The position numbers and the translations under genes are program-made. 64,000 nucleotides of DNA from Adineta vaga. Lineage: Eukaryota; Animalia; Rotifera. Under the pieces are notes generated by a model. It did no database searches, was not told the DNA's origin, and saw nothing but the letters and a program-made list of their open reading frames with translations. Positions within the stretch are counted from its first letter, which is position 1. Every line of letters starts with the position of its first letter. This document shows, one piece after another, positions 1 through 64,000 of the stretch. The stretch is taken from the NCBI GenBank assembly GCA_021613535.1, contig CP075497.1, forward strand, positions 5,518,001 to 5,582,000, in the 5' to 3' direction.

Positions 1-2140
1 TCGTACTCGAAATCATAATAATAATCTAATCCAACATTCTTCTCATTATGATAATGGACTTGTGCAATCGAATCATAATCATAATCATATTCGGAAAGAT
101 AGCAAAATAAATGTACTAATTGATCAATTGATTCAAGTACAACAAGTTGATAATTTTCAATGTAATCATATGTCTACCGAATAGAACCATCAAGGACGAG
201 AAAACCCTCCAATACACTCAATCAATTATATCAAGTTCAACAAATGATTCATCTCAAACAAAACCTTAATAAGTGATATCTATAAGACGGTGAATGTTGG
301 TGAGAAATTCGTTTGTTTTAGTCTATCCTATCGAGAATATTATTTTCCACGTGAATACATCATACTAAAACGACTGGAAGAAAAAAACAATTTTATCAAT
401 CAAAATCGTTGTAATGTTGATCATCAACTTCGTTCGTTTCAACTTCAATATCAAACGATGAGGTTTGTTTTATTTTCTCACTTGTATACTTTTTAAAATT
501 TTCTCTTTCTTCAATAGCATTTTACTTCAAACTACAACAATCACATCATTTATCTATTCTAAACTGGATTCATATCATCAAAGACCAATAGTCAATAAAT
601 TAAATCAGTCTTTATCAAGGAATGAACGATCTGTTTCTACAACTGCAGAAAGAAATTTGATAAAATCACCAGAAATTCTAACAAGTACTGAGCCTTCAGT
701 TTCATTAACTCTTCTAACATCTTCAAATGAATTAAAACAGCAGCAGCTGCAGCAACAACAATATTCTCAAAATGCGACTGAATCATACATTAGTAGTGAT
801 TATCCAACAAATTCTTACTATGACACCGCAGTTATTGTCGATGTCAGAAAATGTTCACGAATGTCGACATCAAAAACGAATCTAATATATCCACCAATAA
901 TACAAAACAATGGCAATATCCCTGACTCTGACACTTTTCAACAAGCATTATCTTCAGTCTATCCTTCTACAAATCAACCAATTTATTACGATCAACATCC
1001 ACAAACAATATTTCTTTCATGGCCATATAATTTAAGTCATACTCCTCATCAACAAATATCTACAAATTTTCATTACTGTAATCCTGTGATAGTAGATTTC
1101 AAAATCAAACACACGTTTGTTCTACTTAGAATTACAATGAATCAGTTTTAAATATCTCACAAGAAACTACACGATTTTCTCGTTCAACTAATTTTTCCGT
1201 TTCTGTTCATCAGTTTACTGAAAGTCAAAAATTATTATCTTATACCGATGGTGAACAACCTCAGATATTTCTACTGTTCATATGATTAGTGAAGAGAATA
1301 ATCGATCAACAAAATATACGCAAACAATGAATAAAATCAAAGAAATATTAACTATTATTCAAAAGAATTTCTTAAATAAATCAATACACAAAACTTCACT
1401 CGAACGAGAATTAAAATCCATTTCAGCTGATTCTTTAATATCGAATACGAATATACAAACAACTTATTCTGTATCTTCGACTTTATCACTTTTAAACCAG
1501 GATATGTTCCCTCTAGTATCTAGTAAATCAATTGTTAATGAGGAAAATAATATATTACAAAATGAATTAGACTCTCTCAATAGTAATCACTATTTAATTC
1601 AGAAAAATCTTGTAAATAATCGGAATACAAATCAACAATCAAGTGATGATGAAAATGATTCAAAAACATCTTTCAAGTGTATTAGTTTACAATCCCGAAT
1701 AGTAATACTATTCTTAATCATAAAAAGCTTCTTTATAATCTTACATATCTATGTAGTATTCATCTCATCAAACATCTAAACAATACATGTCTCCTTCATT
1801 TATGTTTATCTTACAAATCCTACTTTTCACCTGCATTATAAATCACATTTTAATATATTATCTGTTTGGTAAGATACCAAATGAAACTTTGACCTATAGG
1901 TCTACCACTCACAATTTGTTACTCCGATTTCATCACCATCATACATTAGTAAAACAGAAGAAACAGTGATACATAATAATTATAAAATACTATCTAAAGT
2001 CTTCCAATTTATATGATAATTCGTGAAAGTTTTATATATATATTCTACTATTTAAAATATCAGTAACTACTAAGTTTAAGCATACCATATAATCACTATA
2101 AACGTCGATTGTTCTTCGAATTTATCTGAAATTCTTGAAT
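1..2140 (+). pseudogene. Low-complexity Ser/Thr/Gln/Asn-rich coding-like region with several stops/frameshifts (decayed or mis-assembled gene, 5' end outside window)
   Basis: Open stretches at 2-181, 465-1151 and 1282-1779 with S/T/Q-rich translation; intron-like GT..AG around 1086-1128; frame jump near 1259; in-frame stops at ~182; no recognisable domain. Confidence 0.35.
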
Positions 2141-2405
2141 AAAATACAGTCATTTTTCAAAATCAGACTATTCTTTTTGTCGACAGGCTACCTAGTTAGC
2201 AACCAAAATCGATTGATGACAGACACGTGTAGATAGGTTAACGTAATTTAACCATTTAAATTTTTCTTCTAGATGTCGCTTAATAACAAGTATAATCTTT
2301 CAGAGAAAATGAATGAACATTCGTTTTGAAAGTTATAGGTAATCGGTTTATATATATATATACAAAACAATTTAAAAAAAACGAATTAACAATAAAATAA
2401 TGTAA

Positions 2406-4223
2406 TTATTTCCATACAGATATTTCTTTTTTATCAATAGTCACATGAATTTGTTCAGAAATATCTAATCCACATGCACGTTTAATCCATGTCATACATG
2501 TATTATCATTACTAGTCAATAATGGAAATCGTAATGAATGTTGTTTACAAGAAAGTCGTAAACTAATTAGATTTGATAAGGAACTTAAGATTTCTTTGAC
2601 TATAAATTGAATATTTCTATTAATTGTTCTACTTGATTGTACATGAATCCAGAAATGTTCAAGATTTGGAAAAATCTTTAATATTAATTGAATATCTTCT
2701 AAGCAAATACGTCCATCAGCTCCATTACCATATATTCTAAGTTCATGAAATCGTGTAAATCGAAAATCTATTGGTAAACGTTTGCAAACATAAATCAAAT
2801 CACCGTACATCATTGTCAACGAACATAATCGTGGTGCTAGTCTATCATTATTAGTAAGATACATAAAGAATGGAATGTTCACTTGACATCTTGTTGAACG
2901 AATATAACGTAAAATAGTTAAATTAGGCAATTTTAATTGTTGGTTATTCTCAAGAAATTTACTATCTATTTGATCAGTTACATTAATAGAAACAATATCC
3001 AGTACTTGAAGTGTAAAAAATCGACTAATAACATGTATCCAATCATGAATTGAAGTTGGTTCATGACGACCATCGAAACATAATGTATTTACTCTACGTG
3101 CACGTTTCTGAAATAATTTCATGTTCGTAGTTTTAGCATGACGAGCAAAAGGTGATGTCATAACACCTGTTGCACTTTCGAATTCATATGGAATAATATC
3201 AATATAAAGTACTCGAGTATCAGCATAAGCACAAATGTCTAAACCATTCTGTGCAAATGTTTGTAAATATGGAGTAACATCAACGGGTACTTTGTTCAGT
3301 CCAGTCCATATTTTTAATCCCATATCTAATCGTGAAAGATTTGGTAAATAAGAAAATAAGTCTTTCCATCGATGACCTTGACTATACTGAATATCATCTG
3401 TTTCAATTTCTAATGAAAGACGTTCAATGGTTGGTATATTAATTAATATATTATACAGATCATCGAAAATAAGCAGACGTTTATCTTTAACCCATAAATG
3501 AAAGTCCTTTATATACCTTGGCATGATATCAATCGTTGCATATTGTCTTGGTAGATCAGTAGAAAATAGACTAATTTCAACATGTAATTTGATAAGATTA
3601 GGTGCACGTCGAAAAATTAATATCAGATCATCGGATGTCGCTACACTGATAATTAATTTTTCTAAATACTCACATGTCATAATAGGAACATCGTGCTGTA
3701 ATCTAAAACCATCTTCCGAATCGTAGAGTCGTAATTCTTTGATAGTATTTGGTGTACAAAATAAATATCGATCAAGTAAGACTTTTGTTGTATGAAGTAA
3801 AGAAATTTGTGCATCAATATCAATCATGACCTTTTCAACAGAAAGAATTTTAGGAATAATATCAATATCTTTATTACTAAAATTAATCAACCATATTTGC
3901 TTTAATGATGGTAAAAATTCATGAAGCGATTTGTACGGAGAAATAAATTGATTGAAAAGAACGATTTCTCCAGGTGAATACCATGTATTGATTGTTAATT
4001 TAACAATATAATCAGCATAATAAGGTATGACATGATAACAAAATTGTTGAAATTGTTTGAGTGTTAATTGTTGAAGATTAATATCACGTCGAAATTGTGT
4101 TATCACTCGTTCTAAACGAGAATTCAATTGACTAAAAGCATTGATAATATCAATTGTATTCAAATAAATACAAATTTCCAGTAAAATTTCATCCGGTAAG
4201 TTTTCCAGTTTCAACGAGTACAT
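2406..4223 (-). CDS. Intronless F-box domain protein with LRR-like C-terminal region (paralogue A, ~605 aa)
   Basis: N-terminal KLENLPDEILLEICIYL...AFSQLNSRL F-box-like motif; LxxLxL repeats; ATG at 4223 (ORF track starts at an upstream non-ATG codon); colinear with the paralogue at 9892-11715. Confidence 0.85.
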   Translation of the reverse strand: MYSLKLENLPDEILLEICIYLNTIDIINAFSQLNSRLERVITQFRRDINLQQLTLKQFQQFCYHVIPYYADYIVKLTINTWYSPGEIVLFNQFISPYKSLHEFLPSLKQIWLINFSNKDIDIIPKILSVEKVMIDIDAQISLLHTTKVLLDRYLFCTPNTIKELRLYDSEDGFRLQHDVPIMTCEYLEKLIISVATSDDLILIFRRAPNLIKLHVEISLFSTDLPRQYATIDIMPRYIKDFHLWVKDKRLLIFDDLYNILINIPTIERLSLEIETDDIQYSQGHRWKDLFSYLPNLSRLDMGLKIWTGLNKVPVDVTPYLQTFAQNGLDICAYADTRVLYIDIIPYEFESATGVMTSPFARHAKTTNMKLFQKRARRVNTLCFDGRHEPTSIHDWIHVISRFFTLQVLDIVSINVTDQIDSKFLENNQQLKLPNLTILRYIRSTRCQVNIPFFMYLTNNDRLAPRLCSLTMMYGDLIYVCKRLPIDFRFTRFHELRIYGNGADGRICLEDIQLILKIFPNLEHFWIHVQSSRTINRNIQFIVKEILSSLSNLISLRLSCKQHSLRFPLLTSNDNTCMTWIKRACGLDISEQIHVTIDKKEISVWK

Positions 4224-5059
4224 ATTTGTTTTGAACAGATAATCAATCAATAAATGATACTTATTTTGTTTTCTTTCTCCGACGTGTGATTACCTTTTTC
4301 TTTCTTCATATAATTAACATGTATACATACGTTATATCGACATAAAAAAATAAAGAAAGAGAATATATATATATATATCTACATTACACGTATAAAGAAA
4401 GCTGGTATACAAGATATTTATAAAGATCTGCGGAACTATGACAAAAATGATAAGGAAAAAAGAAGTGTCCCTTTAATCGTATTCATTTGTTTGATATCTC
4501 TGGATATTTTGTGATGACTGAAGAATATAGAAGAATTATTGACAAAAAATATAGCTTTCGAGTTACGAGTTTTATTTATGTATGACAGAGGCTAATGATT
4601 ACTGACGTATTCAAGGTAGTTTAATACAATGATAATTACTATCGTATATATGTAGTCTGTTATGGATATGATATCCGAACAAGATAATAGCCTTGAGCAA
4701 TGTTTCATAGTCTAGTGTCTGCTTTCAAGGTTGAGAGATAAGTATAAAATAACATATTTTTGAACAAAAAAAGAAGAAACTGGTGTTCTTTTATAACTCA
4801 AATGCAGAAGAATTTCATCATTCTTTTCATATAAAGAAGTCACTGATATTTTGATAATGAAATAACGACTTTTTATAAAAGAAATGTTCTTTTTCGTATG
4901 AATAGAATAATTGGTTGATGACCTAATTGTGCACATGATAATACAGTTGAAAAAATGATAGAAACTATTCAACAAAAAAACGAAATTTTTTATAAAGATA
5001 AATGCTATTTGCACAACATATTTTTCAACACTTTCAGTTTAAATATGATCTCCTAAAAC

Positions 5060-6083
5060 ATCCAAAGTTTATGGGAAAACTGTTACTACGATCTCTATTT
5101 CTGATATTGAACACATTCAAATGTCTCATAGCACTGAGTTATTGATTTCATTATTTCATCGATAGAAACCCATAGAAGACACCGATCTTAAAATTCAAGA
5201 ATATTCTAGTAGTGATATTCCATTCTTTCCTAATATGAAATCTACAATAAAACAGAAGGAATAAGTATTCTTTGAACGTATTCTCTAATCCATGCTTGAC
5301 CACTGGGTTCAATTAATTTCTATTTTATTATCAGTCAATGTTCCGAGCCGATCAACAACTACATGGCTATTTAGTACAATCTATTTGAGATTATGGAATC
5401 GACCTGGATCCTTGGCCATGTAGACTATTTATCTGCTAATTATTTTCAATACTTGATAGGAGTATCGGAGTAGACAAATAAGCACAGTTTTCTATTCTTG
5501 ATCTACACACAAGCTCTCATACCTCAATATTGCAATTGGATGATATGGATGCTTGGTTCACCCATAACTTCCTCATCTACATTCATGTTCATATCCTTCT
5601 CACTCAAAAGCATAAGTTGAGCAGAATAGCAACATTAATATCATCGAAACTGGCCACTGCGAGATCTAATTTATTGTCTTGATTAAAATCATCCGCAATC
5701 ACAGATCGTGGATACTTTGCCAGTCGCATGGACTTGCTGCGTTTGAAAAATGCCATTCTCAATTCCGATCAAGATGTTAAGACCTGAAGTAATGTAACCA
5801 ATCGCTGCTAATCTATTTTATTACCCTGATTCAAATCACTCGATATTACATATTGTGGATTTGGTCCAGTCGAATAGGTTTGAAGATGCTCACGCTGTTT
5901 TGTCAGTTATTTAACACCGCTAGATCGAGTTTATTGTCCTGATTAAAATCGAACGATACCAGAAAAAGTAGAGAAACACCGAGCATACATCGTCGATACC
6001 CTTTGTATAGTATTGGAGCGGTACTTGCTAAAATGAGTCCTCTTGTATTCAATTGAAAATCAAATCAAATTAAAATAATGCCA
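5060..6083 (-). pseudogene. Degenerate FG-GAP/VCBS-repeat protein pseudogene
   Basis: Minus strand gives DFNQDNKLDLAV (5915-5950 and 5655-5690), TYSTGPNPQYVISSDLNQGNKID (~5810-5880) and YPRSVIADDF, interrupted by stops and frameshifts. Confidence 0.75.
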
Positions 6084-6296
6084 TATATCTCACGCACACC
6101 CACTCGCACCCTCTTCTATATTTAATTATATACAGTCAAATCATATTTTTGTATTTCTTATTAAGATACTAAAAACAGATGAAATTCTAGTTTGATGAAG
6201 TGTTATTTTTCTTTTCTTAAGATATTTCAATCAGAAATTGAACATTTTTCAAGATTTTATTTTGAAAGAAATTATATGAATGTCAACTGTGGATAT

Positions 6297-7856
6297 TTAA
6301 TGTTCATTTTTCTTGAACCAATCCATCAACAATATTTGTCGATCGGTTGCAACAGGAGCATGTTGTGTGTTATATTTATCACCAATATGTTCGACACTCC
6401 AACCTGGCCATTCACGAAATGCATGATAAGCCCAATCCCAATCGTTTTCTTCGAAAATATCAATTACATCACGTAAATAAGCATAGGCACTATTTCCTGG
6501 TGCCCAACGAATAGCAGAAAATTCGCCAACATAAACATGAACATTGTAATCACGTTGCCAATCAAGAACACGTTTCATATTAAGACGTAATTGATCTTTA
6601 TCCCACATTTTACCATCTATGATACCTGGATAAGGTACAGGAGGAATATCATTATAAACATTTTGATGTGTGAATGTACCAGGTTCATACATATGAAATG
6701 AATAGACAATTTTATCAAAAGATACTGGTTCAAAATCAACTAAAGCACTTGGCCCTCCCCATGGAGCTCCTTCAAGAATGATGGCATGTTCAGTATCAAT
6801 AGCACGAACACGTTGAATGGTAGCAATAGCTAATTCACGCCAGTCCATTACACCATCCGGAACTATTCCTTCGACTGGTTCATTAACAAGATCATAACCC
6901 CAAACAATTGATTCATTCTTATAACGTCGGGCAATTTTTTCCCACAAGGAAATAAATGTATCTTGAAAACGTTTTTCTTTGAATAAGTTGCATTCTTTGT
7001 CAGCATTACGACCACCAGGAGGTGTATGTAAATCAATAAGTATATGCATACCTAATTGACGACATACTGATAACATTGAGTCAAGATGAGTGAGTGCACC
7101 TTCTAACCATGCTTCATAAGCAGGAATATCACCATTATCCGCTGGACTATGAGGAAATCCATTCCACATTAATTGCCAACGAATATGATTAGCATTCCAA
7201 CCGCCAAAATCTTGAAAATCTTTTTGTTTAAGATTGGTACCTATCATAGCGCCACGTAATCGTGTTAGATTATGACCTTTAAAGGGTGGTCCCGTTGGTG
7301 GAGGTGGTGGTGGAGGACGTGGTTTACCGTAAATAGATACTTTCAGATCATCAAACCAAACGATTCCAGTTACTGCTTCTAGACCAAGTCGAAGTGTTGC
7401 TTGCTTTGTATCGATAGGAATACTAGCAACATAATCTACTGAACGCCAGTCAAAGGTTCCTTGTGGTAGATTTTGTTGTGGATAATTATTACCACCAAGT
7501 CCTTGTGTATGTAGCATAACTTTAATACCATTCCATGAATTTGGAGGTATACTGATATTTTCGGCTTTAACAATGGCTTGAATACGAATTTTATAACCTG
7601 CTAATGTAAGTGCTGGTAAAGCGATAGGTACCCATGTTGATGGAGCATTTGGTTGATTTCGTTCGATACGTAATGCTTGATTACCACGGTCTGTTGTTAC
7701 CAACTGTACTAAAGGTCCCAGAAATCCATTCCAATATGCTTGCTCAGTAGACCCATCAAAACTATGTTGTAAAATAATATCTCCTCTATCGAGTGCTTTA
7801 ATAACAACAAATGTTGTAAAAAAAGCAAATAATAAAGTGCAACTATTGACTTTCAT
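6297..7856 (-). CDS. Secreted glycoside hydrolase family 5 (cellulase family) with N-terminal carbohydrate-binding-like beta-sandwich and poly-Pro linker; intronless; candidate bacterial HGT
   Basis: Signal peptide MKVNSCTLLFAFF...; CBM-like segment ending GIVWFDDLKV; PRPPPPPPP linker; GH5 motifs GANHIR-like (NANHIR), ILIDLH, acid/base YDLVNEP, YSFHMY, nucleophile VYVGEF, WAYH. Confidence 0.92.
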   Translation of the reverse strand: MKVNSCTLLFAFFTTFVVIKALDRGDIILQHSFDGSTEQAYWNGFLGPLVQLVTTDRGNQALRIERNQPNAPSTWVPIALPALTLAGYKIRIQAIVKAENISIPPNSWNGIKVMLHTQGLGGNNYPQQNLPQGTFDWRSVDYVASIPIDTKQATLRLGLEAVTGIVWFDDLKVSIYGKPRPPPPPPPTGPPFKGHNLTRLRGAMIGTNLKQKDFQDFGGWNANHIRWQLMWNGFPHSPADNGDIPAYEAWLEGALTHLDSMLSVCRQLGMHILIDLHTPPGGRNADKECNLFKEKRFQDTFISLWEKIARRYKNESIVWGYDLVNEPVEGIVPDGVMDWRELAIATIQRVRAIDTEHAIILEGAPWGGPSALVDFEPVSFDKIVYSFHMYEPGTFTHQNVYNDIPPVPYPGIIDGKMWDKDQLRLNMKRVLDWQRDYNVHVYVGEFSAIRWAPGNSAYAYLRDVIDIFEENDWDWAYHAFREWPGWSVEHIGDKYNTQHAPVATDRQILLMDWFKKNEH

Positions 7857-8581
7857 CTCAGGATAACAGTCAACAAACCTATTATTGAAAGTCGACTAAT
7901 GTTTCTTATATATTACAAGAAATAAAAGAAATACGGATTAGTTTGTAAAATGATAACGAAAAATATGGGTATTATTAAGAACGTTCTTTTTTTGTATCAT
8001 TTAATGGAAGCTTACTCCAAAATACATTTATTGTACTTAATATCCGCCTCTAAGGTCATTGGTGTATCAAAGATATGTCAGCAATGAAAAAATATTTTCT
8101 TCTTGTTGCTGTTGACTGTACTCAAACCGAATAAGTATAAAAATACAGGTAATAAGTCATTAAATGAAATGCCATGAACAAGGACATATAAATGGCGTTA
8201 CATGTACTTCAAGTGCATAACTTGAAATTAGAAAAAAGTCCCAACATGGTCCGAAAACTCGTCGATATAATCGTATTCTCTACTGGAAAATCGTCATGTC
8301 TAAAATTTTGTATCTATAAGGACAATAAACACATATTATACTTTAACGACCGAGAAACCATCACAGATAGCTTAGATTTTAGTGAATAATTGCATCGTAA
8401 TCGAAACTGAAAAATAGCTCTTAAAAAAGCTTTTAAAGGTATGAAGGTTCAATTATGTTCTTATGATATCAAGATATATTACTTATAATTTAGTTCATAA
8501 TTGTTTCTCTAGTTTGCCATTTCTATTGATCCATTTTTCCATCATTACGAGATACATTTTTCATTTAAAGTTAACAATAAC

Positions 8582-9826
8582 ATGAACAGAATCTCTATGA
8601 AATACATTGAAATAGTCATCATTGGAATACTATTATCTCATTCGTTGGTTGATAGTCGAGTTCTTGGACGTATGGCTAATTCTCGATTTACTAGTGTCGA
8701 TCGACAAAATCAAAATTCCTTATGGTTTTCTATGTTCAACAATTGGTATGAATGTGTTTGTATGGTTTTGTCTAGTCCTTTGTCTTCAACAGCAATCGCT
8801 ATTAATATGTATCGCAATGGATCATGTCAATTATTTGTTACTTTACCATTAACATATACAATGGAAATAAATACAAACTCAACTTTGATCTTATTCAAAC
8901 AATTACCGGCAAGAAATCTTGCTCCTTGTTGTTCTAATTTATCTTGGTTAATGACAAAACTTAGTACATCTCCACAAATATCAGCAAATATGACAAAACC
9001 TACGTTTTTAATATTAGATGATAATAATTATCTTGTTACTGTTGGTTATCGCGGGCCACTTGTTCAGTTCAATCGAACTACACTCAATGTTATACAATCA
9101 AGTTTAGTAGTCAATGATGCAACTAGCATTAGTTATCATAATGGTTTTTATTACCTTGGTAAGTCCTATATTATTTTGTTTCTTATTAAAAAGAAGATTT
9201 GATTGTCCTTTCTTTTTTCAAGCTGATTGTCCAAGCAATTGTGTGATTAATATATTATTAACAAAGAATTTATCTTTTCCCATAGCTAGTATTCCAATAA
9301 CAACTACTGTAGTTCGTAACATCGCATTTATTCGTAATAATTCATTAATGTTAATTGCTTCTAATTCAAAAAATCAAACACTTTTTTTCGATGTTCTTTC
9401 AACAACGAACTATACACCATCAACACCATCGTTTATGACTGTAAATAGACCTTGTGGAGTACAAGCCGTGAATGATACATTTATTTATATTACCTCATGG
9501 TTTGCATCAACTACTATAACTCCTGTATCAACTCTTACATATACGAATAATACATGGCTTTTATCTTCATTACCGAATACAACACCTACAGGTAGTCAAA
9601 AGATTTTTCAAACAACCATCGATAGTTGTGGTCGTTTATGGTTAGCAATAACTGGCTTAGGTATACGAATCTTTGATCCTTGGGGTAACACACTTCTTTA
9701 CGAATGGTCAGTGACAACAGGTATCAATGGATTTCTTTTATCAGATAACTATGAACTTATATTGCTGATTTTACAGCAAATAAAATTCTTTATTACAATC
9801 CGAATATTTTACAATGTACATCATGA
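8582..9826 (+). CDS. Secreted protein: Cys-containing PAN/apple-like N-terminal module plus NHL/beta-propeller-like repeats; 2 exons (8582-9158, 9223-9826) with an apparent 1-bp deletion near 9758
   Basis: Signal peptide; ECVC...NGSCQLF; KPTFLILD, RPCGVQAV, TIDSCGRLW repeats; GT-AG intron 9159-9222; restoring one T gives ELYIADFTANKILYYNPNILQCTS*. Confidence 0.7.
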
Positions 9827-9891
9827 AATGTTTTTGTTTTTTTATTAATAAATAATAACAAATTTTGCACAAAGTTTATTTCGTCATATTT

Positions 9892-11715
9892 TCATTTCCA
9901 TATTGATAACAATTTTTCATTAATAGTCACATGAATTCGTTCATCTTCACCAAGATTACATAGTTCTCGTATCCACTGAGTACATGTTTCTTTATCCATA
10001 GATAATAAAAGTTTCAATGAACTTTTATTACATGATATTCGAAAACTGACTAAATCAGGTGATGCACGTAGAATCGTTTCAATAATCAATTGAAGATGTC
10101 GATTGAGAAATCGACTTGATTGATTATTAAAATAAAAATGATATAAATTCGGAAATGTCTTTAATAATAAATCAATATCTCTTAAAATAACATGACCATC
10201 AGCTTCACCTCCATATAACCAAAGTTCTTTAATACGTTCAAAAGTACAACCAGGTAAACGTTTACATAAATAGATTAAATCTCCATACATCATTGAGAGA
10301 GCTTTTAATTGTGGACTAACCATCGTATTCTTTGCTAAAAACATGAAAAAAGGTACATGTACTTTACAACTTGTCGATCGAATGTAATGTAAATAACCCA
10401 TATGTGGTAATTGAAATGTTTGATTTTCAATATCAATTGCACTATTTTCCTTATCTTGTATGTTAACTGAATTTAATTGAAGAATTTCAATACCAGGAAA
10501 TCGAGTAATAACAGATAACCATTCATTGATATGTGTTGGATCATGTTGTCCATCGACGATAAGTGTTTGAATACGTCTTGATCGTTGATTAAATAATTGT
10601 ATATTTGTTGTTTTTGCTAACATGGCTTTCGGTGATGTTGTGACACTCATATTTGTATCAAATTGTTTCATATTATATGGTACAGTATCAAGATGTAAGA
10701 CTCTCGTATCAACATAACAACAAACCGGTACATTTGTTTGTTCAAATGATTGTATAATTGAATCAATATCTAATGGCATCATTTCTGATTTTAACCAAAT
10801 TCGTAATTTAAAATAGACATGTTTTAATTTCGTTAAACATGATAACATACGAATCCAATAACAAGCACTTCCATAATCAAAATCATTTGTATCCATATCT
10901 AATGAAAGTAGTTCAATACTCGGTATATTACTAACAAGTTTATCTAAATCTTTAGAAGAAAGAACATTTTGATCCGTTGTTTGAAAATGAAAGAATGTCA
11001 AATGTTTTGGTAACATGTCAACAGTTGCATTTTGTCGAAGTTTTTTTGTTGTATGTTGAGCGATTTCAACATTTAAATTCCTGAGATTGGGTGAACGTCG
11101 AAACATTAAAATTAAATCATCTAATAAAGCAACACTGATTGTTAATCGTTCGAGATGACGATTGAAATGAATTGGCATATGATGTTGTAGACGAATACCA
11201 CCTTCAATACCCCATAAACGTATTTCTTTGAAATGTGATGATGATGAACAAAAGAGATATTTATCTAATAGAACATGTGTTGAATATGCTAGAGGTACTA
11301 ATGCATCTGCATCGATAAAAATCTTTTCAATTCTATCAAGTTTTGAAAGAATTTCAAAATCATTATTTGTAAAATCAATCAATCGAACTTGTTTGATATT
11401 TGGTAAGAGATAATAAAGAGAATCATAAGATTTTATGAATTGATTGAAAAGATAGATCTGTCCGGGTGAATTCCAATTACTCACAACTAAATTAACAATT
11501 GATTTAGCTGTATAATGTAATAGATGATTAAACCATCGTTGAAATTGATATAATGTTAAATGATGAAGATCAGCATCACGTCGATATTGACTAATTGTTT
11601 GTTCTAAACGATGATTTAAATGTCCAAAACTATTGACAACATCATATGGTCTCAAATAAAGACAAATTTCCAAGAAAATTTCATCAGGTAATTGTTCGAG
11701 TCTCGTCGGGTGCAT
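9892..11715 (-). CDS. Intronless F-box domain protein with LRR-like region (paralogue B, 607 aa)
   Basis: RLEQLPDEIFLEICLYL F-box-like motif; blocks shared with paralogue A (SPGxIxLFNQFI, YxDTRVL, YIRSTxCxV, MMYGDLIY, IHVTIxxKxxSxWK). Confidence 0.85.
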   Translation of the reverse strand: MHPTRLEQLPDEIFLEICLYLRPYDVVNSFGHLNHRLEQTISQYRRDADLHHLTLYQFQRWFNHLLHYTAKSIVNLVVSNWNSPGQIYLFNQFIKSYDSLYYLLPNIKQVRLIDFTNNDFEILSKLDRIEKIFIDADALVPLAYSTHVLLDKYLFCSSSSHFKEIRLWGIEGGIRLQHHMPIHFNRHLERLTISVALLDDLILMFRRSPNLRNLNVEIAQHTTKKLRQNATVDMLPKHLTFFHFQTTDQNVLSSKDLDKLVSNIPSIELLSLDMDTNDFDYGSACYWIRMLSCLTKLKHVYFKLRIWLKSEMMPLDIDSIIQSFEQTNVPVCCYVDTRVLHLDTVPYNMKQFDTNMSVTTSPKAMLAKTTNIQLFNQRSRRIQTLIVDGQHDPTHINEWLSVITRFPGIEILQLNSVNIQDKENSAIDIENQTFQLPHMGYLHYIRSTSCKVHVPFFMFLAKNTMVSPQLKALSMMYGDLIYLCKRLPGCTFERIKELWLYGGEADGHVILRDIDLLLKTFPNLYHFYFNNQSSRFLNRHLQLIIETILRASPDLVSFRISCNKSSLKLLLSMDKETCTQWIRELCNLGEDERIHVTINEKLLSIWK

Positions 11716-12488
11716 ACTTCAAAACAATAACCGTTCGTATGATAAGGTCCTTTTCTCCTGTACTGTCTTTTTTTTTCTTCTCTTATTTTACAAAACGTCG
11801 CGTCTTTCGTTTCTATTTGTCGCCTATAAACGGAAAGAACCTTGCCATAAACGAATATGTAAAACAACGAATCATAATAACAGCAAAACATTACGTATCA
11901 TTACCACATTACATTCTTCGACGGAATGACAAAAATCGTTATTGAATTCTATGTAATTTATTCACGTACAATGTACAAACGATCGTTATGGAATATACAT
12001 ATACATGTCTCTAGACGTAATGTTGAAAAAAAAACAAAAAGATTTTTTGTCTATACTATCGATTATGAAGGTCGACAATGTGTAAATTCTTTCTATGCTT
12101 TTTTGACTTGTCATCCAATTTTCACTTTATTTTTTCAATTATTTATCTTTAGTCTATACTTTAAAAGAAAATAATGGCTCTCAGGCATCATTAAACACAA
12201 TGTGCATTTAGTAGTCATTTTTCATTCGAAATTGCTCTTATTTGTATGTTATTATAATCAATTATATGATTATATTTTATTGATTATTTTTAGTATTCGT
12301 TAATCTAAGACATGATCTATTTTATTATCTAAAAATACAACGTGTAGAAAAAAAGAGACTTTGAATGAATACCATCATACACACACGACATTAGGTTCTT
12401 TTTTTTTCTCAACAGATTTTCTGTACACGTATTATAAATCAGTCAAATGTGAAAGAAAAAGGTGACATCAGGAGGACTAGAATTAATT

Positions 12489-14468
12489 TTACTTCCATCC
12501 ATTGTTATTAAGAAGTTTATCTTCGTTGAGAACGGTTTTCCAATCCAATTCGAAATATTTCTTATCATAACCTTCAACTAAATCCCATTCATCTGTTTTT
12601 TCACTTAAAGTGCGAGATGCTTTTGGAAGTACAGAAATTACTTGTTTAAATGGTAATACTTGTAAATGATTAGGACGTGAAGTATCATCTGGTAAAAGAA
12701 TACCTAAAGAAAATCGAAAATAAGATTTATTTTGAATTCAAAATCGATATTTCATACCGATTTTACGAAGAAATTCAATGGATTGATCACTGTTAAATGT
12801 AATATGTGTATTTGCTTTTGAACGAATCCAATTTTCTATTTCTAATTCAAGATTCTTTTTTGTTAAATCAACATTTTTCTTTTGTTTTCGTAGAATAAAC
12901 ATATACACAAGTAAACTGAAAGAAGAAGAAGAAACGTTCTTTTGAAAAACATCTATCTATTCTTAACTTACACTTCTTTACTTAATTCATCTTCAGCACG
13001 ATCAACAATCATGCCTAATAATTGTTTATTTGATGCAATATTCTTATAAAATAATATTCGATTCATCGTTGATAAATAATTTATTTTTGATCGATGAAAA
13101 TTTCTTAATGACCAAAATCCAAGTAATAATGTTAAACTACTTGCGCTCATCATTAATCCTGGTACATGATAATCTGCCATTTTAGTTAATAAATGTGTTA
13201 CAACTGTACCAGCACCAAGAGCGAGTGTCAATCGCATTAATTGTTGTTCGAAATTTCCCATCTAGTTTTCCTGTAGGTAATAATTGTGTTAAATTTTGCA
13301 ATGGAATATCTCGAAATGCTTTTATATATAAACGATCATGTCCTTTCAAACGTATAGCAAGAATCACCCGTTTAAAATAGTCTCTTGAAGTTATTGAAGT
13401 ATTTTTTGGATAGAATTTTTTCCACCAAGATTTATTTTCTAGTGGCATTTGTTCTCGACCGTGTACCCAAAATTTTAAAACATCATAATCATAACCATCG
13501 ATTTTAACATTTAGATTTGATGATAAAACGGAATCTTGGTGAAGAATGAACTTATCCAGAAGAATATGACGTGGTAATTCAGTAAAATTAGCACGATGTA
13601 GTAAATCATTGATCTTTTGTAATAACCAATATTCATTATCTAAACGATCACGATATGCTACACGACGATTATCAATCGTTTCATTGTCAGGATTTAATGG
13701 ATTGAATAAATATTTTAATTCATTCAAAACAGAATAATAACGTTGAACGACAGCACTATCAAAACCTTGACAAAGTTCATGAAATAAAAGACGATCTTCT
13801 TCATCATCAATATATTCAGAATCCGTTGCAAGTAAACGAATTATTGAAGGACGTGTTAACTAGAAGAATATCTTTTAAATAATTCTAAAAAAGAATATTT
13901 TACTTACGGGAAGAAAATATTCACGTGTTGTTGTGATATTAACAGGAGATGATCGATTTTTTCTCGAGGGAAATAATGGTAAACCAGAGCTAATACCTCG
14001 GAGAAAAGCAGAAAAACCAGATGAAGGAATATGATCCTCTTTTTTTGTCTGCTCTTCTTCAATCGGAGAGGATTTATTTGTTGTTATTGGTACACCGGGT
14101 GAAATAGATGTATTGATTACTTTAGCATCTTGAAAAAGACCATGACCAGTTGGTGTTAAAGACGATGTGGCTTGTAATGGAGAAAAAGCAGTAGCAAATT
14201 TTTCATGACTTGTAACTACTGGTATGGGCTCATTTTTCTCATCTTTAATAGTTCGTTTTGCGGCTAAAAGATCATTCGAAGGAATGGGTTCAATATTTGT
14301 TGTATTGTCATAATAAACTGGATAATTATGTGAATTTGCCACATTTCCAGATTGTTTTTCATTCGTTAGCTTTTGTTGTGGTAATGTCGAAAAACTCGAT
14401 CGTGATATATTGAAAATAAAATACCGACTCGTCTGACGAAGATTATGAGCAACTAACATATTTTTCAT
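12489..14468 (-). CDS. TMEM143: Transmembrane protein 143 (DUF3754 family), multi-exon, with an apparent frameshift near 13262
   Basis: LKYLFNPLNPDNETI, LLHRANFTELP, YFKRVILAIR, KAFRDIPLQNLTQLLP, LFYKNIASN...VDRAEDE..KE match recalled TMEM143 motifs; mitochondrial-presequence-like N-terminus; GT-AG introns. Confidence 0.85.
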
Positions 14469-14971
14469 TCAAATCAACAAAGTAAAAAATATAAGAAACC
14501 ACCGTACTGTATATACATACTAATTACTAACTATAGTTTGTGTAGTGTAGTCTTCGATCAATCAATAGAATGTTTCTTCAGATGGCGTTAGTTACTTCTC
14601 ACCCAAAAATGAATTCATCAACGCAACCGTTTCCTTGAATTGTGTTTGATGAGAAAATTGAATTGTAAATTTTTTTTTCAATGTGTTAGATTATTTTAAT
14701 CATCAAGAGCAAAAAAAGAGACAGCACGCATACAGAAAGCGTACGTCCTAAACAAAAATGTTCCTAACAAAAAACATTTACAATCGAGAGAAAAAATAAT
14801 ATCATATCCACTGAAAGAAAATGAAGACGTTAGTCATACAATACACAAGGATATTCTAACTATCAATATTTTCCTGGAGAAAAAATGAAAGTCTTAGGAT
14901 ATTTTGAATAAATATGCGAAGCTTCTGATTGTTCAATGCAAGAAATGAAGAAATTAATTGTTTTTTCAAGT

Positions 14972-17900
14972 TTATAAACGTGGAAGATGACCTCTGAATA
15001 GATCATCTACAATCGACGATGTTTCACCAGGTGAGATTGTCGGAAATGCTTTCGAGATTGATTTCTTTGTAAAAGGATTCAAAGATGAAGCACGTAGAAA
15101 AGTACTGGTTTTGATTGCATGCATTGCTGTATTTGGTGTTGGTGGTACTAAACCATCAAATGTAGGTGAGGATGGTGGAGTTATTGTACTTGCGGTACGT
15201 AATCGTTGTAAATTTTCGTTATATTTATTCGCCGTTTGATCATTCGATGGAGTAAAAGAAGTTGCTAATGTTTCAAATGTTTGTAATGATAATTTAACTA
15301 AACGTTGCATTGCTTGATGAAGAAGTGCACTTGTTTGAAGTTGAGCACCATGTATTGGTGATGATGGAGGAGTTGTGGGTTCATCAATCTCATCTTCATC
15401 GTCTGTTTCATCAGGATCAGGAATAATCAGAACTGCAGATTTAGGAAGACGAGTGGGTAATGTACATGTTAGAAACGTTTTTTCGAATTCTAACAATGAA
15501 TCAGATGAATTTAATGTGCGTGCAGTTAAACCTTCTTTTGTTAATAATTCAACTAGATTCATTCGACGTTTTGACATACTATAACGTAAAATTCCTTTCA
15601 AATATCATAAATAAAATAAAAGAAAACTTACTCAATAGGTATCGGTATTTCAGGTGAATGTTTTTCTACACTGATCGATAATCGCTCTGTATTAGATAGA
15701 TATATAAGAAACATGAATGATAAATATGTTTTTTATACCTTCTAATTCATTATGTGGTGTTGCAAAATCATCTTCATTATCTTCATTAACTTCATGTAAA
15801 ATTTCAGCACGTGTGTAAACACCGGGTATAGATTGAAGGCACGAAGATAAGCTTGGTTCAGCTAGTTCTTGCCAACGTTTTAACATATTCGATCCTAATG
15901 ATACAGAAAAACGAATATTCTGACGAGAATTTTTCATATTTTTCTATTATTACCTTCTAATCGTTTTACTAATCTTAATCTTGATGATATTCCTGATGGT
16001 AATCTTCGATCACTACTTGTCGAAACAGATCTATATGAAATTCAATTTGAATTCTAAATATCATTGGCATGCATACTTTGATTTATCTATAGGTATAGGT
16101 GAAGATCGCTGACAAAAACGACATGACGAAGCACTAGGGATTAAAAAGCATTGATAATTGAGAGAGCAAAAAGACTTTTTCATGCATATCATTACCTGCT
16201 CAAACTTTCGGTATCACTAAAAGCTGAATCATTCATTGATGATTCTCCGTCCGTATCGCTTTGACCTCGTTTAACGCGACGACGACGAGAAGATTTTCTA
16301 CTTGTTTTGATTGTTGAATGACAAAGTTGATTGGGATCTTCGAGAACTTCTTCAAGTTCTGATTTTAATGAATTTTCGAAACTCATAAAATTAGCATATT
16401 CGATTGGAGAGAGAAAAACCGTATGTTGATTCGAATTCATATCAGCTATTGGAGATGACGACGAGTTTAGAATAACATTTTTCTGTAAGAAATTAATTTC
16501 TTCTTGAGACTTATGAAGTTTTGATAAACATTCACTATAATTCTTTTCTAAATCTTCAATCTAAATATGAAACTAGCAATCATCTTTGTATATAACAGTT
16601 GAAATCTTACTTTAGTTTCATATTCATGTCGAGTTTTGCCTGTTAATGATAGAAGAACTTTTAATTCTTCATTTTCCTTTTTTAATTCTGTTAAACGACG
16701 ATGTACTTCTCGCATTTCATACGATAAACGAACTATTTCATCTTGTTGTTTACTATTCTCATTATTCTTCTTTAAAATTTCTTCTTGTAAAGTATCAATA
16801 TCTGCATTGGCATTAGCTAGAAATCATATTTTCTCATAGTTTATTTTCATTTCATTCATTAAAAGATCAACTTACATAAAGCACCAGCAAAATGATCAAC
16901 AATCGTTTGTTCTTGTTGTTCATAGTTTTCTGCATCAAGCTTTAATTGGACACCCTGATAAGAACAAAAAAAACAATCTTTCAAAAATGTATTTCGATCG
17001 TTTTATTTACTTCAGCTCGTAATTCTTGATTTTCATATTCTAAATTACGAATTTTTTGTTCATAATAATGGCAATCAAATTGACTGAAAATGAAACATAA
17101 AAATTAGATTACGTTCTTGTCTCTAGCTGAAAATTTTTACTTAGATTCTGTTGGAGAAGCATCTTCATCCATATCTGTATAAAATCGAATCAAACGTTCC
17201 TTCAGAAGCAAATCATGTTTCAGTTGTTTAACAATTTCCGTTGTTTGTTCAATATCATGTTCAAGTAATGTTACTTGATTACGTAATGAATCATTACTCT
17301 CCAATAGAGTCTGACCCAAAGTCACCGCCATTTGTAAATCATTCTCGCGATCTTCTAACATGCGAGTTACAGCAGTGATATCATGATACGTTTTTGTCAT
17401 TTGGCTGATTCGATTACTAGATGAAGCTAGAACATTAAAAGATATCGATAGTAGATTTATATTCAAAGATATTTGTTATTATACCGTAATAATCAAGAAG
17501 ACCACGAATTTGTTCGTTTGCTAATGATTCAAATTCAGAACCGTCAATTCGTGGTGTTTGAATAAAATCTTCGTTTGAACAAGCAAAATCAGTATCAGTC
17601 CGTAAACGATAACGTGGAATTAATTCTTGGACAAGACTAACAATTTCAACTTCAGCTAAATTTGATTGGGTATGAATGTCTAAAGAAAACAATTCATATC
17701 AATTAGATATCATTCATATAAATAATAATTACCAATCATTATCAAAAATAATCGATCAATCTCTCATTATCCTCGATTTTGTAGAAAGAAAAGTAATAAA
17801 TGCATGTCTCATACTCACAAGTTATGTTAGAAGAAATCGTTATATGATAAATGGAGCTTTACAATACAGTAAGAAGTCAAGTTCTATCCGTTATTATTTT

Positions 17901-18305
17901 TTTTCTATGAGTTATTTAAATCAACATTGAACAGAAAGAATGAATAATCAAGATAAAAATTGAAGAGTAGTTTTTGTTTCTTTTCTTAATCAAATGTGAT
18001 GAAAAGAAACGTTTGCAACTCTGATATCCTTGTATTGTGATACATATGTAATCGATATTGACAGGACTTACGTGTGCATATTTCGATTACGCAAAAAGAA
18101 AATATTAAGAAAAAGAATCGTTTCTGATTTCATCACAACAAAGATTAAGTAGACATTAATTATGACAAAAAAAAATTTCCTTTTGCCTTGAATGAAATCA
18201 TTTGGATTAGATAAACAGAAAGCAGAATGTAACATGATGCTCACCCGTTAGGACTTCACAATCGACGGTCGATGGACCTTTGGTTGATGTTGTCGCATCG
18301 GACAT
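14972..18305 (-). CDS. TRAK1: Trafficking kinesin-binding protein (TRAK/Milton; HAP1-N coiled coil), multi-exon
   Basis: NLAEVEIVSLVQELIPRYRLRTD, RISQMTKTYHDITAVTRMLEDRENDLQMAVTLGQTLL and GSNMLKRWQELAEPSL match the TRAK/Milton family; first coding exon MSDATT...EVLT at ~18245-18305 splices in frame. Confidence 0.88.
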
Positions 18306-19855
18306 ACAAATGAAAGTAGACAAAACAAAAGTTCAATGACAAACACACACGCACAGGAATGGAATACAAAAGAAAAGTGAACAATTCCAAGTAACTTAGT
18401 TCGTTAAGTAGATATGAAAGAAATACGTCGACGTCGTCGCATCTAGAATATAAAGAGAGCACGAACACTTCATCCAATTTAATATACAAACAGAAGAAGA
18501 AAAGAAAGACATAAGTATCTGAATGAATAATCTGATGTCAATGACATACATACTTGTCTAGTCTAATCAGTAGAAGAATTAATTACATCCAATGATGTTA
18601 AACAATCATTGTATATTTCTGCTCAATTATTTCCATATGTTGATATACAATTAACATCATATTTATAGGAGAAAATTTCTTCTCTGCCAGAAAAGAAAGT
18701 CACAGGAAAATGTATTCTCTGTTGACAGCACGTTCGTTGAACTATGCCTCACAGAATTTCTGACATCATATAGAATGAAAGAAAAATTGCTTCACCTGTC
18801 AGCGGTATTATACACACATATGAAAATATGTGTGTTGTATAAGTGTAATACTATTCTTAGACAAAATCAGCAGGATTCAAATCTATTTACGTCAATCATA
18901 CTGTGAGGATATAAAAGCAATTGTAGCAGCATATGGTTAAATAATGAACAAATGTTGGTCATTGCTGATTGACCTTCTGACTAATGAAGGATTAATTATG
19001 ACCTTCTGATAAAGAGAAAAAGAAAAGTTTCATTGAGAAGAATATCAGTTAATATCAAGTAAAAAAACTACATATCTCAAGGCCAAAGACAATCAATCAG
19101 ACCGAAGAAAGGAAATTAGTTGGAACCAATAAGGATAAAGAAATCGAAGAACATAGTTCGTTCGTTCCAGAAAAAAGGAACAGTGTGGAAAACCAATGAA
19201 ACACAAGCGCTAACTTACATACATACTTTCTTCCTTTTGATATATACATTACATCAAACATGTTAGCGACAATTTATGAATCTTCTTTATTCTTAAGATA
19301 TATTTCAAAATTTACCTCATTGAAGAAGTTTTTTTTTAAATGTCAAGCGATATTTTATTGTATATATATAAATGAGGTTTTACGATCGTTTGTTGTTTGT
19401 GAAGCATATTGATAGCACTAACATATCGACTTCAAAAGTTTAATATTTACACTTTACGTTTATCATGTGAAAAAGTGTTAACTTATCTCGAAAACAAAGC
19501 ATCTGGTTAGTTTTAATTTCGATATATCTACGCTCGTAAATATTATCAATGTATGTTTGAAGGTATAGTCGGATAAATTAGAATATACGTCGTGAATGAA
19601 AAAATGAATATTAATCAATTAGTTCATGAATGATTTAGTATAGAAAATAAAGTTTATCGATATATGATATTAGGCAATTTTTTCATTTCGTTTAAAAGGT
19701 TCTTTATAAATAAATTCAAGAATGCGAATGATATGAATTTGAATGAATAGAGAAGAGTTATTCATACCGATTTCTTTATCGGATCGATCTTTATTTGAAA
19801 ATGTCTAGATTCTCTTTTGTAATTAAACATCCTAAACTTAGATATTTACATGATA

Positions 19856-21616
19856 TCAACGAGAACCAACAAATTTAGCCATTTCAAATGGATTTTTAGC
19901 TGTAAAAAACAAAATTTCTTTTCGACCTTCTTCTTCTCGACCGTGATAATTTTGTATCCAATTTCGATCAACATAGTATCGATATTGATTATTAAATTCA
20001 TCATCGGTATATTTTTGTACTTGAATTGGTACAAATGGTTCAAGTGCTTCGATACCCTACGAAAGAAAACTTCTTTATTGAATAATTCTGATATCTTTTA
20101 ATAATCATTACTTCTGTTCGTAATAATGATTTTACTGTCATTGGTCCATCATACATAAGAACACCTGGTAGGCGATGTTTGGTACGATAATGTCCATGTA
20201 GAACGAGCCAATTATCTTTTTCACGTACTTTTGGAATAAGGACACCTTTTGGTCCAATAGTGACAACAATAAAAGCATTATTCCAATCTGGTAGAAGCAA
20301 TTCTTGTAAAGCTTTTACCATCGTTACTTCATTCGGTTTCACCTTTGAAAAAGAGTAATTATACAATAACAAATTTATGAATATAACATACAGTTGATTT
20401 ATCCGGTTTAACAATCCATGTTGGTCCATAGTAACTGTTAATAGTATCAAATGTAACTAAGGTTTGAATACTAATGAAATAGGAAAATATGTTAAAGTTA
20501 TTTTTAAATATTGATTTACTTTTTCTCTTTCACTTGAGTTTTCACTTCTTTTACAATTGCTCCAACACATTCCGAAGCATATTTAATTCTCTCGGTTGCC
20601 TAAACAATAGTATTGTTATCAAGAACTAATCCAAAAATAAAGACGATCACTTACATAACCAATAAGATCAAGAAGATGTGTTCCGGCTGGTGTTGATTCT
20701 CGAGCACTCCATGTATAAGTAAATTTCGTTCGAAACTAAATCAAATAAAACACGCAACTAAATATTTCGATTTCGAACCATTCGTTACATCTGTTTCTTT
20801 TAGTAGTTCTTCATTATTAATGGCGAATGTTTTTAGCCAAGCACTTGCAGCTGCTGGTGTATCCCACATTTGTTCATTGTTTGGTGATGGTGTTGCATCT
20901 AGTGCTAATTTTAAAACTTCCATTGCTAAAAAGAAAATTAAAAAGTTAAAGTCCTTTTTTGTTTTTCGTCGAGATTTACCAGTTGGTGTATTGAGTAGTA
21001 ACATTTTCTTTCGAAAACCATAATGTAAAATATGAAAAAGAGATAAACTCATTCCAACACCAATTTCAGATGGAACTAAAGACAATTTGATATAGACAAT
21101 GAAATGATAAGATAAGACTTACAAAGTACGACTTTTAAAGGAGGTAAATTCCAATTGATTTGTTTCATTAATCTAATCACATCAAGTGATGGTTGACGAA
21201 TCATAACTGCCGTTTCATTGAATGCTTCACACTAGAAAAAAACGAATCAAATAGAATTCTTATGGAAAACAATCTTATTTTACTTCTTCTCGAAATTGTA
21301 ATGGAAGTGCTTTACCAAATGGACTAATTTTTTTCAAATCATCTGGATTAACTGTATAAAATAAACCAACATCTTTCTCTGTATGCAAAAGCTAAATAGA
21401 AAATTATAGTTGAATTATTTCCAAAAAAAAAAGATCTTTTTTTTATTATACCGGATCATTATTTGTTGTTCGAAATGGTTGTTCAACTTTTGATTGAAAT
21501 GAATCTTGTGCTACTGAATGAACATCAATAGTACGAGTGGCTGAACTTGCATAAAATCGATACAATGATCGATATGCACCACGAGCACGTATCAGACAAG
21601 ATGTTATCAATGTCAT
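19856..21616 (-). CDS. DAP3: Mitochondrial 28S ribosomal protein S29 / death-associated protein 3, multi-exon
   Basis: Presequence-like N-terminus; FRTTNNDP, EAFNETAVMIRQP, WDTPAAASAWLKTF, YTWSARESTPAG, RIKYASECVGAIVKEVK, EALEPFVPIQV. Confidence 0.88.
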
Positions 21617-21854
21617 TCGATTTCTAAACAAACTATCCTCGACGTTTCAAATTCGATTCTCTAGCAAAGAAATCAATGGAATATTTTCTAACCAATCCCT
21701 GATACTGATAATTTGATTGGTTCTTTTCAACCACATCAAATGTGATTTCTTCTTCATCTTGTTTTTTCTTCATTCTTACTATTTTATTGTCGTTGATAAT
21801 ACAATGTTTTTCTAACATAAATAAAAATTTTGTCTCATATGTATTAGATAAATA
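21617..21854. promoter_or_regulatory. Short bidirectional promoter region between head-to-head DAP3 and PGRMC
   Basis: Divergent ATGs at 21616 (-) and 21855 (+), 238 bp apart. Confidence 0.6.
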
Positions 21855-22730
21855 ATGGATGTAGATTCGAAAGAAACTGTTCAAACTGATTCATCATTAT
21901 TAAGAAAATTAAGTCTTCTATTTCAACGATTGATTAATGATATATGGAGCAGTCCAATAAATCTTCTTCTAACCGTTTTAATTTTATGTTTACTTGTAAA
22001 ATTATTCTTATTAAAACGTAAATCATCTGGGAAATCTAATGAAAAAAAAATATTAAAACAATTACCAAAAATGCCGAAAACTGATTTAACAGTCCAGCAA
22101 TTACGTGGTTATAATGGTATTGAATCGAATGGAAGAATTCTTACTGCAATCTATGGAGATATATTTGACGTTAGTAAACGAAGTGACTTATATGGAATAG
22201 GTAAATTTATTTCGAAAGATTATTCGTATCAAAGATGATGACCTTTTTTCGATAAACGAAAACCTTGATATCAAGGACAAACGATCGAACAGAAAGAGAA
22301 AAGAAAAATCACATGTAATGGATTTTCCTATATGTCCTTGAATATCAATTAATCATAAGAGATCTAACATTTGTTGAAAAAGACCATGATTTTTCTTTAT
22401 AACAGGAGGATCATATTCATTATTTGCTGGACGTGATGCAACACGTGCATTATCCAAAATGCAATTAGATCCATCTTTATTTTCTAATGAATATGATGAT
22501 CTATTGAATTTAACAGAGAAAGAACGATCAACAGTAAGAAGTTGGAATGAAGATTATCGAGGTAATATAAATAAATAAGAAACAGTAATCATTATTATGT
22601 TTATATTTTCTTAGAAAAATATGATATCGTTGGTCGTTTATTAAAACCAGGAGAAAAACCAACTATGTATCCATCTGAAGAAACAACTATTGATGGTGGT
22701 TATGATCTAAACAATAAGAAAAAAGAATAA
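21855..22730 (+). CDS. PGRMC1: Membrane-associated progesterone receptor component (cytochrome b5-like heme/steroid-binding); exons 21855-22200, 22406-22561, ~22615-22730
   Basis: TM helix then LPKMPKTDLTVQQLRGYNG..GRILTAIYGDIFDVS..LYGIGGSYSLFAGRDATRAL..EKYDIVGRLLKPGEKPTMY. Confidence 0.92.
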
Positions 22731-23076
22731 ACAAAATTTGCAATCATTTTTTTTTGTTATGTATATGTTTACCTAATCGACGATAGTTCTTTCATATTAT
22801 CAAATAGCCGAAGGAAAGAAAACAATGCACTACTTTTTTTTTACTGAAAATCTCTATTAGAACGTTAGGTTCACTTGTTTTTCATATACTTATCATAGAT
22901 GGGTGTTGTGAAAATGAATAGAAAGATATATATGTATTTGCATGTCATCATATTCTATTCATTTTAACTCTTTAATAAACATTTTTTTTTCTGTTTGATT
23001 ATCATTTAAATGCATGCTCATTTTTCATACTTGTATTTTCTTTAAGATAAAAACGGTTGTTTCGAAGAACAGATCA

Positions 23077-25342
23077 ATGCATAAATCAGAGGTATTATTT
23101 GAAATAAAATAGTTTTCAAACAAAGCTGTTTCCTTTAGCTAGACATCATCACCGATTGTTATTTCAGTTAATAAATTATTTGATCATATTGATGAAAATG
23201 AACGATGTGATATCATTGTATCCAATGTTTTATTTGATGATCTCTTTGCATCCAATGATGAACCCTTAATAACTCATGTACGTGTAATTGATAAATCCGA
23301 AAAATACATTGAATGTATTGTTTTTATATTCCAGCTTGATTCTGTTTCAGTACAATCATCACGTGTTGCTAATCAACGAACAAATTCATTTATTAGTAGT
23401 CGACAAAATGGCCGTGGATTGGGATCAACAATTAGTTCACGAAATCCTAAAAGGTTCGTTTTAGATTAATTTTTGTCTACAATGAAAACATTGGATTTTA
23501 ACTTTGTCTAGAAATCGAAACAATAGTCTTGAAGAATATCCTTTACATCTCGCATGTCAAAATGGTCAAATTGAAGTTGTTGGAAAATTATTACAAGAAT
23601 TTACACCTGTAACATTGGAACATGACATGAATCGATGGACACCATTGCATCATGCTGCTTGGTATGAATGTATTATTTTCATCTTTATTGTTCATTAGAT
23701 TTCTTTTCTAAAGGCATGGTCATCATCGTATTGTTGAATTATTGCTTCGTTCAAAAAGATTTTCTGTCAATGCAGTTGATAATGCTCATATGAGTCCATT
23801 GCATTTGGCTGCATTAGCTGGTCGTGCAGAGGTTATTCGTATTCTACTTGAATGTCCTGATATCAATGTGGTATGTTTTGTACTAGAAAGATTTCTTATC
23901 AATTGTTGTCAATTATTCTAGCATGCAAAAAATAAAGATAGTAAAACAGCATTTGATTTTTGTCAACAGAATCCAAATCATGATTGGCAATTATGTACAG
24001 AATTAATTCAAAAATTTCTTCAAAAACCGGTACTAGATTTTATAATTGCTGGTATTTAATATTTTATTCTGAAATAATTTTAGTTAGAAAAAATCAAAAT
24101 ATGTCTAGCGGATGGTAGTACAATTGAACTTGATCTCGTTTCTGGTCCAGCTGAAACAACTGTTCGTCAATTACATACGCAAATGATGACACGTTTACGT
24201 TTACCCAATGAAGTTTCTCATGTATTTGGTATATGGATTTGTTCAAAAAGTGTTCGTATTCAATTAAATCCGGATCATAAACCCGTTCAATTTCTATTGA
24301 ATTGGAAACGTTATGCAAGTGAATTAACAACTATTCCAAATGACTCATCACTTCGAAATCCGTCTGCCGCTTCTCCAACATTAAATTCCCCTTCTGAAGA
24401 TGCACAACTATGGTGGTCACGTGATACATTACTTAAAATTGAATTCGAACGACGTCTTCGTATTCCTCATGTGATACATTTATTATTTCTTGAAGCATAT
24501 CAAAATTATCTTCTTGCTTATTATCCATGTACTGATGAAGATGCGATTGAATTCGCTGTTTTAATGATGGGCATCAATGAAAAACAATTGGATGATAAAT
24601 TATGGGAGAATTTTTTCAATAATGATTCAAATAATATTTCATTATTAATTCCGGCCGAAAAATTAAAACGTGGAGGAATTATTTATTGGCGTAAAACGAT
24701 TTTAAAACGATATAAAGAAGTATTTATGGATGATCAAAGCATGCACAATCGATCACAATTAACACTCTATCTTAAAATGCAATTTCTCAATCTTGCACAG
24801 AATCTAACTAGTTATGGTTCATCATTTTTTACAGGTGACTTTGTTTTTGTTGATCAAAAAAGCGTTTTTTTTATTGGAGAAATTTTCTAGGTGAACATGA
24901 ACATCGTAATCGTCGAACAAGTGTCTATATCTGTGTCAATGATGTTGGTGTTCATTTAATCAGTCGTTCAACTAAATTACAAGAATATTCTTTTTCATAT
25001 CAACAAATGACATTTACAATTGAAACAGAAGCTCAATCAACATTAGAAATCAATGTTAAAGATAATAAAAATGTTGATCATACACGATCAATGAATTCAA
25101 CAAATTCTTCAAATAATAAACATACAAAAACTTCGATTTTTTCATTTTCATCCTCCAAACAACAGTCGAATAAAACCGATCGATCATCCTCCACATCTTT
25201 ATCATCTGTATTAGCTAATTCTTTAAATAACAATGAACATCAGCAAAAGAATCATAATCGACATATTTTATATACGAAACAAAATTTTCTAATTTATCAT
25301 CTAATGAGTAATTTTGCCCAAGAACAAGGATCTTTTATATAA
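23077..25342 (+). CDS. KRIT1: KRIT1/CCM1-like ankyrin-repeat + FERM domain protein, multi-exon, short N-terminus
   Basis: EEYPLHLAC, WTPLHHAAW and SPLHLAA ankyrin repeats followed by FERM (FGIWICSKSVRIQLNPDHKP, YYPCTDEDAI, FLNLAQNLTSYGSSFFTG, VYICVNDVGVHLI). Confidence 0.82.
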
Positions 25343-25525
25343 AAACCAACCATCAAAGAACAAACTTTTCTTTTCTTTACATAAATTTTTATCTTTGTTT
25401 TTCGGGTTTTGTTATTCTATTTTGTGAATATGTAAATGATATCATACAGGTGATATGATAGTTATTTGTTGTATGTTTTTTCTTTTTCTTCTTCTTCTTC
25501 TTCTTTTCTATAGACCATTGTAATC

Positions 25526-27930
25526 ATGATGAACGAACCGACAAGTATAAATTCTCCGAATTCAGTGTATGTTATTACATTGATTGCTTTTGCTACTTGC
25601 TGTTTGAAAACGATTCCATTGAATTTGAATTTATTTTTCCAAATTTTAGATCTGATACATTGAATCAAGTAAATGGACAATTAAGAAATCTGTATAGCGC
25701 GTATGTTACTTGTTTGCTAGTTAATTGTTTTTTTTCTCTTCTTTCTTATGAGGATTTAGTCAAACATCGAATACATCCACTAATGTGTCTTTAAATGTCT
25801 TATCAAATTCCACTTCAAATATTAATAAAAAACGAATGTTTCAAGTACGTCGAACATTTTTGTTAATTGTCACATTTGATGTGATATTTATGGTACTTTT
25901 ATGGATTATCTATAATCAAGTTTGTTTAGATACTTTGTTTCTATTCATATTAATTAAGAACATCTTTAGATTAAAAACATAACTATTGACGAAGCTTTTA
26001 TCAATGATGTTATTAAATATTCAATTAAAACGTCTCTATTTGATGTTGTGGTAAATAATATACAATAATCATCTTGATATAATTGAATACAATCTTATTT
26101 TCATAGGGATTATCTGTTCTACGTTTTATTCTATTAATGATAACGTATGCAATTCTAAAATGGTCACATTGGATTTTCGTAGCTGTAAGTAAGTAAGCGT
26201 ATGACGCAAAAGCAAATGAAATGATTGACTAAGATATTCAATCGAAGAAAGAATTGTTTTGTTGATTTGATTTTTTATTTAGTTTGCAACACTTGGATCA
26301 ACTGGTTTTATTATTGCAAAAACATGCGTATTTACTGTAAGTGAATTTAAAAATAAATATATACATAGAAATCTTTCAATTTAATATAAAATAGATTTCA
26401 AAATCAGATAAAGGTTTTACTGATTATGGTATATTAATTGTATCATTCATTTTGGCATGGGTTGAAATTTGGTTTTTTGAGTAGGTTAAATTTCATGTTA
26501 ATATATTTGTTCGTTGGTTTGTTTAGTTATCGTGTCATTCCACATGAACGTCGTTTAAGACAAGCATGTAAGTTCATTACAAGATTCATTCATTTCTATC
26601 TGTTTATTATATTATTAGTAAACAATGGTGATCGACGACCATTGTTAGGTTCGAATACAAGTCGTTCAACATCTCCAATTCCGACATCTCCTAATTATCA
26701 TTCCATTGGAATTTCTAATGATCAGCAGCAATCATTCTATTCGCCTGTTCCATCTCTTGATGGTAGATTAAAAATAGATGATCACCGACAAAGAATAAGG
26801 ATAATTCTTTGTTTTCAGGTAGTGATGTAGAAGAAACAAATCATGAACCTCGAAGAACTATTCGTGCAGATTCAAGTATATCTCAGTCCATGTTAGGTAC
26901 GCCAATGTCAGCTATTGAAATTGATAATGATGATGAATATGAAAGAGAAGCAGATGAAATTATTGAAAGAGTTTGGCGGATATTTCGAGATAACGAAGGA
27001 TGGACATCAGAATCCAAAAGTAGTAATGGACTTGATATTATTGTTGCAAAAACTTATCCAAAATGGGGCAAAGTTTTTCGTTTAACTGTAAGAAAGAAGA
27101 AATGATTGGAGAACAAATGAATGATTTCTTACTCTTTTCTAGAGTATTCTGAATGCATCTCGTAGCGATCTTGTTGAAATGCTTTTTGATCGACAAGAAG
27201 ATATGTCGAAATGGAATCCAACTGTGAATGATTGTCGAGTATGTAGAGAATTAGTTTCTAAAAAGTATTTAATATAAACTTCTTTCATAGATATTAGAAG
27301 TTATCAATCATGATTTGTATATATCGTATGTAAAATTGATTTATTTTGTATGTGAGTTGAAGGAAAGTTTTTCTGTTTTTCAAGTTATCAATTAATCAAT
27401 GAACAAGCACAAGGGATTATTGCTAAACGAGATTTTGTCAATATTTCAACACGTCGATATATTGATGATATAGCTATACTAGCCGGACAAGCTTGTAATT
27501 ATCCAAAAATGCCTGCAAAAGACAAGTAAACAATTCTATTACTTCACTATTTCAGTTATTCATTGATTTATTTATTTTTTAGTTGTGTTCGGTAAGTGAT
27601 CAATGAATGATCTTTGTTTTGTTTTCGAATGGTTGTTTTTCATAAATATTAGTGGAGAAAATGGTCCAACAGCTTATATAGTTGAGAAAATTGATGAAAC
27701 AACTTGTAAATTTACATGGTTACTCAATGTAGATTTAAAAGTAAAATTATTTGATTTATTTGAATTATTGACCAATATTTTCTCTCAAGGGATGGCTTCC
27801 GCAATATCTTATTAATAGTTCGCTTGCTAGTGCTCAATTAACATTAGTTGAATCAGTTAGAAATTATCTATCAAAATCAGTTGATATTACATCCTCATGT
27901 TCTTCATCCACCGGTGATATAACAACATAA
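25526..27930 (+). CDS. STARD3: StAR-related lipid transfer protein 3 (MLN64): MENTAL + FFAT + START domains, many small exons
   Basis: VRRTFLLIVTFDVIFMVLLWII, SLFDVV, SFILAWVEIWFL, SFYSP (FFAT-like), WNPTV, IIAKRDFVN, CVRGENGPT, FTWLLNVDLKGWLP. Confidence 0.92.
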
Positions 27931-28457
27931 ACATTCTTTTGTCCAATGAATTTTTCTTTTTCTAAAAACAAAGATTTCTTTGAAATATTCTTATTTTTAT
28001 AAATTTTTTCCTTGCATGTTGTTGTTATTATTCATGTCGTTGACTGTACTATTGTTAAAATCAAACAGATTCAATCATATCTTAAAATAAAAAATCATGA
28101 AGACCATTTAATGACTAACTTTTTGGAACTTATCAATAGGAACGACTCGATATTTTTTAGTAGTTTATAATTATAAAGACGTGTTCAGCCAACTATTTAG
28201 TTATAATCAGAAGAGTAGAGTTTTACGATAAATTAGATAAAACATACCTATTTTATTGAGATAGTTACTACTTTTGATGCTATTATATAATAAAAAATTT
28301 CATGTACGTACATCTTCTATAGCTTTCAAACGTTCCTTTTCATTCAAAAGTAGAAATGAGTAGATTTTATTTCATGATATCAAAATAAAACACATCAGAA
28401 CATTCATCAAAGGATTTATCAATTCGTAGAAATCTTATTCAGTCACAATAGTAAATA

Positions 28458-29100
28458 CATAGGTCAATCAATAAGTTCTCGGAATTTCAAATATTTATTC
28501 GTAGAAAAAACATTTGCAGAATCTTTTTACAGTAAATATTTACGTTAGTCTTCACAATGTTCCAAATCTACTTCTACAAGGTAAGGTCTGTATCGTAAAT
28601 AAATAATAAGTTTGAATTTTCTTTGTAAAGATAATCAAAATCAAAAATAATATCATGGATGCACTGTTCTGCATTTTGACGATGCATATTTTATACAACG
28701 TTTTTCAAGAATGATATTTTGTATGTGTATTATTGACTAAACGTTTTGAACATTTACAGTAGTATTACATCTGAATTATTACGTCCGATCTGGTAATAGT
28801 ATAGCACTACTAATATGTAAATTATCTCTCATTAAGTCGTTAACAGGATAAATATTTTGTTGAATGATCAATTTCAAGATCATCTTTCAATGTGTCTCGT
28901 TCATTTGAAAATCGATAAATTTAATGTATTAGCGTACTATATGAAGCAACACCTTGTCCTATTTGAGGCGTGCGGAACATCGTCTTGGTAATTGAATACA
29001 TAGCATATAGCTACTAGAATAGAACAACATGCAGAATAAAACTAGTCAGAATATAGTTTCAACTGATTAATTATTACGAGAACTTATTGCTTGACCTATA
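28458..29100. mobile_element. Non-autonomous Tc1/mariner-type element (~640 bp) with ~28-bp terminal inverted repeats and TA flanks
   Basis: Left CATAGGTCAATCAATAAGTTCTCGGAAT (28458-28485); right reverse complement TATAGGTCAAGCAATAAGTTCTCGTAAT (29073-29100); TA on both sides; no transposase ORF. Confidence 0.8.
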
Positions 29101-30523
29101 TATATATATATATTAATTATATTTTGACATTTGAATGTACTCACAAACATTAATTAATAAATAGCTATCGATACATACTTTGACTTTGTTTTATTTATTC
29201 ATAATTATTGATAATAACCTTAATTAGAGAACGATCTTTTTAATAAAATGTCTTGTTTTAACTGTGAAAATGGATAGAATAGATGAATTAAAGAATAATT
29301 ATCTGTTTTTTCAAAGAACGTTACTTAACTATACATTGGTTTCTTATGTTTCTATAAGATCAAATGAAGAAATAATTAATTTATCTTCTCTTCTTTGTCA
29401 CGAGTCTGTAATAATCTACATGATAATTAAAAACTACTTTTTAGATATTTAGAATCTTAGAATAATTATGAATGTATTATTTAATTGTTGCAATCGATAG
29501 AATAGCTTAACTTCGAGTGCCCATCAAAAATGAGCGTACTCATAAAACATTCTCTTTTGTAAGAACTAGTGTAGTACAATGACCTGTCTGCATGAGAAGT
29601 GAAAACAGAGATAAACAGAACTAAAATGACGTATAAGTCGTTGAAAAAAGTTTGCTTGTTCATCATGATCAAGAAATATTTTTAGAGTGTAAATTTTTAC
29701 TAATGAAAACATCTTCTTTCTTTCATAGTATTTTCTCAGTTATTATAAATTTATACATATCTTGGGCATAGAATGATATTGTAACATGAGGATGATTTGA
29801 TCATTTATCTTAGAGTAATTCTTAAAATTGCATACTTTGGATGTTTGAGTTCAAACAAACGTATATTGAGTTAAGTTAAATTGGGTGTCATGGAGAATAA
29901 TAGATGTTTTTATAAAAATCATATCTTCAGAGGTCACTATCAAAATCTCTTGAAATTTGTTTGAATGGAAGAGACTATTTTTTTTGATGGTGAGACTTAT
30001 ATATGTACGGATTTATTTTAGTTTGTCGATCATAACAATCAGGATTGGATACGTAGAATTCAACGAAAGCTTATAGAGATTTTCATTATCTTAAACTAAA
30101 TTATACAATTGTTATGATATCACAAAGCAATTATTGTAAGACGAAATATTTTCTCTATAATTCTCTTCAATTTCGTGTAATATCATATAATTTATCAGTT
30201 TGTCTGCACAGTTTAATTCAGTATTTGTTCATTAACTATTATATTAGTTGTATAAATCTCATTGAATTTAGGAAAGTCATTTTAATCCTACGAATTTGAA
30301 GAAAAGAAAATCCTAAACGAGTATCACGAGATATCTATCGAGTATTAATAACAAATGGCATATTTCAACTTCAAATTCACTTCTCGCACATTGTGAATGA
30401 TTTCAATGAGATTTTAAATATAAAGAGATCTATGATTGATTGGCAGCTTGCCACTTTATACATATGAATTTACAACATGAAAACAAATCTTGTAATTCTC
30501 ATTTATACTCTTTTGATCATCGT

Positions 30524-31652
30524 TCATGTAACTTCTTGCATCTCTACTGATTTTGGAATAATTTGATTGTTACGATTCAGATTAGTGTTTTCCCGCCAAT
30601 GTTTCAAATAAATATTTACGAAGACATAGATCAACTGCCTCCGAAATCGTGCTGATACACAACAATAGATGTAGAATGCAACCTAAAATCATCCACAGTT
30701 TTTAACATCCATACTTTTCATTAAATCGACACTTACCATGAAATTTCCATAGAAGAAAATTCGTGTTACTGCAATTATGAATTGATTTTCTGCTATCAAC
30801 TGCATTCGTAAATGTCACACTACTCGAGTACAAATGATTATAGATACTGTATGGTAAAGTTAAAAATACATCCACTACCACTTCGACTAACACCTATCAT
30901 ACATTCAAAAGAAGAAAAGCATATGAAACATTACCATATTCAATCATCCTCAATAGTTCTACTCATACCATTTTTGTCAGTTGTTTATCTCGTTCTAATC
31001 GAACGATTGGTGTTTCTCGATTGTTGAAATGATGAACATTGATAAAAGCAAGAATACCAAAACAAACACGAATAATCAATGGTAAGAAGCCAAGTAGAAC
31101 AGGAAAGAGAAATCGAGAATAGTAGATTGAGAAGCCAGTATTAGTGAATCCACATGTTGTTTGACCGGTACTTGATGATAATTCAAGATCTTGAAATAGG
31201 AGAACTGGAATACCATGTAAGAGGCATAGAATGAAGGCAACAATGATCAATCGACTAGCTGCTTTGACTGTGCATAAATGTCGCCATCGATGTGTGAGCG
31301 AAAGATATTGATCGATAGCTGCAAAGCACATGCAAGTGAATGTGATGAGCATTGTCGTAATGAGAGTGAATTGTCGAGCTTTGCAAATAAACGATGAAGT
31401 TTTGGTTGGATCGATGTTATAACCAGTGATGAGTATGCGAGAAAGTAGGCCGACAACAAGCTGAAAGATGTTGACGATCGAAGCTGTTGTCATGTAGAAG
31501 GCAGCTGAAGTTTGTCGAAATGTTTTGAGTGAAGTGAAGATGATGATGTTGAGAATATTGCCGATAACACCAGTAATGAAGACAAAAAAGCCACCATAGA
31601 TATTACTGTTATTAGTAGCAGTTTTAAGTGCATCGATTGTAAAAGAAGACAT
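30524..31652 (-). CDS. Orphan class-A (rhodopsin-like) GPCR, copy 1; 3 exons; 2-bp deletion near 30793 disrupts exon 2 (pseudogene or consensus error)
   Basis: GVIGNILNIIIF, CFAAIDQY, RDKQLTKMV, AFYIYCCVSARFR; alignment with copy 2 shows tctgc(ac)tatc missing 2 nt. Confidence 0.85.
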
Positions 31653-32338
31653 TAAATTATGAACTTGAGAGTTGAGAATAGAATTCTCTTTTGTTTCGAT
31701 TCGAAAAAAGAATGAGATATTATCTGTATATCGTTAAAGTTTTATAATAGATAAACTTCCTTTCTGAACATCAATTCTGAGGGACTCCTATTTTCGCAAC
31801 TAACTATTTCTCCTCTAAGCAATTCTCTCTCTATATATAAAACACTCTTTTGTTACCTCCGCTTCATCCATAATTAATATAATTAATGGAAAAAAACAGG
31901 CTGAAGGAAGTATGGTTGAAAACAAGTAAAAATCGTTTTGTATTAATGGGATTAGAGATAATTATATGTATTTTGGTAATACAAAGATGAAAGATTAGAA
32001 TTTCGTCATCTTTTTTTCCATAAACTAATATCAGATTCTATACAATATTCCCTAAGAAAGTTAGCCAGCAGCGTCGATGGTAGATATTGTAAAGTTTGAA
32101 CATTTCAATTTAAATGAACTTTATATCGTGATACTTTTATTTAACGAAATATTCGATCATTCAAATTCCAGTCATAATATTTTTTTTACGACAAATATTG
32201 ACAGCTACTGCAATCAGAGTAATAAATATATATGCTTAGAGAATAGATACTACAGTTCCAAAAAAGGTTTTGGCAAGTCTTCGCAATTCATTTCTTCGGA
32301 AATCATGCAAATACAGTATAACATTTATTCTCAACGTT

Positions 32339-32341
<3 letters not shown>

Positions 32342-32372
<31 letters not shown>
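32342..32372. repeat. (TA)n microsatellite
   Basis: About 15 consecutive AT units. Confidence 0.9.
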
Positions 32373-32375
<3 letters not shown>

Positions 32376-32894
32376 AAGTTAAAAAGGACATATTTGAAAT
32401 AGAAATTCATACATAATTAAACATTCGATGCGTGGTAATTCAACTATAATTTACTTTTGTTCATTGTCATGTTTTAGAATAATCATATAGACAAGAATAA
32501 TTTATATTTTCATTAATGAATCATTCGCTTGCTTTATCATAGCTTTCATATAAAAGCTTTCAAGCCTAAATATTGATAAGAATTAACTCTTGAAGATCAC
32601 TAGGTCATTTAAGACGATATAATACCATTGGTCTTCAAAAACTCTTGAGATTTTTGCTAATACTAAACTTAATGAAATACATCATTTATGATACATCCTA
32701 AGTTCAAGAAGACATGTCTAGAATTGCACAAATTTATATTTAGTTTTGTATTCTCGATAAAAGCTATAAGCGTTTCCCAAAAGACAATATTGTTAATATT
32801 AAAAGCAAAAGAATGACGACAACACGAATACACATCAACAACTTTGATTCAAAAACTTATTTGTTTGCTTATAATATTACTTAGTAACCATACA

Positions 32895-33994
32895 TTATGG
32901 ATTTATTTGGTTAATATGGTTTTCAGGACCTTTTCTACCCCAATTGTTGAAATAAATATTTACGAGGACATAGATCAATTGCTTTCGAAATCGTGCTGAT
33001 ACACAACAATAGATGTAGAATGCAACCTAAAAGTATATATAGTTTCTGAGATGTTATACGGTGTTTCTACCAACTTACCATGAAATTTCCATTAAAAATA
33101 ATTCGTGTTAATGCAATTATGAATTGATTTTCTGCACTATCAACTGCATTCGTAAATGTCACACTACTCGAATAAAAATGATTATAGATACTGTATGGTA
33201 AAGTTAAAAATACATCCACTACCACTTCGACCAACACCTATCATACATTCGAAAGAAAAAAGACATAAAACATTACCGTATTCAATCATCCTCAATAGTT
33301 CTACTCATACCATTTTTGTCAGTTGTTTATCTCGTTCTAATCGAACGATTGGTGTTTCTCGATTGTTGAAATGATGAACATTGATAAAAGCAAGAATACC
33401 AAAACAAACACGAATAATCAATGGTAAGAAGCCAAGTAGAACAGGAAAGAGAAATCGAGAATAGTAGATTGAAAAGCCTGTATTAGTGAAACCACATGTT
33501 GTTTGACCGGTACTTGATGATAATTCAAGATCTTGAAATAGGAGAACTGGAATACCATGTAAGAGGCATAGAATGAAAGCAACAATGATCAATCGACTAG
33601 CTGCTTTGACTGTGCATAAATGTCGCCATCGATGTTTGAGTAAAAGATATTGATCAATAGCTGCAAAACACATGCACGTGAATGTAGTGAGCATTGTCGT
33701 GGTAAGAGTGAATGTTCGAGCTTTGCAAATAAACGATGAAGTTTTGGTTGGATCGATGTTATAACCAGTGATAAGTATGCGAGAAAGTAGGCCGACAACA
33801 AGTTGAAAGATATTGACGATCGAAGCAGTTGTCATGTAGAAGGCAGCTGAAGTTTGTCGAAATGTTTTGAGTGAAGTGAAGATGATGATGTTGAGAATAT
33901 TGCCGATAACACCAGTAATGAAGACAAAAAAGCCACCATAGATATTACTGTTATTAGTAGCAAGTTGAAATGAATTAATAATAGTAGCTGACAT
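32895..33994 (-). CDS. Orphan class-A GPCR, copy 2 (intact; 3 exons)
   Basis: Same 7TM motifs as copy 1; open frame through exon 2 (...SAENQFIIALTRIIFNGNFM) and exon 3 (VAFYIYCCVSARFRKQ...INP*). Confidence 0.88.
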
Positions 33995-35100
33995 TATTAT
34001 AGAAGGATGATTGCAGTAGATATGCAACTATCTTCTGTGCTTTTATAACGTTATTGTTAAATGACGTCTAGTAATTAAATATTTATTAGTCAGCTTGTTC
34101 AGGCAGCTATGGAGATTTTCTTTTCAGGTTCCGATTTTCATAACAACCAAGATTCTCGAAGATAGCTTTAGAACTTTATCTGCTCATACATTTGAGATAA
34201 TAAAATCTGAAACTTTGATTATTATACTGCCTTAGATGAAATGACTTTTATATATGGTATCATACGGATAGGATATTAAGCTTTGTTCATTGCTTTTCAT
34301 TTTATAACGTTGACACGAAACAGGGTTAGTCGTTTTAGAATTTCAAAATTTCTTCGTTAACGGATGTCATTTTCAGTTTTGTTTGCTATACAACTCAGAT
34401 CATTGTTTGAAACAAATCATTCATTGGTTTTACTGAAACATATATATGCAGAAACTTGATTGATGACATTTTTTTCGAATACGATATGTAAGCTTTTTCT
34501 TAATCTTGTCGCTTACAATTCTATTATAATATTATTTCATGGATTGAATGTCACCGACAATAAAGATTTTTTTTTTCTACTTTTCTTTTAATTCATATTT
34601 TATGAAATAGTTTCAGCGTTCTACTCAAACTCATTACACATCATTACTTTATTTCTATCTTGCATGTCATTTAACGAAGTTATACTAGAGCGCTAGTGGC
34701 GCTAAAACCAATATGATTCGTAGAAAACGTATATTTTGATGGAGGTATTGGCTCACTTCAGTCAAACAGGTAGAGCATGTTGACAATCAATATAGCTTGT
34801 TTTCTTTTCCTTTATTAACATTTATTTGTCAAAAAAATAGAATAATCTTCCAACATATATTATATTAAACTTCAAACAAACTTTTTTACCTTTTCCTACG
34901 TTTAAATTGTCAATGTTGGTATTTATCTATATTAAATGGCACAAGCGAGAATAATGTTGATGAACAACCTCATTTTAAAGGTTTTTATTTGATGATTATG
35001 TCGGTGGAATGTTTATTAGATAGTAAATTTATGAAAAAAAATAAGCAAAACTCATAGTTAGTCAATTAGATAATTGTAGATTATTTTTATTTACAAGAAA

Positions 35101-35964
35101 ATGACATCTTCAACAACTACAGGACGATCTGCTCGTAGAGGTGGTGAACGAAAATCCAAATCGGCTCGTGCTGGTAGATTACACTATAGATCATTATGAA
35201 TCACCTTTGTCTAATATTTATTTCTAGGTGTACTTTTCTCGGTTCCACGTTTTCATCGTTATATTAAAAAATCAACACCAAAAAGTCGTGTAACAATGAG
35301 TGCTGCGGTTTATACTGCTGCTGTGGTTTGTAGACTTGTTAAATTTATGACAATTCCAGTAGTTAATCGAAAATTTTTCTTGCATCACAGATCGAATATC
35401 TAACCGCTGAAGTACTTGAATTATCTGGCAATGCCGCGAAAGATCATAAAAAACAACGTATTAATGCACGACATATATTTTTGGCTGTTAGCATTGATGA
35501 AGAACTTAAAAAGGTAAAAGTACATACGTTCTTATGATTAAAATCATTCATATTTTTTTCATTGTCATTAGCTTCTTCATGGCGTAACAATTCCACAGGG
35601 TAAATAAACATTGAGAAAATTTGAAATAAAACATTTTTTTGCATATATAATTAGGTGGTGTCTTACCTCATATAAATCCATTTTTATTCAAGAATAAATC
35701 TAGTAGTGATGATGATAGTCAAAATGCTCAAAAGGTAAGAGCTATCTACTTTATTATTTCGAAATATGAAATCATTTTCTCGACGTATCTTTCTAGAAGA
35801 AACCATCTGTTTTAAAAAGTACATCAACAGTTCGTGCACCTTCGGTTCTAACTACAAAAGCTTCTTCAACAGCTGCTGGAAGTAATAAAGCAAGTTTAAC
35901 ATCATCGGCAAGTTTAAAAAAAACAGCTTCTGTAAATGGCGGAGCTGGTACAAGTTCAGCATAA
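35101..35964 (+). CDS. Intron-containing histone H2A variant, macroH2A-like histone fold with Ser/Thr/Lys/Ala-rich tail, no macro domain (~189 aa; exons 35101-35173, 35228-35325, 35391-35513, 35572-35599, 35655-35734, 35797-35964)
   Basis: Spliced translation: ...[100 protein letters not shown]...; all introns GT-AG and phase-consistent; missed by the ORF track. Confidence 0.92.
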
Positions 35965-36443
35965 AATTTCAATACAATATAGAACAAATGTTTGATCATT
36001 ACATTTGTTTTTCTTTCCCGGAAAAAAAATGTCCTACTTTATCTGTTGTTAAGTGCATGTGCTTGTTTTCTGTGATTAATTTATTCGTAGATTTTAGAAT
36101 ATATATTTTTCATACGAAAAGGAAAAACAAGTTTTTGTTTTCACATTAATTCTAAGTTCTTATTCATGAAATCTTGGTGAATTTGCTTTCCAATACTTAT
36201 ATTCTTTATTTTATGTTTAGCATTATTTTATCTTAAATAATATGTTAATGTTTGTTTCTAGTTTCATTATTTAACTTCATTGTAGTATTTTAATCTGCTG
36301 ATTTCTTTTCTTTGTTCGTATTTATGTAGAAATTAAAATAAATTACGAAAGTAAAGATTCATAGATGAATATTTGTCTATTGTTAGCTATTCAATTAGCA
36401 TAACTCCAACTTGGCGCATTTATTCTTTGTGTTTACTCCTATT

Positions 36444-39379
36444 ATGGTCATTGCATATACTACAGTTGAATTAGCACAAATAAAAAAACTGCTACATGCA
36501 GTGCAAACATCTAATTATGATCAAGTACGACGCATCTGTCAAAAGGGTGTTTATGGAATTGTGAATTCTAATGATCCAACCGATGGTAGTCAGATAGAAT
36601 TATGAAAAATTTTAAAAAAATATCATCATGCTTATCAATCGTAGGTGAAACACCATTATTAATTGCGGTGAAAAGAAATGATGAAATGATGATACAATTT
36701 CTTCTTGATCTTGGTGCACATCCAGATAGAACTGATTTTAAAGTATTAGATGATAGATTTGAATTTTCTGCGAAGATTCTTAGCAGTTTAGTTAAAACAG
36801 ATAGTAATTAATTAAACGTTTCTCGGATTTTTAAGGGTCGAACACCATTAATGCGCGCTGCTGAACATGGCTTTATCGAAGCTGTTCAAACATTACTGAA
36901 TGCTAATGCGAAAACAAATATACGGGATCTCGAAGGAAAAGGTATTGTCAAATAAAAATGATTTTGAGACAAGAAACTTGCCAAGTTTTGTTTTCGTTGC
37001 ATACAGATGTTCTCTTTGCTTGTTTATCTGATGATACATATCGACAGCAAGAATGTTTTTCGATTATTATGTCTAGACAAATGCCGGATATCAATGAACT
37101 AACTAAAACAGGAAAACCATTGTTAATAGCTGCTTGTGAAAAAGGAATAGCTACAGAAAAAATCTGTTTGATGTTAATTGAACGTGGTGTTAATATTAAT
37201 ACTATTGAAAAGGTAATCGAAAATTTTAAACCGTTTTAACGATTGATAATTATGTTCACTTGTTTAGACGACTGGTAGAACGGCTTTACATGCAGCTTGT
37301 GCATCTGGTTCAATCAAAATCGTACGTGAACTCTTACGACGAAAAGTGAATGTTAATGCTTGCGACAATCAGCAACAAACACCTGCTCATGCTGCAATCA
37401 CTTCAAAAATATTCGAAGTACGAATATTCTATTGAGCAAAAACTCGTTATTTATACAGATACTTTCAATGATGTAGCTTTTACCGATTTTATCAGCTTAC
37501 AATGCACGTTTTGATCTAGCCGATCAATCACTAAATACTTCAGTTCATCTTGCTGCTAGATTAAATCAAGGTAAAGCAATTAAATTCATGGTTCAACGTG
37601 GTGGTACAACTCGAACGAAAAATGCCGAAAATCAACTACCGATGAAAATTGCTAAATTATATAAAAATAAAGATGCAAAGAAAATATTCATTTAGTAGAA
37701 AAGAAACATTACAATCGAAAGATATTGTCTTCAAAATCAAATCCTGATCGTGATTATAAAATTCACTTCTACGATTGGTTACAAGAACAATCAGATCGTC
37801 TTTTACGTCAATTTCATCAAGTAGAAAATCCCACAACTCATCACATTACATCTAATGATTTCAAAAAGATTATCGCTGAAGAAGGTTTTACGCAGATTAC
37901 TTCAGATGATCTCAATGATTTGATTGTTCGTCATGAAACGAATCCAAATGAAATCGATTATCGAACATTTCTATCTGGAAAATTGTTTATTGAAAAACCA
38001 TTTGTTCTGCAAGCCTTTGTTGAAAAGAATAAGAAAAAGAAAAAAAGGAAGAAAACAAAAAAACAAGTAGCTATTCCAATTGCAATACGCGATGAAGGAC
38101 CTCGAACATCAAAAGGCAAACCACCATTAGTTTACGTAAAAAAACATCAGTTCATTACTGATCAGAATCGATTTAGCCGTGATAAAATCCCTAAACATTT
38201 TATCAATGATGATTCAATATATTATATCGATCAAATTCATCCTCAATATGTACATATTAGTAATGCTGGTAGGTTATCTTCATCATTCTTATTAATACAA
38301 TGTATTCTACTCTATTTCATCGTAGTTTATCGCGGTGATCTACATACACTTCTCGATGCATTCAAATCGGGTAATGAGAAAATTGATTTTTCGTATTTTA
38401 ACTATTCTTTTAATTTCCAGGAGTGCCAGTAGACATTCGAGATAAATTCTATAAAACTCCTTTGATGATGGCTGCTGCCAATGGTGATGTAGAAACAACA
38501 AGATTTCTTCTTCAATCTGGGTATGAATCGAAAGACATAGAATAATCTCGTTTTAAGTTCGTACATATCTAGTGCCAATGTACATCTTGAAGATCAATTT
38601 AAATGGACAGCACTTCATCATGCTGCTCATTCAGGTCAATTAGGTGTTGTACGAGCATTAGTTGATGCTGGTGCTAGAATTAATCATGAATCAATTACAT
38701 TAGCTACACCGCTGAGTCGTGCAATTGAAAGCTCAGCACTTGATGTAGTCAATTATCTTTTACAAAAACGTGCAAATGTACGACATGAAAATCTCACACG
38801 TATGTATGCTCATCTTAATAGATTATAGTTTTATTTCGAAATATGTCAAATGTAGAACGAAATTTACTCGATTTGGCAACAGATTTTGCATCACCACAAG
38901 TATTCAATCTTGTACGAACAGCATATGAAGGAAAAGGAAATAAAAAGAATAATCAACAATTCAAAGTCCGTCGTAAATCAAACACAAATACAAAGAAAAA
39001 CAAGAAAGTTGAATTGGTAGATAAAACTAGTTTAGGAGAACGAATATCGAAAACTAACTGAATCTATTATTTATAGTTATCGACTTCAATCAAACCAGTT
39101 AAAATCGAAGCACCATTACCTCGACGAGGTTCATTAATTTTTGCAGAAGAGCAAATGAAATCTTCAAATGATGTATTTGAATCTATTACGTATCATCCAT
39201 TGGCAAAATGGACAGATCAACCAACGACTAGAGAATTATTGGATAAAAAAATCAATTTAAGAAATCAATTTACCTCAAATATCGATTTTCCGGATTATAA
39301 ACGACCACTATTTACTAATGCTGAAATGAAATTAGAACATTTGAAAACGTCAACGACTCGTTCAAATTCAAAACCTTGA
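36444..39379 (+). CDS. ANKEF1: Ankyrin repeat and EF-hand domain-containing protein 1, multi-exon
   Basis: N-terminus VELAQIKKLLHAV...KGVYGIVN; ankyrin repeats (GETPLLIA, GRTPLMRAAE, GRTALHAAC, KTPLMMAA, WTALHHAAHSG); FYDWLQE; EF-hand-like EIDYRTFLSGK; basic KKKKK run; FSRDKIPKHFINDDS. Confidence 0.87.
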
Positions 39380-39695
39380 TTGATTGCATTACTAGACATT
39401 TTCTTCTAATATGTTTTCAATAGAAAGAGATTTCATCTTGATATCAAATATAGACGAATGATTACAAAGAATATTTTCTATTATTTTACTTTTAAAAACG
39501 AAAAAAGGTTCATGGAGTAACGACATCTATCAGTAGGAATTCTATGATTGGTTCTCTGTCAACTTAATCTGAAATATGTGTGAATATTAGTAGTAGATAA
39601 AACAAAGAATTTGTCTCGTGAAATTTATTTTCATTTTTTCTCATTCTATATTTATTTTCATACGTGAAAACATAAACAATACCCATCGATCTTCC

Positions 39696-40725
39696 ATGTC
39701 TACACCAATTCTCAATCCAAATTCAACTTTGTCATCATCAATGAAGACAAATGCAAATGCTGGACCGACCGTATCACAATATCAACTTGAGCTTGGTCAA
39801 TTTCTTTGCAAACACGATCCAGCTGCTATACGTTTGTATGATTTTATCAATCACGTCAAAGTCTTTCGTTATAATTCAAGTGAACTTCGTTGGGAAAATA
39901 ATCCGTGCATCGAAGGAAACTTGTTTCTTTATAAACGACAACAGATCATAAATGATCAGATGTATGCAGTTTTTGCATTCGCTATTATTCATGAAGAACG
40001 AAATCTGATTCAGATAATATCCGATGATATGACTGAACAAGCAAACAATCAATGTCTATTCTATGAAATTAAAAGAAATAATCAATCTCTAGTATATAGT
40101 TTACATTTTTCGAATGAAAACGAATGTCTACGAGTACATAAATTTATTCAAAAACTATTACAAAGTATAAAAGAACAACAAAATCGTTTATTACTTCCCG
40201 GTGAACTTCAACAGAAGCAAATGCAAGCACAGGCTCAATTAGGAAAGGTCGATCAATTACAAACGACAGTGAACGTAAGTTTCTTACTTTCTTGAACTAA
40301 ATGATACTAAAATAATATTTCTTTAGAGACCAAATTCAGTGGCACAACAATTAGGACCTTCTCGACAGCCAGAACTTCGTATATCTGGACGACAATCAAC
40401 TCCAATCACGAACAGTAATGTGCGTAGCAATGATCAAACTTCATCATTGAAACGTTTATTAAATATTCCAAATCAAACTGTTTTTGATAATGAATCAAGT
40501 CTTCCCTCCACTCAAAACTCAGTAAATCTTCTTCCACCTTCTGCATTCGCAACAGTATCTTCATCAATGGGTGCTAATTATAGTGATAATCAATCGGTAT
40601 CGCAAACATATCCATCTAATCTATTAGATCGTGAACATTTACGAAATGTTCTTCTTCATCTTGTTCAAACAAATGATCAATTTATTGATATCATTCATCA
40701 AGCATGTCTCAACCATTCAACATAA
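39696..40725 (+). CDS. DCP1: mRNA-decapping activator DCP1 (EVH1 + C-terminal trimerisation helix), 2 exons
   Basis: LCKHDPAA..V..F.Y....WE...IEGNLFLYKR EVH1; SLKRLLNI helical motif; LLPPSAF; LDREHLRNVLLHLVQTNDQFIDIIHQACL. Confidence 0.85.
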
Positions 40726-40832
40726 TAAAATTTTTCTCGCTATCGTTGTTTCCATTTTGATATTTTAATAAAGAAAATATTTCTTTCTTTAAGAGTTAAA
40801 TAGAAAAAAAAATATTTTTTTTGTTAATCTAG

Positions 40833-43800
40833 ATGTCTTCTCCGGCGAAAACATTTCGTTCGCCGACAGTGTCCAATACTCCTGCATCACCAGCAACTTC
40901 TATTACCGATGTTCAAGATGATTTTCAAGCGTTTCAATTGCGTCCAGTCATACGTGATTTTAAATTATCCGCAGAATTATTTGCATCAAATGGTGATATC
41001 GTATTAATATGTGGAAGAGGTAATCAAGAAAAACAAGGCATGTTATTAGTATCGTATGAAATTTCATCGACAACAGCGTCATTAGCAGCATCTGTACGTT
41101 TACTTAAAGTTATTAAATTAGCAAAGAAAAGTGTGACACAACTTGAAACAATTCCAATACTAAAAATTGCACTACTATTAGGTGATGGAATTGTTAGTTT
41201 ACTTGATATTGATTCTCTTGCAGAGATTGCAACGGTAACAACAAATAATGTTACTTTATTTTCAACTTGGTATGTTATCTACATTGAAATATCAGTTATT
41301 TTAATAAGATCTTACTATTCATAGTATTATTAGATGATTTTGTTTTCATTAGGTATGAAATGGACTCTCATTCATCTTTACCTACCACTCCAATAACACC
41401 AACTGCTTCATCAATATCAACGAATCCAATATCCATTCCTACTGAACTTCGTATATGTGTTGCAACGAAACGTCGATCACTTGTTTTCCATCGTTGGCTA
41501 CCTCAACAACGACGTATAGAAGAAAATAAAGATGCACGTGGTAGTTTTGAATTAATCGATATTCCACGGGCTCTTGCATTATCACGTGAAAGAATTTGTA
41601 TCGGTTATAAAAAATCCTATTTCATCATGAATTTAGCGAATGGAACGATGATTACTGAATTACCTTTTACAATGGCACACGAACCAGTTATTAATTGTCT
41701 TCAAGATCGAACGCAATGGTGTGTACAAGTCGATTCAAATACGATATTTTTGAATTCAAATTTTGAACCTTTATATGAAAATGGAATTACATGGAAAGAT
41801 ATTCCATCTGCGATTGTTCAAGCAAAACCATATGTTCTTGCCCTAATGAATCAGTCTATCGATGTTTGTACATTCAATGGTTCTCAATCAGTACCTGTTC
41901 AACAGACTGCTCATAAGAATACAGCAGGTATTGGAAAATGTCGTTTATGGATGGATGCACGAACAGAAAGAATATATGCAGCAACGACAACCGATGTTGT
42001 GCTTCTTGAACCAATACCTGTTCGTATTCAATTGAAAAACTATACGGGCATGTATCGATATGATTTAGCATTGATTCTTATTCGAGCTGTACTCGGAATA
42101 TCTGTGTCATCATCACTCGATGATCAATCAAGAACAAATGATGGTCATGCAAAAGGAAATCTTAATACATCTATAATGCCTAAAAGAAAAACTTTTAACG
42201 ATAATGAACAAGCAACTGATCAGGTATGAAATTGAATTATAAAAAGACAATTGATTATCGAATGATTCTCTTTTTAGTCATCATCAGATAATTCTACATC
42301 TCGCGAAGGTCCTAAAAATGAATCCCGACAAAATAATCAAAATCTAAGTGAAATAGATCTTTGGAATGAATACTATCGTGTTGGAACTATGTATGCATTT
42401 CAATTATTTCATAAACAACAATTCGATCGAGCTTTTGCTGAATTCAAAGAATTTCTAACTGATCCGGCTGAAATCATTTCTTTATTTACTACACTATCCG
42501 CGAATATATGGTTAACCAATTCATATAACGAATTCAATACTTTTGTTAAACAACATCAACATTTTTCTGAACCAAATGATTTCATTGGACAAAAACTTGA
42601 AAATGCTGTACGTGAATTACAAAAATATTTGACTGAATCACGTCGAATTTTTCAAACAATTTTTCGACGTTCACCAGATGCTTGGCTTGAAGTAAGACGA
42701 TATTTTGAAGTCGATCAAACTATTTTTCTCTCTCTCCTATTATTTAGGTACAATCAATTGTACAGAATCGTCTTATATTAAAACCAGTTCGTGATTTACT
42801 AATTATAGTTGAAACTTCTTTACTTAAAGTATATTTAACAACAAATAATAATACATTAGCAAATGCATTATTACGTAATTCAGAAAATTGTTGTTTACCA
42901 TCTGAAGTCGAAAAAGAACTTAAAAAACATCATCGTCGAACAGAATTAGTTTCATTTTATGAGAAACAAAATCGACATAGTGAAGCATTAGATTTAATAA
43001 CTAATACTGATTCTTTATCTTCACGCGAAAATATCCTAAATTATCTATCTAAACTTGATACGACTCAATTACCATTGGTTTTCAAATATATTCAACCTAT
43101 GATCAAATCGGCATTAGACAATCATAACGTGATAAATCGGTCTTAGATGATATTTTACAAATATTCATTGGTGAATCAACACCTTTATCTTCTTCAACAA
43201 CAGATTCAGTTCAAATAGGAGCAATTAAATTTGATCCAATTCAAGTTTATGAATTTTTAAAAGATATCAATGAAGATTATGCTATTCGATATTTAGAACG
43301 TATTTGTTTAAAACCCGAACTTGGATCAAAACGACGAGATGTTCATAATCGAATAGTCTATGCATATTGCAATCGAATTAAACAATTATCTGAACAATTA
43401 AGACCAATAATCAAAGCGAATAGACAAGAAACTTATACAGGTATTCTTTTACATATGAAGAGTCATTGAGCGAAACTAATTTTTGATATTTTCATCATAG
43501 ATAATGATGTGTATGCCACTCGAATAATGACTGATGATTCGGAAAAATATTCTGCAGCATCATCAATAAAAAAACAACAGACTGAATATGAAGAGAAACT
43601 AAAATACTTTCTACTGAATCAAAATTGTCAATGTGATTATGAAAAATTAGAATCATACTTTCTTAACGAACAGAAAACGTCATCGAATGAACGTATATTT
43701 AGTTTACATTACGCAATTGTTCTTGGAAAATTAAATCGACATGAATTAGCATTGAAAATATTTGTTAACAATGGTTTTTATACTGATGCTGAATCTTATT

Positions 43801-44300
43801 GTGAAACGATCTATTCCAATGGTGACAAAGAATTAGCTCGTAATCTTTATCGACAATTAATTCAACATTATCTAGAGAAAAGTAATGATGGAAGTTTAAA
43901 TGATACGAGTTTAAAAGCAATCTTACGTATTGTTAATAATGCTTCTGAACGTCTTGATCCAGTACAAACATTAGAAATTCTTCCAGGTCAATTGAAATTA
44001 AACAGTATGAATGGTTTCATTGAACAATCATTACAAACATGTTTACAAAATAAACGAAGTTCACAAATAGAACGAAATTTATTATTTTCGAAATTACTTC
44101 GTACACAATCCAAACGTATTACTAGTGAAAATCATTCTTTTATTATTGATGCCGATTCTGAATGTGCTCGAACAGAATGTACTCAACCATTGACAGCAAC
44201 ACAAGCTATTGTCCGATTTCCATATAATAAGATCGTTCATTATTATTGTCGAGCAAAATATGAAAAAGAATTGGAAGAAAGAAATAAGAAACTTTATTGA
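40833..44300 (+). CDS. VPS39: Vam6/VPS39-TGFBRAP1 family HOPS/CORVET subunit (CNH domain, helical repeats, C-terminal zinc-finger-like region), multi-exon, apparent 1-bp deletion near 43127
   Basis: ICIGYKKSY, WKDIPSAI..PYVLAL, YAFQLFHKQQFDRAF..F..TDPAEIISLF, ETSLLKVYL, AIVLGKLNRHELALKIFV, VRFPYNKIVHYYC; VPS39 versus TGFBRAP1 not firmly resolved. Confidence 0.82.
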
Positions 44301-44412
44301 TATTTTTTTTTCTAGTTTTCTTTTAAATTAAATATGATTGTATAAATCTTTTCTTTATCTATGCTGTTGATTTACCGAGTGAAATAATTTTGTAGTTTTC
44401 TTTTGTTTCTAG

Positions 44413-45087
44413 ATGGATTTTGATGAATTTATTGAATCATTAGAAAGTTTACCCATTGATTTAAGCCGTAATCTTCGTCTATTGCGAGAACTTGATGATA
44501 AAAGTATATCATTGAAATCGGAATGTTCTACAATTGCAACAAAATATCAACAAACCAAATCTCGTGACGAACGATTTAATATCATACAAACATTAAATGA
44601 TCTACAATCTCGACGTTTATTACATGCCGATGAAAAAATTACACTCGCTAATCAAGCATATGAAATGGTTGAAAAACATATTCGTCGTTTAGATGATGTT
44701 TTAGAAGAATTAGCCAATCAACCCATCGTTGTTCCAGCAAATAATCGAAAGAAAAAACGAACAAATTCAACGACAGATGATATGAATCTAAATAAGAAAC
44801 GACGTAAAACAGATAAACCATTGAATCAAGTACAAAATAAAACGTCAATTAAAAAGAAAGATCAACATCAGGAAATGATGAAGGTGGAACCTGTTGGCTT
44901 AGATTTATTTCCTATTGATCCTTATGAACCACGGTATTGTATATGTAATCAAGTTTCATTTGGACGTATGATTGCATGTGATAATCCTCAATGTCAAATT
45001 GAATGGTTTCATTTTGCATGTGTAAAACTTGAAGAAGAACCGAAAGGCAAATGGTTTTGTGAGAAATGTCGACCAAAAACAATGTAA
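44413..45087 (+). CDS. ING: Inhibitor of growth (ING4/5-like) PHD-finger protein, intronless
   Basis: FIESLESLPIDLSRNLRLLRELD; ADEKITLANQAYEMVEKHIRRLD; PHD DPYEPRYCICNQVSFGRMIACDNPQCQIEWFHFACV..PKGKWFCEKC. Confidence 0.95.
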   Translation: MDFDEFIESLESLPIDLSRNLRLLRELDDKSISLKSECSTIATKYQQTKSRDERFNIIQTLNDLQSRRLLHADEKITLANQAYEMVEKHIRRLDDVLEELANQPIVVPANNRKKKRTNSTTDDMNLNKKRRKTDKPLNQVQNKTSIKKKDQHQEMMKVEPVGLDLFPIDPYEPRYCICNQVSFGRMIACDNPQCQIEWFHFACVKLEEEPKGKWFCEKCRPKTM

Positions 45088-45399
45088 CAAATATGTATTC
45101 ATGTAGAAATACCTCCGTATTTGAACAAAACAAAGTATATATTTTTCTCTCCTTTTTTTCCCCTCATGTTATTGTGTATTATTGTTATTCAATGTGTGTA
45201 AATACTTTATTTATAGAGAATATAATATATAATCTATATTGCGATAGTCTTCATATGCATCTTTTTCTGATAGGTTTCGTGAGGGTTGCTATTCTCTTCA
45301 TTCCTGATCGAAATTCACACTCAAGATGGTGAAATCTAAGATATATAAAAGATCATGTGTCATTATAGATAGTAGAATGATAATGATAGATTGATACTG

Positions 45400-46530
45400 T
45401 GTCTAATTGAAAATAAATGACACTTCACATGAGGTAACATTGCAACTGTTGAAAAGGCGTATTGCGACATGGTTTGTGCATATTCAGAATCAATTAAATA
45501 AATATGAATACGGATCATTCCATGATTGTAGTACAGGTGTTTAATTTTTCTAAAACTAAATCGTTTTTATTTATTGAATAAACATAATCAAATGCTATTT
45601 TTGTTGATATTACCGATTTTATTGTATCACTTGACTTTAATTGAATAATTGGATATGTTCCATTAACGCGATGACTTATCATATCAACAATAATACCAAT
45701 ATAAATCGATTGTTTTGTCACTAATAAATGAACAGCACCTAAAATTTCAGCTGAATATTCTTCACTAGTCAAATGAACTAACCAAAGATCTCTACAAGCG
45801 GCTTTTCTTTAACTTTCTTTCAAAATACTAACTGATTGAAATAATGTAACATAACCACTGATATTATCATTCCCAAAGAGCATTAGTTGACGTTTCCCTG
45901 TATTATAAAAAGTATCTCGTTCTAACGCAGTATTGATATGATCAAGAAATAGAACAGATTCGTTGCATTTGAATTTTCAACTAGCTGGAATAATAGCAGT
46001 AAGATTTGCTTGAGTAATACTTATCCATGTGAAAATTTATTTTCTCGTTTTAATATTCATTTTTATATATCTTTCAATAAGATAATCAACTAAATCTAAT
46101 AGTTTACATATTGTAACATATCAGCAAAGACATCGAAGCTATCTTTTAAATTTGAATTCATTAATAATAGATATTCCGATGAATTCAATGGAGAATTAAC
46201 TGATGATTCTTAAATAATTGTAGATGAATTAAACCATGCTCAATGTGTTTCATTAAGAAATGCTCGTGCATAAATCCATAAGCACCTAGACTTGGTCATA
46301 ACTCAATAAATTTTATGTTCAATGCTTGACGTTGTTCAAGAATAGATTTAAGTTGATTGTTTCCACTGAATTCTAATGATGCAAGGAGATCGATTTGAAT
46401 AGATTCATTTGGATTACATGAATCAACTTCTAATAGAGTCGATTTACAACCAATAAAAATGTGAAGTATGTTGATCATCTCCTGAGATAATCGCTCTAAG
46501 TCTTTTTAATTAGGATAAAATACTCCATTT
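45400..46530 (-). pseudogene. Decayed coding relic, possibly a Dicer/RIG-I-type helicase fragment
   Basis: Frame-shifted fragments in helicase-like order: LERLSQEMINILHIF..CNPNESIQI; SLGAYG; SVLFLDHINTA; ISGYVT; GAVHLLVTKQ; many stops. Similarity weak. Confidence 0.3.
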
Positions 46531-46644
46531 ATATAACATAAATATCAATTAGAATTTATTTCCTCATCGCTTATTTCATGAAATCATTCTATATAATTTC
46601 CTTTTTCAATCAAATATAAAACATTCAAAAAAAAACCAAATATG

Positions 46645-48908
46645 TCACTGTAGACAACAAGTTTGTTGTGGAATCGATTGTTGTTTTTTTTCATCATTGA
46701 CTATTTCATCATGAATAGTATTGTCACTTGCTGCATCTTGTTTGATTTTCTCAATCGTCAAATCTATTCGTTGTGTTTCATTACGTTGTTTTGATAATTC
46801 AGCTTTGCTCAAAAAATGAGTAATCTAATCGAGCAAAAGAGAAACTATTAGTAGAAGATAAAATCAAGCATCATCATTTTTACCACATCACGTAGAATTT
46901 TCTTCTTTGTAGGATCTGTTTCCACTGAAAAGAGAAGTTTGAAGAGGTAATCAAATCAATAAGATGAACATACTTTGTGATACATGAAACATGACACTTA
47001 AACCTGTTTCATACTCTTCACAAGCTTGTGCAAATCGAAATGCATTGACCTATATTAATAAAAATGATTTATTCTTTATTTAAAGAGTAAGAAAAACATT
47101 TATACATACAAGTTGATCACCATTTAGGCAGTGTTGATAAGCATCAAAAAGTTCTTTATCATTATTTAAATCAACTAAAATATCAAATAGAATTAGGTTG
47201 TTTACAAATATTTAATTCATCTTACGAGGATCAGTATTCATGATAGTTGGCGATGATGATAAACTTGTTGTTGTTGTTGTTGTCGGTGGTGGTGTTAATC
47301 CTGAATTACTAGCTGATTCTCTTATCCGTTTTTTTAAATCCTCAGCAGCTTTAACACCTTGCGCTGTTTTCATTTTTAACATCCGTTTTCGATCAGCATC
47401 TTCATCGACTATTAGAAAACGAAATTAATCCTTTTCTTTTTATTCATAATATCAAAAATACCTTTTGTTATTGCAGCATATTCATCTAATGCTCGTACAC
47501 GATAATCTAAAGCCTTTTGTAAATCACCTAATTGTTCATAATTGATTGCTTTTTGTAGAAATTCATCCTATTTTAAACAAAGAAATTGAATAGAAATTAA
47601 GTGAAAGAGTAGAAACAAGTTACAGCTCGAGCGATTTGTGCTGAAAGATCATTGAAAATGAATGGATGTCGGAAAAAATCTGCAAAACTAATTCGTTTAT
47701 TTGGATCACGTTGTAATAAACCTTCAAGTAGATTACGACATTCAGATGATATTCTGGCATCATTAGGAATCTAATTATTTTAAATATATTCAAATAATAA
47801 AAAACAAATCTTTCTCGAAATATTTTACTTGAATTGGAGTATCTGATTTGATTGTATCAATAAGATCATGAATGGTAATAAAAGTAAATAATGGTCGACC
47901 AAAAAGACATTCTATAGAATCAACAGATACATAATTATTGAGAAAATGAATTATATATTACCGTAAAGTATTACACCAACTGACCAAAGATCAACTCGAT
48001 TATCATATGGACGAGATGAAAGAATCTCTGGGGCCATATACATCAATGTGCCACGTATACTTCGACTTCCATCCTTTCCAATATGTTGTGCCACACCAAA
48101 ATCTAATCAATAGTTAATAATAAATACAACATATCAAACCTTAGATGTTAAATATACCTGCTACTTTTAAAATTGATTTATCTGCCGATGTTAAAAGAAT
48201 ATTTTCCGGTTTTAAATCCATATGACTAATATTTTTTTCATATAAAAATTTCAATACTTTTGCTTAAAACAAATATGAATTTATAATATCGACATGTTCC
48301 CTAATCTTACCAATCTGTTTAACAAATGGTCGAACACGTGCTTCAGATAAAAGTTGTCGTGTACGTATAAACATTGACATATCACCTCCAGAACAATATT
48401 CCATGATAATATAAATATAATTTTCATCCCACTTTATAGTAAATAAAGTCAAAGTAGAAAAAGAAATAAAGACAAAATAATTTATCTACCTGAAAATCGT
48501 ACATTTCAACGATATTTTCATGTTTGATACCTTTAAGTAATTTAATTTCATTAATAAGTAGATCTTCAGTCGTTTTTGTTAAAGATTTTCGACTGATACA
48601 TTTAATCGCATAAAACGTAGATAAAGCACTTGTAGGACGAGCACTGGATGGACGATTGCATGCAGCTGAACTTGGCCGTGATAAAATATTCTTTAAAAAT
48701 GAAATAAAAATAAGAAATTTGAGAAACGTTATAATTAACATACGGATATTAATCTTGCTTTATATACAGTTCCTAAAAGAAACTATTGTGAGAAAGGTAT
48801 AGTTTCAAATTTATAGATGTCTTTACCATATGTTCCAGCACCAATTCGTTCTCCAAATGCATAATCAGGTAAATTCGGAATCGGTTGTGATTCCTGTCGA
48901 TTAGTCAT
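46645..48908 (-). CDS. ULK3: Serine/threonine kinase ULK3 (kinase + two MIT domains), multi-exon
   Basis: IGAGTYG|TVYKA, AIKCISRKSL, DFQ|WDENYIYIIMEYCSGGD, ISHMDLKPENILL, DFG, RGTLMYMAPE, DLWSVGVIL; MIT-like helices; C-terminal CCLQ* CaaX. Confidence 0.92.
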
Positions 48909-49883
48909 TGAGTTGAGTGTCTATTTACAGGTCATAAAAGAAAACAAATCTTACATCTAAAATAAATAAACGTCACAAATATATTTTGTATGCAAAACAA
49001 ACGTATATCATTATCATAATCAAAACAGTAGAAAAACTCATTCGATAGATTTAATCTTCAAGTTTAACTTTCAATTATTTTATATTTCAATTCGAGATTT
49101 GATTAGCATTTGCAAACCTCACATTCAATATGAAGTACTAGAACAGATTAGATTGGTTTACATCTATATCAACTAGAATATGTAAAAAATGAATAATGAT
49201 CAAACGCCACCTATAGACAAGAAAAAACAACGCGAGAGTTTCTTTTTTTTTCTTCCGTTTGGGTCATTAGTAAAACGAGTCTCTATAAACTTCTCAAAAT
49301 AAAAACTGTACATATTGAAGTGAATTCTGAATCGAGGTAATGAAATTTGATGGAAAAAGGTTATATTTTCCATTGTTAATTTTTTCGAAACCCTTTTATG
49401 AAGTACAATCAAAGAAATGCAATGGCTTGTTGTCGTACCAGTCATCTCGTGTGAAAGAAAACAAAACAAGAGAATTACGAGATTACTTTTCGGATTAATA
49501 AATAAACAATCGTTCTATTTAAAAGAGATTTTATATAACATTTTCTAAGCATAATACATTTTCACTCATAGATTTATGAGGAAAAAAAAACATCTAGTAT
49601 TAAAAGAAAGATTTAGATTTTAAGACATTGTTTATACTTTTGACAAAAGCAATCGATAAAAAAAACAATCAGTTATTCACTATCAAAACTGATTGTCTAA
49701 GCTACGGATAATCATCATTTACATTTGTACAATAACGAAGAGCTATGAATTATCATATACGTCATGAGCTAGTATATTGAATGACATCTCAAAGTTTATA
49801 AAAAAAGAAATGGAATAATAATAATAATGAGGAGCACCAAAATAATAAACTAAAAAAACAATTTTATAAAAGTCCCAATCAGT

Positions 49884-51072
49884 CTAATCATAAGCCCATG
49901 TACCCCGTGGATACTTTTCATAGAGTTTCTCTATTATTTCGGTTTCTTCTTTATAACCAAGAAACACCGGTGAACGTTGATGAATAGTTTCAGGTTGAAT
50001 TTTCAAAATTGAATGCTGACCATTTGTTGATGCACCACCAGCTTTCTCAACTACAAATGACATGGGAATACTTTCATATAACAAACGAATTTTGCCATCT
50101 TTAGCTTCTTTTGTTCCAGGATACATGAATACACCACCATAGAGAAGTGTACGATGTACATCAGCAACCATTGAACCAACGTAACGATTAGCGAATGGTT
50201 TATCTTTACCTTCAGGAAACTTTTTCGATTGAACATATTCTGCTGTAGCTTTATCCCAATATTTTGCATAACCTTCATTGATACTATATATTCTTTGTGC
50301 TCCTTTTGCGCCCATTTTTGGCATTTGCATGTTTGGTGCGGTCAAAATAAATTCACCAATCGACTGAAAAAGAAAACGTATTGAAAAGATAGAGTTTATT
50401 TTTCTTATCATACTGGATCAAGAGTGAATCCATTTACACCATCTCGCATAGCTAAAACAAGCATACAAGCTGAACCATACACAGCATAGCCAGCACAACG
50501 TAAATTTTCACCACTTTGTAAAACACATTCAAGTGGTGTGTGAGCATTTTCTGGTTTTTTCCATATGCCAAAAATTGAACCGATTCTAAAAAAAAACAGG
50601 ATAATCTTTTCTTTTTATTTCTTCAATTTTCTTTACTTACGTCACAAGACAATCAATATTTGATGAACCATCCAAAGGATCAAAGCATATAATATATTTG
50701 CCTTGTTTTGGAACTTCTACTTCGATTAAATTTTCATTCTCTTCAGATGCCATTGCATAAATTGTATACGATGATTTTAACATATTAATAAAAAGTTCAT
50801 TAGCAAGGACATCTAATTTCTTTTGATCATCACCGGTTGTATTCGATGAACCAGCTAAGCCATATCTACGGCAAACAAAATAGAAGATCTTATAACAAAA
50901 ACTACCATTTAACTTACAATTTTGCAATACCAGCTTTGCGTACAGCAGCAGCACAAGCTTTAACAGCTGTTAACAATGTGTTGAGAAGTATTGTTAATTC
51001 ACCAGAAGCACCGGGATATTTTTTCTTTTGTTCCAATACATAACCTGTCACAGTCACACAATCAGTTTCCAT
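49884..51072 (-). CDS. FBP1: Fructose-1,6-bisphosphatase class 1, multi-exon
   Basis: [81 protein letters not shown]. Confidence 0.97.
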
Positions 51073-52690
51073 GTCTACTTCTATTAATATTTTCAAACAA
51101 AATCTAAAATGAAAGACACACCTCCATTTCGAATATCCCTCGCGTTTGAAATTGCGTCTTTGCAAGATATGTATATATATATATATATATAGGTCGACAA
51201 AAGCCAAAAGAATAGAAAGAAAAAAGAAAATATACATCACATGATTATTACATGCATAGAAAGGGCACAGAAAGAAAATGTACCGAAAGTTTAAGGTCCA
51301 AATCAGTGCAATATGTACGAAATAAAAATCCATTGATTTTTAATCGTTTTTTTTTAAAACAAAATTTAAATATAAGAAAAATAAAAACACCTCGAGGGTG
51401 TCGTTGACATTTTTTAGGCGACGATAGATTGTAGAAGACTTGAAGAGTTTTGGCAATATCAGTATTATTTTAACTAATCAAACAAAGAATCTACAGATGG
51501 AGTACATGTTTATTAGAAATAAACTTAAATAACTATAACACTTGTGTCATTCAAATTATCAAGAATTTTTATCTACTAATGGATCTTTCGTTTAGTTTTT
51601 CGTTTTAGAAATACACTGATGAAAGATCTAAGTAGAAAGACATGTTCATTCATTCTCAGAGAAAAGATATTTTTGGAAAAATATAAAAAAGACTAGCAAG
51701 AAATGAACTAATCTAATAATCTTTTGTATTAATACGTATATTGGATTCTTTTTTTAGTCTATTCATATGTAAATCCATTGAGTAAAAGAGACATGATGTT
51801 TAATGACATATCAAACAAGAAAACACGGCTTATTAATAATAATCAATATTAATGAATTACTATTCAACTAAGCAGAAGAACTGATTAATGAATTTTTAAT
51901 TACTGTTGTTTTTAACCGTATTTTTTCAGTTTATAACTTCCCCTATCGACATTCTAACTTATTTACTCTACTTGAATTTAAATTTTTCGAGCATATTTAA
52001 AAAAAGAACAAATTTATATTTGATAATATCTATACCTACTACCATTATATATAATTTCTCAGTCTTCATTAGTAGATAACCAAAGTATCTAATGAAAGTT
52101 TCTCAATCTTCGACCATAAATCACTAACAATGAACAATAATAGTCTATATTCTCAAAACAATCATTGATGACTAGAATGATATAATCACAGCTGTTATAT
52201 GGTACAATCAACATAAATACGACCGTATTTCTCATGTTCATACGCAATAGAGAAGACTATATCTTCAGTCATTAATCATCGTTGTGTGCGACAATGTGTA
52301 AAATTGCATTATTCAATTGTTTTCGATTGCAGATAAGTTTAATGAAATAAAAAACAAACCGGAATAGAATTGTTCTTTTTCAAACAAAACAAAAGAGACT
52401 GTCAATTACAACAAATAGAATCAGAAAAATAAAAGGAAAATCAAATATTCACTCTCTATTTACAACACAACATATTAGTTTTTTTTAAAACGTAAACACA
52501 TGCACAATACACATTTGAAAGAAATAAAGGCGAAAATATAAGTGTTTTGATTATTTTTATGCCGTTATAGAAATAATATATATATATATAAATCTCACCG
52601 GGCAATAGTTATTTGGGATTTGCTTTGGTATATAATGTTTTTCTTGTGATAAATAAAGAAATAATTAGCAGTGATCAGTAGATGCAGTTA

Positions 52691-55600
52691 TTAACAGTTT
52701 GTGACACGTGCATTATCTGTAAACACACAACACAGCAAATCAATAGATAGAAAAAAAACAAATCATGGAACATGCTATGAAGTCTTTTGCCTTTCTAGAC
52801 ACTCGTTCCCGGTTTAAAAGTCACATCTTTTGGAGACTTGGGAAAGGACATATGTCGAGATGGAAGTCGAACTGATTTACATCGTTTACCTATTGATAGT
52901 CTTCCTGATTGATATGATGATGGTCGTAATGATGAAGATAAATCTGATTCTGTTCGATTTTCATGGCGCGATGTGCGTGGTGAGGACTGAATATCCGGTT
53001 CGGAGGAACCTTGACTATTCAATGAGGTTTGTTTGTTAAGTATCTGTTGTCGTTGTTGTAAATAATTAGCTAATGTCATTTTCCGTGTTTCAGCAGCAAT
53101 TTTCAATGTTTCATAAACTGGATCAATAATAGTTTCATCTGGGAAAAAAAAGAAGTTCATGTACTCGATCAAGAGATCATTGAAAAAACTAGTTTATTAC
53201 CTTGTTCAGTATTATTATTATTACTTTTCTTTTTTCGTAGAGAAAATCGTCGTACAAATGACTATGGAAAAAAAAGAGAATATTGTGATAATTAAACGTG
53301 ACAAATACTAACACGCTAGAATTTCATTCTAATCACTACACGCAACGAAATAAAATCTTCGAAGTTTCTTCGTTTTGTCACGCATTTACTTAGCAGATAG
53401 AAACAAAACAAAAATAGGATATACTACCTCCACCATGTGTGATATAACACTAGGACGTTTGTTTTTTAATAAATTGGAATTTGTTTTTTCGTCGAAAAAA
53501 GAGAAACGACCTGTGGTCATACGTCGTCGTCGATTTGATGCCATTGATTGCTCTTCAACGGAAAAGACAGTAAAACGTCTTTGAAAATGTGCAATCGATG
53601 CTCGTTTAGGTGGTGGTGTACTTATTTTTTCATGTTGATTGTTATCAGCCGATAATTCAGTACGTTTTATCGGAGTTGAGGATAGATCAGCAGCTGATCC
53701 ACGTCGAAGTTGGTTTTGATATAACTGTTGAGGTTTTAATGATTGTGATCGAACACGATTAGTTGGAGGTGATGGAACGTGTAAATTTTGTTGTTGTTGC
53801 TGCTCTGCCTCTTCAGTGACTATTGAGCTGTTCATTATGGAAGTCTTTTAGTTAATGAGATGGTTGTTTAATGTGCACGTAACCAAGCGTGAAAAGCAGA
53901 AGTAGTTAGTTTCTCGTTAAGGGAAGAAAAAGCAAAATGAGAGAAAGAGAAAAAAGTTAGAAACTCTTTATTTGAATAGACGATAGTAGCAGGAAGTAAA
54001 CTGAACGGCAACAACAAGAGACAATTTTGCTACACACATTTTGCAATCTGATATATGCGAATAAGAGAGATAGAAAATAATGAGAAGAAAGAGAGGAAAG
54101 ACGAATGAGAGTGAAAGTAAAGATAGCATGATAGACAAAAAGAAACAAAGATTATCGTGTTTTTGTAAAGGGAACAATAGCTAATGATTCTAGAAGAATG
54201 AAGATCAACGTATAACGTTTTCTTTCTAAGTATATCATAAGATGATGATCATGATGATGAAAACTCATTTTCTGTAATTAATAAAATAGATGACAGAAGA
54301 ACATTATCTTATCTTCTGTTTCTTTTTTTATTGAGAGAAATAAGAAAATCCGAAGCAGAAAAAAAAAACATCATCATTAGCTTTTTTATTACTAATGCAT
54401 ACACACATTTATTCTTAATTAAGTCTTGTCTATCAGGATGTGATCTCGGTTACTCGATTATATTTATGGAAATTTTATTTGATATATTTCGATGTTTTTT
54501 GTTTCTCTATCTCTTTTTCTCCGTTTGTTTTTTTATTTGATAAATGACTTGATTAGATCGATTATGAAAATATTTGATGTCAATCAAATATAGCTTAATT
54601 CATTGGAAAACTTACCAAACGAGTTTCACCACTACTACTAGAACCACTTGAAGATGTTAAGGGAGCTTTCAACGATCGAAATGCATCATGCCAAAGACTT
54701 TTAATACTTTTCAGACTGCGCTTTCGCGCATCATGTTCACTATCGGCAACACCACTCATCGAATGTCGATGAGACTTGAGCAATTCTTGCTAAAAAAGAC
54801 AAAAGACAATAAATTAATCTAACATATGAAATATAAATGTCCGAAGCAGAAAAGAAAGGCAATTTCCCATACACGATTACAACACTTGCAAAATGACATT
54901 ATTGTGAAAAGAAAATGATCACATTTTTTTTTCCTTCAACAAGTTTCAAATCGTTAAGTACAAGCTGTTCTTTTCTTTGCATTCGATAATGAATTAAGTC
55001 GTTCGCATCGATATTATTAGCGCTCACACATATATCATAGACACCTACGTGACAAGAACTGTGAAAGCTCGATCGAAGAAATGACATAATATCCAGGGAA
55101 ACAAAAAATAAATCTTAGAAGTAGACTAAAACACTTTACTTTTAATCTATTAAAAACAAGCATTAACCATTCGTACTTGTCGTCGAGTTACTTCATCGAG
55201 AAAATAAATATCTATCTTTGGCATTAGTTTAGCGTATAACAAGAAAATAAAACATATACTCAAGAGAGAAATCAATCAGCAAGATATTTTCTCAAGAGAA
55301 TATTAATTTTTTTCTTTCATCATCAATGCTTACGTTTTCGATAACAGAAGAAAAAGAGGAGGAAGAAGAAATAGACAAGACAATCAAATCATTAAGATGT
55401 TTTCTATGTCGTTTATAAAGAAAAACAAAACAATATTCTAAGCGACTCATACTGCCACGAATAAGTTCGCCTGTTCCCAACTTCATGCAACAATATCATT
55501 TCTCTATACTATCAAATTTATGATAAATGTTGAAAATACTACAAATAAACAATGTCATTCTTCTTTTGAATAAAAATATATCTATATACTATACTTCTTG

Positions 55601-58600
55601 TTCGTTCTATCCTGATTTGTCATCTTCTCGAGACTTTTCCTTTCTGTATCAAACACTTGCGACAACTCTAATTGGAAAGAAGACAACACATGTATTTATA
55701 TTTATCCTGATGATCAAGAATTTCTTCAAAATAGATCAGATCATTTTTCAAGACAATATCTTCTTTCTTCTCTATCATGTAAACAGTACTTAGAGAAAAC
55801 GATTCTTTTTAAATCAATCATTAGTTGATAAATGAAGATATTCTCATTCTTACCGACATTTTCACTCCATTGCTGATGTTCCTTGCTTCTAATTTAGCTA
55901 TTATCATTGTTATTCTAATATACATGCATCTTTTTCTTATAAGATAATATCAATGAATTATGTGTAAGACATACTGGCGAAGGAAAAAAAATCGCTTCGT
56001 GAATCTGTTGACAAGAGACAATGATACAGCGATTCGATGAAAGAAAATTGACGATTAATCAAGCTGATGAACTCATGCGTTTTTCGACTTCTTATATATA
56101 TATAGATATATGTGCAAGAATGCTTTGTTATTGTTTGCTGCGCTTGATCGCATAATTTTGATGTGCTTTTCACACGCATAAATCGACTTCTTGAATACTA
56201 AAATATTCGACGCGTCATTTGACAAAAGCAACTTCATATTAAGGATATAAGACAGATGGGTTATTTCATAGAAATGAATGGGAGAGAGAGAGCGAGAGAG
56301 AAAATCTTCTAATTGTTATTCGATTTTGTATGCTTCATAAGATAATGCTTGATTTCGCTAATTCACTAATATTATTAGACATTTCATCTATTTTTCTACG
56401 TAAACTATAACAAAAATAAGAGAATTTTCTCGAATTCTTTTGATAAGACAAGGATAGCTTTGAATTCTTCTCTACTCTTTCGAAAACAATATCTAGGTAA
56501 TAGATCTTAGAGGTCATGATCATTCTGATGAAAGATATCGATAAAAACAAAAAATATCATTGTGATATAGAAATGTCATAGATATTTGTTTGTATAACTA
56601 TTTATTTCTCAATTTTGTTTATTCGAAGACAAGAAAAACAAGATTTTAATCAAATAAATATTTCTTACCTGAGAAATTAATACCGATTCTTCTAAATCAA
56701 GTAAACGTAATTGTTGTTTCTTCTTCATCCAATCGCTCATTTGATTGAGTAATTTCTTCTCTGTTCTAAAAATATACCATTCATATTATCCAATTATCAT
56801 CATTACAAAAACTGCTACTTTTTCTACATCTATGAATACTTTCTTCGATGCAATGAAAGAATAGAAATCTCATTTAAAAAAGAACGTTAGAGTTCAAGGC
56901 GTATATAAATATGTTTGACAGATTTTTATTCGAAGAAAACAAACGCAGAGTAAAGAATGTAGATTTGTTTACTTACTGTTGTTGATCATCATTTGGTTGA
57001 GATTGTTTTGTCGGTGTTTTAGCAATAGTAGCTGCTAAGGATGTTTTAGCTTTTTTAATTTCTTTTAAACGTTCACCTGTATCTTTACAACGTGAAACTA
57101 ACTGCGATTGAAGCACAGGAGCAGAATAAACAATCAATTGATCAGTTGTATGTGGTGATAAGTAACGAGAATTGATTGTACTTCGTATATTTACTGGAGA
57201 AACAAATGATTCAAATTCAATATGAACCGGCGGCGTAGATGAACCTCCTTCCGTTGTTTCATTTACTGAACATATATAATTTTCCAATTCTTCATTCGGA
57301 TTTGTTGTTGTACTTGTAACAACAAATGATGCAAAACTACGGTGTCGTTGTTCATGCTAGAATTACAAAAAAATTCATTTACTTTAAATTCATTGAATAT
57401 TAACAGTAACTCGGTAGCAGACATTGTTACTCATGTATCTCTTGTTGACAAAAAATAGAGACTCTTCTATAGAATAGTATCGTTCGTTTACATAAATAAA
57501 CAAATATTGATCTACTCTAATAATGAATAAAAAAGATACAGATGGATTTTCTCTTTATTTGTTGTCAGAGATATTCCGTCGTACGATTGGATGACAAACT
57601 AACTATTTTTCATTATCTATTTATAAGCTTATGGGATCGTATGACTTATTTTCTCAAGGATTTTGGTATCGAATCTAAATGTACTAATATTTTGTTTTGA
57701 TTCTAATCTATATAGAATTTGGAATTTATTAGAATGAATTATATTTCTGATTGGTTTTTAACTTACATAATTTTGTATAAGAGAAGCAATTAATTGTAAA
57801 TTCTGACAAGCAGTATCGATAATTTCCACTTGCGATTGTTCCATTCCCTATTTAGAACGAGATATAAATATATTCTTATTTCTAATTATCATTTTACTTG
57901 TAGAAGTTGTGGTAAAACATGATATTGATATTTTGACAGAAGACTATTTACACCAGTTAATTCCAATATATATGAATTATGTGCACGATGAAATTCTGGT
58001 GTAACACCGGATTCATCATATATCCTTGCATATTCTTCTTGTAACTAAAAACAATCAAAAAAGAGATTTATGAAAATCGATATCGATCCCCATAGGAATG
58101 TCACTGAATTAGAATTTTTCTGTCAATTAGAAAATTTTTCATCTTTATAGTACATTAATAAATGTCATGTCGTTCTAGATATAATCATTGAGATGATATA
58201 AGACTTATATGAACAGCTAATGTTTCTCGAAGCGTGATAAGCTAAATTAGATTATTTTATTGAAAAGAAAAAGTATTTGTGAACTCACTTCATGAACAAT
58301 ATCATGACTTTTATCAACAATCTCATTGAGATCACGTCGATGTTGTTTGTTAATAGATAATTGAATATTTTTATTAATAATAAAACATCCTAGTGGTCCA
58401 CAGATTTCTTTTTCCATTAGACATGCCATTTTTTTCAATGACTAGATGATCATAAAATAATTCAAGAACATTTTGTTTTCATTTTTACCTGTGATTCTAA
58501 TTCAGATTCTAATAATAATGATTCCCATAAATCATACATTCGACCACCTAATTGACATCTAAAGAAAAACCGAATTCGTTTGAATAGTTTATTTATCCGA

Positions 58601-58885
58601 TTTGAACTTACTTTCCACGAATTTCAGTTTCAGTTCTCTTTCGAAAATCAATTACAAGTTGATGTAATTGAGACGAGGCTAGAAAACATATTTTAGCCCA
58701 TTGATTGGTAAAATCAGTAACTAAATTTATAATGTAATAATAAAGACAAGAACAAGATTCATCTCATATTACTAACTTAATTTAGAAAAAGCAATTGTAA
58801 CTTGAGTATATTCGATTAATTTATGCCAAGCTTGTGGAGGAGCAAAATCAACAAAACTTAATCGACGACGAGCATTATTTGCCAT
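52691..58885 (-). CDS. F-BAR/FX-like coiled-coil protein carrying a STAC-family DPVYETL motif (Stac-like), multi-exon, probable alternative starts and ends
   Basis: Exons give LITDFTNQWAKIC.., YDLWESLLLESELESQ, AHNSYILELTGVNSLLSKYQYHVLPQLL, PPVHIEFESF (F-BAR-like) and SFVRRFSLR..IIDPVYETLK (STAC linker motif); stop at 52795 or, after splicing, 52691. Confidence 0.6.
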
Positions 58886-59214
58886 ATTTATATCTTATCT
58901 ACAATTAGGAGTATATAAAATGATCTACCTACTCGTGTAAACGATTCCAAGAATCTTTCAAGACCTATCGAATAGTTCGGAAAGTAAAGAAAATATAAAT
59001 TATTCTCTGGCGGAGTTCAATGAAGATTAGATGAAGTCTTTTTCTTTTTTTTCTTCCTTTTGTAACTCCACCCTATCATCATCATCTTGAGCTCATTTTC
59101 TTCATCGACTAATACTCGAGTGAACATGAGTATCGGATGATGATAGTGTCAATCATTTTACTCTCGGAATGTTGTCGATGTATTCTATTCACTAACACAA
59201 TCTCATTTTCTCTT

Positions 59215-59239
59215 CTTCTCTCTCTCTCTCTCTCTCTCG
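59215..59239. repeat. (CT)n/(GA)n microsatellite upstream of the Stac-like gene
   Basis: tctctctctc... run. Confidence 0.8.
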
Positions 59240-60539
59240 CCTGGTGTCCTTACTCAATAACGCTTCTTTTACATCGTTGTCTTTGTATATGCGTTCATTT
59301 TTCAGTATATCTTCTTGTTTTCTCTGCTTTTCTGCCTGACATAAACTATCTGAACAGTTCATACTCAAGCTAATCACCGATAAAAAAAATGTATGCTTCA
59401 CTTAATCCTTGTTTTTCTAGGTAGATTGAATGTAATCATGAACAAACTATTGTTTGTCTTGGACTTTTATTAACTCTAATTTTTTTTCCATACGCCTAAG
59501 GTAATTTTATATATTCGACTTGTTTTAAATACAATCTAATCATCAATGAAATCAATATGAGAACTTTATCAAACAACGAGTTAGAAAACTACTACACATC
59601 ATTGAACATCATTTCCGATAATGTGTCGAGAGCAAAGATCATTCTATGGAAAGAGCAAATATCCATATAAAATTGATTTGTTATTGATGAAGTTAATGAT
59701 TCTCAATGAGAGATCATAATGAAATTTTGAAATCAAGGACAAAATTAAGAATCAAAACAGAATAATTGAATTTTGAGTATAATGATAAAACGAATAGTAA
59801 AATCTTGTTGAATTTTATTTTCCACATCACTGATGTTTTTGTCCTGGTAGAAAAAAAGAGAATGCACTTTTTTTTTCTTCGCCTTCTTTTTGTCATATTA
59901 TTGATTCTACTGAAAGAAAAAAAGCTTTGGAAAATTCTCATGGATTAGTTGGTTAATATGATTCACTTTTATGGAAACAAGAAAAGATAAGTTATTATTA
60001 ATGGACAGACTGTTAATCAAATCAGTGAGAGTGAAGAAGAAGAAAACTAATCGTCGTTGTTTGAAGTCAACTGCGACAGAAGAAGTCTTTTTATTCTTAC
60101 TAATGTTCACTGACATTGTTTACAAGGACAGCTATTAACTTTGTTGATGTTATTTCATTCTCTAAAACGTTTTTTTTCTCTCTTCTGAAAAGTTTGACAT
60201 TACTTGAAAATTTGTCGATCATATGTACTCATTAAAAAACTCACATGCATGCACACCTCTACTGTCTGTATTTGCTTTTATTTTTCAAAAGAAAATGAAG
60301 AAAAAAAGAACTGCTAAAAAAATCAATATATATACAATGGGATTGTGGGAAATAAGATGACATTCATCGTTTTTTTCAAACGTTTCAACCGTGACAATGG
60401 TTTGTTTAGTGTTTCAATGACATTTTTGTTTTACGCTTTAATTCGTAGAGTGCATTTTCATTGAATAGGACGAACGTAACGAATAGATTATTTCAATCGT
60501 CGTTTCTTCTTCATACATACAATAATATTTGTTCGGTTG

Positions 60540-60760
60540 TTCTCTTTCTTTTCTCACGAGCACGGACGAGAAAAATATGGGCATGCGCTACTCCATGCAT
60601 ATGGATCAGCCGCGCCCCCATCTTTCTTGTACACAAAAACACGCTAGCATCACCCGTTAACAACGTGTTCTCACTTGCATAACATATACACTCGGTCGTG
60701 TACCTTGTCCTCAGTGCAAGCATATATAAATACAATCGTAAATTAACTATTTCTCACTCA
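60540..60760 (+). promoter_or_regulatory. CpG-enriched Pol II promoter with TATA box (TATATAAA 60723-60730)
   Basis: Locally GC/CpG-rich (GCATGCGC, CCGCGCCCC) against an AT-rich background; TATA about 83 bp upstream of ATG 60813. Confidence 0.6.
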
Positions 60761-60812
60761 TTTCTTACGACAATCTACGTTGTAGTGAAATACATTCATA
60801 CATACAGTCAAA

Positions 60813-61064
60813 ATGGCTTCAATGAATTATTGTTTTACTGTGTGTCGTGCAACTGAAGAAAATGTACAACAAAAATCTCATTCAAATGTACCATCAGCTG
60901 CCATTGATGTACCACATTCTTCATCACCTACGAATGGTGCTTATTTCTTTGGACGTTTCTTTTCATTTGGTAATTCAACATCACCTACATCTACTTCAAT
61001 TTTTACCAATCCACTCTTGCTTAAAGCATCTCAACTCATCAATACTGATGATAATCTCGCTTGA
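60813..61064 (+). CDS. Orphan 83-aa Ser/Thr/Pro-rich small protein, intronless
   Basis: AAAATGG start context, upstream TATA box, AATAAA at ~61132 and ~61212, coding-like codon usage. Confidence 0.65.
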   Translation: MASMNYCFTVCRATEENVQQKSHSNVPSAAIDVPHSSSPTNGAYFFGRFFSFGNSTSPTSTSIFTNPLLLKASQLINTDDNLA

Positions 61065-61700
61065 ATCTATTCAAAATTATTTCTCAAGACTAGCTCTCTA
61101 TCAGATAGAAGGAACAGCTCGATTATAGTTTAATAAAATGTTTATGTAAATATTAAGAATGTTCTAGTATGCGTGTTCCTTTTTTTGTTTTCTTTCTTTG
61201 TTTGTTCATAAAAATAAATCACACTACCCCGCATTTAAAATTCTCTTATATCATCGTCTGATCTTGCAACTCATAAATCATGAACTAATGCCATTGTCAC
61301 GAAAAAAAACATCTAAAGATTGTTTTTATCACGAAATCAACTTAAAAAAATAGAAATTGATGATTGATGTCTGAATTGCTCCATTGTTTTTGTATTTATT
61401 TTAAATAAAGACAGAAGAAGAAGAAGAAAAAAAAGACAACATCAACAATGACCACTAATGATGGTAAACATCTCGAGTGAAAAACATTTTCATTCTTTGA
61501 TGAAACATCAAATGTTAGACGTTCGTTTTTTTTTCTACAATAATTCAATACCCATGCACACATTGCTAGGCTAAAAAGAGATACATAATGCACATTTTCT
61601 TGTTTTACAAATAAATAAACAAAAAAAATGAAAACATAATCATGTAAATATTATAATATACAATAAAGAAGAAAATGAATGACGATATAAAATTTTCTTG

Positions 61701-63820
61701 TTATTTTTTTATTTGTTGTTCGAGTGTATGAATTTTATTTTCTAACAAAGAAGTTTTATGTTCTAATTGATTGATTGTATTTTGTTGTTGTTCAATTTTA
61801 GCATTTTCAGTCATTAATTGTTCAAGTAATTGATTATTCACATTGGGAACTGATTGAGAAGTAGTTAGATTTGTAATATCATTCGATGAATTTTCAGCTG
61901 TTAATACTTTTTGATCTTTCATATTTTCTAAAAGTAAATTTGGTGTTTGATCATTTGTTGATGTTGAATGAAGTAGTGGAGAAAGTAAATCATTATCCGC
62001 TCCGAATAGATCTTCAATTGATGTACCATCAGGTAGATTATCAAACATTAAATCACGAATGTTATCTAATGAAGATTGAATATGATCGACATCACCAGTG
62101 ATATCATCGAGTGAGAAACTTAATTGCTCAGTTGGTTGAGGATGTGATGGATTTTGTTCACATTTATTAGAATAGTCGATTAATTCTTGTTTTAATGTTG
62201 TTGGAATTTGAACTTGGTTGGATGCATTTGCTTGAGACTGAAAATAGAATAAAAGAATTAATATTAGAAAAGAATTTTTCATTGGAACAAACTAATAAAT
62301 ATGTACATAGAAGGAATTTTTGTCTGAGAAAGTGAAAATTTATGTTAAATAAACGGTATATTTTATTTTGTTAATGAAATACATAACTGTATAGTTTTGA
62401 AAGATGTATGACTATTACAATATTGCTAAGAAACACGCTGAATCATTAGTTACCGTTTTGGTTCCTGTTGGATTGACTCCATTGGCTTGTCCATTATTTG
62501 GATTGACACCTGCTGAATTATCTGTTCTCAAATAAAAATCTGGTGCGAAGGTATTTCTTGCATTATTTCCATTGCCAACTGGTTGAAATGTTTGATTTTG
62601 TGGAATATGATCTTTTTTTTCCGATGACCATCGATAGTCATTTCCTTGCTGCTGCTGCTGTTGTTGATGATAATGATCATCTGCAGTGTGTATTGATGGA
62701 GGCGGAGATGGAACGAGATCTACCAATGGTGATGCATTCGTTGCATGATGCCATCCACTTGTATCATTATCTGTTAATTCATTGATTGTTACACTTTGTT
62801 GACGACCAAGATTTGTTGGATGTGACACGTGCTGTTGTTGCTCTTGTTGATGAGTGTGTATTCTTTTATTTGGTTCTTCAGTATGCATAAGTGCAACATG
62901 TTTTCGTTTGAGAGAAGCTGGTGATGTATCTTGATCACTAAAAACTAACGGAGAATTATTTCCATGATGTTGACCATGTGCTTGGTTTGGATGAGTTGAA
63001 TCTGTAGTAAGACCTTCCTTAGTTGATTGTTGTTCAACAGATTGTTCAGAATGATGAACAGAATTTGCCGATATAAATTGAAGGAGAAATTCCATTAGTT
63101 TTGAAACAATGTGTTGTTGTTTACCATGCTTTTGCCTTAAAGAACCAATTTCACCCCATAATGCTTGATTTTCACTTTGCATATAGGATAATTTATCATT
63201 CAAAGATGTTTGTTTTGCTTGTAAACTTCGAACATCATGTATTAAATGCGAAAATTCTAGTGAACGACCTGATTTCGAATCAAGATAATCAGCTGAAACA
63301 AGTGCAGACGATGCGTTAGGACCTACAGTTAGAATAAACGTATATATTTATTTATTTGTAAAAATAAATCAATCTGTTCAATACCTCCTTGCATATTAGA
63401 TTTTAGTTGAGGTTCTGGTGCCCGTCTTTTGATTGATTCTAAAAGTGATTCTTGTCCTCGAATAAAATTTGGATGTGCAAATTCAATATCATCTCGTTCA
63501 TTTTTTAATGATCCATGTTCAATATTGGAGATTTTACGAAAACCATACATATTTAATTGACGTATAAAAGATGCAAAATTATTATGTTTAAAATATCTTG
63601 GTAAAATTTCACGTGAAAATCTTGATTGATCATAAACATGAAATGAACCACCTGATGGATCCCATGCAATGAGATCATCACATGAAGAATCATTGACAAG
63701 TGCCCATAATTTTGCTAAAAATGCTGTGATTGTATTTTGTGCTGTTTGACCTGATGGATGATTATATTCGCCATGATTTCCATCGCCTGAATTGGATGAT
63801 GAAATATTATTTGAATCCAT
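61701..63820 (-). CDS. HSF1: Heat shock transcription factor (DBD, HR-A/B, HR-C, extra C-terminal coiled coil); exons 63385-63820, 62454-63322, 61701-62237
   Basis: [47 protein letters not shown]; [33 protein letters not shown]; HR-C-like [15 protein letters not shown]. Confidence 0.96.
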
Positions 63821-64000
63821 ATCTGAAATTTAACGAAAAAAAATGAGCGTGTGAATTTCATAAATTTTGATTTTCGCGCCAAAAAAAAACATTCCAAGAC
63901 TATTCTCATTTAATCCATACACACATCAAGTATTGAACGTTTTACTGAATTATAATAATGGAACTACTCATTCGCTTGTTTGTATGTTATTCGATTAGTA

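Follow-up and report, generated by a model that had tools for sequence, protein, structure and literature searches.

MacroH2A is defined by an H2A fold fused to a macro domain, and the share of its biology that belongs to each of these parts is debated. The locus described here, in the bdelloid rotifer Adineta vaga, encodes an H2A whose fold resembles that of macroH2A and whose coding sequence ends without a macro domain. The question that it raises is what such a protein is: a macroH2A that has lost its macro domain, as an earlier note on this DNA had claimed, an offshoot of canonical H2A that has come to resemble macroH2A, one of the bdelloid H2A variants already described, or a fragment of a larger gene. 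We consider the most probable answer, by a reasonable though not a wide measure, to be that the gene is a macro-less paralogue derived from macroH2A, and that the family to which it belongs arose by duplication of macroH2A in the syndermatan ancestor, with loss of the macro domain. The window, as the term is used below, is the whole stretch of 64,000 nucleotides that was analysed; the gene lies on contig C6 of the genome assembly, which comprises 100.8 Mb in six contigs.

The gene occupies window positions 35101–35964, corresponding to C6:5,553,101–5,553,964. Reading of the sequence and piecewise translation identified a six-exon gene on the forward strand that encodes a 189-residue H2A variant, with the following features:

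Exon 1, 35101–35173, + strand: ATG and N-terminal tail; 24 residues, then the first base of the Gly25 codon, followed by a phase 1 intron.
Exon 2, 35228–35325, + strand: alpha-N, alpha-1 and L1 loop; (G) and 32 residues; best PDB match macroH2A.1.
Exon 3, 35391–35513, + strand: alpha-2, L2, alpha-3 and the acidic-patch residues; Pfam Histone; ends in SIDEELKK at the phase-0 intron shared with macroH2A.
Exon 4, 35572–35599, + strand: 28 nt; LLHGVTIPQ, then the first base of a Gly codon.
Exon 5, 35655–35734, + strand: docking domain (Pfam Histone_H2A_C), first, acidic part of the tail, and SQ at residue 129 (internal); (G) and 26 residues.
Exon 6, 35797–35964, + strand: 55 tail residues (KKPSVLK...GAGTSSA), then TAA; rich in S, T, A and K; no Pfam match.
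Poly(A) signals ATTAAA/AATAAA, 36332–36342, + strand: at 36332 and 36337, 368–373 nt past the stop codon.

All five introns are of the GT..AG type and are 54–65 nt long, against a published range for bdelloid introns of 52–76 nt (PMC2642717). The coding sequence of 570 nt translates to 189 residues and a TAA stop, giving a protein of 19.97 kDa with a pI of 10.6. Exactly the same six exons were obtained when an independent orthologue (P0012) was used to guide a spliced alignment, which confirms the exon count, the approximate length and the stop at 35964 proposed in the earlier note; the sequence elements listed there (AGVLF, FSVPR, RYIKK..PK.R, IFLAV, LLHGVTI and SSSDDDS) are likewise all found in the protein. 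Pfam identifies an H2A fold with its docking domain (Histone and Histone_H2A_C), and the protein was aligned over residues 17–120. For these and the following analyses the window exons were searched singly, the full-length searches used the orthologues P0012 and P0159 and an alignment (A1), and joined exons served only for the alignments, tree building, profile scores and dN/dS estimates.

The canonical histone stem-loop had been noted as lacking, and this was borne out: the Rfam Histone3 model (RF00032) gave no match between 34800 and 36600 even at E ≤ 10, nor at the second copy of the gene on contig C3, while the same scan was positive at two other histone loci of the genome (L005 and L006). 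With five introns, an AATAAA signal and no stem-loop, the window gene is not of the replication-dependent histone type. Its upstream neighbour, on the opposite strand, is an exon of a rhodopsin-family 7TM receptor (33305–34027, −), and downstream on the same strand lies an ankyrin-repeat gene (36411–37239, +), which starts 480 nt past the histone gene.

The copy on contig C3 is an ohnologue of the window gene in which exons 1–5 have the same lengths, and its protein is identical to the NCBI entry 'hypothetical protein I4U23_014045 [Adineta vaga]' (P0159). The two copies differ by a dS of about 0.9, with dN/dS of 0.039 in the fold, 0.62 in the C-terminal tail and 0.57 in the N-terminal tail. 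Both copies are intact, and the fold is under strong purifying selection.

Evidence for expression comes from two sources. Uninterrupted coding sequences of orthologues, 189 and 191 residues long, are present on RNA-type contigs from JGI (963 nt) and Logan (978 nt), and both contigs are colinear with the spliced mRNA of the window gene at 80–82% identity. Their 3′ UTRs are 351–358 nt long and contain no macro domain, and one of them ends just past an AATAAA. Within A. vaga, a fraction of 0.46–0.47 of the sampled 31-mers of 35101–35964 is present in eight small assemblies; the share expected if only words internal to exons were present is 392/834 = 0.470. Two large A. vaga runs contain about 0.8 of the sampled 31-mers and are DNA-like. 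The agreement of the small assemblies with the exon-only expectation is indirect evidence for a spliced A. vaga mRNA. Judged by the spliced orthologous mRNAs together with these 31-mer shares, the window gene is real and expressed.

A word search with P0012 as query found orthologues of 184–198 residues in Rotaria (five species or strains), Adineta vaga, A. steineri, A. ricciae and Didymodactylos carnosus, with scores above 200 bits; the matches that follow them reach about 145 bits or less. Database entries give these proteins no name beyond 'Histone H2A' or 'unnamed protein product'. Two further, more distant members emerged from an exhaustive search with exon 3. One (P0022) is a macro-less protein of 190 residues with a 78-residue tail from the acanthocephalan Pomphorhynchus laevis, on contig WNNJ02003516 of GCA_012934845 (the species assignment of this assembly, WNNJ00000000, is given in PMC8351084 and PMC7310846); the other (P0178), of 231 residues, comes from an RNA-type Logan contig. 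The P. laevis gene (L028:6001–6573) consists of a single exon with 45% GC, compared with five introns in the bdelloid genes, a state that could reflect either intron loss or a retrocopy. Among the bdelloid members the fold is nearly invariant, and 18 family members show no variation in the acidic patch (E59, E64, E67 and D93–E95, numbered as in the window protein) or in the docking motif GGVLP.

On these searches the family is present in all sampled bdelloid rotifers and in one acanthocephalan, and as far as sampled it is confined to Syndermata. The P. laevis orthologue indicates that it is not specific to bdelloids. The earlier note had suggested a role in chromatin compaction during desiccation; because an acanthocephalan endoparasite, which does not desiccate, carries an orthologue, a desiccation-specific role is weakened and is not favoured here. 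We note that two H2A genes have been listed for the monogonont Brachionus calyciflorus (PMC3701536, Table 3), namely H2A10, which is intronless and has its best match in ferret, and H2A11, which has three introns and a long tail and its best match in fish. In monogononts these two may correspond to the macro-less family and to macroH2A.

A search of the A. vaga genome with exon 3 found 13 H2A places, each of which was modelled:

Window gene (C6) and its ohnologue (C3): macro-less H2A of putative macroH2A type.
L003–L006 and L010: five genes with a canonical-type fold (the H2Abd-type set).
L011 (C2, about 7,125,200–7,126,000, −) and L012 (C5, about 11,128,000–11,128,700, +): two H2A.Z genes, RIHRHLKSRTTSHGRV... 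and GNASKDLKVKRI...
L008 (C6, about 11,508,000) and L013 (C6, about 11,414,600): two very divergent, intron-rich H2As (AGVVFPV..RHIFLAI and SGLVFSV..).
L007 (C5, about 10,950,300–10,952,700, −) and L009 (C2, about 7,390,800–7,392,300, +): full-length macroH2A ohnologues.

The full-length macroH2A genes were found through Pfam Macro matches located 0.8 kb downstream of H2A exons. They have eight exons and encode about 357–361 residues, comprising the H2A fold, linker and macro domain. One of the two is probably FUN_007384, a 'core histone macro' gene (PF00125 and PF01661) that is reported to respond to radiation and desiccation by induction (PMC10809525). A full-length macroH2A ohnologue had been proposed as something to look for; full-length macroH2A is present, as the pair on C5 and C2. 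Its presence modifies the description of the window gene as a macroH2A that lost its macro domain: the protein does lack the domain, while the genome keeps two full-length macroH2A genes, so that the macro-less gene coexists with true macroH2A as an extra paralogue.

The two H2A.Z genes fall inside the H2A.Z clade (100/99, starred) and score 191 bits on the H2A.Z profile, whereas bdelloids have been stated to lack H2A.Z (PMC2642717, PMC3701536). The two divergent genes on C6 form long branches of uncertain placement; they were considered as further macro-less macroH2A derivatives and dropped, their introns being 4–6 nt off the macroH2A positions.

Whether the fold of the window protein is of macroH2A type was addressed with trees, profiles, motifs and introns. 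Maximum likelihood trees were built from 104 fold columns under LG+C20. In the tree of 63 rows the family forms a clade (100/99, starred), which is joined by the P. laevis protein and P0178 (100/96, starred); its sister group is the pair of A. vaga macroH2A genes (92/18), and the branch uniting it with all macroH2A has support of 63/93. This last branch rose to 97/96 (starred) in a second tree, from which long rows were taken out and to which 19 canonical and H2A.Z rows were added, and to 99/91 (starred) in a tree without the A. vaga macroH2A rows. The family thus lies on the macroH2A side, apart from canonical, H2Abd-type and H2A.Z sequences, in all three trees, and the branch is starred in two. 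Forcing the family together with A. vaga macroH2A gave a likelihood 5.4 units above that of the free search, so that the best topology has the two as sisters, and the full-length A. vaga macroH2A is the nearest neighbour of the macro-less family in the best-likelihood tree. The signal in 104 columns is modest. The family and A. vaga macroH2A are both long branches, and mutual attraction between them is possible.

The profile comparisons point the same way. An HMM of the macroH2A fold was made from 19 sequences, none of them from rotifers, and was compared with HMMs of canonical H2A and H2A.Z. Every family member scores higher with the macroH2A than with the canonical HMM, by 3–13 bits; the window protein scores 152.2 bits with macroH2A, 140.8 with canonical H2A and 122 with H2A.Z. 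The H2Abd-type genes prefer the canonical over the macroH2A profile by 26–44 bits, a comparison that is partly circular since those genes are in the canonical profile, and the A. vaga H2A.Z genes favour the H2A.Z profile by about 50 bits. An H2A.Z identity for the window gene was rejected on its scores (152 bits with macroH2A, 122 with H2A.Z) and on the separate clustering of the true H2A.Z genes. With the macroH2A profile the macro-less family, at 146–153 bits, outscores the folds of the genuine A. vaga macroH2A genes (121–143 bits), which have diverged further from the macroH2A consensus. In the PDB, macroH2A.1 is the best match of exon 2 (22.9 bits; H2A.Z reaches 19.9 and canonical H2A 16.3 at most), and macroH2A.1 chains are also best for exon 3 by a slight margin.

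At the level of motifs the window protein shares SKSARAGVLF with macroH2A, identical in the proteins of Saccoglossus, Priapulus, Acanthaster and Owenia, and has RHIFLA where macroH2A has RHILLA; across the family, RH(I/V)FLA places a hydrophobic residue at the position of the canonical H2A glutamine. It differs from macroH2A in having FSVPR in place of FPVGR. The likeness of RYIKK..PK.R to macroH2A, pointed out in the earlier note, holds for the vertebrate proteins, whereas invertebrate macroH2As have T-HH-R there.

The introns provide a further comparison. Two fold introns are common to the macroH2A genes of the annelid Capitella, the hemichordate Saccoglossus and both A. vaga loci: the first is of phase 1 and lies in the Ala codon of (T/V)AE(I/L)LEL, and the second, 107 nt further on, is of phase 0 and follows EELx(Q/K). 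Lottia was uninformative here, as its macroH2A record has hardly any introns. The second intron is present at exactly this position in the window gene and its ohnologue, between EELKK and LLHG in phase 0, and is absent from the H2Abd-type and H2A.Z genes of the same genome. The first is not found in the family, which instead has a phase-0 intron 16 nt upstream; the two remaining fold introns, both of phase 1, at RAG-V and at IPQ-G-GV, are the family's own. One exact match among four fold introns would be expected by chance in about 3% of cases under a uniform model. The intron comparison proposed in the earlier note thus gave one exact match and one position that is not shared, and as a link to macroH2A we regard the intron between EELKK and LLHG as helpful, not decisive. 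General features of gene organisation also resemble those of macroH2A, which likewise has introns, is of polyadenylated type, lacks the stem-loop and has a long C-terminal extension.

This extension is the part of the protein that differs most from macroH2A. The C-terminal tail is 69 residues long past the FLFK position, in line with the 65–70 residues estimated previously. It consists to 52% of S, T and A, with about 26 Ser/Thr, and contains 10 K/R and 3 D for a net charge of +7; a Pfam search with the tail exon gave no match. An SQ(E/D)-phi H2A.X motif is absent from the C-terminus (which reads ...GTSSA), as had been stated; the protein has a single SQ, located internally at residue 129, on which the earlier note is to be corrected. 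The AlphaFold monomer model of the C3 paralogue has no secondary structure in the tail, where pLDDT is mostly below 50; this model is of low confidence overall (mean pLDDT 54) and was used only for the three helices of the fold and the structureless tail.

The tails of the orthologues share a common plan, with FLFK-x-K-S-x-S-D-D/E, often SQ, then ...SRSNTA..., (A/P)RAPSAL(T/A)TK and ...(L/T)KK(T/A)AS..., and an end in -SSA. They are 50–78 residues long and 47–62% S/T/A, with net charges of +4 to +7. The acidic SQ site is kept in 10 of 19 sequences and in none outside the bdelloids. By contrast, the macroH2A linker is strongly lysine-rich, and no lysine-rich, H1-like linker follows the fold in the window protein. 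The tail exon showed no similarity to the linker exon of A. vaga macroH2A (BLASTP E=65), and the proposal that the macroH2A linker was retained as the tail is without support from sequence.

These comparisons have to be weighed against the alternative that the family is an independent, fast-evolving H2A variant that arose from canonical H2A in Syndermata, with its likeness to macroH2A (AGVLF, the hydrophobic residue where RHLQLA has its Q, and the L1 loop) acquired by convergence. Trees in which the family was forced to group with the H2Abd-type genes were 18.6–21.7 log-likelihood units worse, yet the AU test did not reject such a clade (p=0.085 and 0.20), and the preference of the trees for macroH2A over H2Abd and canonical H2A, a choice that had been left to phylogeny, is to be read with this in mind. 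Eight columns discriminate strictly between macroH2A and canonical H2A, and they are tied: the family agrees with macroH2A at two, with canonical H2A at two and with neither at four. Only one of the two macroH2A introns is common to the family, its tail is unlike the macroH2A linker, no trace of a former macro domain was detected, and long-tailed H2As have evolved repeatedly in bdelloids (PMC2642717, PMC3380720). Set against this are the placement in all three trees, the preference of all members for the macroH2A profile where the H2Abd-type genes prefer the canonical one (with the circularity noted above), and an exact intron match with macroH2A where the canonical-type genes of the same genome have none. 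We regard a canonical origin as a serious but distinctly less probable explanation, and a derivation from macroH2A as the better reading of the fold.

It is very improbable that the window gene is simply a known variant (H2Abd, H2Abd1 or H2Abd2) met again in a new assembly. The H2Abd variants occur in the same organisms and resemble it in that their C-terminal tail is extended, their genes have introns and the H2A.X motif is lacking, and H2Abd2 also in its poly(A) signal and lack of a stem-loop (PMC2642717). Their folds are of canonical type (AGLQF, RHLQLAI, LLPKK), they have 1–3 introns and tails of 28–43 residues, and they have been reported to be bdelloid-specific; the window gene has a fold of apparent macroH2A type, five introns, a mass of 20 kDa, a 69-residue tail and FLFKNK for LLPKK, and its family also occurs in Acanthocephala. 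The values published for A. vaga H2Abd, H2Abd1 and H2Abd2, respectively 1, 1 and 3 introns and tails of 28, 34–37 and 40 residues past LLPKK, with masses of 16.2–17 kDa (PMC2642717, Table S1), refute the identification, and the five canonical-fold genes L003–L006 and L010 are separate genes that cluster elsewhere. The papers searched on this point (PMC2642717, PMC3380720, PMC3701536, PMC10809525) contain only the H2Abd, H2Abd1 and H2Abd2 classes and no macro-less, macroH2A-like H2A. The family is an undescribed one, and forms a fourth long-tailed H2A class of bdelloids.

The absence of the macro domain itself was examined in several ways. MacroH2A is made up of PF00125, PF16211 and PF01661, and the window protein, which ends 69 residues past its fold, has neither a recognisable basic linker nor the macro domain. 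Of the 27 PF01661 matches across the genome, none lies on C6 or near the C3 copy. Searches by tblastn with three macro domains gave no match in window positions 1–38029 and 38067–64000, in L002, or up to 6 kb from the gene of P. laevis, while the positive-control locus was matched with E values of 1e-33 to 1e-96. That the annotation is truncated and a downstream macro exon is spliced on, or that the gene is a decaying fragment of a macroH2A pseudogene, would fit with the A. vaga macroH2A genes being alike at the 5′ end and sharing the intron between EELxK and LL (they also form an ohnologue pair, at about 10.951 Mb on C5 and 7.391 Mb on C2, and keep a linker and a five-exon macro domain), and is made highly unlikely by these searches, by orthologous mRNAs whose coding sequence ends at the same point and is followed by about 350 nt of UTR, by the ankyrin gene that begins 480 nt downstream, and by a fold dN/dS of 0.039 over a dS of 0.9 in a family kept across bdelloid families and an acanthocephalan. 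Neither of the two outcomes that had been named as refuting the original proposal was thus seen: there is no grouping with H2Abd or canonical H2A in the trees, subject to the AU result, and no macro exon in the searched window. Because the macro domain, a defining feature of macroH2A, is absent, we do not file the window gene as a macroH2A; it is best assigned to a syndermatan family of H2A variants that is related to macroH2A and lacks the macro domain.

On the preferred reading, a derivation from macroH2A, the history and mode of action of the family can be outlined as follows. MacroH2A would have been duplicated in the ancestor of Syndermata (bdelloids and Acanthocephala), and one copy would have dropped its macro domain and come to end in a disordered, mildly basic tail of roughly 65–80 residues, rich in S, T and A. 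From what is established for H2A variants, the protein would be expected to dimerise with H2B and to enter nucleosomes outside S phase; the invariant acidic patch and the GGVLP docking motif support this predicted pairing and entry. The tree, taken together with work on macroH2A, suggests that the fold may confer macroH2A-like properties on these nucleosomes. In vitro, entry/exit DNA and remodellers are controlled by the macroH2A fold and linker and not by the macro domain (PMC12873964), and the macroH2A linker promotes the self-association of nucleosome arrays (PMC3129167).

A role can also be envisaged for the tail. In H2A the C-terminal extension emerges from the particle close to the DNA entry/exit site, and from there the tail of the macro-less protein could bind linker DNA. 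More speculatively, it might be regulated by phosphorylation at some of its approximately 26 Ser/Thr residues, including the acidic SQ. Bdelloids have been reported to be without H2A.X, and their set of H2As has been linked to their DNA-repair abilities. One might go further and imagine that Syndermata have a pair of macroH2A-type proteins with separated functions, in which the macro-less fold and tail look after nucleosome and entry/exit architecture constitutively, the full-length macroH2A is a stress-induced specialist, and the SQ at residue 129 is a DNA-damage phosphorylation mark of bdelloids; we regard this as an improbable scheme.

The macro-less variant, the full-length macroH2A genes and the H2A.Z genes together mean that the published inventory of bdelloid H2As is incomplete. 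A fold of putative macroH2A type that is held under strong selection without a macro domain, in bdelloids and in an acanthocephalan, would constitute a natural experiment on the respective roles of the fold and the macro domain.

Follow-up and report, generated by a model that had tools for sequence, protein, structure and literature searches.

Operons that lack intercistronic DNA were described in Ciona intestinalis (Satou et al., 2006; PMC1488885). In these operons, the poly(A) site of one gene is exactly juxtaposed with the trans-splice acceptor of the next, and it was argued that making either mRNA end needs transcription across the boundary (PMC1488885). A similar arrangement is found in the SL1-type operons of Caenorhabditis elegans (Williams, Xu and Blumenthal, 1999, PMC83895, cited via PMC1488885). 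These operons are a minority class in which the upstream poly(A) site adjoins the downstream trans-splice site, a canonical AAUAAA is located near the site, and resolution is achieved by the general spliced leader (SL) rather than by a dedicated operon leader. In the SL2-type operons of C. elegans, stop-to-start distances are approximately 100 bp, and the poly(A) site and the acceptor are separated by about 100 nt of intercistronic RNA. For bdelloid rotifers, SL trans-splicing has been on record since 2005 (Pouchkina-Stantcheva and Tunnacliffe, 2005, as cited in PMC1925144 and PMC2481426). Operons in rotifers are listed there and in later reviews as undetermined or unreported (PMC2481426 table; PMC7986045), and the literature that we searched contained no report of them.

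The window analyzed here is a stretch of 64,000 nt from the bdelloid Adineta vaga (contig CP075497.1, positions 5,518,001 to 5,582,000), and all coordinates below refer to it. It contains three functionally unrelated housekeeping genes, namely DCP1, VPS39, and ING, all on the plus strand (Table 1), that probably form an SL-resolved operon lacking intercistronic sequence. The initial annotation had described three same-strand genes separated by stop-to-start gaps of only 107 and 112 bp, and all of its gene coordinates hold. Pfam searches, which were run on separate exons of DCP1 and VPS39, identified PF06058 (DCP1) and PF16741 (mRNA_decap_C) in DCP1, the CNH, Vps39_1, and zf-Vps39_C domains in VPS39, and PF12998 (ING) and PF00628 (PHD) in ING. 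The best named relatives of ING are from Adineta steineri (86%), and a second (ohnologous) copy of this gene, which was looked for in A. vaga, is absent. The VPS39 reading frame is broken in the window by two extra bases near 43128-43130; two bases are omitted at 43128/43129 in the RNA runs X1 and X5 and in the DNA run X10. A search against Rfam at the gathering threshold returned zero matches in the window. The public RNA evidence for A. vaga consists of assembled contigs, not reads, from runs X1, X5, and X6, the last of which was taken as RNA because its contigs skip GT..AG introns.

Table 1. Coordinates of the DCP1-VPS39-ING cluster in the window.
Feature	Coordinates	Strand	Basis or remark
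DCP1 5' end region	39597..39695	+	RNA-run depth and sequence
DCP1 (mRNA-decapping subunit)	39696..40725	+	ATG 39696, stop TAA 40723-40725
DCP1 exons and intron	exons 39696-40274, 40327-40725; intron 40275-40326	+	GT..AG joint 40274>40327 in three RNA runs
Gap 1 (DCP1 3'UTR)	40726..40832	+	107 bp, ends ..aatctag directly before ATG 40833
Acceptor AG adjoining VPS39 ATG	40831..40832	+	Proposed SL trans-splice site and DCP1 poly(A) addition site
VPS39 (HOPS subunit)	40833..44300	+	ATG 40833, stop TGA 44298-44300
VPS39 exons	40833-41269, 41353-42223, 42278-42691, 42748-43440, 43501-44300	+	Four GT..AG joints in RNA runs
Gap 2 (VPS39 3'UTR)	44301..44412	+	112 bp, ends ..tttctag directly before ATG 44413
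Acceptor AG adjoining ING ATG	44411..44412	+	Proposed SL trans-splice site and VPS39 poly(A) addition site
ING (inhibitor of growth, PHD-finger chromatin reader)	44413..45087	+	Single exon, 224 aa
ING 3'UTR	45088..45253	+	X6 contig record 24 ends 45253, then 13 A's

The RNA contigs place the 3' ends of the two upstream mRNAs at the start codons of their downstream neighbors. In run X6, the DCP1 contig covers 39702-40833 (record 21 piece 40327-40833) and the VPS39 contig covers 43316-44413 (record 23 piece 43499-44413), each followed by 11 untemplated A's. Both mRNAs span the entire gap, and in this one run of contigs their tails begin at 40832/40833 and 44412/44413, which are the same phosphodiester bonds as the acceptors. 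Neither tail is present in the DNA run X10, and internal priming is excluded because the sequence 3' of both junctions is not A-rich. Since the upstream mRNA fills the gap in both cases, the gaps are upstream 3'UTRs without intercistronic RNA, and the nematode-type design of ~100-bp spacers that had been suggested at first has to be given up. The gap poly(A) signals named in the same proposal do exist (AATAAA at 40767-40772 and ATTAAA at 44327-44332); the tails begin 60 and 80 nt downstream of them, respectively. An AATAAT variant in the VPS39 gap is closer, with 24 nt from the end of the hexamer to the tail site. The third gene has an ordinary poly(A) site away from any acceptor, at the conventional position that ends the unit; in relatives, the next gene is on the opposite strand, and in A. 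steineri the gene that follows ING is a kinase gene on the minus strand.

At the 5' ends, RNA depth is 0 over 39400-39596 in X1, X5, and X6, coverage of DCP1 sets in within 39597-39650, and an X1 contig covers 39650. Given that the DCP1 ATG has no acceptor AG, the 5'UTR of the first gene is genomic and at least 46 nt long. An ATTGG element was found upstream of this onset at 39547-39551, and the sequence at 39519-39530 that had been listed as a CTCF-like motif has only a loose resemblance to one. For ING, the X1 contig (record 5, depth 27) begins at 44411, exactly at the AG, without extra letters. This contig fully explains the X1 bin depth of 15.3, such that 44325-44410 is uncovered in X1. 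A k-mer graph yields such a start when the sequence upstream of the AG varies among molecules.

Both gaps end in a T-rich tract followed by CTAG directly before the ATG, just as initially annotated. Gap 1 has an invariant block around the AATAAA, an A-rich stretch, the T-tract, and CTAG in this order, and gap 2 has conserved blocks at ~44328-44345 and ~44367-44391 (the latter with the AATAAT at 44383-44388), followed by its own T-tract and CTAG. The two acceptor tracts match the 3' splice sites of the introns at this locus, all T-rich with a terminal TAG or CAG. Among ORFs of at least 100 aa in 264 kb of the A. vaga genome, AG occupies positions -2/-1 in 8 of 123 first ATGs (6.5%), compared with an AG dinucleotide background of 4.6%, which rules out this layout as a genome-wide habit. 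In the same 264 kb, only five starts of ORFs of at least 80 aa combine a pyrimidine tract with an AG adjoining the ATG, among them the VPS39 and ING junctions. The occurrence of this layout at both junctions exceeds chance. We also considered the conserved gap blocks as genome-wide operon signals and rejected this idea; the blocks are essentially specific to the DCP1-VPS39-ING locus and are accordingly read as gene-specific 3'UTR elements.

The cluster and its acceptors are conserved among bdelloids. All three genes are kept together in A. steineri (gaps of 65 and 95 bp) and in a further locus, L026 (~116 and ~118 bp), and two Rotaria species keep DCP1-VPS39 with a gap of ~110 bp that ends in ttag directly before the ATG. 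The AG adjoining the VPS39 ATG is conserved in all four, and the VPS39 start in Didymodactylos reads cag/ATG. An alignment of gap 1 shows that the AATAAA block and the T-tract with AG are conserved between Adineta and Rotaria. The VPS39-ING gap measures 82-133 bp across seven loci, and 9 of 10 Adineta-type loci have AG directly before the ING ATG despite otherwise diverged gaps. The position of the acceptor AG is fixed relative to the ATG and not to any hexamer. The comparison of spacer length and AG position in relatives, which had been put forward as a check, gave gaps of 65-133 bp with a conserved AG/ATG. In Rotaria, the VPS39 gap has retained its TTCTAG end, yet the ING coding sequence is 1.1-1.3 kb further on; this end may therefore also serve in VPS39 3'-end formation. 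One locus (L047), which consists of an intron-less 3' half of VPS39, the gap, and ING, was examined as a spliced dicistronic cDNA. This reading was rejected because the A. steineri DNA also has no intron there and because L047 begins with intron sequence.

The genome also encodes the leader that such acceptors would use. The 23-nt bdelloid leader was confirmed in A. vaga as a multicopy gene that carries a GT donor. In the genome, GCTTATTACAACTTACCAAGAG followed by this GT occurs in at least 60 SL RNA genes, compared with 0 for a reversed-pattern control. SL sequence variants are present in the genome, and the 3' end of the bdelloid leader is AG. Among the RNA contigs and loose ends listed, none has the leader attached at either 40833 or 44413. 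A degenerate leader plus ATG pattern for both genes had five matches in metagenomes and metatranscriptomes, all of them chance matches inside long unrelated contigs. Exact-protein look-ups for RNA-derived contigs with the leader at the ING start found none; all contigs returned were judged genomic because they have the acceptor tract instead of the leader.

We propose that transcription would begin upstream of DCP1, at a single promoter near the onset of coverage, and traverse all three genes. The bdelloid SL of 22-23 nt would then be trans-spliced onto the AG adjoining each ATG, forming the 5' ends of the VPS39 and ING mRNAs. The leader would be the entire 5'UTR of both messages, giving a purine at -3. 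The SL-resolved unit of the initial annotation is favored in this form by the conserved acceptors, the number of SL RNA genes, and the poly(A) addition at the acceptor AG, but its SL2-type spacer layout is not retained. How the coincident upstream 3' end could arise is a more tentative matter. It is conceivable, though doubtful, that the outron with the whole upstream message is freed with a 3'-OH at the AG, debranched, and polyadenylated, in which case one pre-mRNA could yield both messages.

In layout, this probable SL operon is of a kind already known from Ciona and the SL1-type operons of C. elegans. As in Ciona, same-strand unrelated genes have the upstream poly(A) tail directly after the downstream trans-splice acceptor AG, no canonical AAUAAA is closer than 40 nt to the point of tail addition, the nearest canonical hexamers in A. 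vaga being 60 and 80 nt away, and apparently one leader type is used for all genes. Unlike Ciona, A. vaga belongs to the Rotifera within Gnathifera and has an unrelated leader sequence, its upstream 3'UTRs of ~110 nt contain deeply conserved gene-specific blocks, and SL joining and co-transcription are inferred for it. The adjoining poly(A) and trans-splice sites and the putative use of a general leader are shared with the SL1-type operons. Those operons have a canonical AAUAAA near the site, whereas the AATAAA of DCP1 is distant from its tail and VPS39 has only the AATAAT variant near its own. The SL2-type operons resemble the locus in their spacing, in joining unrelated housekeeping genes, and in having the acceptor close to the ATG; A. 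vaga differs from them in having no intercistronic RNA of ~100 nt between the poly(A) site and the acceptor.

VPS39 and ING could instead be separate overlapping units in the manner of a "hybrid operon", tightly packed but transcribed from promoters of their own within the preceding gene or its 3'UTR instead of the DCP1 promoter, and with transcripts trimmed by SL trans-splicing at the AG before the ATG. C. elegans operons can have internal promoters, and no RNA contig in X1, X5, or X6 bridges 40833 or 44413 as a junction-spanning precursor, although contigs drop rare forms. There is also a TATAAA at 44341-44346, which had been named as a possible source of an independent ING start site. However, the lack of X1 RNA over 44325-44410 is contrary to a start near this element. 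Because each acceptor has its branch point and pyrimidine tract in the upstream 3'UTR, a promoter of this kind would have to be located within the upstream transcribed region. In addition, the tight layout is conserved across genera, as expected under shared transcription. For these reasons, we regard internal promoters as unlikely. It is even less probable that the T-tract and CTAG only form part of the site at which upstream transcripts are cleaved and polyadenylated, with near-leaderless VPS39 and ING mRNAs that start within 2 nt of the ATG and undergo no trans-splicing. The tails beginning at the AG, the X1 ING contig starting there without added letters, and the Rotaria VPS39 gap that keeps its TTCTAG end away from ING would all fit this reading, but no T-tract or CTAG motif is present at the terminal poly(A) site of ING (45253), the 3' splice sites of the locus's own introns match the motif, and the location of the AG is tied to the ATG rather than to the hexamers. 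To our knowledge, near-leaderless nuclear mRNAs are not a feature of animals, which also counts against it.

An origin of the A-runs after 40833 and 44413 in the assembly or library of X6, with the spacing reflecting a compact genome, is very improbable. The tails do come from contigs of a single run and are uniform at 11-13 A's. Against this, two independent junctions are located at the exact AG/A, for which the chance is roughly 1 in 10,000 with gaps of ~100 nt, and the third X6 tail, that of ING, is at a plausible ordinary site. Moreover, no genomic A-run is present 3' of either junction, and the conservation of the AG is independent of the RNA data. We give the least credence to an ordinary cis-splice acceptor serving an unrecognised upstream non-coding first exon. 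Both sites do resemble ordinary 3' splice sites, but no joint into 40833 or 44413 from 39400-45300 is listed in the three RNA runs, which recovered all five internal introns. In addition, the gaps have no convincing donor that leaves room for an intron, and the X6 contigs are colinear across both of them.

With an SL-resolved operon as the preferred reading, the A. vaga locus provides a conserved and partly RNA-supported rotifer case with the Ciona/SL1-type layout, adding another lineage with poly(A) addition and trans-splicing placed on the same bond. The coincident sites bear on the origin of 3' ends in such operons, which may be a product of trans-splicing or may result from cleavage that competes with it. 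If outron polyadenylation does occur, this exact juxtaposition would be known from three independent animal lineages, with rotifers joining tunicates and nematodes, and the deeply conserved gap blocks would be its signals. There is also a consequence for annotation, as gene predictors merge or shorten genes at such junctions; the gene model of Rotaria sp. Silwood1, for example, fuses VPS39 and ING.

The genes DCP1, VPS39, and ING form a cluster on the forward strand of the window, and re-reading of the sequence bore out all coordinates that the initial annotation had given for it. The gaps from the DCP1 stop to the VPS39 start codon (gap 1; 40726-40832, 107 bp) and from the VPS39 stop to the ING start codon (gap 2; 44301-44412, 112 bp) have the lengths claimed, and both end, as described there, in a T-rich tract and CTAG with the ATG immediately after. 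The motifs AATAAA (40767-40772), ATTAAA (44327-44332), TATAAA (44341-44346), and ATTGG (39547-39551) were likewise present. Pfam searches, run exon by exon with the exons kept separate, identified PF06058 and PF16741 in DCP1, CNH, Vps39_1, and zf-Vps39_C in VPS39, and PF12998 and PHD in ING. The ING protein has its best named relatives in Adineta steineri (86%) and Didymodactylos carnosus.

Features of the cluster and an example of the spliced-leader (SL) RNA genes; positions are those of the window unless a locus is named.
Feature	Coordinates	Strand	Remark
DCP1	39696-40725	+	
DCP1 intron	40275-40326	+	RNA-contig joints
VPS39	40833-44300	+	
VPS39 introns	41270-41352, 42224-42277, 42692-42747, 43441-43500	+	RNA-contig joints
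ING	44413-45087	+	
SL RNA genes	1340-1600 of the A. vaga block L006 (G000:C1:2551158-2551338)		also at ~60 other places

Public sequencing runs were available as assembled contigs; X1, X5, and X6 are RNA runs, since GT..AG introns are skipped, and X10 is a DNA run, since no intron is skipped. In X6, one contig (record 21) spans 39702-40274 and 40327-40833, and its end is extended by 11 A's with no counterpart in the genome. Another contig of this run (record 23) spans 43316-43438 and 43499-44413, followed by 11 A's, and its ING contig (record 24) ends with position 45253 and a tail of 13 A's. The genomic sequence is ATGTCTTC after 40833 and ATGGATTT after 44413, which excludes oligo-dT priming on genomic A's. 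The DCP1 and VPS39 mRNAs thus take in the whole gap in this single run, and each tail starts at the bond just past the AG adjoining the ATG of the following gene. The canonical hexamer is 60 nt upstream of the tail site in DCP1 and 80 nt in VPS39. No canonical hexamer occurs within 40 nt of the DCP1 tail site, and the VPS39 gap contains an AATAAT whose last base is 24 nt before the tail site.

At the other side of gap 2, the ING contig of X1 (record 5, depth 27.2) begins at 44411, which is the AG before the ING ATG. The bin depth of 15.3 in X1 is the contribution of record 5 alone, so RNA coverage of 44325-44410 is nil in this run. A k-mer graph produces a contig start exactly at the AG if the molecules have the AG in common but diverge immediately upstream of it. 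Such a start would arise in two situations: with leader-joined mRNA (..AAGAG) beside unspliced RNA (..TCTAG), or with a pair of leader variants that are not identical at -3. None of the contig loose ends and pieces listed has leader letters at the junctions, and no RNA contig of X1, X5, or X6 bridges 40833 or 44413.

This layout agrees point for point with the operons of Ciona, in which the upstream poly(A) tail directly follows the acceptor AG (..AGAAAA) in 19/19 mapped cases, most of them without AAUAAA within 40 nt (PMC1488885). The same juxtaposition of poly(A) site and acceptor is found in the SL1-type operons of C. elegans, a minority class (Williams et al., 1999, in the account relayed by PMC1488885). 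The SL2-type design has ~100-nt intercistronic RNA, and the A. vaga layout does not match it; the nematode design with such a region, which the initial annotation had invoked, does not hold, as the upstream mRNAs in X6 include the entire gap. Given the Ciona-like layout, unlike the SL2 type, and the canonical hexamers remote from the tail sites, the cluster is probably an operon without intercistronic sequence. The upstream 3' end would then be made either by cleavage competing with trans-splicing or by trans-splicing itself; the latter was raised as a possibility by the authors of the Ciona study, who also argued that both mRNA ends need transcription across the boundary (PMC1488885).

Among the other explanations, internal promoters with overlapping transcription units are unlikely. 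The end of each gap could also serve solely as a motif of the poly(A) site, the downstream mRNAs being near-leaderless, but we give this little credence. A technical artefact behind the junctions is more doubtful still, and cis-splicing out of an unseen first exon is the least probable of these. We found no report of rotifer operons in the literature searched. For Adineta ricciae and Philodina, a table from 2008 has 'ND' under operons (PMC2481426), and a 2025 paper goes no further than counting rotifers among the lineages that have trans-splicing and operonic transcription, with reference to earlier studies (PMC12460157).

For the leader, we searched the six contigs of the 100.8-Mb assembly with the sequence GCTTATTACAACTTACCAAGAG, which we take to be the bdelloid spliced leader. 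Followed by GT, it has at least 60 matches in the genome, and the reversed pattern used as control has 0. Many of the SL RNA genes are arranged in divergent head-to-head pairs ~156 bp apart, and clusters are located on contig C5 at 9.88-9.93 and 10.91-10.93 Mb. Minor variants have an A at position 9 or 12, or end in ..AAAAG or ..CGAAGAG. The last two bases of the leader are AG; if joined at AG|ATG, it would constitute the whole 5'UTR, with G at -3.

As to spacer length and AG position in relatives, short gaps and, with one exception at VPS39-ING, AG|ATG are kept across Adineta-type loci, and the DCP1-VPS39 junction is also kept in Rotaria. All three genes are together in A. steineri (gaps of 65 and 95 bp) and on a bdelloid contig, L026 (~116 and ~118 bp). 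Rotaria sp. Silwood1 and R. sordida retain DCP1-VPS39 with a gap of ~110 bp ending in ttag|ATG. In the alignment of gap 1, an invariant block surrounds AATAAA, and the T-tract and AG|ATGTC are conserved, with sequence and length varying between them. The VPS39-ING gap measures 82-133 bp in seven loci, and three such gaps have neither AATAAA nor ATTAAA. The ING ATG is directly preceded by AG in 9/10 Adineta-type loci; in the remaining one, L001, the AG is 2 nt upstream. The conserved blocks of the gaps are particular to this locus rather than a genome-wide signal, as would fit 3'UTR elements belonging to the upstream genes.

In Rotaria, the distance from VPS39 to ING downstream of it is 1.1-1.3 kb, and ING has its own cag|ATG. 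The VPS39 stop is still trailed by the conserved gap including its TTCTAG end (L050, 10977-12054; L051, 11125-12392), after which ~1 kb before ING has no ORF of at least 45 aa in either locus. This retained gap may reflect either trans-splicing onto an ING first exon without coding sequence or a TTCTAG end that also serves VPS39 3'-end formation. The first 16 nt past TTCTAG are conserved in this pair, and 8 nt of them (CAACTTAC) are shared with the leader. A public model of Rotaria sp. Silwood1 fuses VPS39 and ING (1274 aa). In Didymodactylos carnosus (L024/L025), VPS39 and ING are on the same strand 2.4 kb apart; VPS39 has cag|ATG, and ING has no AG at its ATG. One public model of this species joins VPS39 to a KBP_C-domain gene.

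The AG|ATG design is not widespread in the A. vaga genome. Across 264 kb (the window and four 50-kb blocks), there are 123 ORFs of at least 100 aa, and in 8 of them the first ATG has AG at -2/-1 (6.5%; AG dinucleotide background, 4.6%). A pyrimidine tract and AG no more than 6 nt from the ATG are present at only 13 ORF starts. For only four of these does another ORF on the same strand end 300 nt or less upstream, two being the DCP1-VPS39 and VPS39-ING junctions. Acceptor-like tracts also precede the first ATG of long minus-strand ORFs near 1948 of L034 (G000:C2:5020001-5030000) and near 6738 of L038 (G000:C3:7010001-7020000), both A. vaga blocks. These tracts are 2-5 nt before the ATG, with same-strand ORF ends 104 and 44 nt upstream, respectively, and are possible further operon junctions. 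On the minus strand of the window, ..atttcag stands two bases before an ORF's ATG at 63820, and ..tttcacacgag directly before another at 49445; either may act as a trans-splice acceptor for a different gene.

Exon 4 of VPS39 has 2 extra bases at 43128-43130 that are missing from two RNA runs (X1 and X5) and from the DNA run (X10), and these break the reading frame. They represent either an assembly indel or a frameshift of the strain or haplotype, and probably account for the truncation of the public A. vaga VPS39 model, I4U23_029010 (706 aa; ~1050-1070 aa in relatives). In the same exon, contigs of X5, X6, and X10 match only ~20-nt pieces (42837-42855 and 43187-43207) before continuing into unrelated sequence, and probably derive from another locus with short similar stretches.
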